IMG/VR virus record: IMGVR_UViG_3300021425_002620
DNA: 64,000 nt
From: a virus
Lineage: Duplodnaviria; Caudoviricetes
Direction: 5' to 3' (one strand)
The position numbers were made by a program, and so were the translations under genes. Below, piece after piece: positions 1-64,000 of this stretch (position 1 is the stretch's first letter; each line of letters opens with the position of its first letter). The notes beneath the pieces are model-generated. The model saw only the letters and a list, made by a program, of their open reading frames with translations. It made no database searches and was not told the DNA's origin.

Positions 1-81
1 AATATATTCATGATGCAATTTTTGTGCGTCTTTAATAGCCTTTTCAAAGACAAGTTGTAGTTCTTTACTAGGTTCAACCAT
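1..81 (-). CDS. ClpA/ClpB-like Hsp100 ATPase, N-terminal fragment (runs off the window edge)
   Basis: Not in ORF track. ATG at 81 with AAGGAA upstream; reads MVEPSKELQLVFEKAIKDAQKLHHEYI, which resembles the ClpA N-domain start (L..A...A....HEY/F). Confidence 0.6.
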   Translation of the reverse strand, partial: MVEPSKELQLVFEKAIKDAQKLHHEYI

Positions 82-121
82 TTATATTTTATTCCTTGAT
101 TGTAATTTTGTGCATTGTTAA

Positions 122-149
122 ATTATAACACCACTGTATCAAAAGTCAA
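122..149 (-). promoter_or_regulatory. sigma70-type promoter for the clpA-like gene
   Basis: TTGACT-16nt-TATAAT with extended -10 TGn; overlaps the dnaJ stop region. Confidence 0.65.
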
Positions 150-990
150 GATGTATTTTACTTTTTAACTTATTAACTTCGTCAAGTAATTCTCCCTTGT
201 CGATTCGAGGAACAATCGCTTTCACAATAACAATAGCATTACCTTTTCTTCCGTTTCGCGGGTTTGGCATTCCTTTCCCACGTAGATTAAATTTCGCGCC
301 TGGATTTGTGCCTGGTGGTATTTTAACATTAAGTGTTGCTCCGTCAAGCATTTTTACATTTACTTGACAGCCTGTCATTAAGTCAAATACACTAACGGAT
401 TCTTCGCAATATAAGTCGTCGCCTTGTCTTAGCCATTTGTTGTGTTGTTTGATTCTTACTTTAACAAGTAGATCACCTCTAGGTAATCTGTTGTCTCTAT
501 CATCTCCTAAGTTTGCATATCTAACAGTTTGTCCTGCTTGTACGCCTGCAGGTAATGTAACAGTTACTTGCTCGACCTTACTAGATCCAGTTTGATACTT
601 TAATGGAACAGTGTGTCCACTAAACGCTTGTTCTAATGTAATGTCAGTAACAATCTGTATGTCTCTATTTGAACGTTGTCGCTGCTGTCCTCCAAATCCT
701 TGTCCAAAAAATGATGAGAACATATCATTCATGTCAGCACCACCAAACCCAAAAGGATTTTGAGCAAAACCCTGAGGGCCCATCTGTTGTGGATCGTCAG
801 TGCCATACTGATCGTACATTTGTTTGCGTTCAGAATTACTTAGTGTCTGATATGCTTGATTTATTTCTTTGAATTTAACTTCATCACCCCCACGATCAGG
901 ATGATGTTTCATAGACATTTTTTTGTATGCCTTACGAATTTCGTCTTGAGACGCTGTTTTGTTGATTCCGAGTGTGTTGTAGTAGTCCAT
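139..990 (-). CDS. dnaJ: DnaJ/CbpA-type co-chaperone (J-domain plus C-terminal domain, no zinc finger)
   Basis: MDYYNTLG...HHPDRGGD J-domain with HPD motif, G/F-rich linker, DnaJ_C motifs (GDLLVKV, LRGKGMP). Confidence 0.93.
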   Translation of the reverse strand: MDYYNTLGINKTASQDEIRKAYKKMSMKHHPDRGGDEVKFKEINQAYQTLSNSERKQMYDQYGTDDPQQMGPQGFAQNPFGFGGADMNDMFSSFFGQGFGGQQRQRSNRDIQIVTDITLEQAFSGHTVPLKYQTGSSKVEQVTVTLPAGVQAGQTVRYANLGDDRDNRLPRGDLLVKVRIKQHNKWLRQGDDLYCEESVSVFDLMTGCQVNVKMLDGATLNVKIPPGTNPGAKFNLRGKGMPNPRNGRKGNAIVIVKAIVPRIDKGELLDEVNKLKSKIHLDF

Positions 991-1022
991 ACAATTACTT
1001 ATCGCATGGACTACTTAGTGTT

Positions 1023-1355
1023 TTATTTTTTGGCAAGAGCCTCTTTGCCATAAAATGCTGCTACAATCGCTGCTACTGATACAAAATATGTAGGAGCCAT
1101 ATCCCCTAAAATTTTACCAGCATTTTCTAATCCAATTAGACTTGCAACAACTACTGCAAACGGATACAGTAGCATACCAAAGAGTGCAAACCATGCCATG
1201 TTGCGTTGTGCATCACGCATTGCATCTTCGTCTTCCATACGCTTCCGCTTAAACTCTAAATCAAGTTCCATTTCTTCTTTAGAAATATGTCCGTCACCGT
1301 TAGTATCTTTTGCTAAAAGTTCTGCGTCAACTGTAACTGTTTTCTTTTCTGCCAT
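1023..1355 (-). CDS. EF-hand-containing two-TM membrane protein, holin candidate
   Basis: DTNGDGHISKEE EF-hand loop, two hydrophobic helices, basic C-terminus, at the end of the lysis cluster. Confidence 0.6.
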   Translation of the reverse strand: MAEKKTVTVDAELLAKDTNGDGHISKEEMELDLEFKRKRMEDEDAMRDAQRNMAWFALFGMLLYPFAVVVASLIGLENAGKILGDMAPTYFVSVAAIVAAFYGKEALAKK

Positions 1356-1356
1356 T

Positions 1357-1716
1357 TTACTTTTTCCCCTCTAGTTTTTTAATTCGAGCATCGAGCTCTG
1401 GCCATACATCAAACTCGTGAAGCTCTTTGCATGGATGGCTGTTCTTTTCAAGTGCAATAAGTCTTGCTTCGATTTCATCAATCTTTGCAGTTATTTTAGG
1501 ATACTTTACACGCCACGCATTTGGATCATTTTGGAACCAAGTCCACCCCCAACGTATTGCTAAGTATTCTAATGTTGCATCAAATTTTTGTACAGCCCAT
1601 GTAGCCATTCTTGTATCTTTAAACCAGAACAAAAATGCTGCTCCAAATAGCGAACCTGCTATAGCTGTATAAATCCATAGACGATCACTCGCCATTTGTT
1701 GTATCATGTCCCACAT
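1357..1716 (-). CDS. hypothetical membrane protein
   Basis: 119-aa ORF with N-terminal TM helix; TATAAATA-like motif upstream at about 1742-1749. Confidence 0.7.
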   Translation of the reverse strand: MWDMIQQMASDRLWIYTAIAGSLFGAAFLFWFKDTRMATWAVQKFDATLEYLAIRWGWTWFQNDPNAWRVKYPKITAKIDEIEARLIALEKNSHPCKELHEFDVWPELDARIKKLEGKK

Positions 1717-1745
1717 AAAAAGCCCTCACATTCTATATATTGTAT

Positions 1746-2264
1746 TTATATAATATGACGTCTTACGCCAATAGAATAACTAGCACGATACATAACTACA
1801 CTAACTTTATTACTTTGATTCCCTCCAAGAATCCACCAATGTTCTACACCATTAATTTCTTGTTTGCGTAAAAAGAATCCAACATGTCCTTGCCAAGGAA
1901 TATTACCTCGAGGAAATATAACTATATCTCCTGGTTTAATTTTAGATCGTTCTATTGCTGTACCCCAATCTAAAAAAGCTCTTGCTGTAAGGGGATATCT
2001 GTGCGATCTATTACTAGGTATATTACTTTCTTCTAGTACACTATTAACAAAGGCAGCACACCATTCGGTACGCACTGGATCAACGCCAGTAAAATCTCGT
2101 AATTCTGCTCTGTGAGTTTGTTCTGTGTAACCTAAATAGCTCGCTGCTTTAAAAGCAGGATTACTTGTAGGTAAAATGATTTGATTTGGTTTTATTTCTC
2201 TAGGGTTTTCTGCTTGACATGCAGAAATTAAAGTCGCTAGAATAGCTATGAATATTGCCCTCAT
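1746..2264 (-). CDS. NlpC/P60-CHAP-like (TIGR02594-type) cell-wall hydrolase, predicted lipoprotein
   Basis: WCAAFVN catalytic Cys, GHVGFF His, LGGNQSNKV motif; signal ending in lipobox LISAC. Confidence 0.8.
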   Translation of the reverse strand: MRAIFIAILATLISACQAENPREIKPNQIILPTSNPAFKAASYLGYTEQTHRAELRDFTGVDPVRTEWCAAFVNSVLEESNIPSNRSHRYPLTARAFLDWGTAIERSKIKPGDIVIFPRGNIPWQGHVGFFLRKQEINGVEHWWILGGNQSNKVSVVMYRASYSIGVRRHII

Positions 2265-2273
2265 TTTCTTTCC

Positions 2274-2729
2274 TTAATTTCTAAATGGATTTAGTGATTC
2301 TAATATTGAAGGCTCTTCTATATTCTGCTGTGCTTCTACTTGTTCTTTAGCACCTTCAATATTTGCATTTGCTTTATCTAATGCTTCTTCTGATTCTTGA
2401 TAGTAACGTTTGTATGCAGCAATAATTGCTTTTTGTTGTTGCAGTAGTGCCATTACGTCACTTAGATTCAAAGATAATGTTTCATAACCGTCGTCAGTTA
2501 ACCCAATAAGAACAGGATCTTTTCTTGACCTTTCTAATTCGGCAAAAACTTCTTCAGCGTTTTCTCTTGTAATAAGAACAAACTCAACATCTCTTAGATT
2601 TAATTTTTGTGCATCTGGCAAAATTAGTTGAGGTTTGTCAACTGGCTTTGCTGATACTTCAATACGTTGTGGCATAGAAGAACAACCACTTACTATCATA
2701 ATTGTGATTATGAGTGCTAGATATCTCAT
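2274..2729 (-). CDS. outer-membrane spanin-like lipoprotein (Rz1/o-spanin)
   Basis: Start re-called at 2729 (ATGA overlap with upstream stop); lipobox VSGC then Pro-rich segment; follows the i-spanin candidate. Confidence 0.65.
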   Translation of the reverse strand: MRYLALIITIMIVSGCSSMPQRIEVSAKPVDKPQLILPDAQKLNLRDVEFVLITRENAEEVFAELERSRKDPVLIGLTDDGYETLSLNLSDVMALLQQQKAIIAAYKRYYQESEEALDKANANIEGAKEQVEAQQNIEEPSILESLNPFRN

Positions 2730-3223
2730 AGGTTTTTCCTCTTCCATGCTTCGGATTGAATATCCGGATTAAAGTTTGGATTAGCGTCTCTCCAACATTC
2801 TGGATTAATTTCGCTAGGTTTAGTTGCAGCTAATTCAGATTCTAATAATGGACTTCCACTTATTATTTCTAAACATCTTAGAACATTATTTGATGCGTTG
2901 TTAAGAACTTTTTGTGTTGCTTCAGTTCTTGAAACTGCTGCTGCTCCTATGTCGTGCCTTGATAATCTGTTTTCTAGTGCCTTATTTCTGTCATTAATTG
3001 CAGCAAAGTCATTTTGAAGTTTTTCGTTCTCAACTATCATTGCTGCAAAATCAGACTGCAAACTAGAAACAGTTTCTTCGCTTATAGCTACTGCCGTTTC
3101 TAGCTTTGCGTTGTTTTCATTAAGGATTTTCATACGTTCTTGTGTATCATTATAATACCAGCCAAACGCCGTCGCGGTTAGAAGTGTAACTATAAACATC
3201 ACCCCTGCCAATTTCATACCCAT
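2726..3223 (-). CDS. inner-membrane spanin-like protein (Rz/i-spanin)
   Basis: N-terminal TM helix followed by long coiled coil; directly downstream of the endolysin. Confidence 0.65.
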   Translation of the reverse strand: MGMKLAGVMFIVTLLTATAFGWYYNDTQERMKILNENNAKLETAVAISEETVSSLQSDFAAMIVENEKLQNDFAAINDRNKALENRLSRHDIGAAAVSRTEATQKVLNNASNNVLRCLEIISGSPLLESELAATKPSEINPECWRDANPNFNPDIQSEAWKRKNL

Positions 3224-3227
3224 AATG

Positions 3228-4103
3228 TTAGTCTCCTAAGAGAACTCCTAAAGTTGCTGGACCAGCAATACCGTCAGCAGTTAAGCCATTGGCTGCTTGC
3301 CACTCTTTAAGTGTTCTTTCAGTACCTGGACCAAATATACCATCAGCCCCAATACCAAGTGCTTCTTGCATTAGTTTAACACCTTCGCCTCTAGCACCTT
3401 TACGTAGTACTCCGATATCGTCAATGATATCTTCAATGTCATCATCGTCAGCTGCAAGTGCTTCAGCATCCATACCCAACACTTTGAGTGCATGTGTATA
3501 ACGCTTTTGACGATCTTCTAGTCCAATTGAACCACCATTAATAATCTTAGTCATACGTTTTACGTCATCGCCATCTGCAATGTCGTTTAAATTTTTATTG
3601 TCCCAGAACCAGCAAGCTGATTCAATAGCACCTGCTGGAGTTGCTACATATTCTGCTGCTTCTTCTGCTGTCATACCAATGCTTGCACCAAACCGTGTAT
3701 AGTTTTCGCGTCCTGTTAACTGCTTCAAACCACGACCACGGAATCTCCAACCGTCGCCTTCTTCTACGTTGCCCATTTTGTATTTACGAAACTCGTCCAT
3801 ATATACATAGTTTGCAATCATTTCTGGGTTACGTGCATATTCGGCTGCATCACGCTTAGGCGGTGCGCCAAAATATCTACCAAAAACTGCATTAAGTGCT
3901 TTTTCGCTATAGTTAAGATTTTCTTCTAGTCTTTTAAATCCGCCGCTTTCGTGGGCGCATTGGCTTAAGAAGTGTGCAACTCTGCGCTCTGTTGTAATAC
4001 CATATTTAGGTAGTAGTTCGCATAATGCATCATACCAATCGTCTGCGTCAGCAGAGATGATTTCTCCAAGATGTTCCTTGGTAAAGTCAAATTCAAAACT
4101 CAT
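3228..4103 (-). CDS. endolysin: GH19 chitinase/lysozyme-like domain plus C-terminal peptidoglycan-binding domain
   Basis: FLSQCAHESGGF, ENLNYS, GDGWRFRGRGLKQLTGRENY, INGG..GLEDR; C-terminal DGIFGPGT / DGIAGPAT repeats; start re-called to MSFEFDF. Confidence 0.9.
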   Translation of the reverse strand: MSFEFDFTKEHLGEIISADADDWYDALCELLPKYGITTERRVAHFLSQCAHESGGFKRLEENLNYSEKALNAVFGRYFGAPPKRDAAEYARNPEMIANYVYMDEFRKYKMGNVEEGDGWRFRGRGLKQLTGRENYTRFGASIGMTAEEAAEYVATPAGAIESACWFWDNKNLNDIADGDDVKRMTKIINGGSIGLEDRQKRYTHALKVLGMDAEALAADDDDIEDIIDDIGVLRKGARGEGVKLMQEALGIGADGIFGPGTERTLKEWQAANGLTADGIAGPATLGVLLGD

Positions 4104-4113
4104 ATTTCTTCCT

Positions 4114-4821
4114 TTATATTGAAACTCTTTCAACAACAAGAGTACTATCTTTATTATCGAAAGTTAGTTTATGTCCATATTTAGTAATATTATAGTCGCC
4201 GATATACTTAGAAAGAAAAATAATTTCTGCAAAGTCATCAGCATTGAAAGATTCTTGAATAGACTCTATTGTTGCTACAGTTGGTCCAAAATCAAGCACT
4301 TTAAATTGTATTGGATCGGCATATTCTTTTTTGACCGTTAGGATATCATCTAACATATAGCTTTCGCTCAAGTAACTTTTATTAAAAAAGTCATTATAGT
4401 GATTTTCAGATACATATGATTCGTATGCATCATTATCTAAAGGGATCATTTTTTCTAAAACATCTTGATCTAAATCATAAGATGTAAAGTTTTTGTGATA
4501 TCTATATTTTAAATCTAAACCAGTTAGATTTTTTACGCCAGCTGCTATTTCCATAATTTGTTCTGGCACATGTCTATTGCGTTCTATTTCAACAAATACT
4601 TTAAATGTGCCATCTGACTGTTCACCTGGTGTAGCATCTGCATCTAAAACAAATTCGTAACCTGACTCTAAAAAGTTTTCTAAGTCTTTAGCGGCCGCAA
4701 GTTCTTTAACACTAAAACATAATGTAACAATGTCTTTATCATCGCCCATTTTAGATTTATATGAGTCAACTTCTAATACTTTATAAACTAGATCTTTAAG
4801 ATCGCCTTTTCTTAGTCCCAT
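4114..4821 (-). CDS. conserved phage hypothetical protein
   Basis: 235-aa ORF coupled to the upstream ORF (TAATG overlap). Confidence 0.75.
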   Translation of the reverse strand: MGLRKGDLKDLVYKVLEVDSYKSKMGDDKDIVTLCFSVKELAAAKDLENFLESGYEFVLDADATPGEQSDGTFKVFVEIERNRHVPEQIMEIAAGVKNLTGLDLKYRYHKNFTSYDLDQDVLEKMIPLDNDAYESYVSENHYNDFFNKSYLSESYMLDDILTVKKEYADPIQFKVLDFGPTVATIESIQESFNADDFAEIIFLSKYIGDYNITKYGHKLTFDNKDSTLVVERVSI

Positions 4822-5339
4822 TACGCTACTGCTCCTGCTTCTGCTTCTGGTGCTGCAACTTCGTCTGCTGGCTGTGCTTCTTGTTGTGCTGTTATTTGGT
4901 TAGCAGGATCGAGTACAGTTTTTTCTAGTGCGCCACCATAAATTTCTGCTAGTAAACTTTTTGGTATTTGTATTTCAACCATCCAAATAGGCAAACGATC
5001 TAGTTTACCTTTCTTTGTTCCTGGACGATAGTCTTCTGGAGATTCAATTTTACGAGGAACAATTAGGTCTGATTTTTTATACTTAACTTTACAATCATAA
5101 TCTGTAAGACGTTTTCCGCCCATTGGATCAGGCATTTTGTCTCTTGGCCACATAAAACAACAGGTTACCCAATGTCTATCAATTTTAGGACCTTCACAGA
5201 GTTCACCTTCTTCCCAGTTGTCATAAACGTATAGATCTAAATCGTCTAATACACGTTCATAATCTTTTAAAACAGTAAATGCTGTGTCGCTGTTGTAAAT
5301 GCTTTCAACATTTTTTATTATATCTAAACTATCGTACAT
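4821..5339 (-). CDS. conserved phage hypothetical protein
   Basis: Start re-called to MYDSLDII at 5339 (GGAG SD, GATAAATA upstream). Confidence 0.75.
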   Translation of the reverse strand: MYDSLDIIKNVESIYNSDTAFTVLKDYERVLDDLDLYVYDNWEEGELCEGPKIDRHWVTCCFMWPRDKMPDPMGGKRLTDYDCKVKYKKSDLIVPRKIESPEDYRPGTKKGKLDRLPIWMVEIQIPKSLLAEIYGGALEKTVLDPANQITAQQEAQPADEVAAPEAEAGAVA

Positions 5340-5362
5340 TTGTTCTTTTCTCCGACTATACT

Positions 5363-5370
5363 TATTTATC
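5363..5370 (-). promoter_or_regulatory. late-promoter-like motif GATAAATA
   Basis: Same octamer recurs 20-40 nt upstream of several genes; resembles the T4 gp55 late promoter TATAAATA. Confidence 0.55.
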
Positions 5371-5493
5371 GTATTTACAATCAATACCACGTAGTTTTCT
5401 CTCATACTGAGATGGTAAATACTTTTGTAGGACAAGCATGTTCCTGCGAACGTGAACTAGCCTACTAATCCAAACTCATCATAGGAGGACTTA

Positions 5494-6222
5494 ATGGGTG
5501 CAAAAAGGAAACAGCGTTTACAAAACGCTAACTCAAACTCCAATTACAGTAATGTAATTAATTTCAAAACACATCAAAAAAAATTAAACGTAGAAATACT
5601 TCCAAGAAATAGACATCAAGAATCATATGTACTAAAACTGTTAGACCCGTCGAAAGACATAGTTTTTGGCATCGGGCCGGCAGGTACAGGTAAAACACTG
5701 TTAGCAGTACAAGTGGCTGTAAAGATGTTTAAAGAAGGAAAAGTTGATAAAATCATTGTTACAAGACCAGCAGTGTCAGTTGACGAAGATTTAGGGTTTC
5801 TGCCAGGCACATTAGAACAAAAAATGGCGCCTTGGACAAGACCGATATTCGACGTACTACGTGAGTATTTTGATGCTCGTCAAATCGAGGGCATGATCGA
5901 AGAAGGTATTATCGAGATTGCACCACTAGCATATATGAGAGGTCGTACATTTAAATCAGCATTTATTCTTGCTGATGAAATGCAAAATGCTACACCAAAT
6001 CAAATGAAAATGTTACTAACACGTTTAGGCGAATATTCAATGATGGCAGTAACGGGCGATTTAGCCCAAGCAGACCGTTTAAAAGATAACGGTTTAATCG
6101 ATTTTGTTACTTTGCTAGAAAAATCCAATTCAGAACGTTTGGACGTAGTCCATTTTGAGCAAGGAGATATTGAACGACATGATGCAGTTAAAGAAGTACT
6201 TCAAGTTTATGGAGACGAATAA
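5494..6222 (+). CDS. phoH: PhoH-family ATPase
   Basis: GPAGTGKT Walker A, TRPAV, LGFLPG, YMRGRTF, DEMQN, TRLGE, GDLAQAD; AGGAGG SD. Confidence 0.95.
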   Translation: MGAKRKQRLQNANSNSNYSNVINFKTHQKKLNVEILPRNRHQESYVLKLLDPSKDIVFGIGPAGTGKTLLAVQVAVKMFKEGKVDKIIVTRPAVSVDEDLGFLPGTLEQKMAPWTRPIFDVLREYFDARQIEGMIEEGIIEIAPLAYMRGRTFKSAFILADEMQNATPNQMKMLLTRLGEYSMMAVTGDLAQADRLKDNGLIDFVTLLEKSNSERLDVVHFEQGDIERHDAVKEVLQVYGDE

Positions 6223-6669
6223 CTAAATTTTAACTACATTTAATTTAGATTTTTCCAAAAAATCAATACCCTGTGTACTACGATATTCATTTTTGTAGTA
6301 CACAGTGGTTATACCACTTTGGTAAATTAATTTTGCACATTCTATACAAGGCGAATGTGTAATAAAAATACTAGCGCCTTCACCGCTTTCTGCTGAACGT
6401 GCTAATTTAGCAATGGCGTTCGATTCGGCATGTAGAACTTCTGTCTTAGATTTTAGTTCGTATTTTGCATCACTAGATCTATTACCATAGTCAACTAATA
6501 CTTCTTCCTCGCATTCATTAGTCCAACCACTAGGCATACCATTATAACCTATACTTATAATACGGTCGTCCTTTACAACAATCGCACCTACCTGCAAACG
6601 CTTTGCCGAACTTAGTTGTGCGAAACGTTCTGCAACATCCATGTACGCATCGATAAATTTTTGCTTCAT
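6223..6669 (-). CDS. dCMP deaminase
   Basis: VGAIVV...GYNG, HAESNAI, HSPCIECAKLI zinc-deaminase motifs. Confidence 0.92.
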   Translation of the reverse strand: MKQKFIDAYMDVAERFAQLSSAKRLQVGAIVVKDDRIISIGYNGMPSGWTNECEEEVLVDYGNRSSDAKYELKSKTEVLHAESNAIAKLARSAESGEGASIFITHSPCIECAKLIYQSGITTVYYKNEYRSTQGIDFLEKSKLNVVKI

Positions 6670-6670
6670 T

Positions 6671-6961
6671 CTAATATCCACTTCCTTTTGAATAGGGGTT
6701 GCCTGTAAACTCTTGTGCAGTCAAAGTCTTTTTTTTTGAATCTTTTGTGAGCTCGTATACAAGATATTCATTTGGTGTGTATATACGATCCCATGACAAG
6801 TTGTGTATAGGCGGTCTTCCCATTGCATCAAAATATGTTTTAACTAGCACATATTTTTGTCCAGGGTGTATTAGTTTGCCACTACCTGTGCGCTTCCACC
6901 AATATGCTCTTTTGTAAAACGCTCGTTGTTGCGGATCTCCATATGCAGTTGCACCCATCAT
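6671..6961 (-). CDS. hypothetical protein
   Basis: 96-aa ORF packed between thyA and dCMP deaminase. Confidence 0.6.
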   Translation of the reverse strand: MMGATAYGDPQQRAFYKRAYWWKRTGSGKLIHPGQKYVLVKTYFDAMGRPPIHNLSWDRIYTPNEYLVYELTKDSKKKTLTAQEFTGNPYSKGSGY

Positions 6962-7818
6962 ACAGCCATTGGAGCCTTAATACTCGGCATAGGATCGTAA
7001 TCTAATAATTTATAATCACTGGTTTTTGTTGTTAGTAATTCTGCAATGTTATCAAACGCTGGCATTTCAAGTTTAGGGCCCGGCTTAGGCTTTCGCATAA
7101 TTTGATCTTTAACTTGTAAATAATGGTTTTTATAGATATGACAGTCGCCACCAGTCCAGATAAATTCTCCTACTTCTAGTTTACAAATCTGTGCTAACAT
7201 ATGCGTAAGTAGACTGTAACTAGCAATGTTAAAAGGTACACCTAAAAACATATCTGCTGAACGTTGATATAATTGACAACTTAGTTTTCCGTTAATAACT
7301 TTAAATTGTGATAATGTATGGCACGGTGGCAACGCCATTTCGTCTAGTTTGTTTGGATTCCATGCACTTAGTATAATACGTCTACTATTTGGATCTCTAG
7401 TAATTTGACGTATAATTTCTGCAATTTGGTCAACACCATCGCCGTTAAAGTTACGCCATTGTGAACCGTATACAGGTCCTAAATGTTTTGTATGTGTAGT
7501 ATTAATATACCCTAGGTCTTTACCTTGCTTATCAGCATTTGCAGTCCAAATAGTTGTTTTGTCTATTAAATCATTGCGTGGCTTTTCAAAAGTAATTTCA
7601 GCAAGTCTGCGCTCGTCTGTACTACCTTCTAAGAACCACAACAATTCTCCTACAACACTTTTCCATGCAAGTCGTTTAGTAGTTACTGCAGGAAAACTTT
7701 CTTGCAAGTTAAAACGCATTTGATGACCAAACAGTGTTCTAGTACCAACGCCTGTCCGGTCTTCTACGTCTTCTCCTTCAATAAGAATCTTTTCTATTGC
7801 GTTTATGTACTGTTTCAT
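6958..7818 (-). CDS. thyA: thymidylate synthase
   Basis: DRTGVGT, ELLWFL, GPVYGSQWR, MALPPCH, YQRSADMFLGVPFNIASY. Confidence 0.97.
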   Translation of the reverse strand: MKQYINAIEKILIEGEDVEDRTGVGTRTLFGHQMRFNLQESFPAVTTKRLAWKSVVGELLWFLEGSTDERRLAEITFEKPRNDLIDKTTIWTANADKQGKDLGYINTTHTKHLGPVYGSQWRNFNGDGVDQIAEIIRQITRDPNSRRIILSAWNPNKLDEMALPPCHTLSQFKVINGKLSCQLYQRSADMFLGVPFNIASYSLLTHMLAQICKLEVGEFIWTGGDCHIYKNHYLQVKDQIMRKPKPGPKLEMPAFDNIAELLTTKTSDYKLLDYDPMPSIKAPMAV

Positions 7819-7969
7819 CTTTATCCTTTTCTATCGGGTTATCGTAGTAGTCGTGTGTGCCTGCTCTGTAACGCTGTTTACGCTCGGCTATAATCATAGA
7901 AGAATGCCAAGCTACCGATCCCATAAAAACAAGCAACACTAAACTAACGGCTATTTCAACAATACTCAT
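7778..7969 (-). CDS. small membrane protein
   Basis: ATG overlaps DHFR stop; one TM helix followed by a charged tail. Confidence 0.55.
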   Translation of the reverse strand: MSIVEIAVSLVLLVFMGSVAWHSSMIIAERKQRYRAGTHDYYDNPIEKDKDETVHKRNRKDSY

Positions 7970-8451
7970 GTTCGTTTCCAAATTTGAAATTTAACAGACG
8001 GGTGTTTTTCTTCGAAAGAAAGTGAAAAATTATCTTCAATTGCTTTAAGATCTAAAAACGTATCACAGTTATAATCACCCGGAATACGACTTAGATAAAA
8101 TTCATCAATAATTCCTAGTGTTTGATTAATAATATTTGGACCGCCAATAATCCAAGTTATTATTCCTGGGTTATCGTCTGCGTACATTCCAATCTCGTGC
8201 TTTAGATCTCCATTAATATAATAATGGGCGCCGGGGTACTCGTTAGCTCGAGATGTTGCTAAAACGTTTATTCTTTTAGGTAATGGTCGAGGCATGTGAG
8301 GATCTTTCCAAGTAGTCGACCCCATTATAACAGTATGACCTGCTGTGTTATCTTTAAACCATTTTAAGTCTTTACTGTTATGAGGCCAAGGAAGTGTTCC
8401 TCCTTTGCTTACTCCACCTTTATTATCACATGCTAGGATTGCTTTGATCAT
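7966..8451 (-). CDS. folA: dihydrofolate reductase
   Basis: MIKAILACD..GG..K.G.LPW, DLKWFK, MGSTTW, RPLPKRINV, IIGG; start re-called to 8451. Confidence 0.92.
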   Translation of the reverse strand: MIKAILACDNKGGVSKGGTLPWPHNSKDLKWFKDNTAGHTVIMGSTTWKDPHMPRPLPKRINVLATSRANEYPGAHYYINGDLKHEIGMYADDNPGIITWIIGGPNIINQTLGIIDEFYLSRIPGDYNCDTFLDLKAIEDNFSLSFEEKHPSVKFQIWKRT

Positions 8452-8599
8452 GCTCTTCACCAAAATGTACTGCTCTATTACCATCAGTGGTATAGGGTAC
8501 AATTTTTTTCCTTTTGTTTTCTTTAAAGATCTTATCCCAGTTGCTATCAAATGTTTTCTTATCAACTGAACTAGGTCTTTGTTTGCTTCCTTTGCTCAT
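8426..8599 (-). CDS. small hypothetical protein (MSKGSKQRP...NWDKIF)
   Basis: 57-aa ORF below track cut-off, abutting the ferredoxin stop. Confidence 0.55.
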   Translation of the reverse strand: MSKGSKQRPSSVDKKTFDSNWDKIFKENKRKKIVPYTTDGNRAVHFGEEHDQSNPSM

Positions 8600-8947
8600 T
8601 TATTCAATCTCTACTATGGGTATAATTCCATATTTTTCATATTTGTTAGGTTCTCCGTCATACTTTTCAGCATCGGGCATTGGATCTTTTTGATCTGTAA
8701 TATTAGGCCATTCTAAAGATGCACGTTCATTTATTTTAAACCAAAATTCTCGTTGATCGTCTGGTAATTCACTGTCTTGTACAATAGCATCTGCAGGACA
8801 CTCTGGTACACAAACTCCACAATCAATACATTCTTCAGGATTAATTGCTAGAAAGTTTTCACCTTCGTAAAAACAATCAACTGGGCAAACTGCTACGCAA
8901 TCAGTGTGCTTGCATTTAATACAATTATCTGTTACTAGATAAGTCAT
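8600..8947 (-). CDS. fdxA: ferredoxin, FdxA (7Fe) type
   Basis: [21 protein letters not shown]...[13 protein letters not shown]. Confidence 0.92.
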
Positions 8948-9078
8948 CTAACCTCCTATTACAGAGTACAAAATAATCAAAACAAATAAAGCCCACATAA
9001 CAATGCCGACTTTAAACATTTGCTCGCTTTTCTTTTTACCTGCGATCAAACCCATCTTTTTTAATTCTTTCCTTAAAT

Positions 9079-9993
9079 TCACAATCTCGCTAGTTTAATT
9101 AGCACAGCGGCTAAATTAATTTCAGGATCTACGACCAATGTATGATCTACCATCCCTTGCTTAATAATTATCACTGCTTGATCTTGCTGTTCCTCGTTTC
9201 CGAACAATTCAATGTTATCATAAAGCCAGCGATATACTTCTTCCATTTCTTCTGGGCGAATGGCACCACACAAAAGCCTTCGTGCTTCTTGAATCTTACC
9301 TGCTTTAAACAGCTCAACCATATCAAGTTTCCAGTCGCTTTCGCCTGTGTCACCTTCATTAGGTTTGTTTAACGCACCGTCTACACTGTTCATTTGTACA
9401 GTGTTAATACATTTACGTAAGTCTGGATAAGTTGCTTTTACATAGGTATCGAGCGTATCCAAATCAGGAGTAACACCTTCGGTAATAAGGATTTCAGCAA
9501 CTCTAGCCGTGAACTCAGTTTGGTCAATCCTAGCAATGTGGAAGCCCTGACACCTACTATGCAAAGCGGGTATAATACGATTTGGATAGTTACAAGTAAG
9601 AATGAAACGAGCAGTAGTATGATACTCTTCCATAACACCACGCAACGCTGCCTGAGCGTTTGGAGATAAGTAATCAGCCTCATCAAGTAGCACCACCTTA
9701 AAGTCCCCAAATGGGATCATCTGTACAAAGTTTACAATTTTATCGCGAACATCATCTACAGAGTTTGTTCGCGATGCGTTAATTTCTAAAATGTCTAACT
9801 CATTTATATCTAATTCATTAAACAACAATTTTGCAAGTGTAGTTTTACCAATACCTGCATTACCACTAAACAGTAAATGTGGAATAGTTTTGTCTTTAAT
9901 CCAAGTTTGTACTTGTTTACGTTGTGCTTCGTCACGAAACACATAGCCATCTACTGTTTTAGGACGATACTTTTCTACCCAGAGTTCTTTCAT
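9079..9993 (-). CDS. clamp loader small subunit (RFC / T4 gp44-like)
   Basis: LWVEKYRP, GNAGIGKTT, EINAS, LLDEAD, FILTCNY, ALHSRC. Confidence 0.93.
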   Translation of the reverse strand: MKELWVEKYRPKTVDGYVFRDEAQRKQVQTWIKDKTIPHLLFSGNAGIGKTTLAKLLFNELDINELDILEINASRTNSVDDVRDKIVNFVQMIPFGDFKVVLLDEADYLSPNAQAALRGVMEEYHTTARFILTCNYPNRIIPALHSRCQGFHIARIDQTEFTARVAEILITEGVTPDLDTLDTYVKATYPDLRKCINTVQMNSVDGALNKPNEGDTGESDWKLDMVELFKAGKIQEARRLLCGAIRPEEMEEVYRWLYDNIELFGNEEQQDQAVIIIKQGMVDHTLVVDPEINLAAVLIKLARL

Positions 9994-10147
9994 CTACTTT
10001 CCTGTTCTAATCTAAATTGACAATAATAATTCATCCAAACTTCGTATGCTACATATGCTATTATAGCACCAAATACTGGTACTGTAAAGAAGTTTATCAA
10101 CATAAAATATGCAAACACAACTGCCGCTATATAATCATACCATCTAA

Positions 10148-10687
10148 TCAACGTGTTATACCTAGTTCTTTGTATGCAAGTTGTACACCTCTTGCCTGAA
10201 AATAAGCGTCAGCAAGAGCATTATGCAGGTCTGCTTGTCCTAGTACTTTACGTGGGTCTGTTTTACAACAACTAAAAAGTGTTCTGCTATCTTTTACTTG
10301 CCAAAATTGCCAAGGAATAGGTTTACCAGAACCTCTACACATATCTTCAAGTATTGTAAGATCAAAACCATAACCCTGACCCCAGATAGTATCTACACCA
10401 ACTACCCATTTTGATAGTTGTTTTAATGCTTCTTCGACACTGATCGAACCCGTTTGATCAAAGGCTTCATTTCTTGCTTTTTCGTCTTGTTTAGCCCACC
10501 ATTCAATAGTATCATCACTTATTGTTCGACCTAAACGATCCTGGTCATCTACACAAATTTTAAAGTATAGTTCTGAATGCGGTTCGCTTGCATCAAAAGG
10601 ATTAAATTTAATTGCACCTAAACTTAATACTACACAACTAGGTTTAGTGTCTAGTGTTTCAAGATCGATCATTGCATGTGTAGCCAT
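10148..10687 (-). CDS. 3'-5' exonuclease, DEDD family
   Basis: MIDLETL, FD..ILE, HNALADA motifs. Confidence 0.85.
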   Translation of the reverse strand: MATHAMIDLETLDTKPSCVVLSLGAIKFNPFDASEPHSELYFKICVDDQDRLGRTISDDTIEWWAKQDEKARNEAFDQTGSISVEEALKQLSKWVVGVDTIWGQGYGFDLTILEDMCRGSGKPIPWQFWQVKDSRTLFSCCKTDPRKVLGQADLHNALADAYFQARGVQLAYKELGITR

Positions 10688-10847
10688 TATTTCTTCCTAT
10701 TCTCTTGTCCAATACCAGATACAATTAAAAACACGTATAACAATGGCCAAGCCCAGCCAGATAAGTATCCTGTAATATGTAGTGCCATTAAAGTTATACC
10801 AGTTAAACCAGTAGTTCCAACGCCACTACTTTGCGGTGTAGGAAATT

Positions 10848-11432
10848 TCATTTATTTTCTCCTGTAACTATATCGTAAATTTCACCCCAATTTTTAACTC
10901 TTGTAAAAGAGTCATCGTGCATGTTATATCCATGCTCCATTACCAAAGGACGTAAACCTACGTTAGCACCTGCTTGTGCATTTTCTACTTTATCTTCGAT
11001 CCACCAAAGATTGCTTCCTTCAAATTGTTCTAGTACTTTGTCTTTATCGGCACCAGTACCTAAACAAATTAATTCTTTAAATGTGCCTTCACCAAAAACT
11101 TTATCTAAATTCTTTTTACGTAACTTTTGTGCATATTTGTTTTTGCTAAGGCTTGTAATACAAATAAATTGCCAACCTTCGTCTGCTAGTTTAGTAACAT
11201 ATTCTACTGCATCACGTAAGGCCGGTAAAAAACCAATCATGGCACTTTCATTAAAATGCCTGATCATAGTATGTCCTTGATTATTAGAGATATTATAACG
11301 CTCGCCAATGTTGTACAACAATCTTGCACCCTTAACCTCTTTGAAACCATGCTCTTCCATGTATAGGTTGAATGCATATTCCCAATTAAATAAGACGCCA
11401 TCTGCGTCCACTAACATTGTTTTTTTCATCAT
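10848..11432 (-). CDS. HAD-family 5'(3')-deoxyribonucleotidase-like protein
   Basis: LVDADGVL motif I, ITS motif II, WIEDK motif IV. Confidence 0.8.
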   Translation of the reverse strand: MMKKTMLVDADGVLFNWEYAFNLYMEEHGFKEVKGARLLYNIGERYNISNNQGHTMIRHFNESAMIGFLPALRDAVEYVTKLADEGWQFICITSLSKNKYAQKLRKKNLDKVFGEGTFKELICLGTGADKDKVLEQFEGSNLWWIEDKVENAQAGANVGLRPLVMEHGYNMHDDSFTRVKNWGEIYDIVTGENK

Positions 11433-11468
11433 AAAGCCTCTCTTGCCTAATATTTTACTTACTGTATT

Positions 11469-11497
11469 ATATTAGCATCAGAGAGGCTTTTTGTCAA
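11469..11497 (-). promoter_or_regulatory. sigma70-type promoter
   Basis: TTGACA-17nt-TAATAT upstream of the HAD gene. Confidence 0.6.
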
Positions 11498-11512
11498 GTG
11501 TTTTTTAAAAAT

Positions 11513-11932
11513 TTATATGAAAGTTGCAAGTTTGGGGGCTTGCCAATTTTTAGGTTTTAGAACTTTGCCGTCTTCTCGTTTGATAACTTTACCAGTATTA
11601 GGGTCAATTTTAGCAAAGTTTGTACTCATAACTTCTTTCCACGCTGCTTCGCCGTTGAATCCACCTGAGTGTATGGCACCAATTGTAACCACTAAGATGT
11701 CAATTAGTGCATCTAATTGTTCAACACGATCGTGTCCTTGAAGAGCTACATCTAGTTCTTCTACTTCTTCTTTGATCAAATCTAGATACATATCATATTG
11801 ATCTGAATTATATTGATTAGTAGTTTGATCACACGCTTGCATAAATTTTTCTTGATCTGCAAAGGGTGTAACTTCTACATTTACGTTATTTTGTTCTCTA
11901 GTTTCTGCTGTTGGTCCGTAATGAACGCCCAT
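11513..11932 (-). CDS. MazG-like / all-alpha NTP pyrophosphohydrolase
   Basis: LIKEEVEEL...DALIDILVVTIGA...EVMSTNFAK...REDGKVLKP. Confidence 0.8.
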   Translation of the reverse strand: MGVHYGPTAETREQNNVNVEVTPFADQEKFMQACDQTTNQYNSDQYDMYLDLIKEEVEELDVALQGHDRVEQLDALIDILVVTIGAIHSGGFNGEAAWKEVMSTNFAKIDPNTGKVIKREDGKVLKPKNWQAPKLATFI

Positions 11933-11942
11933 TGTTTACCTC

Positions 11943-12323
11943 TTATTGATTTATAAATGAACTAGGGTCGATAGTAGCATGTTCACCATCGCCGTATTCT
12001 GCTCCAATTTGAACAGAATTTGGTTTTTCGTTTGCCCAACCCAAAACAGATTCAGCTTCTGCCATTCTGAGTTCAACATCGTTTAATTTAAATGCTCGAG
12101 TCCAGCGACCATGTTCGATAAGAATCCAATCGTCTACTTGATACTCGTCATTATTTTCTGGTCCTTTAGAATGTACTTGTCCCCAACGTGGGTAGATACC
12201 ACGAGTTTTTCCATCATCGCTGCTGATAATTAGACCACTTGCGGTTTGTTGTTCTCCGAAGTACATATTTTTAATAAGGACACGATTGCCAATAGGCTCT
12301 GCTACTCCTTCGAAAGATTTCAT
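11943..12323 (-). CDS. groES: GroES-like co-chaperonin
   Basis: EPIGNRVLI...TASGLII...GQVHSKGP. Confidence 0.78.
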   Translation of the reverse strand: MKSFEGVAEPIGNRVLIKNMYFGEQQTASGLIISSDDGKTRGIYPRWGQVHSKGPENNDEYQVDDWILIEHGRWTRAFKLNDVELRMAEAESVLGWANEKPNSVQIGAEYGDGEHATIDPSSFINQ

Positions 12324-12326
12324 TTT

Positions 12327-12749
12327 TTAACTACCTTTTTTTACAAAATTGCCGTCGTTGTCTTCAACCCATTCGTCGTCCATATCTTCAAACATTTCTT
12401 GTTCATCTTTAGACAACTCAGCTTCTTCTACTTTTTGCTGGGCTTTAGAAGTTTTTTTAGTACTTGCCTTTGGCTTTTCTTTTGTTTCAACCTGTGCAGT
12501 ACTTACTGGCGCTGCTAAATGACTTGGTTCATCAGCAACTGGCATTGAAGAATTGTTATAATAGTCTTTAATAACATCTTCACGCTTTTTAATAATTTTA
12601 CCGCCAGGGCCTAATTCGTCGCCACGTGCATTTACACGCACATTGCCTACTGCCGGAGTAAGTTCATTTCTTTTGCGTAGTAAGTCCATATCAATTTGCT
12701 TACCTTGCATTGTTGTATAGGTCTTTTGACCTTTTTGTCTTTGTGCCAT
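12327..12749 (-). CDS. conserved phage hypothetical protein
   Basis: 140-aa ORF with AGGAG SD and GATAAATA motif at 12776-12783. Confidence 0.75.
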   Translation of the reverse strand: MAQRQKGQKTYTTMQGKQIDMDLLRKRNELTPAVGNVRVNARGDELGPGGKIIKKREDVIKDYYNNSSMPVADEPSHLAAPVSTAQVETKEKPKASTKKTSKAQQKVEEAELSKDEQEMFEDMDDEWVEDNDGNFVKKGS

Positions 12750-12778
12750 TTTAATTCTCCTGTGAATTATGTACGTAT

Positions 12779-13306
12779 TTATCTCAAGAACTCACGCCAG
12801 TCTAGGCCATATTGGATTGAATTTATCTTATGTACTCCTATCAAATATAACACATAACTAGCAACACTTGATCCACGTCCTACACCCCATACAATCCCAT
12901 TCTCACGCATAAAATCTACAAGATAGATCATATAGCGTAATAGTGGATACATATCACGTTGTTTATATGCTTCTAATTCTTCTAAGCACCTAGCCCACTC
13001 TGTTGTAAGTTTGCCGCCTATCTTACCTAATAAATGTGCTTCAACATCTAGCTCTTTATATTCATCAGGCATAAACCATTCACTTTGACATACATTGTCA
13101 AAAGTCTTTTGATCTACATCTAATGGAATGTACTTTTGTAGTTTGTCAAAGCCTTGCTCTTCCATAGCAGTATTGAACTTGTCTACATCGTCGTTTGCAT
13201 CGCACAATACCACATGGACTTTATCCGCATGACCACTATAGATCATATCGATCAAATCGCGATTAGAGAATCGTGGAATACCTAGTTCGTCTGTTTTCAT
13301 AAGCAT
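12779..13306 (-). CDS. DNA polymerase III alpha (DnaE)-like fragment
   Basis: WFMPDEYK, R..EEL, GVGRGSSVASYVLYLIG DnaE palm motif; only 175 aa. Confidence 0.8.
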   Translation of the reverse strand: MLMKTDELGIPRFSNRDLIDMIYSGHADKVHVVLCDANDDVDKFNTAMEEQGFDKLQKYIPLDVDQKTFDNVCQSEWFMPDEYKELDVEAHLLGKIGGKLTTEWARCLEELEAYKQRDMYPLLRYMIYLVDFMRENGIVWGVGRGSSVASYVLYLIGVHKINSIQYGLDWREFLR

Positions 13307-13312
13307 ACAAGT

Positions 13313-13341
13313 ATTTTAACTGATATTGATTAAATTGTCAA
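13313..13341 (-). promoter_or_regulatory. sigma70-type promoter, probably giving a leaderless mRNA
   Basis: TTGACA-17nt-TAAAAT; ATG at 13306 lies 7 nt after the -10; no SD. Confidence 0.6.
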
Positions 13342-13549
13342 GATCAGAATCACTGTTTTCTTGTGATTTTTGGAAAGATTTTGCCCTACGAGAGCGCAAT
13401 TCTTCTTGATACATAAAAAGAATAGTATTAATTTGGCTTTGTACTTCTGGGTTTCTTGTCATCCAATATTTACGACTGAGCTCGATTGCTTTTTCTTCGA
13501 GCTCATTATCACTTAAATCTGATAAACTGTCAACAAGAGGATTGAACAT
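13316..13549 (-). CDS. hypothetical protein
   Basis: 77-aa ORF co-oriented with neighbours. Confidence 0.65.
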   Translation of the reverse strand: MFNPLVDSLSDLSDNELEEKAIELSRKYWMTRNPEVQSQINTILFMYQEELRSRRAKSFQKSQENSDSDLDNLINIS

Positions 13550-13551
13550 TA

Positions 13552-14166
13552 TTATTCAAACTGTCCTAATAGTTTGGCAAACACTTTTTGTCCATTATCT
13601 CTAGTCCAAAAATCAATAACAATTGGATCTGTATTGTTTGGAACATTAACAACTAATGAAGTTGCGGTGCTTGATGCGTCCCAGTTGTCAGAAGATAGTC
13701 TTTTAAATTCGCCTGAGTTTTCACTTAAAAAAGTAATTTCTCTTGTAGAAGCAGAATCGCTTAATAGTTCAACACGCATTTTTGCATAACCTTCATCTGG
13801 CCATTCTGAAAGTGTAAGCGTAATGTTTCCTGTTGACGATACTGCTTGATAGTGTCCGTTTTGAAAACTAAGGTTTTGATTAGCTGAAACACCATCACTA
13901 ACTAGTACTTGTTCTGTAGATTGATTTAAGTTCGCTCTAGTTAAAGTGCCGCCTGCTAGGTTGTTAATTTCTGCTAGTTCAGTGTCGTCGCCTGTTAGTG
14001 CAGATTTTAAAATAACTTTACTTTGTAGATCTTCTACTTCTGCTTTTGCTGCTGCTAAACTATCTTTAATAATTGTAAAATTATCACGAAATCCTTGGCT
14101 GTCGTTATCGACACCTGCTACTGGATATTCGTTATCTATTGTTAAACTTATAATGTTACTGGCCAT
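13552..14166 (-). CDS. putative virion structural protein
   Basis: GVDNDSQGFRDNF N-terminal motif; follows baseplate gene; CTAAATA motif upstream. Confidence 0.65.
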   Translation of the reverse strand: MASNIISLTIDNEYPVAGVDNDSQGFRDNFTIIKDSLAAAKAEVEDLQSKVILKSALTGDDTELAEINNLAGGTLTRANLNQSTEQVLVSDGVSANQNLSFQNGHYQAVSSTGNITLTLSEWPDEGYAKMRVELLSDSASTREITFLSENSGEFKRLSSDNWDASSTATSLVVNVPNNTDPIVIDFWTRDNGQKVFAKLLGQFE

Positions 14167-14200
14167 TTTATATCTTCTCCATATGTATTATTTAGCGTAG

Positions 14201-17200
14201 TTAAACATTAAAGATATAGTTTTGGAATACTATATAACGTTCTTCATTAATACCTTCTGCGCTATCTAGTACATATCTGTCAATGTCTAAGTTTAAATTT
14301 TTAAAGTCAAATTGTCCTTCTTTTAGTGCATTTAAAACATTAAGTCTAACTTGCTCTGCTTGTCCTTCTTTACAGTATGCTAACGGTATTGCTAATACAT
14401 ATCCTAGTTCTTGTATTGTATTTTCTTGTGGTGTTCGCATCCAAAGAGGTAGATACTTACTTTGACTCTTTCCTATTTCTTCTAATTTTTCTCTCATGTT
14501 AGAAATATTACTAATGTAATATCTTAACTCATTTGCTGAATTGATTACTACTGCGTTAGTGTCTGCTTTAATATTGTTTACTATTTTATCTCTAAATCTT
14601 TGACGTAGTGGTTCAGAGTCTGAAATGTCAATATCAATGTTTACTTCAGTTACACCATCTCTAAGTGTAATATCAATATCATTGTTGTCAAGCTCTTGCT
14701 GTAACGGTATGCCTTCTCTATTTCGAATAGTAAAACTATTCTCGCCGTCAATAACTACTTCTTGATCTCTAAATCTTCCATCGACTGGAACTGTGTTTAC
14801 ACCTGTATCTTGTGCTGTTGTATCATCTTTTGTTTCAATAGCAACACTATCAACAGTGATTGCTGGATCAGGTTTTGCTATAACAAAATCTGCTGTTTTT
14901 CCGCTAGTTGGCTCTTGCGGGTCAACTACTTCTAAATAAACAACTTCGTAAATTGTATCAGTTGTTCCTGGTTCTCTTGCTTTTGCTGTTTTAATTGCAC
15001 CTGTTCTGTATTGTTTACGTTTATGATTTTTGGCCGCAGCGGCTACAAACTCGTCTATTTTCTTAGTTTCAATGCCGGCATATGCTAGTATATTAATAGT
15101 TGGTTGTATACCAAAATTTGGATCGGCTGCCCTGTATATTGTATTTGGTGGAAATACTAAAGGATCGCTAATAAATCTTCTGTATTGATCTCTCATAGAT
15201 GGACTTAACATTGGACGCATATACAAATTACTGTACAATGTATCATCTTCATCATTGATAAGAACTGTAAATTCTTGTGTTATTGCACTATAACCAAACC
15301 TGTCTGCTGCTTTAATAGTAAACGTTTTTCTTCTATCAATACTTGTAGTACCTTCATCTAACGAAAAGTTTGCACCGTCAAATGTAGTTAAGCCTAAATT
15401 TTCTAGTGTACCAAACTGTGCTACTTTTCCAACAATTTCTCCATTGTATGCTAAACTTAGACCATTTGGTAAAGAACCGCTTTCAAGTGTATACACTAGT
15501 CTTGCATCTGGAACAGTTGTTGCTGCTACAACTCTAAGTGTGCTAATAAAGTTTGCTGTAATAGTTCCTAAATCTGATGGAGTGATCCATTGTATAGTAC
15601 TATCAACTTCTCCAAGAACTTTTAAACTAAATGTTTTAGATGTAGCAGGGTTTGTTATATCGCTGTTTGCTGTGCTAATAATAGACTTTTCAAAAAAGTC
15701 ATCTTCAAATAATGCTAGTCCATATCTTTCACCAATTGCCCATTCTCTGCCAGGCTGGAAGTTTTCGTTAAATTTAACAACACTAACATTATCGTTTATT
15801 AGCTCGTAAACTAAATCATCGTCGGTTCCTGCATCATAAAAAATTTGTCTTATTTTGTATTCTCGAGTATAGATACTTTTAGGAGCCTTAAATCTAACAA
15901 AATCTCTATCTGCTGATAGTATATTAACTGGCCAAGGTTTAGGATCAGAGCCATCATTTAGTCTAAAAATTCTTAAAATTTTATCAGCCATTGGTTCAAT
16001 GGCACCTCCAACAATAGGTTCTTGATCCCCTGCTGACAAATTAATTTCTATGCTGCTGCTTGGACTTCTAATCGTCCATTCTACATAGTCTATTATTTCT
16101 TTTACACTATAACTTTCAGTGTTAGTAAATTTTAAATTTTTACCTATAAAATTTTGTGCTGCTATAAAATTAATTCGTTCAACGTATAGGTAATAACTTT
16201 CAAGAGTTTGATTTTGCTGTATTATAAATTCTATCTTAGGTTCTAAAGGCGTAGTTAATGTTATAATATCAAAGTCGTCATTTGTTCCATCAACTGCTTC
16301 AACTAGGTAAGAACGTCCTTCAAGTGATAGTCGTAGTCCTCTTAGTACTGCAAGATCTTCAATACCGTCGTTGAGTGTCACACCGTCTTGTTCAGTTAGT
16401 GGTAGTTTATAAATTTTAAACGATCTATTACCAGACTGTGTATCTTCATATATTGTTCCTGTAACAATAGCATAATCAAGATCTAATGAAAAACGTGTTG
16501 CTGTTATTGTAAATTTATATTCTTTTGTTACTGCTGGCTGATATCCCAGTGTCCCTGCAATTTCTCCTGAGATAGTATCAAGTTTTGTTCCTGCTGGAAT
16601 AACACTTGGCGATCCGTCATCATTAAAATCTTCTAGATTATAAAGAACTTTACCATCAAGTGTGTCTGAATCGTATACATCTAAATAAACAATAACATTA
16701 TTGTTAGCACGTTTGTATCCTAAGTCTGCAGGCGTTAACCATATTGGCTGTCTAATATTAGTATTGTCAGCTCTAAATATACCTGTAGAAATTTTTAGTA
16801 TGGAATTATCAGCACGTAAGAAATCGTCACCAACTACATATATTCTAAATATACGTTGTGGAGGATTTTCAGTGTAACCGTCGTTTACTGTTACTCTAAA
16901 CTCATAGTATCTATTTAATTTTTTTGGTGTTTGTGATTCGTAAGCAAAGTCAAAGGTAAAAGTATCATAAAAGAAACTATCCCAACCGTTGTCACTGCGT
17001 ATAGCAAAATCTGATGGAAATATATCATAAGGTGATGTATCCCAGCCTCCTGATTCTGCACGTTTGTCTAGTGCAAGTAATGGTTCAACTACACCAACAA
17101 TTTTACCTTCGGGCGTAAGAGATATACCAGGAGGAAGTTCTCCGTCACCAGGTCTAATATAATATTCTAACGGCTGTCCTGCACTAACATCAGGATCTTG

Positions 17201-17578
17201 TGCTATAAGTTGATAATCAATAAATTCATTGTCAAGGATAAAGAAACTATCTCCGCGACCAACTGGAAGCAAGTCAGGATTTGTAACCCAAAACGGTTCG
17301 TCTTCGTCACCTACTAAAAATATAATAGTACGATCTTCAAATCCATCTGGACTAACTGCTCTAAAAACTACTTTATATTCTATAGTAGTCGGTAGTTCAA
17401 ATGGTGTTCCCCTAACTTCAAGTTCTTCTATTCTTACGCCATCAGGCAATTTACCTGCAATAACATGTATTTCAACTACATCACTTGATATAGGTAATGT
17501 TAGATCACCAGGATCTAACCTAACTCTTTCTGTAAGAGTAATAGTATGGTTGTTGGGTACATTCCAGAGATTTGCCAT
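14201..17578 (-). CDS. baseplate wedge-like protein with Ig-like (He_PIG-type) repeats
   Basis: Repeats G.LP.G+.L...G.I.G (e.g. SGSLPNGLSLAYNGEIVG); C-terminus IDRYVLD; GATAAATA at 17603-17610. Confidence 0.7.
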   Translation of the reverse strand: MANLWNVPNNHTITLTERVRLDPGDLTLPISSDVVEIHVIAGKLPDGVRIEELEVRGTPFELPTTIEYKVVFRAVSPDGFEDRTIIFLVGDEDEPFWVTNPDLLPVGRGDSFFILDNEFIDYQLIAQDPDVSAGQPLEYYIRPGDGELPPGISLTPEGKIVGVVEPLLALDKRAESGGWDTSPYDIFPSDFAIRSDNGWDSFFYDTFTFDFAYESQTPKKLNRYYEFRVTVNDGYTENPPQRIFRIYVVGDDFLRADNSILKISTGIFRADNTNIRQPIWLTPADLGYKRANNNVIVYLDVYDSDTLDGKVLYNLEDFNDDGSPSVIPAGTKLDTISGEIAGTLGYQPAVTKEYKFTITATRFSLDLDYAIVTGTIYEDTQSGNRSFKIYKLPLTEQDGVTLNDGIEDLAVLRGLRLSLEGRSYLVEAVDGTNDDFDIITLTTPLEPKIEFIIQQNQTLESYYLYVERINFIAAQNFIGKNLKFTNTESYSVKEIIDYVEWTIRSPSSSIEINLSAGDQEPIVGGAIEPMADKILRIFRLNDGSDPKPWPVNILSADRDFVRFKAPKSIYTREYKIRQIFYDAGTDDDLVYELINDNVSVVKFNENFQPGREWAIGERYGLALFEDDFFEKSIISTANSDITNPATSKTFSLKVLGEVDSTIQWITPSDLGTITANFISTLRVVAATTVPDARLVYTLESGSLPNGLSLAYNGEIVGKVAQFGTLENLGLTTFDGANFSLDEGTTSIDRRKTFTIKAADRFGYSAITQEFTVLINDEDDTLYSNLYMRPMLSPSMRDQYRRFISDPLVFPPNTIYRAADPNFGIQPTINILAYAGIETKKIDEFVAAAAKNHKRKQYRTGAIKTAKAREPGTTDTIYEVVYLEVVDPQEPTSGKTADFVIAKPDPAITVDSVAIETKDDTTAQDTGVNTVPVDGRFRDQEVVIDGENSFTIRNREGIPLQQELDNNDIDITLRDGVTEVNIDIDISDSEPLRQRFRDKIVNNIKADTNAVVINSANELRYYISNISNMREKLEEIGKSQSKYLPLWMRTPQENTIQELGYVLAIPLAYCKEGQAEQVRLNVLNALKEGQFDFKNLNLDIDRYVLDSAEGINEERYIVFQNYIFNV

Positions 17579-17621
17579 ATAAACTTTTTCCTTTTACATA
17601 GCTATTTATCGGAATTTGAGC

Positions 17622-18308
17622 TTAACTAAATTGACCAAAGTCTAAATCTAAGTCTGTTGGTGCGTCTACAGTTCCAAATTCAATATCAATGTAATATCTA
17701 AAATAGTCAAGAAAAGAATTAATTCCTGTTCCTTTTGGTTCTCCGAAATCAAAGTCATTAAAGAAACCGTTATGATCTCTAATATCTATTCCGTGAACAA
17801 GGGATTGAACATTTGCTGCTGTCATTAAATCGACATTTACAATATCATTTTGGTTTGCATTTAGTGTTGCATTTAATGAAGGATTTGTATCCGATGCTAA
17901 TGATGCATTACCTGAAATTTTAACAGCATTACTATTTTGATCAACAGTTGTAGTAATACCTTGTTCACCAACAACTCTTAATGCTTGTCTTGCTGGCACA
18001 GTCATTGCACCAGTATTGGCAATGATATCTCTATCAGCAAGAGTCGAATCAACAGCTATTGTAATAGAATTAGTGTTTTCTGTTACATTTACACTATCAC
18101 CACCTATAATAGATCTAAACTCTAAGTCGTAACCGTTTCTTATTTTGAAAATTCCTGCACCTGTTCCTAAGTTTAAACCTTCTGTTTTATCGTCAATACG
18201 TAAGTCTAGGTCTTCTAAACTACGATTTACCTTTATAAATGCTTCACGAAGATCGTCACCTGTGCCGTCGTTTGCTATTCTACCAATGTTAATTAATTCT
18301 ATTGCCAT
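17622..18308 (-). CDS. tail/baseplate structural protein
   Basis: INIGRIANDGTGDDLREAFIKVN N-terminal motif of T4-like tail proteins, also present in the 3064-aa protein. Confidence 0.7.
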   Translation of the reverse strand: MAIELINIGRIANDGTGDDLREAFIKVNRSLEDLDLRIDDKTEGLNLGTGAGIFKIRNGYDLEFRSIIGGDSVNVTENTNSITIAVDSTLADRDIIANTGAMTVPARQALRVVGEQGITTTVDQNSNAVKISGNASLASDTNPSLNATLNANQNDIVNVDLMTAANVQSLVHGIDIRDHNGFFNDFDFGEPKGTGINSFLDYFRYYIDIEFGTVDAPTDLDLDFGQFS

Positions 18309-18331
18309 GGATTCATCCTATCTGTTATATG

Positions 18332-18349
18332 TATTTATCAAGATAAATA
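18332..18349. promoter_or_regulatory. back-to-back late-promoter-like motifs
   Basis: Inverted repeat TATTTATC-AA-GATAAATA between divergent genes 18308(-) and 18369(+). Confidence 0.6.
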
Positions 18350-18368
18350 GTTTATACAGGAGATATTA

Positions 18369-20678
18369 ATGGCACGACCATCATTCAATAATATTGGACT
18401 TAGACGAGATCTAAATCTAGCAGACGTAGATGACCCATCAGCAGCCTTAAACAACTTGCTTAATAACTTGGTTGTTACAGATGAAGGACAAACATTTAGT
18501 GGCGGCGATTTAGACGCTATTAAGGGCATATCAAATTCAACAGTTACTAATCGAGATATTGCTGCTATGGCAAACTTAGCAGTTAAAAACGCATATTTAG
18601 ACCCTGAAACAAACGAGATTGTAGAAGAAGTTGCTATACCTATTATTACAGTTAAAAACCAGTTAGATACAATTACTGCTACTACTAGTGATCCACCGTT
18701 TTTCAATGGCGGCGACGGCCTATTTTGTAGTTTTTACGAAACAGATCAAATTAATAACAATCTTAATATTAACTCAAGAGGTAGTGATGTTGTATTTGGC
18801 TCGCCTGTAGTTACTAAAAAGTTTTGGACCAACGGACTATTTGAATTTTCTAATAAACTTGACGATGCATTAAACGGTGCTAATGGTGCTATGCAATGGG
18901 AAGGTTATTATGTGCCTGACTCAAGCGGAACAACTACAATTAATATTGGTGCCACTGGTTATCTTATAGTTGAATTTGGCAACGAAAATGATGCATACGA
19001 AACCAAAAAAAATATATACACGCTTGAAAGGAGAGTATTTTCTACCTCAGGCACATCAGCAGATGAAAGAGTTAATATAACAGAGCAAGAAGCAAAAACT
19101 GTAGCAATTGGCGATAAAGTTACAGCAGCATTTGATAATAACGGCACTCCAATTTTAGCAACAGAAATTTCACAAGGACTAACAGTTGACGGTGTTGGAA
19201 CTACATCAATGGTTTTTAATCAACCTGTTACACTACCTGCAGGTTCTAGAATAGATCTTAGTTTAGAAGATCGTATCGGCGGGGACGAATACAGATTTAG
19301 TGTAATATTAACTAACTTAGAAAAATATGTTCCAAGATTGATTAGATTTACATTTTGGTTTCCAGGCGAAGAGATAAATTATTTTAACAAAGTCATAGAC
19401 GTCAACTTGTCAACTGCACAGCGACCAGGTAGTGGCAGTTTTCCTTATTGGTATTTGTACACTCAGGTAGGGGAAATTAATACCGAAGAAAGTTTTAAAG
19501 GATTTTATGATAAGCGTCTATTAATGGGTGGCGGAACTATTGGTCCTGAAGATCCTATTAATAGTACCCAATATAACGAATTTGCTAGTATATCACCTCT
19601 TGCTATGCGATATTCTCCGCCGCTAGTTTATAGTGATATATTACGAGCAGAATATAGATACAGTACACTAGAAGACAGTGAAGTGATTAGTGTGTCTACT
19701 ACTGATCCGTATACCGACGACATTGAAATTGGTAATATTATATTTGCAAATAGTTTACCAAACAGTGAATCTGAAGTTATTGAGGTTGCTAAAAATAGTA
19801 TTGTTATTGCAAAAGATGCAGCGTTATCAGATTCAACACTAGATATTTTATTCATAGATCATAGAGGATATGTTATGAGTGACTTCTGTACTAGTACAGG
19901 AGATATTGTTGCTGTAAACGATAACACAGGTATTAGAGTTGGTGACGTAGTTATTACACAATCTTATGCTGGATCAGTATATATTCGTGTAACAGAAATT
20001 GTTGGAAATTCCCAATTTAGAACTAGTGTTAATCTTGGAATTAGTTCTCTTGAAAGGATTTTTGTTTATAGAGATGCAGGCCTAAGTAATCATGCACTTG
20101 ATAACTATTGTATAGGGGTATTTGGTAAAGAAGTTGCAGTGTCAGCGGCTGCTGGAACAGAATACATTACCCTCGACGATATAACAGGTATTGGCATTGG
20201 CAACGTTATACAAAGTAGTCCGTTTATTGAAACTGTTGACCAATACGATCCTACTACACTTACATTTGTTACTGAAATAAATCCTAATGGTTATCCTGCA
20301 AATACTATACGAATAAGTGAACCAATATTAGGAACAGATCCTATGGTTGCTGGTACCACTGTAGTTATTTGTCCAAACAGTACTGTGCAGAATAAAGAAG
20401 CATGTGTTATACCGTTAAATACTGCTCCTCCGTTTATTGGTACTCCGGACGGATTAAGAACAACTGACGGGCAAGGCTCTGTTGTAGGATTAGAACTTGC
20501 TGGGTCAACAGATCCAAATGATGACGACCCAGTATTAAGAGTTATTAGTTTTACTGTTCAATCTTCTAGTAATATAGTAGAATTACCTGCAAGTGGAACT
20601 TTTAGTTTTGATAATAAAGTTCCTTTAAAAATACAGGGAAATCAGTATTATATATTATCTACTACAAATGGTAGTTAA
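18369..20678 (+). CDS. tail-associated protein with putative PA14-like domain
   Basis: Strand read from sequence: ATG GCA CGA CCA at 18369 on +, AGGAG SD; NLADV..P.AAL.NL tail-fibre-type motif; QWEGYYVP PA14-like segment. Confidence 0.65.
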   Translation: MARPSFNNIGLRRDLNLADVDDPSAALNNLLNNLVVTDEGQTFSGGDLDAIKGISNSTVTNRDIAAMANLAVKNAYLDPETNEIVEEVAIPIITVKNQLDTITATTSDPPFFNGGDGLFCSFYETDQINNNLNINSRGSDVVFGSPVVTKKFWTNGLFEFSNKLDDALNGANGAMQWEGYYVPDSSGTTTINIGATGYLIVEFGNENDAYETKKNIYTLERRVFSTSGTSADERVNITEQEAKTVAIGDKVTAAFDNNGTPILATEISQGLTVDGVGTTSMVFNQPVTLPAGSRIDLSLEDRIGGDEYRFSVILTNLEKYVPRLIRFTFWFPGEEINYFNKVIDVNLSTAQRPGSGSFPYWYLYTQVGEINTEESFKGFYDKRLLMGGGTIGPEDPINSTQYNEFASISPLAMRYSPPLVYSDILRAEYRYSTLEDSEVISVSTTDPYTDDIEIGNIIFANSLPNSESEVIEVAKNSIVIAKDAALSDSTLDILFIDHRGYVMSDFCTSTGDIVAVNDNTGIRVGDVVITQSYAGSVYIRVTEIVGNSQFRTSVNLGISSLERIFVYRDAGLSNHALDNYCIGVFGKEVAVSAAAGTEYITLDDITGIGIGNVIQSSPFIETVDQYDPTTLTFVTEINPNGYPANTIRISEPILGTDPMVAGTTVVICPNSTVQNKEACVIPLNTAPPFIGTPDGLRTTDGQGSVVGLELAGSTDPNDDDPVLRVISFTVQSSSNIVELPASGTFSFDNKVPLKIQGNQYYILSTTNGS

Positions 20679-21679
20679 ACATTTGATAAACAGAGGAAGT
20701 AAGTTACTCCGTTAAGCACAAAAGGAACTTTGTGTGTAAAATTAGTGGCATCAACATTGCCACTAGAACTTATAGCAGTAATACCTTGCACATCAAATCC
20801 GTTATTTAATATCAAATCGCCAGCAGTTACACTTAATGAACGGGTTGTTAAGTAATCATTAGTGCCATCATTAGTTTGCTCCCAAGGATTAAACGTATCT
20901 GAAAATGCTAATATTTTTTGAATATTAGTTAATGGACTTTCGGGATTAGTAATATATAGACCTGGACTGTTTAGGTTTAATCCTTCTTCAACAATAGTAT
21001 TACCAGGATCTCTAATAGTAAACACGCCTTCTAATTCAAAGTTATCATCTGTAGCAACATCTTCGTCGTTTACAAATTTCTTTCGTGCTTGATATTTTGC
21101 AACATCAAGATATTGGTAAATTTCTTGAAACGCTTCTGCATAGTCTAAATCATCAATTACTCCAAATGTGTTGCTACTATCGTCGCCGTCACCTGCAGAT
21201 AGTCCTGAACTAAAACTTGCAGTATCTTGTTCAACACCTAAGTATGTAAGATTGTCTAATACAACTTTATCAGAACGTATAACTTTAAAGTCGCCATCGG
21301 GTCTAAAAGTAAATTCGTCATCTAATTGAACATTATTTGCAAAACCAAATGTAGTTTCGCCATCACTGTCTCTTACAAATCCTGCTTCTTTAATAACAGT
21401 GCCGTCCAAATATTCAATTGAAATAGGATCACCGTTTGTAAATACTGCGCTTCTTAATCTTGATAGTTCTGCTGTATTATTAACAATAGTAACAAGACCA
21501 CTAATTCTATCATATTCGCCTGCAAATATAGTTAATTCTGACGTGTTAGAATTGTTGTTAATAAAAAGAGAAATATCATCAGCAATTGGAGCAGTACCTA
21601 AGTTATTAAGTGCTGTTCTATCTTGTGTGTTCTCAATTAAGTTTCCGGATTTAACAAATCCTTGTAATGCACCTGCCAT
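20675..21679 (-). CDS. tail-associated hypothetical protein
   Basis: Shares N-terminal ..NL.E....ALNNLG and C-terminal THKVP..+NG..Y motifs with neighbours. Confidence 0.65.
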   Translation of the reverse strand: MAGALQGFVKSGNLIENTQDRTALNNLGTAPIADDISLFINNNSNTSELTIFAGEYDRISGLVTIVNNTAELSRLRSAVFTNGDPISIEYLDGTVIKEAGFVRDSDGETTFGFANNVQLDDEFTFRPDGDFKVIRSDKVVLDNLTYLGVEQDTASFSSGLSAGDGDDSSNTFGVIDDLDYAEAFQEIYQYLDVAKYQARKKFVNDEDVATDDNFELEGVFTIRDPGNTIVEEGLNLNSPGLYITNPESPLTNIQKILAFSDTFNPWEQTNDGTNDYLTTRSLSVTAGDLILNNGFDVQGITAISSSGNVDATNFTHKVPFVLNGVTYFLCLSNV

Positions 21680-21680
21680 A

Positions 21681-24575
21681 TTAGTTCCTCATATTCCAAC
21701 CAGCAGCTCTTAAGAACTCTAGTTGTTCTACTGCTTCGCCTGTTATTGTTGCAGTGTTTGCTAAGTTTACACTTACACCACTACGTGGATTTGCTTCATA
21801 GTTTGCAACACAATCGGCAATAATATCATTTACTGCTTGACCTGTAAGTGTTGGGTTATTACTTAAATCAAATCTTCTTAATGATCTCATACCAACAATA
21901 GCACCTACTGTATAGCCACTAAACAAGTTATTGTTTAGATATAAGTCATAACACAATTCTAAATTACTCATTGAAGGAACATTACCTGCAATTTGGTTGT
22001 AACTAAGGAATAGTCTTAAGATATTAGGTGTTGCAAGACCGTTAAACTCAGTTAGCTGATTTCTATGTAGGTACAGATATCTTAATCCTAAACTTTCAAT
22101 AATAGGAACAGCGCCTGATAACAAGTTTTGATATAGGTGTACATAGTAAACACTTGGATTATTAAATAAACTTGGTACTGTTCCTGTAAATTTATTTTGC
22201 AAAAATACAACATATCTTAAACGTTGCATCGATGCGAAACTTGGTATATTACCTGTTACACCTCTATTAAAACTACGTATTTCCAATCCACGCATGTTAG
22301 ATGATTTTGAAAACAAATCCGGATGAAGTGGTGCATTAAATAAACTACTACTGCTTATTCTAAAATACTGCATAGTTGTAAAACAATCATCAAATAAATC
22401 TTCATGTAATACATATTCTCTATCTACTACTCTAATATTAGAGTAGTTTATAGCATTTGTTGATAAGTCTGCTGTAAACACTGTATACTTTGTACTTGCA
22501 CCTGCACCAACTTGTGTAAAATCTACTCTAACTCTAGCATTTGTTGCGTTTGTAGCAGTAGTAGAAGTAGCCTGAAATACTGTTCCAACAGTATTGTTAG
22601 CAGCACCTAATGTAGTAAAGTCAAAATCACTACTATCTACAATTTGATAGTATTCGTCAAGAACAATATTATTTGTTGTTACATCAGGGTTATACCAAAT
22701 TTGATATTCTATGCCATCTTCCATATCAATAGCATCAATCATTTTACCACCCGATATTCTACTGTATCTTGATTCAAACTGATACAGTACATTATTACCT
22801 TGGAATTTACCAATTGGTCCGTAATATCTATTACTGTAGCAATAAATTCTTTGTAAAGAACTACAGTTTAAAAACTTATAATCTCCTGCTGGAGTATATA
22901 ATAGTCCGTCATCTGTGATACTGCCGCCTCGTTGATAATGATTATAAAAGTTTCTTAATGTAGTTTTTCCTGTTAGATTTGGATTGTTAATACCCTGATT
23001 ATTTCCAATATTGATGTAATCAATATCGTTACTATCAATTCTAAAATTAGGTTCAGTTATACTATTAGCATATAAATTAAGCACTCTTAGATTTGGTAAT
23101 GACATTAGACTATCTGGTATATTATCAAATTGATTACGATATGCATAATAATTTCTACAAGTTATATGTACTTCGGGTAAAAATCCATCTGGGTCTGCAC
23201 TATCTCTACCAAAAAAGTTTCTTGCTCCGCCTCTACTGTGACTGTTTAAATTAAGCGTAACTAGTTTAGGTAATCCTGTTGTTAAATCTGCGACAGTTCC
23301 TGTTCCACCTGCATCAGTGCCTGTTGCAGTAAATGTTTGGTATAGAGCATTTGTTCCAGCACCTACTGTTGCAAAGTTTGAAACTGCTCCACCTTGACCG
23401 TCGTCTAATGTCAATATTGTATACTGTCTTCCAATTACAAGATTTCCGTCTGTAATTGTATCTGGTTTAAAGTTCCCTGTGATAGAACCATTGTATGTGT
23501 TTCCAAAACGTATTTCAGTTACAGTTTTTGGTATTCTATCAACAACTGCTTGGTTAAAAGATCTAAGATTTGGATCACCACTTAACTCCATATTATTTTC
23601 ACGTATATCTAACAATAGTAGATTTGGTGCAAAAACAGTAAAGTCTGGCATTGTTTTAATTAAGTTCCTGTATATGTATATGTACTGTAAACTTTCCAAA
23701 GAAGCCAATGGTAGTTCTTCAATACCAACTGCATATAACGGAAGTGTTCGAATATTGTTTGGATTATGATATATTTCGATATTTTTACTTGCAGCCCTAG
23801 TGTCTCTATATCTTAAAAAACTTCGAGTAGTATCAGATCCACCAACGTTCTCATATTCTCTAGTTAAGTATTCAGCAGTATTGTTGACAATTCTCCAACT
23901 TACTGCACCTCTATTAACTAATCTTAGATCACTATCAAGATTTCTAAAGAAACCTTTAAACACCAAAGGAATACCTTTCATAGCATAAAAATATAAAGTA
24001 CTACCGTTTAGTTCTATTTCTATTTTGTGTGTCGGAACTTCAGAATCCCTAAAACGAACTGCGATTGGAGGATCTAATAATTCAATTTCAGGTGTTTTTA
24101 CAGGCCCATCAACTTCTACAGCACCACCATAAAAAATAGGACTTATTTCTGTAGAGTTTGGACTGTCTGGAGAACTCCAACTAGATATACGACTTGTTGA
24201 AATATCTGCATATTTTAGTGTTATATCGTCTGCTTTATCAATATATTGATACTTAATACTTGCAGCACCTAGCTGTCCATTAATAGTTAGGTTGCCTTTT
24301 AAAGGCTCTGTTGTTCCTGCTGTTTGATCAATAATACTTGCATATTGTTGTGTATCAGTATAAAGTTTAGTTAGATATGTTTGTACTGGAACATTAAGGC
24401 CACTAAGAGCTCTAACATCATCTGCTGTAATGCCTAAGTCGCCTGCTGCACCACGAATAACATCTAAGTCTTTTATGTCCACGCCTATGTTTGCTAGAGC
24501 TTGCGTATTGTTAACAATATCTGCTAGGTTTCGGTTTACATTAAGTCCAAACTTTAATTCGCCTTCAACTGCCAT
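21681..24575 (-). CDS. leucine-rich-repeat tail-region protein
   Basis: Many LxxLxLxxNxL/F repeats (LRVLNLYANSI, LRYVVFLQNKFTGTVP, LRYLYLHRNQL, CYDLYLNNNLFSG). Confidence 0.8.
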   Translation of the reverse strand: MAVEGELKFGLNVNRNLADIVNNTQALANIGVDIKDLDVIRGAAGDLGITADDVRALSGLNVPVQTYLTKLYTDTQQYASIIDQTAGTTEPLKGNLTINGQLGAASIKYQYIDKADDITLKYADISTSRISSWSSPDSPNSTEISPIFYGGAVEVDGPVKTPEIELLDPPIAVRFRDSEVPTHKIEIELNGSTLYFYAMKGIPLVFKGFFRNLDSDLRLVNRGAVSWRIVNNTAEYLTREYENVGGSDTTRSFLRYRDTRAASKNIEIYHNPNNIRTLPLYAVGIEELPLASLESLQYIYIYRNLIKTMPDFTVFAPNLLLLDIRENNMELSGDPNLRSFNQAVVDRIPKTVTEIRFGNTYNGSITGNFKPDTITDGNLVIGRQYTILTLDDGQGGAVSNFATVGAGTNALYQTFTATGTDAGGTGTVADLTTGLPKLVTLNLNSHSRGGARNFFGRDSADPDGFLPEVHITCRNYYAYRNQFDNIPDSLMSLPNLRVLNLYANSITEPNFRIDSNDIDYINIGNNQGINNPNLTGKTTLRNFYNHYQRGGSITDDGLLYTPAGDYKFLNCSSLQRIYCYSNRYYGPIGKFQGNNVLYQFESRYSRISGGKMIDAIDMEDGIEYQIWYNPDVTTNNIVLDEYYQIVDSSDFDFTTLGAANNTVGTVFQATSTTATNATNARVRVDFTQVGAGASTKYTVFTADLSTNAINYSNIRVVDREYVLHEDLFDDCFTTMQYFRISSSSLFNAPLHPDLFSKSSNMRGLEIRSFNRGVTGNIPSFASMQRLRYVVFLQNKFTGTVPSLFNNPSVYYVHLYQNLLSGAVPIIESLGLRYLYLHRNQLTEFNGLATPNILRLFLSYNQIAGNVPSMSNLELCYDLYLNNNLFSGYTVGAIVGMRSLRRFDLSNNPTLTGQAVNDIIADCVANYEANPRSGVSVNLANTATITGEAVEQLEFLRAAGWNMRN

Positions 24576-24579
24576 TTGT

Positions 24580-27500
24580 TTATGCTTCCTTAGTTGTAAT
24601 ACTTACGCTTACAAGATTTTCGTCATTGTTTTCTAAACTTCTTGCTGTTACGAAAGTTGCTGTTGTATTTAACACTCCCGGCGATATGGTTGTTCTATCT
24701 GGGCCATAAACACTATCTAGTTTAAATGAGTTACTTTTGTTTGGTGCAACATAAAGGGTATCTTTTAGTATACCTGGTCTTAAAGGTTGAACATTTTGTA
24801 CATCAACACTTGTACTTGCTAATCTTTCTTTTTCAAGATAGTTTGCAGCAGGAACATTAGTTAAAGAACTTCCGCTTGTAACAATTTCTATGCCGTCATT
24901 TGTAAGCCACTCTGGGCTAAATGCTCTTGTTGTTCCATTAATAAACTCAGTAATAGTAATATTATTTACTTCGGCATTGTCGCGCATCCATATAGTTGCA
25001 TACAATGGTTTTGGTTGGAAACTAAAGATTTTTGATTTTGAAATATATTTTCTATCGTCGCCAGTTAATGATTTATCTTCAATTCGAATTGGACTTAGTT
25101 TTAAGGTAAACGAAGCATTTTGAGGGTCGCCGCTTATTGGAGCATAATATGCAATAGCTTGACTTTGAGCATTTGCAATATAGTCGTCAATTTCGCCGGT
25201 AAAGAATAATCCACTTGAATTATCTCCTATACCAAACTCTCCTCCTGTTAGTAAAAAGTCGCCTAATAGTTCACTTGGCTCTGACTCCCAAATAATATAA
25301 TGTCCATCTTCTTGTTGTGTAACAGGATTAACAGTTTGATAGTTAACTTGGAATTCAAGCCTGTCATCTATAGTAATTGTTACGCCAGAACAAACTCCAG
25401 AATCTGCACCTGCTGGTCGAGGCAATCTATAATCAATATCTAATCTAACACCTGCTGGTGAATCGCCTTCATTTTCTTCATAGCCGTCTCTGTCTCTATA
25501 TATACTTGACTGTGTAAACTCTGCATATAGTACATCGCCTAATGCAGGATCATCATTTGTTATACCATCCTTGCGTTGAAATTTTAATTTTTCAACTGGT
25601 GTACCTTGTGGATTTAGTTCTGAAACTAGTACTGGTTTCTTTTCTGTTACTCCAACTATAAATTCACAAAAATGACCAAAAGACTCTCTTCTTACAGGAT
25701 TTAAAAAATTAATATCAAAAGCATTTCCTGTAATAGGATATGTTGCTCCTGCTACAGCATCATAATAACTTGTAAATCTAACTTGTGTTAGGTCTAATGT
25801 AGTAAGCTCTACAACACCGTCTATTCCTCCTGCTATACGCACTTCTTGTGGTAATACATCAGGAGCCTTAACGTAAAGGTCTTCTAAACCAATTCTTTGA
25901 AAAGTACCACCATCTTCGCCTGATGGATCTGCATATGTACTGAATACTCCATCAACAATCAATTTTGCATCATCATCAATAGTTCTTAATATAGGATACC
26001 CTGCGGCAGTACCTCCACTAACGTAATCACCATATAAACTACTGTCAACCGCGAGAGTTAAATTAGCATCTGTGTAAAGGCCAAATGTAGTATCACTGAA
26101 TACATAAACATAATACTCGTAAGTATTAACTTCAGTCATACCAACAACGTCTTCAATAGTAACTTTTTGTTTATCGTAGTATCCGTGTGCTGTTGCAGTA
26201 GTTACTGTTGCATACGAATCTTTAGTAATATTAGTTATAGCAATTGGATCTTGTGGATTAATAGTAAAGTTTTGTCCAGAAGCATCAACGTTAATACTTC
26301 TAATTTGTCCATTTTGAGTTGCATGTAAACTAGGACTATAATGATGTCCAAAGCCAGGACATCCGTCAATCTCTCTTACTTCTAGTTGTGTTAATTGATC
26401 TGCATCTACTTTTAAATCTACAGGGTACACGTTCTTTTTATTTGGCTTTGCAATACCGTCTTGGTTTCTAATAACTTGCTTAGGATATATTCCTAAAATA
26501 CTATTATCTCTTGCAGCATTTACTGGCTTGCTATCTGCAGAATAAGTGTAAAATTTACCTGCTGAATTATCACCACCGTCAATATAACACGAAGCACCAT
26601 ACTTATACAAGTATTGTGGAGTTCTAACACTTGAAGTATCATTAATATCTTGTAGATATAAGAATTTAAAATAAGGATCTTGCAAACATGGTTCGCCTAA
26701 TTGGTTTTCGATTGTTAATGTGTGTATTAACACCCATCGTGCATCTCCATTGTCTACAGGAACATATGCATAAAATTTTGCACCAATAGCACCGTACCAA
26801 CCAAATTCAATTTTATACATAGTAACTTTAGTTGGATCAAGTAAGTATCCACTACGTCCATTACCATTTAACGGATCACCATTAAAGAACTCTCTTTGAA
26901 TAACTAGTTCGTAAAATTCATCTTCGCTATACGGTTCTCTAGATTGAACAACTACTTGATCTTCAGGTTGGAAGCCCATATTATTTAATACTTCGTTTGG
27001 AAGTCTAACAGTACTACGTCTAACAATGTTAAATTGTGGACCTCTAATTTGAAACACATATTGATCAGTAGGATTACCTATTCCCCATTCTATAATATTT
27101 TCTAATGATGCTTCGTCACGTGAGCAACGGAAACCATATGTAAATCCTGAAATACGTCCTGGCTGATATCTGTATGCTTTTTTACTTGTTAATTGTCCGT
27201 AATATTTGTTAGTACTGCTTGCACCTGGACGAGTGTTTGTAGCGTCATATCCGTCTGGAAATTTAATAGGCTTACCTGTGCCAGGATGTAGCAATAAACT
27301 ATCACGCATATCCATCCATGCTTGACACCATACTTCTATTAGGTCATATCCGTATTGCTCGTCTTCAGGGTATATAATTTCATCATCTTGTTCGTAAACT
27401 AGAGCAGGATCTAAGAAATTATTTTTAGCAAAATCAGGATACACGCCAGTAAATTCTTGGAACATAATATTTCCAAGTTCTACAAATTTTGTATACCTTG

Positions 27501-28032
27501 CCCATTGCTGAACATTGTAGTTAGGATAGTTTGGGCCATTTGGTGCAGTAAATGCTACAGGAAAACTTTCAATTGTTAATGCTTGTTCATTAATATTTTC
27601 TACAAGGCGAGTATAATAATGGTCGCCATAAATTTTATTGTTGCGTCTATACCATCCGACCGGACGTCCAAATACGCCATTAAATTGATAAAACTCCCAT
27701 TCTTCAGGATTACGACCATATGTTGATACGTCTGAGAATAAACTTAACTGTACTTCGCCTCTAGGTATACCTAATAATGTTGTAGAAACTTCCGATGTTT
27801 CAGCAAATATTTCTTGTATACCTAAAGATGTATCAGGTGCTTCGTTGTTTACTACAACACTTAAAGAGTTTTCTGCTTTAGATAATGCTTCTACAGGACC
27901 TTCTTCTTCTGTTACAAGGATATTCCCATTACTATCACGTAGAGGAACACCTTGTACAATATCATAAAGCGGAACAAGGGTTTTAACTGTAGGTATGGGT
28001 ATAATATCATGACCTATCTTAATCTGAGGCAT
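24580..28032 (-). CDS. large putative virion protein (paralogue A)
   Basis: Shares LLGIPR.E, RYQPGR.S, WYGA.GA...YVPVDNGDARWV, KYGAS.YIDGGD with 28036-33798. Confidence 0.7.
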   Translation of the reverse strand: MPQIKIGHDIIPIPTVKTLVPLYDIVQGVPLRDSNGNILVTEEEGPVEALSKAENSLSVVVNNEAPDTSLGIQEIFAETSEVSTTLLGIPRGEVQLSLFSDVSTYGRNPEEWEFYQFNGVFGRPVGWYRRNNKIYGDHYYTRLVENINEQALTIESFPVAFTAPNGPNYPNYNVQQWARYTKFVELGNIMFQEFTGVYPDFAKNNFLDPALVYEQDDEIIYPEDEQYGYDLIEVWCQAWMDMRDSLLLHPGTGKPIKFPDGYDATNTRPGASSTNKYYGQLTSKKAYRYQPGRISGFTYGFRCSRDEASLENIIEWGIGNPTDQYVFQIRGPQFNIVRRSTVRLPNEVLNNMGFQPEDQVVVQSREPYSEDEFYELVIQREFFNGDPLNGNGRSGYLLDPTKVTMYKIEFGWYGAIGAKFYAYVPVDNGDARWVLIHTLTIENQLGEPCLQDPYFKFLYLQDINDTSSVRTPQYLYKYGASCYIDGGDNSAGKFYTYSADSKPVNAARDNSILGIYPKQVIRNQDGIAKPNKKNVYPVDLKVDADQLTQLEVREIDGCPGFGHHYSPSLHATQNGQIRSINVDASGQNFTINPQDPIAITNITKDSYATVTTATAHGYYDKQKVTIEDVVGMTEVNTYEYYVYVFSDTTFGLYTDANLTLAVDSSLYGDYVSGGTAAGYPILRTIDDDAKLIVDGVFSTYADPSGEDGGTFQRIGLEDLYVKAPDVLPQEVRIAGGIDGVVELTTLDLTQVRFTSYYDAVAGATYPITGNAFDINFLNPVRRESFGHFCEFIVGVTEKKPVLVSELNPQGTPVEKLKFQRKDGITNDDPALGDVLYAEFTQSSIYRDRDGYEENEGDSPAGVRLDIDYRLPRPAGADSGVCSGVTITIDDRLEFQVNYQTVNPVTQQEDGHYIIWESEPSELLGDFLLTGGEFGIGDNSSGLFFTGEIDDYIANAQSQAIAYYAPISGDPQNASFTLKLSPIRIEDKSLTGDDRKYISKSKIFSFQPKPLYATIWMRDNAEVNNITITEFINGTTRAFSPEWLTNDGIEIVTSGSSLTNVPAANYLEKERLASTSVDVQNVQPLRPGILKDTLYVAPNKSNSFKLDSVYGPDRTTISPGVLNTTATFVTARSLENNDENLVSVSITTKEA

Positions 28033-28035
28033 GGA

Positions 28036-31000
28036 TTATTGCTCCTCCCATGTAAAGCTCGCACTTAACGAAACCTGTGTATCAGTTGTAGCTGTTTGGT
28101 TACTATATGCTGCTAACCAAAGTGTTGCGATCTCGTCAGTAAGTGGATAACTTATATACTCCTTATTATAATCAAAATATGTTGCTAAGTCAAATTCTTC
28201 TGCACCTGGTGCAATGTAGTAACTTGCTAAAGAAATACCTGTTCCTGGAATAGGTGCTTGCGCTCTTAGTGCTACTTCTACAGAACTTAAACGTTCTTTT
28301 TCAAATGTAGTTTCGCTTGGATTTAATTCATTTCCATTTGGATCAAAAACACCGTCTTTTAAGAAAGTTGCGCCCGATGCAAGAACTAGTGTACCGTTAT
28401 AAATTTCAGTTGGATAAAAATGATATGCATCACTTTCTTTTTCTAATCTACCCAATACATTAATTAATGTTTCACTGCCGTTTAGACTTGCTAAGAACCA
28501 ACCATAAGTAAAGTCACCGTTTTCTTTTAAATAAGTGATGTTATCTACAGGAATAGTATAACTTGCGTTTACATCAGATTCTGCTGTAACACTAAGTGTG
28601 CCAACTGTTTGTACATTATTTTGATATATTGGTGTTTTAAGTAATGTTAGTTTAGCATTAACATTACCTGAAGATCCTACACTTAAACGTGTTGGATAAA
28701 CCTGTACACGGTTACGCACATCATCACCGTCACCTGATACAATATTATCTTTAGTTTTTAAACCGTATACCAGTGCTGGTCTGTCAACAATAACACTTAA
28801 TGAACTAACTTGGCTAATTGGTTTGTTCAAATACAAGTAACCGTTTGCTGTATCAATCCAAACAACTTTTACGTTTTGGTCTTGTGAGTTACCAGTAATA
28901 ACTTGTGCGCCAATATAAAATGTACTTACTACTGGAGCTTCTCTGTTTCCACTATCAAATGGTCCACGGTTAGTAACTTGTATGTAAGGTGATACTGGAT
29001 CGTCAGCATTTGCACTGTCTACTCCTAGTGTATATCTCGATCCATTTATATCAGTTGGTGTGTCTGAACTATGATTAAACAATCTTACAGTACCACGGTC
29101 ACCACCATCAATATAGTATGAAGCACCATACTTAACAAGGAACTCTGAATATGTACCATATGGATTAGCAAGTCTTGAGCTATTTGCTATACCAAATCTA
29201 TTTTCACTACCACCGCCATAAACTAGATATGTAATTGGAAGTGTTGCGTTACCTAGCGAAGATATCTTCAACTGGTTTGAACAACGTAGATGGTGTACTC
29301 TTACCCAACGAGCATCACCGTTGTCTACAGGAACATATGCTAAGAATAGAGCACCAACCGCACCATACCAACTAAATTCAACTTTAAGCATAGTTACCTT
29401 ACTAAAGTCAAAGTCCCAAACTGATGTTTGCTCTGCTGCTACATCACCGTTTCTAAATACTTCACCTGCACGTTTGTCTAGTACATTATCTGAATAAACT
29501 GCTGTACGTGTTTGTCCATCTAGGGCATCACCACTAAATCTTGATCTACCTACTCTATATTCATATACGCTAAAGTAAGTTGGATCTACGTTATCTCTAA
29601 CCCATGTTTTATATTTAAAGTTAAGATCGTCAATTTGTGTTTTTAGTTGTGCTGCATTTTGTGCAGTATCAATAGCAGTATCAATAAATCCTGCTGTAAT
29701 TGAGTTTGCATCTGCAGGTAGTGTTCCTGTATCTGTGTACATATATGGGAACATACCGTCATAACGTCTTTGTCCTAGTGTCCACGCTGGATCAACATCT
29801 TCGTATACGTTAGGTACAATAAACGGAACAGGTGTTTCAATGTAGTGTGGCCCGTTGCCTGTTGCTGTTATATCAATTACAGCATCGTCTGGGTTAACGT
29901 CAAACTCATTAAATCCTGCTTCTGTTGGATCTCTTAACTGTATTACAGTACCTTTAGGTCCAGTTACATTTGCAACGAAGTATGTCTTACCATTTACTAA
30001 GTCTGGACAATCTCCATAATAGTTTACGTAAGAACCTATGATAACTGGTTCGCCTGCATAAGCAATAGCATTGTTGTCTACATCAAGTTTTGCTGGTGCC
30101 TTGTATTTCTTCTTAAGTAATGAAGGATCATAAACTGCTGCATGAACCATTATTAATCCATCACGTAAAATAACTAAATCGCCAAACTGTCCTGCTGAGC
30201 CAAATTCTACAGAACCTGTGTATTCGTTATTAAAGTTGTTTATAATAATTGTTGCTAGATCTGTTAATCTAACTTTTTGTGCATCGCTTAGTGCAAAGAA
30301 TGTGCAAACATCAGTATAACCTGATAGTGAAAACGTAGTTTGTGTTCCACTGAATACTTCACCCGGTTGTTGTCCTGTCAATAACCATAATAAGTATTTG
30401 TGTCTTTCAACTTCTGCAACAACACCATTTCCGTCAGTTTGTGAATAAACTTTTAGCTCGCCATCTGAGTAATATTTCTTAGCATTATACGCTGTGGCTG
30501 CATTGCCACCGTACTGTAAGTCACTAGCATAACCTCTAACAACATACTTAACATCTCTTAAACACTTAAATTTAAGAACATCTTCGTATGCTTGTGCATC
30601 TGCGTATGAAAATCCTTTTTCTGCATTTACAAATTGAGTAGCATCGTATGCTAAACTTTCACCAATTAAATAACCTAGGTACTTGTCATAAACGCTAAAG
30701 ATTGTATCAAGTTTTGGTTTTTGACCATATGTTGCTGCTGCAACCTGTGCTTGTGTGATAGCACCTGTAGTTCCATCAGGTCCTGGTACTGGAGGATACT
30801 TACTACCCGGAGTACCATTTTTAGTTACTGCTTGAAGCATATATGCTGCAAGGTCTGCTACTTTATCTCTAGCTTCTAATTCGCCTAATTTATATAATTC
30901 GTCTCTTAGCACATAACGGAAGTAGTAGTGTGTTTCGCCTTCACGTTCTGCATCTAATAATAATGCTGTTTGATACGTAGTAGCATTTGTAATTGTATGA

Positions 31001-33798
31001 CCATTACCGCCCCAACGCAAGTCAGCAATATATGCATCTAGTGCAAATTCTAAGTCACGTAAACATTTAACATCATCTGTACTGCTTAGATTAATTGGAG
31101 CAACTGTGTCTAATATTGTTTGCTTGTTTGCATCAATAGCATCTGCTGCGTCAGTTAATGAACCGGCACCTCTCCAACTTCTATCTGGTACATCTCTGTT
31201 ACCAGGCAAGCTCTTAATAATATCGCCTTCCTTGATAACACCTAAAATAATTGCCATCAAATCTGTTGCTTTTTTAGCTTCTGCAATAGTACCTACATTT
31301 GCAGTATTTTGTGATTGACTGTTTTGTGTGTAACCACTATAAGCTGTTGCACTTGCACTTGTTGCAATAGTGTTTGCATCTGTGTCAATTGCTGTTTTAG
31401 CATTTGTTAGTGAAGCAGCCGCCCATGATGTATCTGGAGTAACAACTGCTGGTAAACCTGTATCGTTTTCTGCATCAATTGCATCTACAACAATTTGCAC
31501 AAGAGCTTCTGTCGCTGCACCGTCTGCTATGTCTGCATCAGTACCTGAAGTAACCTGTGTTACTGTATTACCTGGTGAACGTGTAATAGTAGTTCCTTCA
31601 ACAACATCACCAATAATTGCTACTAGTCTTTCATATGCTGCAACTGTTTGGTTTTTATGCACATCTGAAGTTTGAGCAAAGTCTTCGTAGAAGAAGAACT
31701 CTGTTGCTTCTACAGTAGCAAAGTTACCACCGTAACACATATCGTGTGCAACTGCGTTTGCTACAAACAACACATCACGAGTACATTTTGCAACTGGGTG
31801 TTTTGAGTTAGGATACTGTTGTTCTACCCAAGCATTTATTTCTGCTGTTAAGAAATCATAGTTTGCTTGAATTTTATCTTTACATGCTAATTGACTTGCT
31901 GTACGTCCGCTTGATGGATTTGTAAATGTAATAGCTTTTAAGAAATCAATTTGTTTTTGCTGTGTTTCTGAATAGTATTCAACACGAGTATTTTGATCTG
32001 CTGAAACTGCTCTTAAATTGTCATAGAATGTGTCAACTTCTAAATCTGCTGTTGCATCTACACCTGCTAATGCTTTAACTTGAGTTTCTGTGTCATTAAT
32101 TGCTCCAACAACTCTAGCCCATGGTGCAGTAACACTGCCATCAGCTGAACTTAGTGCTGCACTACTATCTTCAGGATATTCAGAACTGTTAGACTCTGCA
32201 AGCCCTAAGAAAGTTGCATGATAGTTAGTACCTAGTGTAATATCGTAACCAACACCTTCTAGTATGTACTCCAAGTCTCTAGTACAACGTGCTTGCGGAG
32301 CGTATGCTTGCCCTAAGATAATATCGTCGATTACACCTTTTAAGTGCTTATATGCAAGAACAGTTTGTTCTGTAACTGCTAGTGTTTGATCACTTTTGCT
32401 AAATCCATCGTAAAAGAAGAAACGTGCTGCGTCATGTGTAGCACTGTTACCGCCATATAATACATCATATGCAACTGCTTGTACTGCAAACAATACATCT
32501 CTTTCGCACTTGGCTTCAATTTGTCCTGTGTGAGATGAAAAGTAGTTTCCAATGAAACTGTTAACTTCTTCTGTTAAAAAATCTAAGTTAGCAAGAATTG
32601 CATCTTTAGCTGCAATTTGTCCTGCTGTTGCACCACTAGTTGGGTTTGTATATGTAATACCTTTTAAGAAGTTTATTTGTTCTGTTTGTGTTGCAGAACT
32701 ATAGTCTACTTTAGTTGGACCATCTACACAAATTGCTTCTATCCTATCAAAATAGATATCTACTGCTGCATCACCTGTTGTATCTACACCATCTAGTGCT
32801 TTAACTTCTGACCTTGTATTAGCAATAGCAGTAATAACTTCTGCAGGAAGTGTATTATCATCTTGATACTCATTTGAGTTCGCTTCTGCTAGACCTTGGA
32901 ATGTAGCATTATAGTTTGTTCCTAGTGTTATGTCAAGTCCTGCACCATCTAAGAAATAGCCTACATCTCTGTGACACTTAACTGCTTCATTTTGTATAAC
33001 AGATTTTTCAATAATACTGAATCTATTTTCGCTTAGATATTTTGTAGCAGTTGGATATTGATTAAAATTACTTGCTTCTTGTGCTGGCGGCTTACCACCT
33101 AGTGCATGATCTTCTAACTGTTCACCTGCTTGATTACCAAACGGCAATGGATTAACTCTAATAATAGATTGTGTACGTCTTACTACACGGAACTGGTCGC
33201 CTTCGCCTGTGTCGCTTGTTTCCCAATAGTAACCATCAAACTTATCAAAAATACCGTATTTGTTTACGCCCGGATTACGAATCTGTGGACGCTGTTCACT
33301 TCCTAACACATCGCCTTGGTAGCTTGAACTTTTAATACCAAAGGTTGCTGCAGAAACACGTCCTGGCTGATAACGGAAAAAACGCTTGGATGTTAATATT
33401 GCAACTTCGTCTGGTGGAGCAATTACCATTGCACCTGATTCTTCTGGCAAGTGCTTAACTCCCCATCCTAAGTTGCCGCCTATTCCTGAATACTGCGGTA
33501 GTGTGTTAGACACTTCGGAATACTCTAATGGCTCCGAAGACCATTCTGTTGGGTTAACATCATATGTGTTAACATCTGCAAAAATACCTAATGCAACTTC
33601 TGATCTTGGAATACCAAGTAACGAAAGTGCAACTTCTGATTGTATTTTATTCTGTTCTACAACAGGAATAGCTGTTTGGTCTGTTGCAACAACAACTGGA
33701 ATACTCTTTGCCGCAGGTTGTGCGCCCGGAGTAACTGGTGTTGTTCGACCAACGTTTACTACTGATGTGTTATTGTTTATATTGTTCAAGCTAGACAT
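28036..33798 (-). CDS. large putative virion protein (paralogue B) with six K/R-C-x-R-D helical repeats
   Basis: 1920-aa ORF; same scaffold motifs as paralogue A with a long repeat insertion. Confidence 0.75.
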   Translation of the reverse strand: MSSLNNINNNTSVVNVGRTTPVTPGAQPAAKSIPVVVATDQTAIPVVEQNKIQSEVALSLLGIPRSEVALGIFADVNTYDVNPTEWSSEPLEYSEVSNTLPQYSGIGGNLGWGVKHLPEESGAMVIAPPDEVAILTSKRFFRYQPGRVSAATFGIKSSSYQGDVLGSEQRPQIRNPGVNKYGIFDKFDGYYWETSDTGEGDQFRVVRRTQSIIRVNPLPFGNQAGEQLEDHALGGKPPAQEASNFNQYPTATKYLSENRFSIIEKSVIQNEAVKCHRDVGYFLDGAGLDITLGTNYNATFQGLAEANSNEYQDDNTLPAEVITAIANTRSEVKALDGVDTTGDAAVDIYFDRIEAICVDGPTKVDYSSATQTEQINFLKGITYTNPTSGATAGQIAAKDAILANLDFLTEEVNSFIGNYFSSHTGQIEAKCERDVLFAVQAVAYDVLYGGNSATHDAARFFFYDGFSKSDQTLAVTEQTVLAYKHLKGVIDDIILGQAYAPQARCTRDLEYILEGVGYDITLGTNYHATFLGLAESNSSEYPEDSSAALSSADGSVTAPWARVVGAINDTETQVKALAGVDATADLEVDTFYDNLRAVSADQNTRVEYYSETQQKQIDFLKAITFTNPSSGRTASQLACKDKIQANYDFLTAEINAWVEQQYPNSKHPVAKCTRDVLFVANAVAHDMCYGGNFATVEATEFFFYEDFAQTSDVHKNQTVAAYERLVAIIGDVVEGTTITRSPGNTVTQVTSGTDADIADGAATEALVQIVVDAIDAENDTGLPAVVTPDTSWAAASLTNAKTAIDTDANTIATSASATAYSGYTQNSQSQNTANVGTIAEAKKATDLMAIILGVIKEGDIIKSLPGNRDVPDRSWRGAGSLTDAADAIDANKQTILDTVAPINLSSTDDVKCLRDLEFALDAYIADLRWGGNGHTITNATTYQTALLLDAEREGETHYYFRYVLRDELYKLGELEARDKVADLAAYMLQAVTKNGTPGSKYPPVPGPDGTTGAITQAQVAAATYGQKPKLDTIFSVYDKYLGYLIGESLAYDATQFVNAEKGFSYADAQAYEDVLKFKCLRDVKYVVRGYASDLQYGGNAATAYNAKKYYSDGELKVYSQTDGNGVVAEVERHKYLLWLLTGQQPGEVFSGTQTTFSLSGYTDVCTFFALSDAQKVRLTDLATIIINNFNNEYTGSVEFGSAGQFGDLVILRDGLIMVHAAVYDPSLLKKKYKAPAKLDVDNNAIAYAGEPVIIGSYVNYYGDCPDLVNGKTYFVANVTGPKGTVIQLRDPTEAGFNEFDVNPDDAVIDITATGNGPHYIETPVPFIVPNVYEDVDPAWTLGQRRYDGMFPYMYTDTGTLPADANSITAGFIDTAIDTAQNAAQLKTQIDDLNFKYKTWVRDNVDPTYFSVYEYRVGRSRFSGDALDGQTRTAVYSDNVLDKRAGEVFRNGDVAAEQTSVWDFDFSKVTMLKVEFSWYGAVGALFLAYVPVDNGDARWVRVHHLRCSNQLKISSLGNATLPITYLVYGGGSENRFGIANSSRLANPYGTYSEFLVKYGASYYIDGGDRGTVRLFNHSSDTPTDINGSRYTLGVDSANADDPVSPYIQVTNRGPFDSGNREAPVVSTFYIGAQVITGNSQDQNVKVVWIDTANGYLYLNKPISQVSSLSVIVDRPALVYGLKTKDNIVSGDGDDVRNRVQVYPTRLSVGSSGNVNAKLTLLKTPIYQNNVQTVGTLSVTAESDVNASYTIPVDNITYLKENGDFTYGWFLASLNGSETLINVLGRLEKESDAYHFYPTEIYNGTLVLASGATFLKDGVFDPNGNELNPSETTFEKERLSSVEVALRAQAPIPGTGISLASYYIAPGAEEFDLATYFDYNKEYISYPLTDEIATLWLAAYSNQTATTDTQVSLSASFTWEEQ
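30375..33060 (-). repeat. six phycobiliprotein-like helical repeats
   Basis: KCHRDV, KCERDV, RCTRDL, KCTRDV, KCLRDL, KCLRDV; Cys codons at 32974, 32506, 32284, 31783, 31063, 30562. Confidence 0.85.
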
Positions 33799-36700
33799 TA
33801 GTTAATTTTCCCTTTGACGACTACAAAATTATTTTGTATTAGTATTCTTCCTGTTGTTCCGTTTGCTACATCTGTTATATCACCAAACGTATCACCAAAA
33901 TCAATACTTACAGTCTTGTTAGTAGTATTTATTGCTGTTATCTCTCCGTCCTGTGATGCATTGGGTGGAGTTGTTGCGTGATTTTCGAGTCTGATAATTG
34001 TTCCTATAGTTAATCCAGTCAAGTCATTTACTGTTACAACAAACGGCCCTCCTGGTTGTTGATTACCTTCTGATACAATACTTGCTGTACCATTGTAAAC
34101 ATATTCTGTTGCAACAATTCTGTATACTAAACCTTGTGAATTTGGATTAGCTGCACTTAGTGATGCATAGTTTGCTCTACCAAGTAAATCATTTACTTTT
34201 GCTTGCGTAATTCTAAAAGCAAAATTACCCTGTTGCATGTCGGCTGCTGATTGTATAAATTCAGCATATGGATTACCTACAATATCTTCTGAATAATCTG
34301 TTGAAAGTTCTTCAACATTGTTAGTTTTTACTAGTTCATTTATAAACATTGTAAGACGTCCTTGATTTGCTGTAAAATCAAAGAACTGGCCATTTTCTTG
34401 GTATACATATTGTGTACTATTGTAATCTGCATTTTGTTCTATTTGAATATTAACTTGATCGTATTCTGAATTCAATACATCTGGATTTTGTATAAACTCG
34501 CCTGCTGCACCAAGTATAACGTTTGGAGTAAGAATAATTTTACTTGCGCCATATGCAAATATACCCGAACCACAGTCATCAACTACATTAGGACTTACAA
34601 TTCCTTTTTGTACTGCACCAATACTAACTGGTCCTGGAAACCCTCTAAATGTATTATGAGCTATTTTAACATTCCTACATTCGTCAAAGAATACAGGACC
34701 ATATCCCTCATATACATATGTTAGTGTTCCATTTGTTATTTCGCAATTTAAAAGTGTAAGGTCTTGTGTAATTGAAGGGTCAAAGCTGTATACTCCTCCA
34801 CCAATTACATTTTGTATTTCAACATTTTCGATCAATATATCTTGACCATACATATGAACTGCATAGTTTAGATACGGATTTGCAATGTCTGAAGCAAGGA
34901 ATTGGTTTACAAAGTTTCCATCAATTCGAAGATTCTTAAGACTTACATTTTTAAAACTGGTATAATTGTCGTCATCTAGTCTAATTATTGAGTTACTTGC
35001 TGTTGCAGTATTCATTGACCATGGAGTTTTAATTAATTGAGTTTGATCGCCTTGACCATAAAAAGTAAAATCTGATGGTAAATTAAGTTCTTTAACATAG
35101 TATGTTCTATTTTCTAGTTCAACACTGTTTCTGTTTTGTGATTTAGCTTGATTAATAGATGCTTGAAGATTTATAGTATCGTCAATAACAATGCTTGTCG
35201 AAGCTGAACTTGATACAAAACTATCATCTAGTTCAAGTTGATTGTTATCAAGGTCGATGCTAGTAATTCGTGTGTCTATCCAACCTTTTACAGGATTAGC
35301 AGGCGGAACGAGCGGAACATGTACTACTCCACTAGTTTCAGTAAATGCATTTGTAAAATCTTTGCCAGCCCAATCTACTCTATCAAAATCATAATAGTCA
35401 GTCCACTGTATGTTACTTAAATTTGCTTGAAGTTCTTTTGGACCTAATACATAAATTAATTTATGCTGTACTTCTGCACCAACTTTTCTGTAAACACAGA
35501 TTGCGTGGTTAGCACTTTGTCTACTCAATGTTAATTGCACATTGTTGTTATTGTTAAACCCGCTTAGTGCTGCACTTGGAAGATCAACAATAGCACTAAT
35601 TGTTGCTGAACTAATTTTACCTGTTGTTATGTCCATTTGTGCAATTCGATAATCAAATGGTGTTTCGTCGCCAGCATCTGGCTCTCCAAATCCAACTGCT
35701 GCTACCGCTAAAGATAGATTTGTTGTTGTTTGATCTAAAGGTGGAATAGGAAGATTATCCTCATCAAGCTCTGTTGGACTTGCATTATATAATCTTACAT
35801 ATTGATTTGCTTTAAAATAGGATATATCGTTAGCGTTAACTGTAACAATATTTGTTAATGTATCTGTTAAAGTTTGAACTTGTAATAACGCACTTGTATC
35901 AAATGTTTGATCTACGTCAATTGATCCGCTAACTAAAAGATTACCGCGAATACTTACACCACCGTCAACACTTAATGCACCAGTATCAAAGTCTAATGCA
36001 CTTTGAGTACTATTAATTTTAACATCAACACCTTGTGCAATGTTTAATAGATTCGCTGATAGTGTTGCACTTTCAATACCACCGGTTGTAAATGTAAGTG
36101 TATCTTCGTCTGCACCAGCAGATGATTCAGTGGTAATTGTAGTATCTTGGTCGGCATCTTTAACGCCTCCTAGGCTACCCCAATATGTTCCGTCAAAGCC
36201 TTCATATGCATTTAATTCTGAATTAAATCTAATACCGCCTGCAGGTATAGTTCCTCTTTCTGCTGTGGTTCCTGATGGAATAACAACTGCATTAGTTCCT
36301 AAAATACCTAAATAACCTGTACCTTTTGCATTTATAGTTACATTTGTATTATCTGAAGTTGATGATATTGTTGTACCTGAAAATGACAATCCTTTGATAC
36401 TGTTTAATTCAACAAAACTAAAGTTTCCAGAACCATCTGTAACTAGATAATCATCAGCATTACCGTCTGTAATACTTAAATCTAACAATGATGTAGGTAT
36501 AACAGGCTTATCAGTTAGGTCATTATAACTTACTGCACCTGCTTCTGGTAGTGTTCTGTATTCTAAATCTCCACCACTATTAATAGTTAGGTACTGACCT
36601 TCAACACCGTCGTTTGCGATTTTTAATTTTATTTCAGATACAAAATCATCTTGAATTTGATTAAGACCAATTGTACCACTTAATTCTAAGAAATTAGATG

Positions 36701-37193
36701 CACCACCGCCTCCGCCAGTGCCTCCTGTCATTGTTATAAACTGTAGGTTACCAGCGCCGTCTGTTGCAAGAACTTGACCTGACTGACCTTCTACAACATC
36801 CAACTCGTTAACGCCAACAGTATTTGCTCGGATTTGAGCAGTGCTTGCTGTTCCGCTTAAATCGCCTCCAACAACAGGATCTTGTAAAGGTATGTTTTGA
36901 AAACTAATTATTCCAGAGCCGTTTGTTGTTAAAACTTGTCCAGATGAACCATCTAATATTCCAAGCTCTAAAATTGTACTTGGAATAGCTGGTTTGTCGC
37001 TTAGTTCTTCGTAACTACCAGTAAATTCGGTGTCTTGAATTACAATTCTCTGTGCTTCAACTGTACCAATTGCACTAATGTTTAGTGCATTTACAATACT
37101 ACTGCCAGTTAATAAAAGATTGTCACCTTCGGGTAATTCACGAAACTGGTTTCCGTTTGTGGTGTCTACTATAATTGGATATCTATTTGCCAT
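33798..37193 (-). CDS. tail fibre/spike-like protein with beta-helix (pectin lyase-like) region
   Basis: GQVL.T.G.G.L.F fibre repeats in the N-half; LQASINQAK...VEL..RTYYV and N/I/G-rich beta-helix coils in the C-half; GATAAATA at 37215-37222. Confidence 0.65.
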   Translation of the reverse strand: MANRYPIIVDTTNGNQFRELPEGDNLLLTGSSIVNALNISAIGTVEAQRIVIQDTEFTGSYEELSDKPAIPSTILELGILDGSSGQVLTTNGSGIISFQNIPLQDPVVGGDLSGTASTAQIRANTVGVNELDVVEGQSGQVLATDGAGNLQFITMTGGTGGGGGASNFLELSGTIGLNQIQDDFVSEIKLKIANDGVEGQYLTINSGGDLEYRTLPEAGAVSYNDLTDKPVIPTSLLDLSITDGNADDYLVTDGSGNFSFVELNSIKGLSFSGTTISSTSDNTNVTINAKGTGYLGILGTNAVVIPSGTTAERGTIPAGGIRFNSELNAYEGFDGTYWGSLGGVKDADQDTTITTESSAGADEDTLTFTTGGIESATLSANLLNIAQGVDVKINSTQSALDFDTGALSVDGGVSIRGNLLVSGSIDVDQTFDTSALLQVQTLTDTLTNIVTVNANDISYFKANQYVRLYNASPTELDEDNLPIPPLDQTTTNLSLAVAAVGFGEPDAGDETPFDYRIAQMDITTGKISSATISAIVDLPSAALSGFNNNNNVQLTLSRQSANHAICVYRKVGAEVQHKLIYVLGPKELQANLSNIQWTDYYDFDRVDWAGKDFTNAFTETSGVVHVPLVPPANPVKGWIDTRITSIDLDNNQLELDDSFVSSSASTSIVIDDTINLQASINQAKSQNRNSVELENRTYYVKELNLPSDFTFYGQGDQTQLIKTPWSMNTATASNSIIRLDDDNYTSFKNVSLKNLRIDGNFVNQFLASDIANPYLNYAVHMYGQDILIENVEIQNVIGGGVYSFDPSITQDLTLLNCEITNGTLTYVYEGYGPVFFDECRNVKIAHNTFRGFPGPVSIGAVQKGIVSPNVVDDCGSGIFAYGASKIILTPNVILGAAGEFIQNPDVLNSEYDQVNIQIEQNADYNSTQYVYQENGQFFDFTANQGRLTMFINELVKTNNVEELSTDYSEDIVGNPYAEFIQSAADMQQGNFAFRITQAKVNDLLGRANYASLSAANPNSQGLVYRIVATEYVYNGTASIVSEGNQQPGGPFVVTVNDLTGLTIGTIIRLENHATTPPNASQDGEITAINTTNKTVSIDFGDTFGDITDVANGTTGRILIQNNFVVVKGKIN

Positions 37194-37198
37194 TCGAA

Positions 37199-37351
37199 TT
37201 AATCCTGTTTTTTATATTTATCGGAATCCGTTACTTTAGGATTTCCGTTAATCTTTACTTGCAAACGAGGACCCCTGTTTGCAATAACTGTAGTTCGTTT
37301 ACCGTTTTCGTGTACAAAACTTTTGCCCTGTTTTCTTTTACTACTAGACAT
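37199..37351 (-). CDS. small basic hypothetical protein
   Basis: About 50-aa ORF MSSSKRKQGK..., ATG overlaps the stop of the 3064-aa gene. Confidence 0.35.
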   Translation of the reverse strand: MSSSKRKQGKSFVHENGKRTTVIANRGPRLQVKINGNPKVTDSDKYKKQD

Positions 37352-40300
37352 TAGACTCTACCTACTACAACTTCAACAATGCCTTTTCCGTCATCGTCTT
37401 TTGTTCCAACTGCTTTACCAATTACTCTGCCTATGCTTGGATTATTATCTACCATTGCATATCCTGGTATTGCACTTGTTACAAGCATATCACCTTTAGA
37501 AACTTTACCGATTACTTTACATGGTACACGACCTTGTAATGCAATGCCAGTAACGTGATCTCCTTCTAAATGTGAGTTCATTAAATAAGCAGGATTAGTT
37601 GTTACAACACCAGCAACACGATGGTCGCCTTTTGTATTAGTTACAGTAACTTCTGCATCACCGCCAAATACTAGTACTGTTCCTGATTCGTATTCTGCAT
37701 CACCTAAATAGTTTTCTGCCAAGTCAGCATATTGTGCTTGTGTTGCTGTACCATAGAATGTAGTAGCATACATTGCTTGGAATTTTTTACTTGCAGTGCC
37801 AACAGTATTAGTGCCGTCATTGCCTCTATTTAAAATGTTGTTAGCAATTACATCTCCGCCAATAAGTGCATCATTAGCAAACCATGCATCACCTGTTTCT
37901 TCATTAAGTATAATTTTATACGAATCAAGTGTGCCACTGCCGTTGTTACCAGTATTTGTAATTCTAATTAAATCTCCAGACGCTGCTGCTGCTGTTGTTG
38001 GATTGTTACCTGTTTTTGCACCCCAATCAGTACTTCCTTTGGATGCAATATAATATAGTGTATCAATATTGCCAGCATTGTCTGTTATTTCTGTAGCAGA
38101 TCCTACTTGGAAACCATTTGTAATTTCGATGTCGTCTACATAAAGAGTTTTGTATCTATTATCATCTGTACCAATATCGTATGTAGAATCAAGATCTGGG
38201 AATGTACCAGTACTATCAAAAGTAAATGGTATCTTAACTGTATTGTTGCTGCTGTCGCCGACTACAAATCCAATTTGGCCTTCACCGCCACCTGCTGCAC
38301 CATTACCTAGTGCAATACCAGTACTTGCTAGTCCCTTTTCTCTCGGAGTTTCAATAAAGGAAGTATACATCCAATCAGCAGCAATAAATGGACTAGTTGC
38401 TGCAATCTCTGAAGCTTCTTGAAGTGTGCTGCGAGTAAAGTTATTTGCTACTTGTACAGTTCCATCTCCGTTTCCGGTATTGTTTGCAATAAATGTATCG
38501 CCAACTTTCCAATCGCCATTAGCAGATCTTTGATCAGCTGCTGCAACACAATTATTCCAGTTGGTAGGGGTTTGACCTACATCGTCGCCTAACGAAAGGA
38601 TTTCATACATAGTACTTGCTGTTAGAGAACTAGCAGAAATTTCATTAGGATCTCCCATTTTACCAATATTAACGTTTCCAGGAATCTTAACATCGGGTCC
38701 AAATCCATCAGCAGTCATATCACCTGCTGCTGATAATATAAGTCCACCTTGTATATTGCTGAGTTTTAAACCATCAGCTGTAGTAGTTGTAAGAACTGTT
38801 GGACTAGAACCTGTTCCAATTTTATAACTGTCAGCAGTAATACCACTGTTAGTATCAGTTTTTACAACAGAGTTTTTAGCACCTGCTGTGGTAAATGGTG
38901 CAACTCGATAACTGTCGTTACCAGTACGTTCCATTATACCTGCTGTTGCATAGTCAGCTGGTGATGCTAGATCGCCATTAATATCTACTGTATTGAAGTT
39001 ATCATGTTGTAGGCCGTTGCCTTCATCAACTACTGTATCAAATGTTACTTCAGCAACATTTGCACTTGACGCTGCACTATTACCTAATACAGTATCACTA
39101 CCAATTTTTTTAATTTTATCTAAAGTAATACCGTTGTTTTTTAATTGTACATAACCTCTAGTAACTCTAAAGTTGGCAAAGTCAAATGTTGATAAACCTA
39201 GCTCTGCTTGGTTGTTTTGTCTTGTAACTGTACCCTTTGGTAATGTAGAAGTACTTATTACACGTTTTACAGTACCGGTTGTAGTAGCACCTACACCTGT
39301 TAATACTGCTACAAATGTTTGGTTAGCAACATATGTATCTCCAGTAGTTCCTGCTGCATTATTCCATTGTGTTTGTGTTGTATCACCTAGACTAACAATT
39401 TGATATGTATATCCTTGTACAATGTCTGCAATGCTTTCAGTTGGAATATCTGTTTGAACTGTTACAAAGTTATCTGCTTCTTGTAGATATAATTTAGACT
39501 GTTCAATATCAGCTGCTATATTAACATCAGCATTTACAATAACTTCTGGATTGATCTGCATGTCAAAGTATGCTGTAGGTGTATCCAATATAGTTGGAGT
39601 ACCTGCTTGATCGTCGTTTTCTAATCTACGTGTAGTTAAAGATATGTCACTTACAGGTTGTGTGCCGCCTTGGCCATCATCAACAAATGGTTCTTCTGAA
39701 ATATTAATCATTTCAGCAAACGGCCCTGTAATTACTAAACCATTACGTGTGCCACTTGTAGTGATGCCAGTTAGATTTCCGTCAACATCAAATGTTCCGT
39801 CGCCGTCATAGATCGGTGTTGGATTTTCGTCTGGTGTAACTACATTGTATGAATCTGGTCCTGCTTCAAAACTTACAACAATAACATTACCTATCGAAAT
39901 ATCCAACTTAGAATAGTTGCCTACAATTTTACCAAAGTTTTGAGATCCTGTAACATCAGTTAAATATTTTCCAATTCCAAATGTTGCATTTACACCTAGC
40001 TCACTTGTTTCTGATGAGATGTAAATTGTTTTAGTATTAGTAAATCCTAAGAACTCGTTTGTTGTAGCGCCTTCGTTTTCAACATCTCTTAGACTAGTTG
40101 CCACTGCATATTCTTGAGTTTGTAGATCAACATAGTCTCTGTTTACTGCTGTTGTTCCTGGTGTACTATTAATGTCAACTGGAGCAATGTTTTCAATGGT
40201 GTTACCATTCATTTTCAAGTTGCCTAACATCGGAACAGCACCATTCTGTGTAATCACTGATGGACCTAACGGATTTGGAACAGAATTACCAGCTTGGTCG

Positions 40301-43300
40301 TAACCTAAACGTCTACTTACATAACCACGTACTGCTGATTCTGTTGGAACAGTATCGTCAGCATTATCGCTCATTGCACTGTCTGTTGAGAATTCAGTAA
40401 CAACAACACCACGTTTAAATCCAATACCGTCAACATCTGAAAGTGCAATACTTGCCGCAAATGTAACTGTACCTGTACCTTGGTCAACTGTAAAGAATCT
40501 TCCAACTCGGAAGAAACCATCTTGGTCAGTACTTACATAGAACACACGACCTTTGTTACGTTCTTGTATTTCATTTTCTTGTAATGGTTGTGTGGAAGGG
40601 AAACCTAAAATAACATTCGGATAGTTACTTTGGTTAAACGATCCTGTACCAATATCAAGGAAGTCGTGGCCTGTTGCACGACAAGTTGAAATATCAATTG
40701 TAATTGTAGCAGGTGAACCATCTTGCAAGCCCGCACGTAGTGTAATGGTTCCTGAAAAGCCTTGTGTGAGTGGTCTAACAATACCAGTTGCCTGGTTTGT
40801 AATATTTGACTCTCTAATAATTTGTGCTGATGGAATTACAGGATCACCATTTTGATCTACCATTGCAGTCCATGAACCAGTAGCTGGATCTGGATCTGCT
40901 GGATCACCTTCCCAAACTTCTAAAGCACCAGTTGTGTTAAAGTTTACACCACTCCACTCGTATAATTTGATTTCGTCTGCTCTATTGCCTGCAATTTTAA
41001 CAACACCCCAAGCAGTTTGATTTCCTACCTGTCTAATTCTTGCTTCTGAAATCCCACCTAGATAAGATACTATTCTTGGAAATGTTGTTCTTAGAGGAAC
41101 ATCTTCGCCGTTAACATCAACTAAGTCAAACGTTAATTTAACTTCTTCAATTTCTTTAAGATCAACTACTGCAAATAAATGATTTTCGTTATATACTTTT
41201 CTTTGATCATTATATAAGTTAGTTGTATCATTAAAAACAAATTCTCTATAGTTATATACATAATGTTTCTTACCATTCCATACAATAACTTTAGGAAGCT
41301 CACCAGTAAAATCATAATTTCTACTACCGTCAGTTAACCCTGATGGTCTGTAGTTTGCATCTGTTAAGAAGTTGTTATTAATTCTCCAGATGTCTCTAAT
41401 TTCAGTTAGTTTATTAATTGCTATGCTTACATCACCTGTTGTGTTACCAAGTGTAGTTCCATTAATTGGAATTGATATTTGAGCTCCGTCAAAGTCTGCA
41501 GGTGTAAGATCAATTCTTTCTCTAGCAACATTTAATCTAATATAGTCATAGCCTGAATCAAAACCAACCAATGACTGATCAATATCTAACTCGCCGCCTG
41601 CAGAATCATTAGAACCAAAACTAATTGATCTATATGTGTATGCAAAGTCTTCTTGGAAATTAATTGCTGTACTTGGTCTAATAGTTAGATCGCCTGTACT
41701 TTCAATTTCAGAGAACGTATGTGTATTGTTTTGTCTAATTGTTAGATACTGTCCGGTTGGAATATCGGCTAGTAGACCGTCATTATCAAAAGTATCATTT
41801 GAAGTACTAAAGTTTGCCTTATACACTTGACCATTACGTAAAGGAGTATAGCCTGGAATTATATTAATATCACCAGAAATACTTAAACTTCTAATAGAAC
41901 CAGTATTAATGCCTAAGTCAAAATTTTCTCTACTTTGATTAATTCTAGTAACTGTTACTGTAGCATCGTGATTTGGTGCAGCACCGTCAGTGCCGCCTAG
42001 TTTGCTGCCTTTAATTGTAAATGTGTCGCCAACTTTATAATGTTCACCTTTTTCATTATTGAATATAGCTACATTATATTTTCCACCTTCTGCTCTTACT
42101 TTTGTAATAATAATTTGTGCTTCTGTAACTGCTGTTACTGGGTCTGTTTCGTCTATTGTTCTGTTAGCTGGATCATATTCGCCAAATGCTGTAGGCGAAC
42201 CCGATGGTCCTAAGTCAGCACAGTCAATTCTATATCCATCAACAGTAATTTCGTCTACAACTTCGATATTTGCTAGTTCATACCTTGCAATTCTATCTAA
42301 AGGTGTTGCACCATCAAAGTGATAATATTCAATTTCACCTTTGTTAGTTGGAATATGTTCTATTTCATACAAGTGTATTGCTAGTGATTCTTCTTTATTC
42401 TCATATGAAGTTGTGTCGAGTATAGCAATATCTACACCAGCTGCCGGTGTACCATTGATAATAATTTCTTCACCAACAGCATATGTTCCTGTAACATCTT
42501 TTAGGAATATCTGATTTCCTACTGTAGGGAATATTACTGTACCACTACCTGTGTTATTTGAGCAGGTAATTATATCATCAACTGCAACTGTTTGTTCTGT
42601 TGTTAATGTGAGTACAACCTGCGCACTAAATGTAACAGCACCTTGCACCATGTCATTTGTTGAAACAACATCATCTGGTACCTCGTTTGGATCACTACCT
42701 TCTGATACTAGTCCATAAACACCGTTAGCGTTTGAACCTGCTACAGAACGTATTTGTCCACCGTTACCTGCATAGTACGCTGTATGACAGTAGTATGTAA
42801 ACATAGATACCATTTCAGACAAGCCGCCGTTGATAGTAACAAGACCGTAACCTAAGTCGTTAACTTGTGTAAAGTCGTTACCTAACTGTGATCGGTTACC
42901 AGCAGTTTGTAGTGTAATATCGTATCCGTCTGGATACAATACAATGTTGGTTGGGTCTGGCTCAAATCCTAAAAACTCTGTTACATTATCTGGATTAATC
43001 TTACCTGAACGTGCATCAAGTACAAGCGTTGCAGTAGCAGGACCGTTAATACCACCTCTGTCATATTCAATAATATCATTAACCTGATATCTAATACCGT
43101 CAATATAAAACGGTGCAGGTGTTTGTGGTTTTCTAATATACAAGCCCGAATTCTTTTCTGCCTCAACTCTTAATCTAAAGTTATTAATTTTACTTGTAAC
43201 TTTCATCGGAGTGTTAGCACAGAAAGCATCAACTAACATACCACCTCTAAATGCTTGTCTGTTTAAAGTCTGAGAGAAACTTGAACCTGTTTGAATATAT

Positions 43301-46300
43301 GGAGATTTAGTAAGTATTTGTCCTTCCGGATCAAGCACACACATAAATCCACCGTGACCTTGAACTGTCATATTACGCAAAATTGTTGCATCATTCATTA
43401 AGAACACGTCTAAGTCTGTTGACAATTTTGCACAGTTATAGTTTGTTTCGTCAGTAGTAACTGCTGGCTCAATAGCAAAGTCAAGTAAAGATACTTGTTT
43501 GTCTAGTATTTCTGAGTCTGCATCAATACCGTCCTCAACAACAAGATTTGTGTTGATGTATTGAACAGGATGTCCTGCTCCTCTGTACGGCTGAACAAAA
43601 TTATCTACCCAAACTAGGTTGTTAACCATATCTTGCATCATTTGCAACATATTAATCAAAGAACCAGCAAGTACCTGATCTTCATCTGGATATTCTTGTA
43701 ACTCAAAGAAGATATTAGCCTGAGCTTCTAATACATTTAAATTTTCGCCTTCTCGCAAGTCTTTTGTAATAGCGTCTACCCAAGCACCGACATAATTTCT
43801 ATATCTATCTTTTGCTTGATCATTAAAACTAGGATTGAATACATTTATAAAGCCTGCAAAGTTTGCAGCAATTCTATACTCAATAAACGCAATAATTTCT
43901 TCTTGAATAAACTCTCTGTTCTTTTCAATTAGAGTTGCTGCATTTACATAGCTACCTGGATTATCAAAAGCAAGAGTACCTAATCTGTCAACGTTTTTAG
44001 GGGCACCTGGTTTAACTAGATAGTGTCGACCAAAGTAACCATCAACTTCACCTGTTAAAGGATTTGTGTATGCCTCGCCTGATGTTGGTAAGTTTGTATC
44101 AGCTATACCAGTAACACTAGTATTTGGATTACCAGTTAAGCCATCAAATTCTTGATCTCTATAGAAGTATGTAGAAGCCCAAGGTGACTGAGACGTTCTA
44201 CGACGTGGTCTTATGATAACACGTCTAAATTCATCACCAACTAATGATACATTTGGTGGAACTTTAATTGGATAGTCTTCGTAGTATGTGCCTGTTTCTA
44301 TCTTAATGGTAATATTTCTCTCGTTCACAATATTACCATACTCTAAATTTTCTCCAACAATAAACTCAATTGGTTTTAGTAGTTCCAATTCGACTCTGTC
44401 ATCATCGGAACCTGGATTATTAACAGCATCAGCACCTGTGTAATAAGAAATAATTCTACCTAGTGCTCCGGATGTCTTACCTCTAATAATTTTACCAACT
44501 CTTAAATCTCTGTTTTGCGGATTACCTTGATCAACAAAGCCTGATTCACTTACACCGTTTACAGTATTTGAGAAGAACATAACAAAACGTGTACCTGTAG
44601 TAGGAACATCACTTGCACTAAAGACTCCATTTTTAATAATGTTACGCTGTAATTGAAGTGTGCCAGAATCACCAGCAACAAATGCTAGATCGTCTAGATC
44701 TGGAACGTCTGCACCAAAACTTATGTACTGCTGGTCGTATATACTTTGATAAACAGGATCAACTTGTGATTGAATAATTATACTACCAACTAGTGATCTT
44801 GTTCTTTCAAGTAATGTAGCAAAGACTTCTTTAATTAAGCCAGCTTGTGACCTTCCATATTCGTCTTGATAGTATTCAATTGCTGCTCTATTTGATAAGA
44901 AGTTAACTGAGTTACCACTTAGATAATCAAGTGTTGATGCATTGATTGATTTAAGGAGCTCGTCTTCAGCTAATTTTACATCAAATACACGCCCTGTCCA
45001 GTCTACAACAATATCAGCAAGATTAGTTGTAACTTTGTTTGTTATTTGTGTTTGTGCCCATGCAATAACTTCTGCAATAATAAAGTCTATGTTAGCATCA
45101 ATAATAGTTTTTGTATTTTGTCTGTTAACATTGCCACCGACACTAATGCCGCCGGTTTGTACTCTTGATTTTTCAATTACTGGAGGAGAATTAGGATCAA
45201 TAGTTCTTGAACTAATAATATCCTGCATGTAAGGACCTGGCTCATATGACGATGCAATTTGTATTGCTTCTGCTTTTCTTGCTGCTGCGCCTAGTGTTCT
45301 ATATGCGTATGCTAATGATGCACCTTCTTTACCTGGAGGCGCAATCAACTGATCATCGTCACCTACTGTACTAACAAAAAGGTTAGCACTTGATTCTTGT
45401 GATTGACTATCAACATATAATTTTGAAACTGCTTGTAAGTCATCGTCGCCATTAGGAGATCCTGCACCTGCTAAATCACCTGGGTGATCATGCAAGATAA
45501 GAGCACCTTCCATTTTATCACCTTGTCGTCTAACAACACTTTCTCTTGGCATTACTTGCTTACGTAAGAAGAACCCTTCAAGAGTTTCATCATAGTTTGC
45601 ATCTTGTAATTTTAATTCTTGAGAATCGATAAGTGATAATTTAAGACGTAATCTTTCTCTATTTGCTACATCTGAATCCAATGCATCGGCAGCATTAAAC
45701 CAAAGTCCGATGTTGTTTACATCAATAACACCAATGTACACTGTGTCACCGTTTTGAACTTTGTTATAAATTAAATTTCCATCTTCGTCTGTATCTAAAG
45801 AACTCTGAGAAACAAATTGTTGTTCAGCTTCGTCAAAAACAGTTCTTGACCAATTTAGGCCAGCACCTGTTGTTTTAAAAATATATGGAGCGCCGTCAGA
45901 ACCTCTAGTTAGTCCGTGTGCTGTGACATTAGCTCTATTATCACCTGTTAAAACACTAAAACTAAATTCGTAGTCTACTTGATCTGCAGGTTCTTCTGGA
46001 ACATTAATTGTTTCGCCTGGCAATTGGCGTGGAATATATGATTTATCAGCAAACTTTTTATCAATTACAATATCATCAACTGAAAGAGCAGTACCGTGTA
46101 CGTTGTTAAACGCAGAAATATTTGCAGTATCAACATTAGCAATAACTTGTCCAGCAGCATTTAAAGGACCACCTAGTGTTGGTGCTGGATCAGTAATCAA
46201 TCTAACATTAGCAATACTAAGAATAAGTTTACCATCAACAGATACATCAAATTGAATAGTGTCTACAGCACCCTCACCAAAGGCGCTGTCCGATGCTAGT

Positions 46301-46545
46301 TCAGATATTCTAATTCCTGTAGCGTCTTGTTTTACTACGGGTATAAATGCTTTTACTCCGCCGCCTTCAAACTCGTCTAAGGTGTCTGGTGTATCAGACA
46401 AACTAGTAAAACTAATTTGGCCACCTTTACCTACAACTGCATATATTTCTCTGAAGTTTTCGTTTACCTTACGAAACGACTCGCGGACGCTATCACCGGT
46501 TCCGTCATTACCTTCAACGCCGATATCTACTTCTTGTCTTGCCAT
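37351..46545 (-). CDS. very large virion structural/tail protein (VrlC-like)
   Basis: 3064 aa; GNDGTGDSVRESFRKVN start, GTYYEDYPIKVP.NVSLVGDEFRR, C-terminal ADLAENY...VAGVVTTNPAYLMN...IALQGRVPCKV chaperone-like domain. Confidence 0.75.
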   Translation of the reverse strand: MARQEVDIGVEGNDGTGDSVRESFRKVNENFREIYAVVGKGGQISFTSLSDTPDTLDEFEGGGVKAFIPVVKQDATGIRISELASDSAFGEGAVDTIQFDVSVDGKLILSIANVRLITDPAPTLGGPLNAAGQVIANVDTANISAFNNVHGTALSVDDIVIDKKFADKSYIPRQLPGETINVPEEPADQVDYEFSFSVLTGDNRANVTAHGLTRGSDGAPYIFKTTGAGLNWSRTVFDEAEQQFVSQSSLDTDEDGNLIYNKVQNGDTVYIGVIDVNNIGLWFNAADALDSDVANRERLRLKLSLIDSQELKLQDANYDETLEGFFLRKQVMPRESVVRRQGDKMEGALILHDHPGDLAGAGSPNGDDDLQAVSKLYVDSQSQESSANLFVSTVGDDDQLIAPPGKEGASLAYAYRTLGAAARKAEAIQIASSYEPGPYMQDIISSRTIDPNSPPVIEKSRVQTGGISVGGNVNRQNTKTIIDANIDFIIAEVIAWAQTQITNKVTTNLADIVVDWTGRVFDVKLAEDELLKSINASTLDYLSGNSVNFLSNRAAIEYYQDEYGRSQAGLIKEVFATLLERTRSLVGSIIIQSQVDPVYQSIYDQQYISFGADVPDLDDLAFVAGDSGTLQLQRNIIKNGVFSASDVPTTGTRFVMFFSNTVNGVSESGFVDQGNPQNRDLRVGKIIRGKTSGALGRIISYYTGADAVNNPGSDDDRVELELLKPIEFIVGENLEYGNIVNERNITIKIETGTYYEDYPIKVPPNVSLVGDEFRRVIIRPRRRTSQSPWASTYFYRDQEFDGLTGNPNTSVTGIADTNLPTSGEAYTNPLTGEVDGYFGRHYLVKPGAPKNVDRLGTLAFDNPGSYVNAATLIEKNREFIQEEIIAFIEYRIAANFAGFINVFNPSFNDQAKDRYRNYVGAWVDAITKDLREGENLNVLEAQANIFFELQEYPDEDQVLAGSLINMLQMMQDMVNNLVWVDNFVQPYRGAGHPVQYINTNLVVEDGIDADSEILDKQVSLLDFAIEPAVTTDETNYNCAKLSTDLDVFLMNDATILRNMTVQGHGGFMCVLDPEGQILTKSPYIQTGSSFSQTLNRQAFRGGMLVDAFCANTPMKVTSKINNFRLRVEAEKNSGLYIRKPQTPAPFYIDGIRYQVNDIIEYDRGGINGPATATLVLDARSGKINPDNVTEFLGFEPDPTNIVLYPDGYDITLQTAGNRSQLGNDFTQVNDLGYGLVTINGGLSEMVSMFTYYCHTAYYAGNGGQIRSVAGSNANGVYGLVSEGSDPNEVPDDVVSTNDMVQGAVTFSAQVVLTLTTEQTVAVDDIITCSNNTGSGTVIFPTVGNQIFLKDVTGTYAVGEEIIINGTPAAGVDIAILDTTSYENKEESLAIHLYEIEHIPTNKGEIEYYHFDGATPLDRIARYELANIEVVDEITVDGYRIDCADLGPSGSPTAFGEYDPANRTIDETDPVTAVTEAQIIITKVRAEGGKYNVAIFNNEKGEHYKVGDTFTIKGSKLGGTDGAAPNHDATVTVTRINQSRENFDLGINTGSIRSLSISGDINIIPGYTPLRNGQVYKANFSTSNDTFDNDGLLADIPTGQYLTIRQNNTHTFSEIESTGDLTIRPSTAINFQEDFAYTYRSISFGSNDSAGGELDIDQSLVGFDSGYDYIRLNVARERIDLTPADFDGAQISIPINGTTLGNTTGDVSIAINKLTEIRDIWRINNNFLTDANYRPSGLTDGSRNYDFTGELPKVIVWNGKKHYVYNYREFVFNDTTNLYNDQRKVYNENHLFAVVDLKEIEEVKLTFDLVDVNGEDVPLRTTFPRIVSYLGGISEARIRQVGNQTAWGVVKIAGNRADEIKLYEWSGVNFNTTGALEVWEGDPADPDPATGSWTAMVDQNGDPVIPSAQIIRESNITNQATGIVRPLTQGFSGTITLRAGLQDGSPATITIDISTCRATGHDFLDIGTGSFNQSNYPNVILGFPSTQPLQENEIQERNKGRVFYVSTDQDGFFRVGRFFTVDQGTGTVTFAASIALSDVDGIGFKRGVVVTEFSTDSAMSDNADDTVPTESAVRGYVSRRLGYDQAGNSVPNPLGPSVITQNGAVPMLGNLKMNGNTIENIAPVDINSTPGTTAVNRDYVDLQTQEYAVATSLRDVENEGATTNEFLGFTNTKTIYISSETSELGVNATFGIGKYLTDVTGSQNFGKIVGNYSKLDISIGNVIVVSFEAGPDSYNVVTPDENPTPIYDGDGTFDVDGNLTGITTSGTRNGLVITGPFAEMINISEEPFVDDGQGGTQPVSDISLTTRRLENDDQAGTPTILDTPTAYFDMQINPEVIVNADVNIAADIEQSKLYLQEADNFVTVQTDIPTESIADIVQGYTYQIVSLGDTTQTQWNNAAGTTGDTYVANQTFVAVLTGVGATTTGTVKRVISTSTLPKGTVTRQNNQAELGLSTFDFANFRVTRGYVQLKNNGITLDKIKKIGSDTVLGNSAASSANVAEVTFDTVVDEGNGLQHDNFNTVDINGDLASPADYATAGIMERTGNDSYRVAPFTTAGAKNSVVKTDTNSGITADSYKIGTGSSPTVLTTTTADGLKLSNIQGGLILSAAGDMTADGFGPDVKIPGNVNIGKMGDPNEISASSLTASTMYEILSLGDDVGQTPTNWNNCVAAADQRSANGDWKVGDTFIANNTGNGDGTVQVANNFTRSTLQEASEIAATSPFIAADWMYTSFIETPREKGLASTGIALGNGAAGGGEGQIGFVVGDSSNNTVKIPFTFDSTGTFPDLDSTYDIGTDDNRYKTLYVDDIEITNGFQVGSATEITDNAGNIDTLYYIASKGSTDWGAKTGNNPTTAAAASGDLIRITNTGNNGSGTLDSYKIILNEETGDAWFANDALIGGDVIANNILNRGNDGTNTVGTASKKFQAMYATTFYGTATQAQYADLAENYLGDAEYESGTVLVFGGDAEVTVTNTKGDHRVAGVVTTNPAYLMNSHLEGDHVTGIALQGRVPCKVIGKVSKGDMLVTSAIPGYAMVDNNPSIGRVIGKAVGTKDDDGKGIVEVVVGRV

Positions 46546-46546
46546 T

Positions 46547-46924
46547 TTATTTGAGCTCCAAAATTTGTATGTTGTCTTCTAATGACTGATTGTTGAAATT
46601 AACACTCACTCCACAGCCACATGCACTTTGTGCATTAGGATTGTTTACAACAAACTGTTGTGCAAACACGTCTGTAGTGTAATCAATTTCACTACCAAAT
46701 AAGTACATTAAACTCATAGAATCAATAACTAAATTACCTTGACCACAGTCAATAATTTCATCATTAACACCTACTTTGTCTTTATCGATCATATCCCATT
46801 CGTATTCAAACCCTGCACAACCTCCGCCTTTTAAGCCTAAATGCACACCAAAACTATCAGGTTTTGCTTTACAAAGTTCAATTATTTTGCTTTTTGCAGC
46901 TTCAGTAAGGGTAACTACGAACAA
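46547..46924 (-). CDS. HesB/IscA-family iron-sulfur cluster assembly protein
   Basis: GGGCAGFEY, NPNAQSACGCGVS; GATAAATA at 46945-46952. Confidence 0.92.
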   Translation of the reverse strand: MFVVTLTEAAKSKIIELCKAKPDSFGVHLGLKGGGCAGFEYEWDMIDKDKVGVNDEIIDCGQGNLVIDSMSLMYLFGSEIDYTTDVFAQQFVVNNPNAQSACGCGVSVNFNNQSLEDNIQILELK

Positions 46925-46985
46925 TATGGTCTCCTAATTTAATGTATTTATCGATCTGTTTTATAATCTTAATGTAAATATAGTT

Positions 46986-47273
46986 ATGTTTATAAAAGAA
47001 ATTTCAATTAGAGAGCGGCATCAAAGACGTAGTAAAAACGGTCATATGCACAATTACTACAGAGACAAAAGAGTAGTAATACTAAGATGTGATAATTGTG
47101 ATACTGAATTTGAAAGAGAACGTGGAAAAATGGATCCAAAACGTCTAAACAACAATTACTTTCACGTATGTAATAATTGCGATAGTAAGAAGTTTGCTCA
47201 GAAAAAGGGAGTAGAACGAAAACAAGTATGGAACTTGCCTGCGAGCTCTGATCTCCCTATTAGTAAGTTGTGA
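46986..47273 (+). CDS. putative zinc-binding hypothetical protein
   Basis: CDNC and CNNC pairs; TAAATA upstream. Confidence 0.7.
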   Translation: MFIKEISIRERHQRRSKNGHMHNYYRDKRVVILRCDNCDTEFERERGKMDPKRLNNNYFHVCNNCDSKKFAQKKGVERKQVWNLPASSDLPISKL

Positions 47274-47441
47274 TTATTTTTCTTTTTTGAACATAGTCCA
47301 TGCACCATATGCAATAGCGCCATATGCTACGAGACTTGCGATTGGCTTAAAGATTAAGAACGCAATACCAGCACCTACCAATACAGCACCGTCTAATGTA
47401 GTACGTTCGCCTAGTCTATCAACAATAAATTTCTTAACCAT
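47274..47441 (-). CDS. small membrane protein
   Basis: 55 aa MVKKFIVDRLGERTTLDGAVLVGAG...; AGGAG SD; antisense to the track's 47287-47469 ORF. Confidence 0.7.
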   Translation of the reverse strand: MVKKFIVDRLGERTTLDGAVLVGAGIAFLIFKPIASLVAYGAIAYGAWTMFKKEK

Positions 47442-47498
47442 TTTTAATCTCCTGTTGTATTATATTTAGTAAATAATTGTTCCTATAGGAGGAAAATT

Positions 47499-47777
47499 AT
47501 GATAAATTGGTTAAAGAAACTTTTAGGTATTGGAACTTCAGATCCAGTTGTGCCAGCAGCAGAGCCTGCACCAGCTGTAGAGAAAAAGGTATCTAAGCCT
47601 AAAACTACTAAAAAATCCTCTGCCAAGTCTACCAAGAAAAAAGGCTCAGGCAAAGGTTGCGATTTTGATAAGTTAACTAAAACTCAACTTCTTAAAGAAG
47701 CAAAGCATAGAGGCGTTCCTGCCAATGCAAGTCTTAAGAAGGATGAAATTTTAGCTAGACTTAAGAGCGCGAAATAG
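47499..47777 (+). CDS. Lys-rich protein with C-terminal Rho-N/HeH-like domain
   Basis: Strand read from sequence: ATG at 47499 on +, AGGAGG SD; DKLTKTQLLKEAKHRGV...LKKDEILARL. Confidence 0.7.
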   Translation: MINWLKKLLGIGTSDPVVPAAEPAPAVEKKVSKPKTTKKSSAKSTKKKGSGKGCDFDKLTKTQLLKEAKHRGVPANASLKKDEILARLKSAK

Positions 47778-48051
47778 CAGACTGTAATTGACTAATTGCA
47801 GTTTCTTGGCGAGCGAGCTTACGTTCTAAAACGTTTATAGCCGCTCGCTGTTTTTTTGACTGTTCTTCTAGTGATCGCACATATTGAAGTGTAGGAAGTT
47901 CTTGGCTTGAACCATCTTCTCCTAACATAGTGATAGTATCTACACCTTGAGCACGAAGCCCACCAGTAACACGATTTGGATTTTTATCAGATGATGATTG
48001 GGTCTGGTCCGTAGGCTTTTTGCGCCCGTACATTTGATTCAAATAGTTCAT
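47761..48051 (-). CDS. coiled-coil hypothetical protein
   Basis: Start re-called to MNYLNQMYG with AGGA SD. Confidence 0.65.
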   Translation of the reverse strand: MNYLNQMYGRKKPTDQTQSSSDKNPNRVTGGLRAQGVDTITMLGEDGSSQELPTLQYVRSLEEQSKKQRAAINVLERKLARQETAISQLQSAISRS

Positions 48052-49084
48052 AATCTTCCTTTGCGTCTTTGTATTTATATAAGTCAATGCTTGCAAGATT
48101 CTTGCATTTAGACTCGACCATGATGTCTGCATAGTCTAAAAATTCTAATGCCCAATCATTTACAGCATCATTCCACATATAATCAGAATGTGCTCTTAGT
48201 TTAGCTTTTTTGTATCCTTGTTCAAGTAATGCACCCATGTCTGGTCGTATATTTGAATTAAAACCTGTGAGTACATCTTCACGGCTAACACTGTAATGAA
48301 TGACAGGACGCACACCGCGCCAACTATCGATAACACGTTCAAAGCGTTCATCATTAGGTTCAATATATTCTCCTTCCCTACACCAATGATGGTGTATGTC
48401 TAGCACCAAAGCGAGATCGTCTGCAAGCTCAAGGCTGTGTTCGAGTCCCCATTTGTTTTCGTCGTTTTCGATTGTAATACAGTTTCTTGCCTCCGGCGAG
48501 AGGCGTTTAAGTGCGTCTTTGATACCGGCTGGACCTTTGCGGCCTGAGATGTGTACGTTGCACTTGAAGTCTTGGAACTTGCGTCCATAACCCATCCAGC
48601 GGATGACATCGGTGTGATATTCAAATTCTTCTATGCTCCTCTCAACAATTTCCGGATTATCTGAGGCAAGTACAGTAAATTGTCCCGGATGCATTGATAG
48701 TCGGACATCGAGTGCTCTTGCTGTTTCTCCAACTTTTGCAAATTCTTTGTCGCAATATTCAATAACATCTGGCTTGCGCCAAAAATAACACCAAGTAGGC
48801 TCGGTATAAACAGGAAGTACATCACTACCCAATCTGACCATTCTAAGTTGAGGGGGAAGACTTCCAACATACTCAATCAACCTTTTGTATGACGCAATGT
48901 TATGGACCATAATGTCCCACAAGCGTTCTTCAGCAACATCACGTGTCTGTCTGTTGAGCCACTGTACTGTTGTGCTACGAGTATTTAGCGGACGTTGTAT
49001 TTCCTCTAGTAACTTTTTCTTTTGTGTTTGATCAGGATGCATGTACTTACATGCAAAACCGATACGTTTTTGTGTCTGCGACAT
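47987..49084 (-). CDS. uvsE: UV-damage endonuclease
   Basis: RIGFACKY, RLGSDVLP, RLSMHPGQF, TIENDE, LVLDIHHHW, HYSVS, AHSD, MVESKCK; start re-called to 49084 (GGAG SD, downstream of promoter). Confidence 0.93.
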   Translation of the reverse strand: MSQTQKRIGFACKYMHPDQTQKKKLLEEIQRPLNTRSTTVQWLNRQTRDVAEERLWDIMVHNIASYKRLIEYVGSLPPQLRMVRLGSDVLPVYTEPTWCYFWRKPDVIEYCDKEFAKVGETARALDVRLSMHPGQFTVLASDNPEIVERSIEEFEYHTDVIRWMGYGRKFQDFKCNVHISGRKGPAGIKDALKRLSPEARNCITIENDENKWGLEHSLELADDLALVLDIHHHWCREGEYIEPNDERFERVIDSWRGVRPVIHYSVSREDVLTGFNSNIRPDMGALLEQGYKKAKLRAHSDYMWNDAVNDWALEFLDYADIMVESKCKNLASIDLYKYKDAKEDYELFESNVRAQKAYGPDPIII

Positions 49085-49115
49085 ATAGTCTCCGCAAGTT
49101 GTAAATTTCAAATCC

Positions 49116-49144
49116 ATTATAACACCTTTATTTCCAATTGTCAA
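49116..49144 (-). promoter_or_regulatory. sigma70 promoter for uvsE
   Basis: TTGACA-17nt-TATAAT. Confidence 0.8.
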
Positions 49145-49841
49145 TCACCCAATCATCGTTACATTCTCGAGGATTAGGTTGTCCGTGAAATACTGCTATG
49201 CTTGTATCTTTCTTAATGTACGGATGTCCTTTTTCAGCAAATGTTCGAACTCCGTCTATTCTAGTTATCTTTGCCATGTTGCGCATTTCCCACTTATAAC
49301 TTTGTGCCCAACTGTCAGGATACAATTGATATAAATGATTACCTTTTATAACTTGTTCGTAGATATAATCTTGATCGCCGTGATGTAATCTTATGTGCTT
49401 GCGAGGATCTTTAATAAAATTTTCATAAACGTAAGAATGACTGCCGACTTCTAATCTAAAAATGCTGCTGTTAAACTTAGGCCAATCGGGGCGCATTTTT
49501 CTTGTAAAGTCTCTAAGTATACAAAACTTGTTAGGATACACATCATAAAATTTGCCAATGTCATTAAAGATTATGACGTCTAGGTCTGAATATAATATTG
49601 TACCTTGAGTAGGTAAATCAGGTTTAAAAAATAAAGGCTTGTACCACCAACCTGTTACATTGCCAACAAATGGTAAATCAAAAGTTTCAATATCTTTATT
49701 AATATTATTTCTGTTATCGGTGTAACAAGCAAAACGAACATCACTAGGTGCATTTCGTTTGAACATAGAATGCAGAGTATTCACATACTCTGCATCATAC
49801 TTAGTTCCGTGCTTTAAGCATACGAACCAGCGGTCTTGCAT
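49128..49841 (-). CDS. glycosyltransferase-like protein (GT-A fold)
   Basis: CLKHGTKY.AEYVN.L, WWYKP.FF, YSDLDVII (DxD), FNSS, GDQDYI, AVFHG.PNP. Confidence 0.75.
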   Translation of the reverse strand: MQDRWFVCLKHGTKYDAEYVNTLHSMFKRNAPSDVRFACYTDNRNNINKDIETFDLPFVGNVTGWWYKPLFFKPDLPTQGTILYSDLDVIIFNDIGKFYDVYPNKFCILRDFTRKMRPDWPKFNSSIFRLEVGSHSYVYENFIKDPRKHIRLHHGDQDYIYEQVIKGNHLYQLYPDSWAQSYKWEMRNMAKITRIDGVRTFAEKGHPYIKKDTSIAVFHGQPNPRECNDDWVIDNWK

Positions 49842-50291
49842 TTATGCCTCGTAGATAGCTGAGTTTGCTCCGTGTTCTGCACACTCGACTCGTACACAAT
49901 AACAACGATTGTCTGTTGCTTCACGTATAAGTTTGTCTGCAAAGTTAAATGCGTGTTCAGCAAACTTCTCTGCTCCTACACCATCAAAAACACGAATCTC
50001 TGCTAGATCCATTTCTTCAAGTTCACGCATCTTATCTAAATGCGGATCATTTTTATCAACTGCTACTTTGTGATCGAAGTGATCCTCTAACCAAGCCTTC
50101 AAAGGTTTTAGTCCTCCAAAGTCTACTGCCCAGTTTTTGTTGTCTAAGTGATCACAACCAAATGTAAATGTAAATGCTAGACTGTAACCGTGTAGTAAAT
50201 GACAGTGTGAATGATCTGCGTTTGGTTGACGGAACACTGCTGATAAGCCAATGTTGTGTCCGTAATGTTTAGTGCTTAAATGTCTTGCCAT
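49842..50291 (-). CDS. queD: QueD / 6-pyruvoyl-tetrahydropterin synthase family
   Basis: HSHCHLLHGYS, VDFGGLK, FDHK, EKFAE; start re-called to MARHLST (AGGAG SD). Confidence 0.85.
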   Translation of the reverse strand: MARHLSTKHYGHNIGLSAVFRQPNADHSHCHLLHGYSLAFTFTFGCDHLDNKNWAVDFGGLKPLKAWLEDHFDHKVAVDKNDPHLDKMRELEEMDLAEIRVFDGVGAEKFAEHAFNFADKLIREATDNRCYCVRVECAEHGANSAIYEA

Positions 50292-50352
50292 ATATTTTCT
50301 CCTATAAATATGTGGCGGCAGAATTAGAAGGGTTGACGCCAAGTCCTATTAG

Positions 50353-50952
50353 TTAGTCTTTATTATATATGATATTACTTATATTGTCAACCTTTACATT
50401 AGGATAATTCCAGGCTGTTGGCATTTCCCAATTGTCGGTTTGATATATAACAAACTGAATTTTAGGAAAACAGTTAAAAATCATACCTGTTTGATGTATC
50501 CAATATCTTGGATCTACTGCTCTTTTATTAGATATCGAATAGTTAGGTGTGTTTTTATAGATGTTATTAACAAGTTTGTCTTTACTGTATAGGTCAAAAC
50601 CTATTAGATTGACAAATCCTTCTTTTGCATACATTGCAGCAATAAGTATAGCATACGGTCCGCTACCCCAATGAAAGGGTTCGTCTGCTCTTTCGTCACC
50701 TTTATAAGGCAATGGCGGAACTGGACGAACACGTTCTGCTATAAATCTATCATACCAATCAGATCTTGTATATAGTAATGTGCCTTTGCCATTTACGTTT
50801 GCTCGCAAACATTCTGACATCATACGTTTATCAACACATACTAGATAATCAGTGTAGTAATCTCTCCATAGGGCATTACACCCTACTTTTGGACCTTCGA
50901 GAAGATCAATCTTGATCGGAGTCCGGCTCTCTCCGTTGCCTATTGCCCACAT
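50353..50952 (-). CDS. hypothetical protein, MptE/DUF115-like nucleotide-binding motifs
   Basis: AIGNGESR, GCNALWRD, LVCVD, WGSGPYA, LIGFDL. Confidence 0.55.
   Translation of the reverse strand: MWAIGNGESRTPIKIDLLEGPKVGCNALWRDYYTDYLVCVDKRMMSECLRANVNGKGTLLYTRSDWYDRFIAERVRPVPPLPYKGDERADEPFHWGSGPYAILIAAMYAKEGFVNLIGFDLYSKDKLVNNIYKNTPNYSISNKRAVDPRYWIHQTGMIFNCFPKIQFVIYQTDNWEMPTAWNYPNVKVDNISNIIYNKD
50362..50390 (-). promoter_or_regulatory. sigma70 promoter for queD
   Basis: TTGACA-17nt-TATAAT. Confidence 0.8.
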
Positions 50953-51220
50953 CTTTTTTTATCTCGCTTAGTTCATTTTTTATTGCTTCAAAATTACTCT
51001 CTACTCTGTGAGAACATTTTATCATATATACTATTTTACTTATCGCCCACCACCACCAGAATACACTGGTTGCGACAAATGTAACAGCGATTATGACTGA
51101 TGTAGGTGCTGTATCAAAGCCTAGTAGTTTTTCGCCTATAAGGATGGCTAGTGCGACAAATGGTAGTGTCCACGCCGCATAACGCCAGTATTGTGCCTGT
51201 TTTTCTGTTTTTTTATACAT
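50906..51220 (-). CDS. two-TM membrane protein
   Basis: Two hydrophobic helices and a coiled-coil tail. Confidence 0.6.
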   Translation of the reverse strand: MYKKTEKQAQYWRYAAWTLPFVALAILIGEKLLGFDTAPTSVIIAVTFVATSVFWWWWAISKIVYMIKCSHRVESNFEAIKNELSEIKKDVGNRQRREPDSDQD

Positions 51221-51294
51221 AGATTTCCCTTTCTAGAAACTTAGTGTTCTAGCACAAATATTTATAGTGATTATTGTTAGGATTATGTTTAGTT

Positions 51295-52434
51295 TTAAAC
51301 CGATATAGAACCAAAAGTTTTCCATTCGCCTGGAGTTCCGCTTTTAACGCATACCCATCCTACATATGATGTAGGTCTTGGATCTGAATTCCAAACAATG
51401 TCGCCTTTGTTCCAATTTCCGTCTACAGGTTCTGTATTAGATACTGCAAACTTTTTACCTTCAAATCTAACAGAACCGTTAGTTTCTAGAGATACATCAT
51501 TAACTGATGTTACTCCAATACCAAGTTTGCCGTGTATATTTACATCTGCTGAATTAGCACCTCTAATACCGAATTCAACCTTGCCTGATTTACTAATACT
51601 AATTCTAGGAGTATCATCTGTAATTAAATGAACACCTGAATTACTAAATGCACCAATACGAATGTCAGTGTCGTCTACATCAACTACAAACTCACTTCCC
51701 CAGCCTTGCACTGCGAAGTTACCATTTGGTTGCTCAGTACCAATACCTAGTCTATCAGTATCAGTATTATATCTAAAACCATCGCCAAACGAAACATGTC
51801 CAGCAACATCTAAAGACTCAAGTGTACCTACAGATCTTAGTTTGCTTGATCTAACGCTATTTCCTAATCCTGATGATGATATTACCGGCTCACTACCGAT
51901 ATAATAAGCAGCATCTCTAGCCATATCAATACTAATACTAGACCACAGTCTGACTGGATTATTCTTTAATACTAGTTGTTTTGATGTGCCATCGCCTTGC
52001 CACAACAAACCTTTGTTGTATACTGTTCCGTCTGTAGCACTAAACTCTAAGGATTTTGAAGAACTATTTCTTAGGTCGCCTGCAATTTCATCTGCATATA
52101 TTTTGCGGACAGTAAGATCACCGTCTACATCTAAGTTTCCGGATACTGTAGTATCGCCTACTACTTCGTCAACATCTATTTTATCTGTGCTAATACCATC
52201 GTCGTCTATTAGTACAGATAACTTAGTAGCACTGTCTTTAATACCAACAGAACTAAAATTACTAATAGTTCCGCCATTAATTTTATTTCCGCTTATTCCA
52301 CCCTGAGGAATATCGTCCACATTAGGCTTTACATCACTTGGCACTGTTGCTAGTGTTCCTAGCAATTCTGCTAACTGAATCAAACCTTCTTGCGAATGTT
52401 TTAGAGTTATTGGGTCAACTGATTTGTTCTTCAT
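51295..52434 (-). CDS. putative structural/fibre-like protein
   Basis: GIGTEQP, GIGVTSV beta repeats; C-terminal GDIVWNSDP...YVGWVC...G.PG.W; GATAAATA at 52440-52447. Confidence 0.65.
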   Translation of the reverse strand: MKNKSVDPITLKHSQEGLIQLAELLGTLATVPSDVKPNVDDIPQGGISGNKINGGTISNFSSVGIKDSATKLSVLIDDDGISTDKIDVDEVVGDTTVSGNLDVDGDLTVRKIYADEIAGDLRNSSSKSLEFSATDGTVYNKGLLWQGDGTSKQLVLKNNPVRLWSSISIDMARDAAYYIGSEPVISSSGLGNSVRSSKLRSVGTLESLDVAGHVSFGDGFRYNTDTDRLGIGTEQPNGNFAVQGWGSEFVVDVDDTDIRIGAFSNSGVHLITDDTPRISISKSGKVEFGIRGANSADVNIHGKLGIGVTSVNDVSLETNGSVRFEGKKFAVSNTEPVDGNWNKGDIVWNSDPRPTSYVGWVCVKSGTPGEWKTFGSISV

Positions 52435-52445
52435 ATAACTATTTA

Positions 52446-53738
52446 TCAAGATACCTTTAGAAGCACTGTATCAGGATTACAGCGACCATTTAGTTTGGTA
52501 TCTGTTGTATTAATATTATCTAAGAACTTGCGTAGTGCTACTTTACCTGCGGCTTTGAACTCTTTTAATTGTTCGGGTGGCTTACGCAAAGTCTTTTGAA
52601 TACTCTGTGCTTCATCAAATCCGATAATAGTTGTACCTTTGACACTAAGTCCAGTGCCGTCACGCATTAGTCCTTTTGGATCTACATTTGACGCAACATA
52701 CTTACCTAGTTTCCGTGTTTTAACATTAAATACCCAAAGTTCGTTTGCACCTACAATAAGTGTAGGATCAATTGATGCAAGTGAATACTTGTCATCTGCT
52801 TTGTTAAACTTGAGCTTTTCAACAATCTTACTTGCTGAACGTTGCTTAGGCTTACGTGGTTTACGTGTTGCTTTTGCTTGTTCAATAATAAAGTCAAGCT
52901 CTGCATTTACAGTCTCAATTGCTTTGCGATACTTTGCAATGTCTGATTTTTTAAGATGACTATAACCTTCTTTAAGTTGTGCCCATTGATCTGCTTCAAA
53001 CTCGCTCATCTTCTTAAGTTGGCCAGCAGTAGGGAATCGTTCTAGTTCGTTAAAGTCTTCAAGTTCAGACTCCCAAAAAGATCGCATTTTACGAGCATGT
53101 GCTTGGCTAGGTTGTATCTTTTTAAAATGTTTTTTAAAGTCAAATCCTTTAGGATCAAAGTTATCTTTATCGCTAATCCAAACTTCTAACCATTCATCAA
53201 TTGGTTCTGCCATTTCGTATGCTTGATCGCGAATACGTTCTTGAATCGTAGGAACATGCTTCTTAGCTTCGTTTTTGGCTTCTTCTTTCTTTTCAACAAC
53301 AACCTTTGAGCCTTCTTCGATATAATGTTCAATTCTTTTTTGTAAAAATATCTTTGGATCTTTTGCTTCGCCTATTGTTCCTGGAAGACTTTGCCAATAT
53401 TCATCTTCAGCTTTTACATACCCCGGCATTCCATTTAGAAACTGCTTTGCAACAATAGCACTTGTAACACTAATAAAAGTGTTAGGCATTGCTTTTGCAT
53501 GTTTAATTTGTTCTTTAGTATACTCGCCACTCTTTTCCATCCATTCAAAAATTGCAGGATAAAGATCTGCGGGTTTAAATTCTTCGTAATAGAACTGACG
53601 GGTGTGTTGTCTGTGACGATGAATCTGCTGACCAGTCCATTCTTCCCAGCCGTCCCAACCCGGTGCTTCGATTTTACCACCTCGTTTGATACGAGGAGCA
53701 GCTCTAGGTGCTTTACGTTTTGTTTTTGGAAGTGCCAT
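52446..53738 (-). CDS. conserved phage hypothetical protein
   Basis: 430-aa ORF, AAGGA SD, own promoter. Confidence 0.8.
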   Translation of the reverse strand: MALPKTKRKAPRAAPRIKRGGKIEAPGWDGWEEWTGQQIHRHRQHTRQFYYEEFKPADLYPAIFEWMEKSGEYTKEQIKHAKAMPNTFISVTSAIVAKQFLNGMPGYVKAEDEYWQSLPGTIGEAKDPKIFLQKRIEHYIEEGSKVVVEKKEEAKNEAKKHVPTIQERIRDQAYEMAEPIDEWLEVWISDKDNFDPKGFDFKKHFKKIQPSQAHARKMRSFWESELEDFNELERFPTAGQLKKMSEFEADQWAQLKEGYSHLKKSDIAKYRKAIETVNAELDFIIEQAKATRKPRKPKQRSASKIVEKLKFNKADDKYSLASIDPTLIVGANELWVFNVKTRKLGKYVASNVDPKGLMRDGTGLSVKGTTIIGFDEAQSIQKTLRKPPEQLKEFKAAGKVALRKFLDNINTTDTKLNGRCNPDTVLLKVS

Positions 53739-53770
53739 TGTATTGTCCTTGCAATTTCAATTATTTTACT

Positions 53771-53799
53771 ACTATATAGCCACTATGCTACAAAGTCAA
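53771..53799 (-). promoter_or_regulatory. sigma70 promoter
   Basis: TTGACT-17nt-TATAGT. Confidence 0.7.
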
Positions 53800-54199
53800 G
53801 TATTTTTGACTCATCTTCAGACCAAAAAACTCTTTTAATGCCATAGCTCTTGATTATATTAGAACAGCCTGCACAGGGTTTAGCAAGACCGTATACCCAC
53901 CTGTTAGACGCAATATGCGGTCGTTTAACACGTACTATGTGTAAGTCGCACTGTTTGAGTTGCTCGGGTGTAATCAAGCGTAGAGCGTTGCGTATAGCGT
54001 CTACTTCGGCATGCATAAACAGTTGATCTGTGCGGTATCCTTCACCTAACATCATTGGGTGAGTTTTTCTTCGATTAACACCTGTAGAAATGAGATGTTT
54101 CTTATAGGTAATGCCAGCAGCCATTGGCACTCTTCGACTTGATTCAAATCCGCCCGAACTAATAGCCAGCCGAGTAAGCATTTGATTTATACGATTCAT
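53783..54199 (-). CDS. zinc-dependent cytidine/dCMP deaminase-like protein
   Basis: HAEVDAI and KPCAGC motifs. Confidence 0.75.
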   Translation of the reverse strand: MNRINQMLTRLAISSGGFESSRRVPMAAGITYKKHLISTGVNRRKTHPMMLGEGYRTDQLFMHAEVDAIRNALRLITPEQLKQCDLHIVRVKRPHIASNRWVYGLAKPCAGCSNIIKSYGIKRVFWSEDESKILDFVA

Positions 54200-54438
54200 T
54201 GTGCTTTCTTTAATTCGTAGAATGTAGCATACTTATCTTTGAGTGTGCCAATAATCTTAATGCGGTGTCCATAGGTGTGAGGGTTTGGAGTAGAAGTCCA
54301 GTATACATCTTCTGCTTTTTCCATTGCCCATTTGCCTTCGGGTGTCTGCTGCCAGTTATAAATAGGCTCTGCTACATAGATTTCTACATCATCCACATCG
54401 CCCATTGTAAACTCGTGTAAGACATACTTAGCCTTCAC
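54196..54438 (-). CDS. hypothetical protein
   Basis: 80-aa ORF in co-oriented run. Confidence 0.6.
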   Translation of the reverse strand: MKAKYVLHEFTMGDVDDVEIYVAEPIYNWQQTPEGKWAMEKAEDVYWTSTPNPHTYGHRIKIIGTLKDKYATFYELKKAQ

Positions 54439-54467
54439 GTTCTAGATCCCACACACAAATATTTGGT

Positions 54468-55775
54468 TTAGATTTTTTCGCCGACTTCAAATCCGCGGAA
54501 GGTTTTGAACCTTGGGAAACGAAGCGAATAAGTGCCGTCTTGATTTTGCGTAATAGCATCTGCTCGTACCTCTACTAAATTGCCGATAATATCATCACGG
54601 CTGTTCCAAAAATCGTCACGATTAGCATCAGTGAAGCCGCTGCCAACATTAACGTGAATATGTCTTCCGTCGTCGATTCCCTCGCAGACAAACGCTCCAA
54701 GGCGTCCTTCGTTGCGGCCAGTACCTTCTTCAATCTCCTTTACCTCCAATGTTACTTCAATAAATGGCTTTGCTTTGAGCCAAGCATGAGTACGCTTACA
54801 TTCATACGGTGCATCAGGATCTTTGATCATAACTCCTTCATATCCACCGTCTACAGCCGCTTTATTAAGCTCTACAAAGCGTTGTTGTCCTTCGGGTGTG
54901 TCCAAGTTAACATCTTCCCATTCAAGTGCCTGTACGTGCTTTAAAACGCTTTGATGATCACGTACCCAATGGCTAGTAATAAGGCTTCTAAAACTCTGTG
55001 GTTTATCCCACTCGCCTTTTAAGAAACAACCTAATGGAATAGTATCAAACAAGTGTAGCACAGCATCATTCGCTTTTACGTTGTCCTTACGGTGCACCTG
55101 CTTCATAAGATCTTGAAAGTTAGCACTCATTACTTCTCCGTCTAAAACAAGCGGATAAGGTACAGGATGTTCTTTTAGCACCTCTTTGATTTCGTTAATG
55201 ATATGATCAAAGTTGTGAAATTGTTTACCATTACGACTAAACATTTCTACTTTGTCACCTTTAATAACTGTAAGTACTCGAACACCGTCTAGTTTAATTT
55301 CAATCTGCTTAGGACCTACCATTTTCTTTTCGTGCTTGGCACTATCATGAGCAAGAGCACAAGTAAACACAGGTACAGTTCCAGGTACTACTTTGTTTAC
55401 AGTCTTTTCACTAACACCGCAACGTAAGTCCTTGATAAGGATACGACGGTACCAATCATTCCACTGTTCTGTAGTAGCAACACCCATTGCTAGTTCAATA
55501 GCATCACGTGCCGCATGTCCAGTTAGCTCACGCTGTTGTAGTTTTTCAGCAAGTTCTTTAAACACTTCCCAAGACAATCCTTGTCCAGTTAATATGTCTG
55601 AACGCTCAGGGACTTGTTTTACACCAAATGTAATGAGAGGATCTAGGGCCATTGTAAGACCTTCAAAAAACTCTGGCAATCCTTCGTCGTATGCCGCTCG
55701 AATAATGCCTTCTTTGTCTAAGCGACTGTTGTGGATTTCAAGTTGACGAATAATTGCGTCTGGTTGTGTTCTCAT
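54468..55775 (-). CDS. ATP-dependent DNA ligase
   Basis: EIKLDGVR (KxDG), LDGEV, EGVMIK, WLKAKP, VNVGSGFT, SLRFPRF. Confidence 0.95.
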   Translation of the reverse strand: MRTQPDAIIRQLEIHNSRLDKEGIIRAAYDEGLPEFFEGLTMALDPLITFGVKQVPERSDILTGQGLSWEVFKELAEKLQQRELTGHAARDAIELAMGVATTEQWNDWYRRILIKDLRCGVSEKTVNKVVPGTVPVFTCALAHDSAKHEKKMVGPKQIEIKLDGVRVLTVIKGDKVEMFSRNGKQFHNFDHIINEIKEVLKEHPVPYPLVLDGEVMSANFQDLMKQVHRKDNVKANDAVLHLFDTIPLGCFLKGEWDKPQSFRSLITSHWVRDHQSVLKHVQALEWEDVNLDTPEGQQRFVELNKAAVDGGYEGVMIKDPDAPYECKRTHAWLKAKPFIEVTLEVKEIEEGTGRNEGRLGAFVCEGIDDGRHIHVNVGSGFTDANRDDFWNSRDDIIGNLVEVRADAITQNQDGTYSLRFPRFKTFRGFEVGEKI

Positions 55776-55996
55776 GCCATTGCCCTTTCAACTTTCTTTA
55801 ATACTGCTTGTGAATGCTTGCAAGCACCTCTAAATGTAAATCCAGGACAATCGCAGTTAAAACCTTTGTCATGTAGTTCTACATTATAAACATTATCTTT
55901 ACTACCTTGCATAGGCCAGATAGTGCCTACCATCCAATGGCCCTTAGGCGAAAAGACGGTAGGTCTTAGATAGCGTTCAAACTTTGACTTTTTCAT
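55772..55996 (-). CDS. SWIM zinc-finger protein
   Basis: CDCPGFTFRGACKH. Confidence 0.75.
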   Translation of the reverse strand: MKKSKFERYLRPTVFSPKGHWMVGTIWPMQGSKDNVYNVELHDKGFNCDCPGFTFRGACKHSQAVLKKVERAMA

Positions 55997-56292
55997 ACTT
56001 GCCTCGGTGTTGTGCCTGTTGCTGTATATAACTTCATTATTATACCATCAACTTCAGCTTCTGTCAACCATCCTTTTATTGTATCGCCTTCATTAGTAAT
56101 ACCTGGAAGTTCTACCATATCCGAAGCAACACCATCATTGGCATCAAACACGCCGATTTCGTATTTTCCTTGACTGCCGCCATATGAGAAATCGCTCTTG
56201 ACAATACTCAAGTGATATTTGCCAAAGTCAAGAACTGCTTGTACACCTTTAGGTACATCAGTTTCCAATAGTTTGAAATCCTTCAGTTTCAT
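55993..56292 (-). CDS. hypothetical protein
   Basis: 99-aa ORF in co-oriented run. Confidence 0.65.
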   Translation of the reverse strand: MKLKDFKLLETDVPKGVQAVLDFGKYHLSIVKSDFSYGGSQGKYEIGVFDANDGVASDMVELPGITNEGDTIKGWLTEAEVDGIIMKLYTATGTTPRQV

Positions 56293-56455
56293 AATATTCT
56301 GGCTCCATTTCTAGTGATTCGTGGTAATCAAAAACTGTATATCCTTGTAGTGCATACCACGTCGCTTGTTTAGGTGTAGCAAGAGCAGTAAGTCTATCAG
56401 TAATCTTACCGCCCTGCCACTTTTCAAACTCATACAATCGGTGTTCGTAAAGCAT
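56258..56455 (-). CDS. hypothetical protein
   Basis: 65-aa ORF overlapping both neighbours. Confidence 0.4.
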   Translation of the reverse strand: MLYEHRLYEFEKWQGGKITDRLTALATPKQATWYALQGYTVFDYHESLEMEPEYYETEGFQTIGN

Positions 56456-56954
56456 CTAAGTTCACCGGAGTGTAATTAATTTGCTCTACGCAAACACATT
56501 TGTAAGGTCCTTCCGGTGAAGGATTACTATGAACGTGTCCGTGTACGTTTACAACATCTTGTCCGTCCCAGCGCAACTTTTCACCTAGTGTTTGCGGGTG
56601 CAAAGGCATGTGGGTAAACACCAAGTTATCAATGTTGTACCAGTACTGTATATCTTTGAAGAATGGAGCAAGGTGCTTAACATTATCGTGATTGCCTAGT
56701 GCAAGTTTTTTCTTGCCAGGCAACTTAGCAAAGTTTGCCTCCATCCATGCAACCTTATCCATACCAAACAACACATCTCCACAGTGAATAACTGTATCGC
56801 CGTCTTTAACAGTATCGTTCCAGTTGTCTAACATGCACTGATTCATCTCGTCTACATTAGCAAACTGCCTTGTGGGCTTGCCATCGTAATCACAAAACTC
56901 TAAAATTTTAGCGTGGTTGAAGTGAGTGTCGCTTAAAACCCAAATATCTGCCAT
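56430..56954 (-). CDS. calcineurin-like metallophosphoesterase
   Basis: SDTHFNH, HCGD, GNHD, THMP, HGHVH. Confidence 0.88.
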   Translation of the reverse strand: MADIWVLSDTHFNHAKILEFCDYDGKPTRQFANVDEMNQCMLDNWNDTVKDGDTVIHCGDVLFGMDKVAWMEANFAKLPGKKKLALGNHDNVKHLAPFFKDIQYWYNIDNLVFTHMPLHPQTLGEKLRWDGQDVVNVHGHVHSNPSPEGPYKCVCVEQINYTPVNLDALRTPIV

Positions 56955-56990
56955 CTTGTGTGCCTCTGTGTGTGCCTAATTAATATAACT

Positions 56991-57019
56991 ATTATAAGCT
57001 CATTTTATGCTGTTGTCAA
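56991..57019 (-). promoter_or_regulatory. sigma70 promoter
   Basis: TTGACA-17nt-TATAAT. Confidence 0.8.
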
Positions 57020-57523
57020 CTGAAAAAGCTCTAAATCTTTGGCGTAAAAGTCATTGATTTTATTATAGTTTGCGTGTTCAGTTACATAATTTCTAATTTT
57101 TACTTTGTTTCTGTTACCATCAATTGTATTAATAATGTCTAGAGTTGCAGTCTTTCTAAAACAGTTCCAATCTTCTTGCATACGATGCAAAAGATTAGGT
57201 TCGAACTGATATAACTTTGTTCTGTTTGGATCGAGCATTTCAATAAATGTATGTTGCGGTTGTGTGTGCTTGTCTAGATGCAGTTTTTCTAAATTAAAAC
57301 TTCTAATATCTGTATTATCAAACTGCTGACATCTCCATAGGTACTCTGTTGCACCACTAATCCATCTATCTATTGGATCTCGTATTACAGCAATGTATGT
57401 GCGTCTATTGATGTGCTTGTAGTCAGTAGGTGTCCAACTACAGTATGCAGAGATTGCGGTGCTTGCATTCTTTGGAATTAATACAATACATGCTTTGTCA
57501 TTGTAAAAGCCAGTTCTAAACAT
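57005..57523 (-). CDS. sulfotransferase-family protein
   Basis: IPKNASTAI (5'-PSB loop), VIRDPIDRWISG (3'-PB), HTQPQ; start re-called because the track's extension lies within tRNA-Arg. Confidence 0.7.
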   Translation of the reverse strand: MFRTGFYNDKACIVLIPKNASTAISAYCSWTPTDYKHINRRTYIAVIRDPIDRWISGATEYLWRCQQFDNTDIRSFNLEKLHLDKHTQPQHTFIEMLDPNRTKLYQFEPNLLHRMQEDWNCFRKTATLDIINTIDGNRNKVKIRNYVTEHANYNKINDFYAKDLELFQLTTA

Positions 57524-57536
57524 GCTGTATTTACAT

Positions 57537-57613
57537 TGGCGCGGCTGAAGAGATTCGAACTCCTGACCCTTGGTTTCGTAGACCAATGCTCTATCCAGCT
57601 GAGCTACAGCCGC
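57537..57613 (-). tRNA. tRNA-Arg(ACG)
   Basis: Cloverleaf; TTGGT-CT ACG AA-ACCAA; encoded CCA. Confidence 0.95.
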
Positions 57614-57623
57614 GTAAAATAAT

Positions 57624-57652
57624 ATTATAGTTGACTTTCATCTAAATGTCAA
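57624..57652 (-). promoter_or_regulatory. sigma70 promoter directly upstream of tRNA-Arg
   Basis: TTGACA-17nt-TATAAT; contains palindrome GTTGAC-12nt-GTCAAC (57630-57653). Confidence 0.8.
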
Positions 57653-57655
57653 CCA

Positions 57656-57729
57656 TGGAGTGAGAGGTGAGAATCGAACTCACATACAAGGATTTGCAAT
57701 CCTCTGCGTAACCATTCCGCCACTCTCAC
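57656..57729 (-). tRNA. tRNA-Cys(GCA)
   Basis: Cloverleaf; GAGGA-TT GCA AA-TCCTT; U73; encoded CCA. Confidence 0.95.
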
Positions 57730-57734
57730 ATAAT

Positions 57735-57811
57735 TGGTCGGGGATGCAGGATTCGAACCTGCGACCTTTCCGCCCCAAACGGAACGCACTCCCAGACTGT
57801 GCTAATCCCCG
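57735..57811 (-). tRNA. tRNA-Pro(TGG)
   Basis: Cloverleaf; TTCCG-TT TGG GG-CGGAA; C1-G72; encoded CCA. Confidence 0.95.
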
Positions 57812-57885
57812 TGGCATAGGTGGAGGGAGTCGAACCCCCGCTTGCAGTTTTGGAGACTGCCGTGCTACCATAACACTTCACCCAT
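57812..57885 (-). tRNA. tRNA-Trp(CCA)
   Basis: Cloverleaf; GCAGT-CT CCA AA-ACTGC; A1-U72, G73; encoded CCA; no spacer to tRNA-Pro. Confidence 0.92.
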
Positions 57886-57917
57886 AAAAAAAGCCCCTTG
57901 CTTTCGCTTGGGGCTTT
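57886..57917 (-). terminator. intrinsic terminator (attenuator 3:4 hairpin)
   Basis: AAAGCCCC-AAGCGAAAGCAA-GGGGC followed by U7, ending at nucleotide 1 of tRNA-Trp. Confidence 0.85.
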
Positions 57918-57938
57918 CTCACGTACTCAAATATCACG

Positions 57939-58001
57939 TCAAGACAAGCCCCTACCTCTTGGCGGGCACCAACGAAAATTTGTTGTAACTGTCTTGAACA
58001 T
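57939..58001 (-). CDS. attenuator leader peptide MFKTVTTNFRWCPPRGRGLS
   Basis: 20 codons, AAGGA SD 7 nt upstream; codons 10-14 CGT TGG TGC CCG CCA match the four downstream tRNAs; 3' part carries the antiterminator strand. Confidence 0.8.
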   Translation of the reverse strand: MFKTVTTNFRWCPPRGRGLS

Positions 58002-58030
58002 GTAAGTATCCTTTTGTTTAGTATGTTACT

Positions 58031-58059
58031 ACTATAGTATCAGTATTTAGCTTTGTCAA
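58031..58059 (-). promoter_or_regulatory. sigma70 promoter of the leader/tRNA operon
   Basis: TTGACA-17nt-TATAGT; predicted +1 near 58024; CTAAATA also in the spacer. Confidence 0.8.
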
Positions 58060-58067
58060 CCATTATT

Positions 58068-58196
58068 TTAAGATGCAGCGTAAATTATAAATACCGGTAG
58101 CATTAAAATTAGTGCTGGAACTGCCGTTGCCGATATTGCCTCACAAATTTCGCAAACTGATCGATTATTTTTTAATCTAATTATCAAGTCCGTCAT
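58068..58196 (-). CDS. small membrane protein
   Basis: 42 aa MTDLIIRLKNNRSVCEICE..., AGGAG SD, C-terminal TM. Confidence 0.5.
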   Translation of the reverse strand: MTDLIIRLKNNRSVCEICEAISATAVPALILMLPVFIIYAAS

Positions 58197-58338
58197 TAGT
58201 TTTGTTTTCTCCTGTATGTCTGTGTTGTCGTTCGGCTTCTCTCATTGCTAGAACATATCTTAGATCATGCATAGGAGCATATTTTAGGTAAACAAAAGAA
58301 ACAATTATACAAGCAATAAAAATTAAGAATTCTATCAT
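58177..58338 (-). CDS. small membrane protein
   Basis: 53 aa MIEFLIFIACII..., ATGA-coupled, GAGGAGG SD. Confidence 0.55.
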   Translation of the reverse strand: MIEFLIFIACIIVSFVYLKYAPMHDLRYVLAMREAERQHRHTGENKTNDGLDN

Positions 58339-58448
58339 TCCTCCTCCTCATCCTGCATTGGTTGTTTCCTCCATTGCCAACCTGTATTCCAAGGTAGTAT
58401 CCAATAATGAAAAAACCATTCTGCCCAACTTTTTTTCTGTGTTATCAT
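58335..58448 (-). CDS. Trp-rich micro-protein
   Basis: 37 aa MITQKKSWAEWFFHYWILPWNTGWQWRKQPMQDEEEE; ATGA-coupled on both sides. Confidence 0.55.
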   Translation of the reverse strand: MITQKKSWAEWFFHYWILPWNTGWQWRKQPMQDEEEE

Positions 58449-58552
58449 AGTGGATTTACTCCGTATAAAGTCATCAAAAAAATACTCACTAGAAATCCTA
58501 CTTCAATACGATCTCGTAGTGTACTTTCGTCTAACAGTTTTTTTGATTTCAT
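58445..58552 (-). CDS. small hypothetical protein
   Basis: 35 aa MKSKKLLDESTLRDRIEVGFLVSIFLMTLYGVNPL; GATAAATA at 58605-58612. Confidence 0.45.
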   Translation of the reverse strand: MKSKKLLDESTLRDRIEVGFLVSIFLMTLYGVNPL

Positions 58553-58646
58553 TTATAATTAGTAGTTATAATATATTATAATCATATATTATGTTTTTCA
58601 CGCTTATTTATCATTTAGAATAAAAAAACAGTAGAAAACTGGTAGT

Positions 58647-58925
58647 TTAAATATTATCAGGCGGAGCATAGGTTTCAGCAAGAGGTTTGTAACTTGCAGG
58701 ATATTTAGACAACGTTAATTGTTCACCGTCCCAAATGCACCAAATTGAAGGACGCACACCTACTTTAAATTCATGTACTTCGTAATCTCCTAAGAGAGAC
58801 TCAGGAAGTATATTGCCTTTGCGATCTCGCATTGGCCCTGTTCCACTAATGTATGTAACCTGGGCACTACCCCATCTATTCCACGCTTCATCAACTAGAT
58901 CAAAGCAGTCTGTCATGTGTTCCAT
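58647..58925 (-). CDS. hypothetical protein
   Basis: 92-aa ORF with AAGGA SD right after tRNA-Ala. Confidence 0.6.
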   Translation of the reverse strand: MEHMTDCFDLVDEAWNRWGSAQVTYISGTGPMRDRKGNILPESLLGDYEVHEFKVGVRPSIWCIWDGEQLTLSKYPASYKPLAETYAPPDNI

Positions 58926-58939
58926 ACTATTTCCTTATT

Positions 58940-59015
58940 TGGTGGAGCCGACAGGGGTCGAACCTGCGACCTTCTGGATGCAAACCAGACGCTCTCCCAA
59001 CTGAGCTACGGCCCC
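58940..59015 (-). tRNA. tRNA-Ala(TGC)
   Basis: Cloverleaf; TCTGG-TT TGC AT-CCAGA; G3.U70; encoded CCA. Confidence 0.95.
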
Positions 59016-59021
59016 TTAAAC

Positions 59022-59097
59022 TGGTGCCGGATGCAAGAGTCGAACTCGCGACCTTCTCATTACAAGTGAGCTGCTCTACCAACTGAGCTAATCCGGC
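59022..59097 (-). tRNA. tRNA-Thr(TGT)
   Basis: Cloverleaf; loop CT TGT AA; encoded CCA. Confidence 0.93.
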
Positions 59098-59098
59098 T

Positions 59099-59173
59099 TT
59101 ATCTTTTTACTCTACAATTAGGACAAAAGTCATTGTATCCTAACTCTGTCTTACATTCTGGACAAGTATTCAT
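59099..59173 (-). CDS. zinc-ribbon micro-protein
   Basis: 24 aa MNTCPECKTELGYNDFCPNCRVKR, AGGA SD, two CxxC. Confidence 0.6.
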   Translation of the reverse strand: MNTCPECKTELGYNDFCPNCRVKR

Positions 59174-59193
59174 ATTTTACTTATCCTAGTTTT

Positions 59194-59283
59194 TGGCGGA
59201 GAGTGAGGGATTCGAACCCTCGATACGCTTTCACGTATGCACCCTTAGCAGGGGTGTGCTTTCGACCACTCAGCCAACTCTCC
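59194..59283 (-). tRNA. tRNA-Ser(GCT)
   Basis: Cloverleaf with long variable arm; CACCC-CT GCT AA-GGGTG; encoded CCA. Confidence 0.95.
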
Positions 59284-59344
59284 AATTACACTCCTAGTTT
59301 ATCAGTCTAGTGCAAGTTGCTATGCTTCCTGCTGAGTGTAAAAT

Positions 59345-59420
<76 letters not shown>

Positions 59421-59443
59421 ATACTCTTTACTTACCTACTTGT

Positions 59444-59836
59444 TTAATTTTTATCAAACAAATCGGCTGTAGTCATTAGAGGCTGTTCTTCCTCTCTTAG
59501 GTCATCGTCATCATATGTTTTCTTCATGATATCACTGGCCATAATTTTTACATCTTTACCAGCAAGACGATATTCCATTTCTTTGCGAAGTACCTTTTCA
59601 ACTGATCCTGGTCCTTCCCAAATTTCATTTAATGCTTCGTTAATTTTTTCAATTTTAACTCGGCTAAGTCGAATAACACCAAAATGGTGTTGCAAGAAGC
59701 CTTTGAATACTTCTGGAATTCTGCTATGTTCTGTTATAGCAAATGTTCCGTCAAATCCATTTACATAATAAGGCTTGTCAATATCCTTGGCATAGAATGC
59801 TATTCTATCTTCCATGATACCTTGTATATCTAACAT
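59444..59836 (-). CDS. hypothetical protein
   Basis: 130-aa ORF with AGGAG SD. Confidence 0.7.
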   Translation of the reverse strand: MLDIQGIMEDRIAFYAKDIDKPYYVNGFDGTFAITEHSRIPEVFKGFLQHHFGVIRLSRVKIEKINEALNEIWEGPGSVEKVLRKEMEYRLAGKDVKIMASDIMKKTYDDDDLREEEQPLMTTADLFDKN

Positions 59837-59844
59837 AAGTTCTC

Positions 59845-60012
59845 CTATACATCTATTATTAATGTTGCAAAAAATAGCAGTCCTACAACTGCCCCTAAAA
59901 AACCTAAAATTAAAAGAAATCCGAAAAGCATAAAATTAAAAATAGTAGGCTTAGGTGGGTCTTCTGGTAAACTACCTACACCTATTAATGCTTTTAGTAC
60001 TTCTTTGATCAT
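59845..60012 (-). CDS. small membrane protein
   Basis: 55 aa MIKEVLKALIGVG...FGFLLILGFLGAVVGLLFF. Confidence 0.55.
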   Translation of the reverse strand: MIKEVLKALIGVGSLPEDPPKPTIFNFMLFGFLLILGFLGAVVGLLFFATLIIDV

Positions 60013-60245
60013 ACTTTCAAAATATGGTCACTATAATAAGTGTCCATTAACCTTTGTAACTCTTGTGACTTTGCATCTTTGCCTAGGTCTTGTTCAACAG
60101 TTTCTAAGTAATCGTACATGTCTTGACCGTTAAGTAAACGATGTTCAACCCATTGTTGCATATCATCTAGAATTAAATGTTCTAAAATTTGTCCTTCATC
60201 CATCACTCTGCCTTCCCATAATTTGATGGATAATTTTTTCTGCAT
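60009..60245 (-). CDS. hypothetical protein
   Basis: Track ORF; the real start may be the internal MDEGQ. Confidence 0.5.
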   Translation of the reverse strand: MQKKLSIKLWEGRVMDEGQILEHLILDDMQQWVEHRLLNGQDMYDYLETVEQDLGKDAKSQELQRLMDTYYSDHILKV

Positions 60246-60399
60246 CAGGATACGATGTCATAGATTGGATTTGCTCTTCAAGAAAATCCATACGTGCAAT
60301 TTCATTCATTACATTGATTTGTTTAATGGGGTCTGGCCAAGTGTAGCCGTAATAAGGTTGTGTCCAACTAAAACTATAACTAAAATCTTCAGGATTCAT
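60196..60399 (-). CDS. hypothetical protein
   Basis: 67-aa ORF in co-oriented run. Confidence 0.55.
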   Translation of the reverse strand: MNPEDFSYSFSWTQPYYGYTWPDPIKQINVMNEIARMDFLEEQIQSMTSYPDAEKIIHQIMGRQSDG

Positions 60400-60727
60400 T
60401 TTGCTCGTCCTCTATAATTCTTATTGACTTTAAACGATCGTATCGAAAACTTCTAAAGCCTTTTGCATCTATTACCCATACTGCAACTACTTCTTCGTTT
60501 AGTTCTCGAACTTTCTTTTGGGTAATAGGATCATCTTTTTTGGCAGGAGGTAAGTATGACTCTTGTAGTGTACAAGGCATAACTCTTTCATCACCGTTTA
60601 ATTTAGTAAAAGTAACTTCTACTATATTTTCTTTAAGTAATGCTACTAGTTCTTCTCTAGTAGGAATACCTTTTTTATCTGCAACAAACTCTTTTAGTTT
60701 GTCGGCATGCCAAATCGCTGCACTCAT
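60389..60727 (-). CDS. WYL_2/SH3-like beta-barrel phage protein
   Basis: VEVTFTKLNGDERVM.CTL...VW.ID.KGFRSFR. Confidence 0.7.
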   Translation of the reverse strand: MSAAIWHADKLKEFVADKKGIPTREELVALLKENIVEVTFTKLNGDERVMPCTLQESYLPPAKKDDPITQKKVRELNEEVVAVWVIDAKGFRSFRYDRLKSIRIIEDEQNES

Positions 60728-60888
60728 AGTTCTTCTAAAATGCCTAGTACTTCAGCGGCTGCAAAAAAGATTACAAACCAACCAATTGCGTTAGTAGCAA
60801 AGGCTGCGCCGCAACCTGCTAGTCGAAGGCCGCTTTTAGCCATGCTCATATAAAAATGCTTTTTGCTTACGTCTACTGGTTCTACCAT
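60724..60888 (-). CDS. small membrane protein
   Basis: 54 aa [25 protein letters not shown]...AEVLGILEEL; overlaps the clpP stop. Confidence 0.6.
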   Translation of the reverse strand: MVEPVDVSKKHFYMSMAKSGLRLAGCGAAFATNAIGWFVIFFAAAEVLGILEEL

Positions 60889-61505
60889 TATCTATTCTCC
60901 ACTACTTTATCAGCAAAGCCGTTTTCTACTGCTTCGTCTGCTGTTAGGAATGTATCAAACTTCATTGTTTCAAACAATTCCTCATATGTTTTGCCTGCAG
61001 AGTTGTGTTTTACATATAGCTCTGTCAGACGCTTGTTAACTTTCTGTGACTCTTCGTAGTGACGTTTGATATCTTCCATTTGCAGTTCTTGAATATGAAC
61101 ACTACCGCTTGTACCAGGAGTGCCTGAACTTACACGGTGAATCATTGTACGGCTTTCAGGTAATACAACTCGTTTACCTTCTGTACCTGCTTGTGCTAAG
61201 AAACTGCCCATTGAACATGCTTGACCCATTACAATAGTGCGTACATCACATTTAATAAACTGCATGGTATCATAAATTGCTAGTCCTGCTGTTACAGCAC
61301 CGCCTGGTGAATTAATATACAAATTAATATCTTTATCAGGGTTTTCACTTTCTAAAAATAACATTTGTGCTACAATTAGATTTGCCATATTATCCTCAAC
61401 AGGACCATTTAGCATAATAATACGATCTTTCAGCAATCGACTGTAAATATCGTATGAACGTTCTCCTCGAGCTTCTTGCTCAACTACCATAGGTATAAGT
61501 GGCAT
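60888..61505 (-). CDS. clpP: ATP-dependent Clp protease proteolytic subunit
   Basis: [28 protein letters not shown] (Ser), SRTMIH (His), [13 protein letters not shown]. Confidence 0.95.
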
Positions 61506-61741
61506 TAGTATCTCCCCTTTGTATTAACTGATCTAATAACTTTAGGACCAGTAGTTGTTAATTCCATTCCATGTATGCTACCAACATAAATTCGGCCAGT
61601 CCATTTCATATGAATCTTTTCCCCGGCAACGAATGCGTTAAGCGATACGTTTTCTTTTAAGTCTGCTACTTCAGCTTCTATTGTAACATCAGTACGAGTG
61701 TTTGTCAACTGTGCTGTAGTACTGTAAATATCTTGTCTCAT
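61505..61741 (-). CDS. hypothetical protein
   Basis: 78-aa coupled ORF. Confidence 0.65.
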
Positions 61742-62010
61742 TTTTTTCCTAACAATTTTAAATTTAATACGAAGTTCTCAACTAATAGTTTAACAATAAT
61801 TGCGCCATCTGTCAAGTGATTTCTTTCCATTTGTAGCACATGTGTTGCCATCATTATGTAGGCTTGTTCTTCTGTTATCGCAAGTTCGCCCCAGTCAATT
61901 GGATCGACACCCTCGCATTCTTTTGCAAGTATAACAAGATTTCGGATTGCTTCGTCGTCTACATCAAACATATTTTGATGATTTTCTGCATCTTCTCTAA
62001 GTGTACTCAT
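61738..62010 (-). CDS. hypothetical protein
   Basis: 90-aa coupled ORF. Confidence 0.65.
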   Translation of the reverse strand: MSTLREDAENHQNMFDVDDEAIRNLVILAKECEGVDPIDWGELAITEEQAYIMMATHVLQMERNHLTDGAIIVKLLVENFVLNLKLLGKK

Positions 62011-62324
62011 CGTTTAAATAACTCCCAGAATCTTCCAAGTAATATTAGTGCGCCTCCAAAAGCAAACCATCCAAAGACAGCACCAAATCCATCATAATAC
62101 CAAATAAATGGCATTGCACCTATCCATACTGCTTTAGCAGTATAACTTTTCCAGTTCCATAACACATAAAGCAAGCCATCGAAACTCCATAGTTTTTCAG
62201 GTTTTTCTGGTCCAAAGTCTAATTTAGCATCTCCATATTGGTTTTTAAACCAACCTAAACGCCAAAATATCAAGCAAGGTAAACCTATGACAAGTAGTAT
62301 TCCTAGTACTTCGTGTAACTCCAT
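62007..62324 (-). CDS. membrane protein
   Basis: 105 aa with several TM helices. Confidence 0.65.
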   Translation of the reverse strand: MELHEVLGILLVIGLPCLIFWRLGWFKNQYGDAKLDFGPEKPEKLWSFDGLLYVLWNWKSYTAKAVWIGAMPFIWYYDGFGAVFGWFAFGGALILLGRFWELFKR

Positions 62325-62764
62325 TATACTACATAACTCTGTACTAAGTTCATTGCAACTGCTGTACCGCTGATACTCGAGCCAATCATAATAGCTCTGT
62401 CACTCCATACCATGCCAACAAACACCCAGCACATGCTGGATACGAGATATGCTATTTGACCGTACTGTGTAAAGCCTGCGCTAATTGTAAATACACCTGC
62501 TACAGCGAGTATAGTAGCGATCCACTTTACATACCAGTCTGGTGTACCAGTAGGAGTAGTAGGCGTTAAGTCTTCTACTTCTGTTTGCAGTTCAGCAAGT
62601 TCCGCTTTCAGTCGCTTTCGTTCTTTAGACAATTCCATCGCAAGGTTGCGAGCTCTTGTCTGCGAAGAGATCTCTTTGTATTCTTCTTGCGTTGTTTTGT
62701 CGTCTAATTCCAATTCTTCAATCCCAGAGGTTTTCATAATATTTTCCAAATAGTCGGAACCCAT
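62324..62764 (-). CDS. coiled-coil plus membrane protein
   Basis: N-terminal coiled coil, three C-terminal TM helices. Confidence 0.65.
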   Translation of the reverse strand: MGSDYLENIMKTSGIEELELDDKTTQEEYKEISSQTRARNLAMELSKERKRLKAELAELQTEVEDLTPTTPTGTPDWYVKWIATILAVAGVFTISAGFTQYGQIAYLVSSMCWVFVGMVWSDRAIMIGSSISGTAVAMNLVQSYVV

Positions 62765-63371
62765 TACTTATTCTTTCTTGATATTTCTTTCTACCTTCCC
62801 AATCATACTCTCTAGTATGCTTAGGTCCATTTACCATTTCGTAGTTACCATCTTCCAGTTTCTTCCACTGTAGATCGCTTTCACCTGACTCGAACTGTTC
62901 TTCCCAGCGTCCATCATCTACTTTAGTTTCAAACGCAAAGATCATTTCGTCTAACACCCAATCCCAACGTTCAAAGTGTGTGCTGTCAGTTTCGTGATTG
63001 TCTTTCTGTTTCTTAGTCTGCTTCTTAGGCTGTAGCTCTTTAGGCACATCCTTAGGATCAACAAATGGAGCACCGTGCTTGGTTTCTTTTAGTTGTTTGA
63101 GCATGGGAAGCACAATAAGGGCAAGAGTATGATCCATACTCCACGTATCCCAGCGGTCTATGCGTACTTTTACTGTCTGTGTGCGTCTGTCAAACCAAAT
63201 CCAGTTGAACACATTGTAAAAGTCTTGTACACGATCCTCCAGCCATTCAAGACTGCGTTCGAATCGTGTTTGTTCTGTGGGCCAATCCACGTAGCCATAT
63301 TTACGATCCATATAACGAGTATGGAATCGAGACATAAGTCTGTTAGGATAATTAGAAATTTTAACCTTCAT
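62718..63371 (-). CDS. conserved phage hypothetical protein
   Basis: RIDRWDTWSMDHTLA, WDWVLDEMIFAF, GFRLFGKYYENLWD. Confidence 0.75.
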   Translation of the reverse strand: MKVKISNYPNRLMSRFHTRYMDRKYGYVDWPTEQTRFERSLEWLEDRVQDFYNVFNWIWFDRRTQTVKVRIDRWDTWSMDHTLALIVLPMLKQLKETKHGAPFVDPKDVPKELQPKKQTKKQKDNHETDSTHFERWDWVLDEMIFAFETKVDDGRWEEQFESGESDLQWKKLEDGNYEMVNGPKHTREYDWEGRKKYQERISNGFRLFGKYYENLWD

Positions 63372-63564
63372 AATAATCTACCACCATTACCATCTCTGGC
63401 CTGTCAGGATGTTGAAATGTTTTTGCAAACTCCATTGCTTCTTCTGCATCTTCAAACAGTTCAGGTTGCAAGTCCCAACAGTGCTCTGTTTGTTTAGTAA
63501 CATAAATCCAATCGTCCTTGCCGTCAAGACATACCATCACTGCGTACATGCTTCTTCTCCTCAT
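63361..63564 (-). CDS. hypothetical protein
   Basis: 67-aa ORF in co-oriented run. Confidence 0.55.
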   Translation of the reverse strand: MRRRSMYAVMVCLDGKDDWIYVTKQTEHCWDLQPELFEDAEEAMEFAKTFQHPDRPEMVMVVDYYEG

Positions 63565-63796
63565 AATCGTGCATTAACATTGTCAGTTCGTCTACAGGTG
63601 TAGTTGTGCTTAATATTTCAGGACACTTCGTTGCCAAGTAGTCTAGGTTATAGCCACCTGGATAATGTCGTAAACAATAGTATGCCTGTTGTCTAATAGC
63701 CTTAGGCACACGAGGCGTTTTCTTAGGATCTAGTAGATCAACAAGAAACTGTTCAGTTCTTTGTAGAGCATGATATCGTTCGCAAGGTAGTGTCAT
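63524..63796 (-). CDS. hypothetical protein
   Basis: Start re-called to MTLPCERY (ATGA overlap). Confidence 0.65.
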   Translation of the reverse strand: MTLPCERYHALQRTEQFLVDLLDPKKTPRVPKAIRQQAYYCLRHYPGGYNLDYLATKCPEILSTTTPVDELTMLMHDYEEKKHVRSDGMS

Positions 63797-63999
63797 GATA
63801 AATCCGTGATTAGCAAATAGTTTTCCCATGCTTTTTGTTGCGCAGGAGTATGATCTTCTTGTGGTACAACACACTCTAACCAGTGATATGGCATTCTTGG
63901 AGGATGAGCACCAAACTGACGAGGCTGATGTAACTTACCTGTTTTGTATAGTTCCATTAGGATATCGTGCATTTCTCGTTCTCTATCTTCTAGGCCTGA
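63793..63999 (-). CDS. hypothetical protein, C-terminal part (5' end outside window)
   Basis: Open frame ...SGLEDREREMHDILMELYK...PRQFGAHPPR... Confidence 0.55.
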   Translation of the reverse strand, partial: SGLEDREREMHDILMELYKTGKLHQPRQFGAHPPRMPYHWLECVVPQEDHTPAQQKAWENYLLITDLS

Positions 64000-64000
64000 C

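Follow-up and report, generated by a model that had tools for sequence, protein, structure and literature searches.

Why phages carry tRNA genes and how these genes are controlled is an old open question. The tRNA clusters of T4 and T5 are arrays in early regions that are served by host-type promoters, and we know of no translation-coupled attenuator ahead of clusters of this type. Leader-peptide attenuators are familiar from amino-acid operons, such as trpL, hisL, pheL, leuL, thrL and the multivalent ilvL of E. coli and Salmonella, and the leader attenuator of pheST controls phenylalanyl-tRNA synthetase. T-box RNAs need no translation and bind uncharged tRNA via the T-box motif and a specifier codon; they control synthetase and amino-acid genes and their leaders span ∼200–300 nt. 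Here we characterize an element in a 64-kb sequence of an uncultured marine phage (the whole stretch of DNA that was analyzed, subsequently named the window) that has the layout of a leader-peptide attenuator and lies directly in front of tRNA genes. With a probability of roughly 75% we regard it as a ribosome-mediated leader-peptide transcription attenuator gating a phage tRNA operon. In a full-text literature search, with many subscription journals outside its coverage, we found no description of leader-peptide attenuation of tRNA genes, in phages or elsewhere.

Leader element and competing helices in the window

The element comprises a promoter, a Shine–Dalgarno sequence, a short ORF and an intrinsic terminator, together forming a leader of ∼140 nt, followed by four tRNA genes whose products decode codons 10–14 of the ORF (Table 1). 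Promoter, Shine–Dalgarno sequence, 20-codon ORF and control codons had been described in a first-pass annotation of the DNA, as had the order tRNA-Trp(CCA), tRNA-Pro(TGG), tRNA-Cys(GCA) and tRNA-Arg(ACG) directly after the terminator; we could verify the gene order and all of the minus-strand coordinates. The annotation had also rightly cautioned that tRNA-Arg has a promoter of its own, a layout that is shared by the relatives L030 and L134.

Table 1. Features of the leader element and of the gated tRNA genes in the window
Feature	Position	Strand	Details
Sigma-70-type promoter, TTGACA-17 nt-TATAGT	58031–58059	−	TTGACA 58059–58054, TATAGT 58036–58031, spacer 17 nt; 11/12 consensus matches
Shine–Dalgarno sequence, AAGGA	58009–58013	−	7 nt before the ATG at 58001
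P1 5′ strand (segment 1)	57989–58008	−	just past the Shine–Dalgarno sequence, start codon, codons 2–4; MFE of the free leader
Leader ORF, MFKTVTTNFRWCPPRGRGLS	57939–58001	−	20 sense codons and TGA (57941–57939)
Control codons, CGT TGG TGC CCG CCA	57960–57974	−	codons 10–14; Arg Trp Cys Pro Pro
Segment 2, antiterminator 5′ strand, AGGGGCTTGTCTTGACGTG	57935–57953	−	codons 17–20, stop codon, 4 nt
P1 3′ strand	57922–57948	−	final two codons, stop codon, post-stop spacer; MFE of the free leader
Segment 3, shared	57910–57925	−	antiterminator 3′ strand or terminator 5′ arm
Intrinsic terminator hairpin and seven U	57886–57920	−	−18.9 kcal/mol, z −6.1
tRNA-Trp(CCA), first gated gene	57812–57885	−	adjoins the U run, zero spacer
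tRNA-Pro(TGG)	57735–57811	−	
tRNA-Cys(GCA)	57656–57729	−	
Second promoter, TTGACA-17 nt-TATAAT	57624–57652	−	in the cluster before tRNA-Arg; 12/12 consensus
tRNA-Arg(ACG)	57537–57613	−	attenuator control partial only

Codons of the four tRNAs account for 6.0% of the codons in the window's long ORFs, a frequency from which we estimated a chance of P = 1.1e-5 for five cognate codons in a row within 19 codons. When all six frames of the 64 kb were searched, the leader run was the only one of at least five codons that contains all four amino acids; the other runs of at least five codons are Cys or Pro repeats in antisense frames. No promoter was found between the terminator and tRNA-Trp, so that the tRNAs depend on read-through of a strong terminator. 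The position of this terminator, 140 nt past a consensus promoter and before tRNAs, itself argues for regulated read-through. Among metatranscriptome contigs, one RNA-library contig of 121 nt covers tRNA-Trp and 14 nt of the terminator tail, which we consider too weak to use as evidence, and the other matches are mostly tRNA look-alikes from other organisms.

Comparison with Rfam yielded matches to tRNAs only. None of the leader families (Thr_leader, Trp_leader, His_leader and others) exceeded its gathering threshold in the window, with a covariance-model score of 19.6 bits for Thr_leader versus a threshold of 55 bits; weak sub-threshold matches to YrlA, Thr_leader and MicC were rejected, and the T-box family gave no match at E ≤ 1 in the window.

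Folding of the window's leader predicts three mutually exclusive helices, namely P1, an antiterminator and the terminator. P1 pairs the start codon with the stop codon, and within its strands TCAAGACAG (57997–57989) is complementary to TTGTCTTGA (57947–57939). In the terminator stem, AAAGCCCC (57917–57910) pairs with GGGGCTTT (57897–57890) and the seven T's end at 57886; the loop is longer than 8 nt, and a simple scan with an 8-nt loop limit found no hairpin. The sequence AGGGGCTT is present twice, at 57953–57946 and at 57898–57891. Competing helices had been anticipated in the first-pass annotation on the basis of a terminator with U7, this 8-nt repeat and a 1:2-type complementarity, all of which are found where it had placed them. 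The annotation had also proposed an antiterminator of about 11 bp: such a helix does exist, but it is longer and stronger, with 16 bp between 57953–57935 and 57925–57910 (−18.3 kcal/mol, z −4.3), and takes up the whole terminator 5′ arm.

Without a ribosome, the transcript between its predicted start and the U run folds into P1 and the terminator, together −47.3 kcal/mol; in this free RNA the sequence CCCGCC of the leader pairs with the G run of segment 2. To model ribosome-bound states, we restricted folding to the RNA ahead of the ribosome. With a ribosome halted at codons 10–13, segment 2 is free and the antiterminator folds; it is the MFE structure when folding begins at nt 44, even with segment 4 included. 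The stop codon is itself part of segment 2; a ribosome there covers this segment and only the terminator can fold. Arg10, Trp11, Cys12 and Pro13 are hence well placed for freeing segment 2. Once Pro14 occupies the A site and the ribosome edge lies at nt 53, the antiterminator weakens from −18.3 to −9.0 kcal/mol, as expected from the earlier caution that a stall at this codon may be too close to segment 2.

Conservation of the element in related phages

We gathered relatives from marine viral and metagenomic contigs via the neighbouring phosphoesterase and a conserved 20-nt motif. The combination of promoter, Shine–Dalgarno sequence, ORF of 18–22 codons and terminator directly before tRNA-Trp was found at 253 metagenomic phage loci; the element profile matches once per sequence in these 253 sequences and always just upstream of tRNA-Trp. 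The loci represent 124 distinct combinations of leader and tRNA set, with 87 distinct leaders. All variants retain a promoter, which is kept as a TTGACA/TATAGT type, a Shine–Dalgarno sequence, a start codon (ATG or GTG), a terminator and its U run. The first-pass annotation had named homologues with a terminator but no ORF as speaking against an attenuator; none occurs among these relatives. No cultured phage in INPHARED carries the element, in near or distant searches, and the nearest isolates show only ∼35% identity in the DNA ligase. The family motif had no match in bacterial and archaeal genomes, which gives no hint that the element came from a host. A search of viral contigs with the exact motif of the window yielded no match, and in the nearest record (G001) the region is absent.

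For 63 distinct variants we analyzed coding features and structure. Frame 0 is open in 63/63, whereas the other two frames are open in 25 and 13 variants, respectively; every ORF spans a whole number of codons, and in 59 of the variants the upstream GGA closest to the start codon ends 7–9 nt ahead of it. These features bear on the reading of the element as a non-coding small RNA or a purely structural RNA with an accidental ORF. The secondary structure is indeed strong and conserved, and attenuator RNAs can reportedly also act in trans, as is said of rnTrpL. An accidental ORF does not account for the open frame, the maintained Shine–Dalgarno spacing, the ATG or GTG start and the whole-codon lengths, and a structural RNA finds no match in Rfam; we consider this explanation scarcely credible.

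The cassette could also be an independent gene for a micro-protein, served by a promoter and a terminator of its own. The tRNAs would then stem from other transcripts or from a polymerase insensitive to the terminator, and leader codons would match the tRNAs by coincidence. Promoter, ORF and terminator do form a complete cassette, and the large genome of the phage could encode transcription factors. However, the peptide varies most in its middle, and its conserved ends map to RNA helices. The lack of a promoter between terminator and tRNA-Trp and the co-variation of leader codons with tRNA genes (see below) likewise speak against a micro-protein, which we regard as very unlikely.

The RNA structures predicted for the window recur in the 63 variants. 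The terminator has a mean energy of −19.5 kcal/mol; it folds with a ribosome at the stop codon in 60/63 and in the free RNA in 57/63. The region of segments 2 and 3 has a mean of −19.8 kcal/mol versus −9.4 kcal/mol when segment 2 is shuffled (z −3.7). Because codon indels disrupt the MAFFT alignments, RNAalifold retrieved from them no more than an invariant GGGG/CCCC stem and a small hairpin; we used folding of single sequences and partner-swap tests in place of alignment folding. Cognate P1 strands pair with −12.6 kcal/mol compared with −9.5 kcal/mol for swapped partners (p 2e-4). Compensatory changes occur at two pairs: leaders starting with ATG have TGA stops followed by CGTG or CATG, and those starting with GTG have TAA stops followed by CGCG or CACG. 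This linkage of start, stop and post-stop bases (ATG/TGA/T or GTG/TAA/C) holds in 60/63 variants without an exception among them; the remaining three, ATG/TAG leaders of a divergent clade (L035 type), have neither form. The P1 co-variation may reflect no more than two allelic forms. For the antiterminator, swapping partners gave no significant difference (p 0.085; core invariant, segment limits varied). There is little co-variation in this helix because its GGGG/CCCC core is invariant.

When the stalled state was modelled, the terminator was still the MFE structure in 59/63 relatives; the switch must therefore be kinetic, as in trp. For 51/63, folding also predicts a short GGGG:CCCC pairing in ribosome-free RNA. 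In 24/63 variants the G run begins only 12–13 nt past the first base of TGG, so that a ribosome awaiting Trp-tRNA would just reach segment 2 and only earlier codons are clearly permissive in these leaders.

Leader codons and the gated tRNA set

The tRNAs behind tRNA-Trp vary among relatives and include Pro, Cys, Ser(UGA), Gln, Tyr, a UAU-anticodon tRNA, a CAU tRNA, Arg, Glu, Lys, Gly and Phe. We compared leader codons with tRNA sets in the 96 of 124 combinations whose contig extends 300 nt or more past the final tRNA. Trp excluded, the leaders contain 289 codons cognate to their own set, versus 189 ± 8.8 for permuted tRNA sets (z = 11); without Trp, Cys and Pro the numbers are 139 and 52.6 ± 8.1, respectively. 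Associations of single tRNAs with their codons were found for the UAU tRNA and ATA (Fisher p = 1.5e-7), Ser(UGA) (1.1e-5), Cys (2.3e-5), Gln (1e-4), the CAU tRNA and ATA (3e-4), Arg(ACG) (1.3e-3), Glu (7.5e-3) and Tyr (0.04). For Arg(GCG), Gly(UCC), Lys and Ala no match between codon and tRNA was detected in the same combinations. Control codons that change with the downstream tRNA set, which the annotation had suggested looking for in related phages, are thus seen across the relatives, Pro excepted: Pro codons are invariant with or without tRNA-Pro (p 0.27), which also bears on the doubtful placement of Pro14.

The changes are visible in individual leaders. ATA-ATA doublets beside Trp accompany the UAU or the CAU tRNA, Tyr codons before Trp accompany tRNA-Tyr, Trp-Pro-Ser or Trp-Cys-Pro-Ser accompanies tRNA-Ser(UGA), and Arg-Trp-Cys-Pro-Glu accompanies Arg(ACG) together with Glu. 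In single cases the position before Trp is Tyr, Gly or Arg in keeping with the tRNA set, and one Leu-to-Phe codon change occurs in the sole locus with tRNA-Phe. The Trp codon is invariant in every leader. Cys codons are still present in 20/30 sets without tRNA-Cys, and 10/11 leaders without a Cys codon also lack tRNA-Cys.

Kinship among the loci inflates the Fisher and permutation tests, and we therefore counted independent pairs on supported branches of a tree of the flanks from which the leader ORF was excluded. For seven tRNA kinds pooled, 17.2 pairs changed in the same way, 0.1 in the opposite way and 14.7 showed no difference (sign test p 1.5e-5, with Pro and Arg(GCG) left out of the pool, a choice made after the results were seen); when these two are included, ∼20 pairs changed in the same way versus 1.6 in the opposite way. 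A smaller set of 56 rows gave the same picture for independent pairs. The leader module and its flanks are mosaic, the start codon having changed state 16 times or more on the flank tree, and consequently the number of independent events is modest.

We considered two further sources of such a match. If the leader reported the whole tRNA repertoire of the phage, for example through Thr and Asn codons in its first half, it should follow the ungated upstream tRNA cluster as well; no association of its codons with those tRNAs was found (all p > 0.2, n = 30), and this idea was rejected. General drift of codon usage was rejected too: neighbouring protein genes have the same usage with or without the tRNA (ATA 1.84% versus 1.76%), whereas in the leader ATA makes up 15.1% versus 1.1%.

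The same comparisons bear on an attenuator of identical build whose signal is amino-acid starvation of the infected cell (Trp, Cys), the tRNAs being part of a starvation response. Leader-peptide attenuators all sense charged tRNA, so that amino-acid shortage must open this switch too, and Trp is present in all leaders. A pure starvation sensor would have no need of control codons that follow the gated tRNA genes and neither the upstream cluster nor the codon usage of genes; we consider starvation an improbable primary signal.

An intrinsic pause or arrest at the invariant Trp-(Cys)-Pro-Pro, either poly-proline and EF-P dependent or TnaC-like, might instead position the ribosome and make the variable codons secondary. 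Trp and Pro-Pro are in fact the invariant residues, the Pro codons are independent of tRNA-Pro, and CCCGCC pairs with the G run of segment 2 in the window's free RNA. However, a ribosome halted on Pro-Pro sits over the G run, which should promote termination, and the co-variation of ATA, TGY, TCR, CAR, TAY and CGT with tRNA genes is left unexplained by a pause, which makes this a highly improbable basis for the switch. Pro-Pro itself is not explained by tRNA sensing. It could serve the CCCGCC pairing, or a poly-proline pause could park the ribosome on segment 2.

Proposed regulation and comparison with known systems

The attenuator interpretation given in the first-pass annotation is supported by the retention of ORF and terminator, by codons that follow the tRNA set, by competing helices and by compensatory changes in P1. 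From these sequence features we infer translation of the leader and stall-dependent read-through. Host RNA polymerase would begin at the consensus promoter and a ribosome would load on the 20-codon leader. If decoding up to about codon 13 (Arg-Trp-Cys-Pro) is slow, the ribosome should stay upstream of segment 2 (57953–57935), which could then pair with segment 3 (57925–57910); no terminator would form, and the polymerase would read on into tRNA-Trp, -Pro, -Cys and -Arg. With fast decoding the ribosome would arrive at the stop codon and mask segment 2, segments 3 and 4 would pair and transcription would stop at the U run. Without a ribosome, P1 would sequester segment 2 and termination would be expected as well. 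Because the output tRNAs read the control codons, such a circuit would act as negative feedback that holds the supply of gated tRNAs at demand.

In terms of the signal, sensing of the decoding of the gated tRNAs' codons is the sole claim that the data support. Judged from sequence, the phage most likely makes the gated tRNAs only when ribosomes run short of them. A role in tRNA loss or anti-defence, i.e. the replacement of tRNAs destroyed by the host, is compatible with the data and is speculation on our part.

A codon-matched switch would show that tRNA supply is sensed and held at demand during infection, and would carry attenuation beyond amino-acid metabolism to the decoding machinery. Competing ideas on phage tRNAs, such as codon compensation, replacement of degraded host tRNAs and evasion of anticodon nucleases, would become testable with reporters. 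The element would be a portable part consisting of a consensus sigma-70 promoter and ∼140 nt of RNA, and about a hundred natural variants provide a ready-made mutational series. We lean slightly towards the wider view that codon-matched attenuators are a general, modular ‘tRNA-stat’ of large phages in which each tRNA block has its own test peptide and the leader is rewritten when tRNAs are gained or lost. If this holds, the codons read by unusual phage tRNAs could be deduced from the leaders: the tRNA with a CAU anticodon and the 94-nt UAU tRNA with a long variable arm would both serve AUA. Leaders would then also show when phages face tRNA shortage, including that caused by host defences that cleave tRNAs.

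Compared with known systems, the operon resembles the T4 and T5 tRNA clusters as a phage-encoded tRNA array with a host-type promoter. With T-box riboswitches it shares terminator read-through that would be set by tRNA status; in contrast to these, the leader of the window measures ∼140 nt, has a conserved ORF of a predicted translated type and lacks a T-box motif. As in pheST, leader-peptide attenuation would act on a component of the translation apparatus by sensing charged tRNA, although pheST is bacterial, controls a synthetase and responds to one amino acid. The closest likeness is to attenuators of the trpL/hisL type: a short promoter-proximal ORF with clustered control codons, four RNA segments forming helices 1:2, 2:3 and 3:4, a stop codon at a position where the terminating ribosome hides segment 2, and a terminator more stable than the antiterminator, implying kinetic control. 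Several different control amino acids are also found in ilvL and thrL. Unlike the trpL/hisL type, the element is phage-encoded, shows no sequence or Rfam similarity to those leaders, and precedes tRNA genes in place of genes for biosynthesis enzymes or a synthetase, so that the operon product would be the sensed molecule itself in a direct feedback; its control codons evolve with the tRNA gene content. The class of mechanism is thus known; what is new is that tRNAs are the output, that the feedback would be direct, and that leader and tRNA content evolve together.

Leader types and flank phylogeny

In the tree of 92 loci built from their own flanks with the leader ORF left out, leader types were found to be dispersed, with at least 16 changes of start-codon state. 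This scatter suggests that leader modules and tRNA genes have often been shuffled among these phages by recombination.

Features of the window and of related metagenomic phage loci (L-numbers)
Feature	Position	Strand	Remarks
Two additional sigma-70 promoters, each matching the consensus perfectly (12/12)	window 57019-56991 and 57652-57624	-	within 1 kb
24-codon ORF	window 59173-59099	-	between tRNA-Ser and tRNA-Thr
ORF directly 3′ of tRNA-Arg	window 57005-57586	-	weak PHROG match, galactose-3-O-sulfotransferase (E 1e-4)
75-90-nt insert between U run and tRNA-Trp	L029:5680-5770		also L021, L027, L047, L051, L100, L128, L147
Second mini-ORF	L005:902-972	+	identical case in L006
tRNA called Ile(TAT) by ARAGORN	L001:5513-5606	+	also L020, L021, L106, L133, L147, L156
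tRNA with anticodon CAT, gated cluster	L009, L001, L133, L153, L119		

Surroundings of the window cluster

With these promoters, the region around the tRNA cluster looks like an early region transcribed by the host polymerase, and this argues that the host uses canonical sigma-70 and SD signals. The listed TTG start of the ORF following tRNA-Arg overlaps that tRNA gene, and the true start is therefore probably the ATG near 57524. The 24-codon ORF is predicted to encode a very small peptide resembling a zinc ribbon, in which the CPxC motif occurs twice (MNTCPECK...CPNCRVKR).

Inserts in front of tRNA-Trp

The insert seen in L029 and several other relatives has a long closing stem (ACTACACTA ... 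TAGTGTAGT); it yielded no match in Rfam and may represent a small structured RNA or a processing element. In two other relatives the mini-ORF MTDSEYWRWMKSQVE, which contains two Trp codons and has its own GGAG, is placed between terminator and tRNA-Trp.

Putative AUA-reading tRNAs of the gated clusters

The tRNA called Ile(TAT) is 94 nt long; it has discriminator A73 and, in the manner of class II tRNAs, an extended variable arm. These features are unusual in a tRNA that would decode AUA. Leader ATA-ATA doublets are linked to the presence of the CAU tRNA (p 3e-4) as strongly as to that of the UAU tRNA. Because its presence accompanies these doublets, the CAU tRNA behind the leader terminator is suggested to read AUA rather than AUG, like a lysidine-type tRNA-Ile2.
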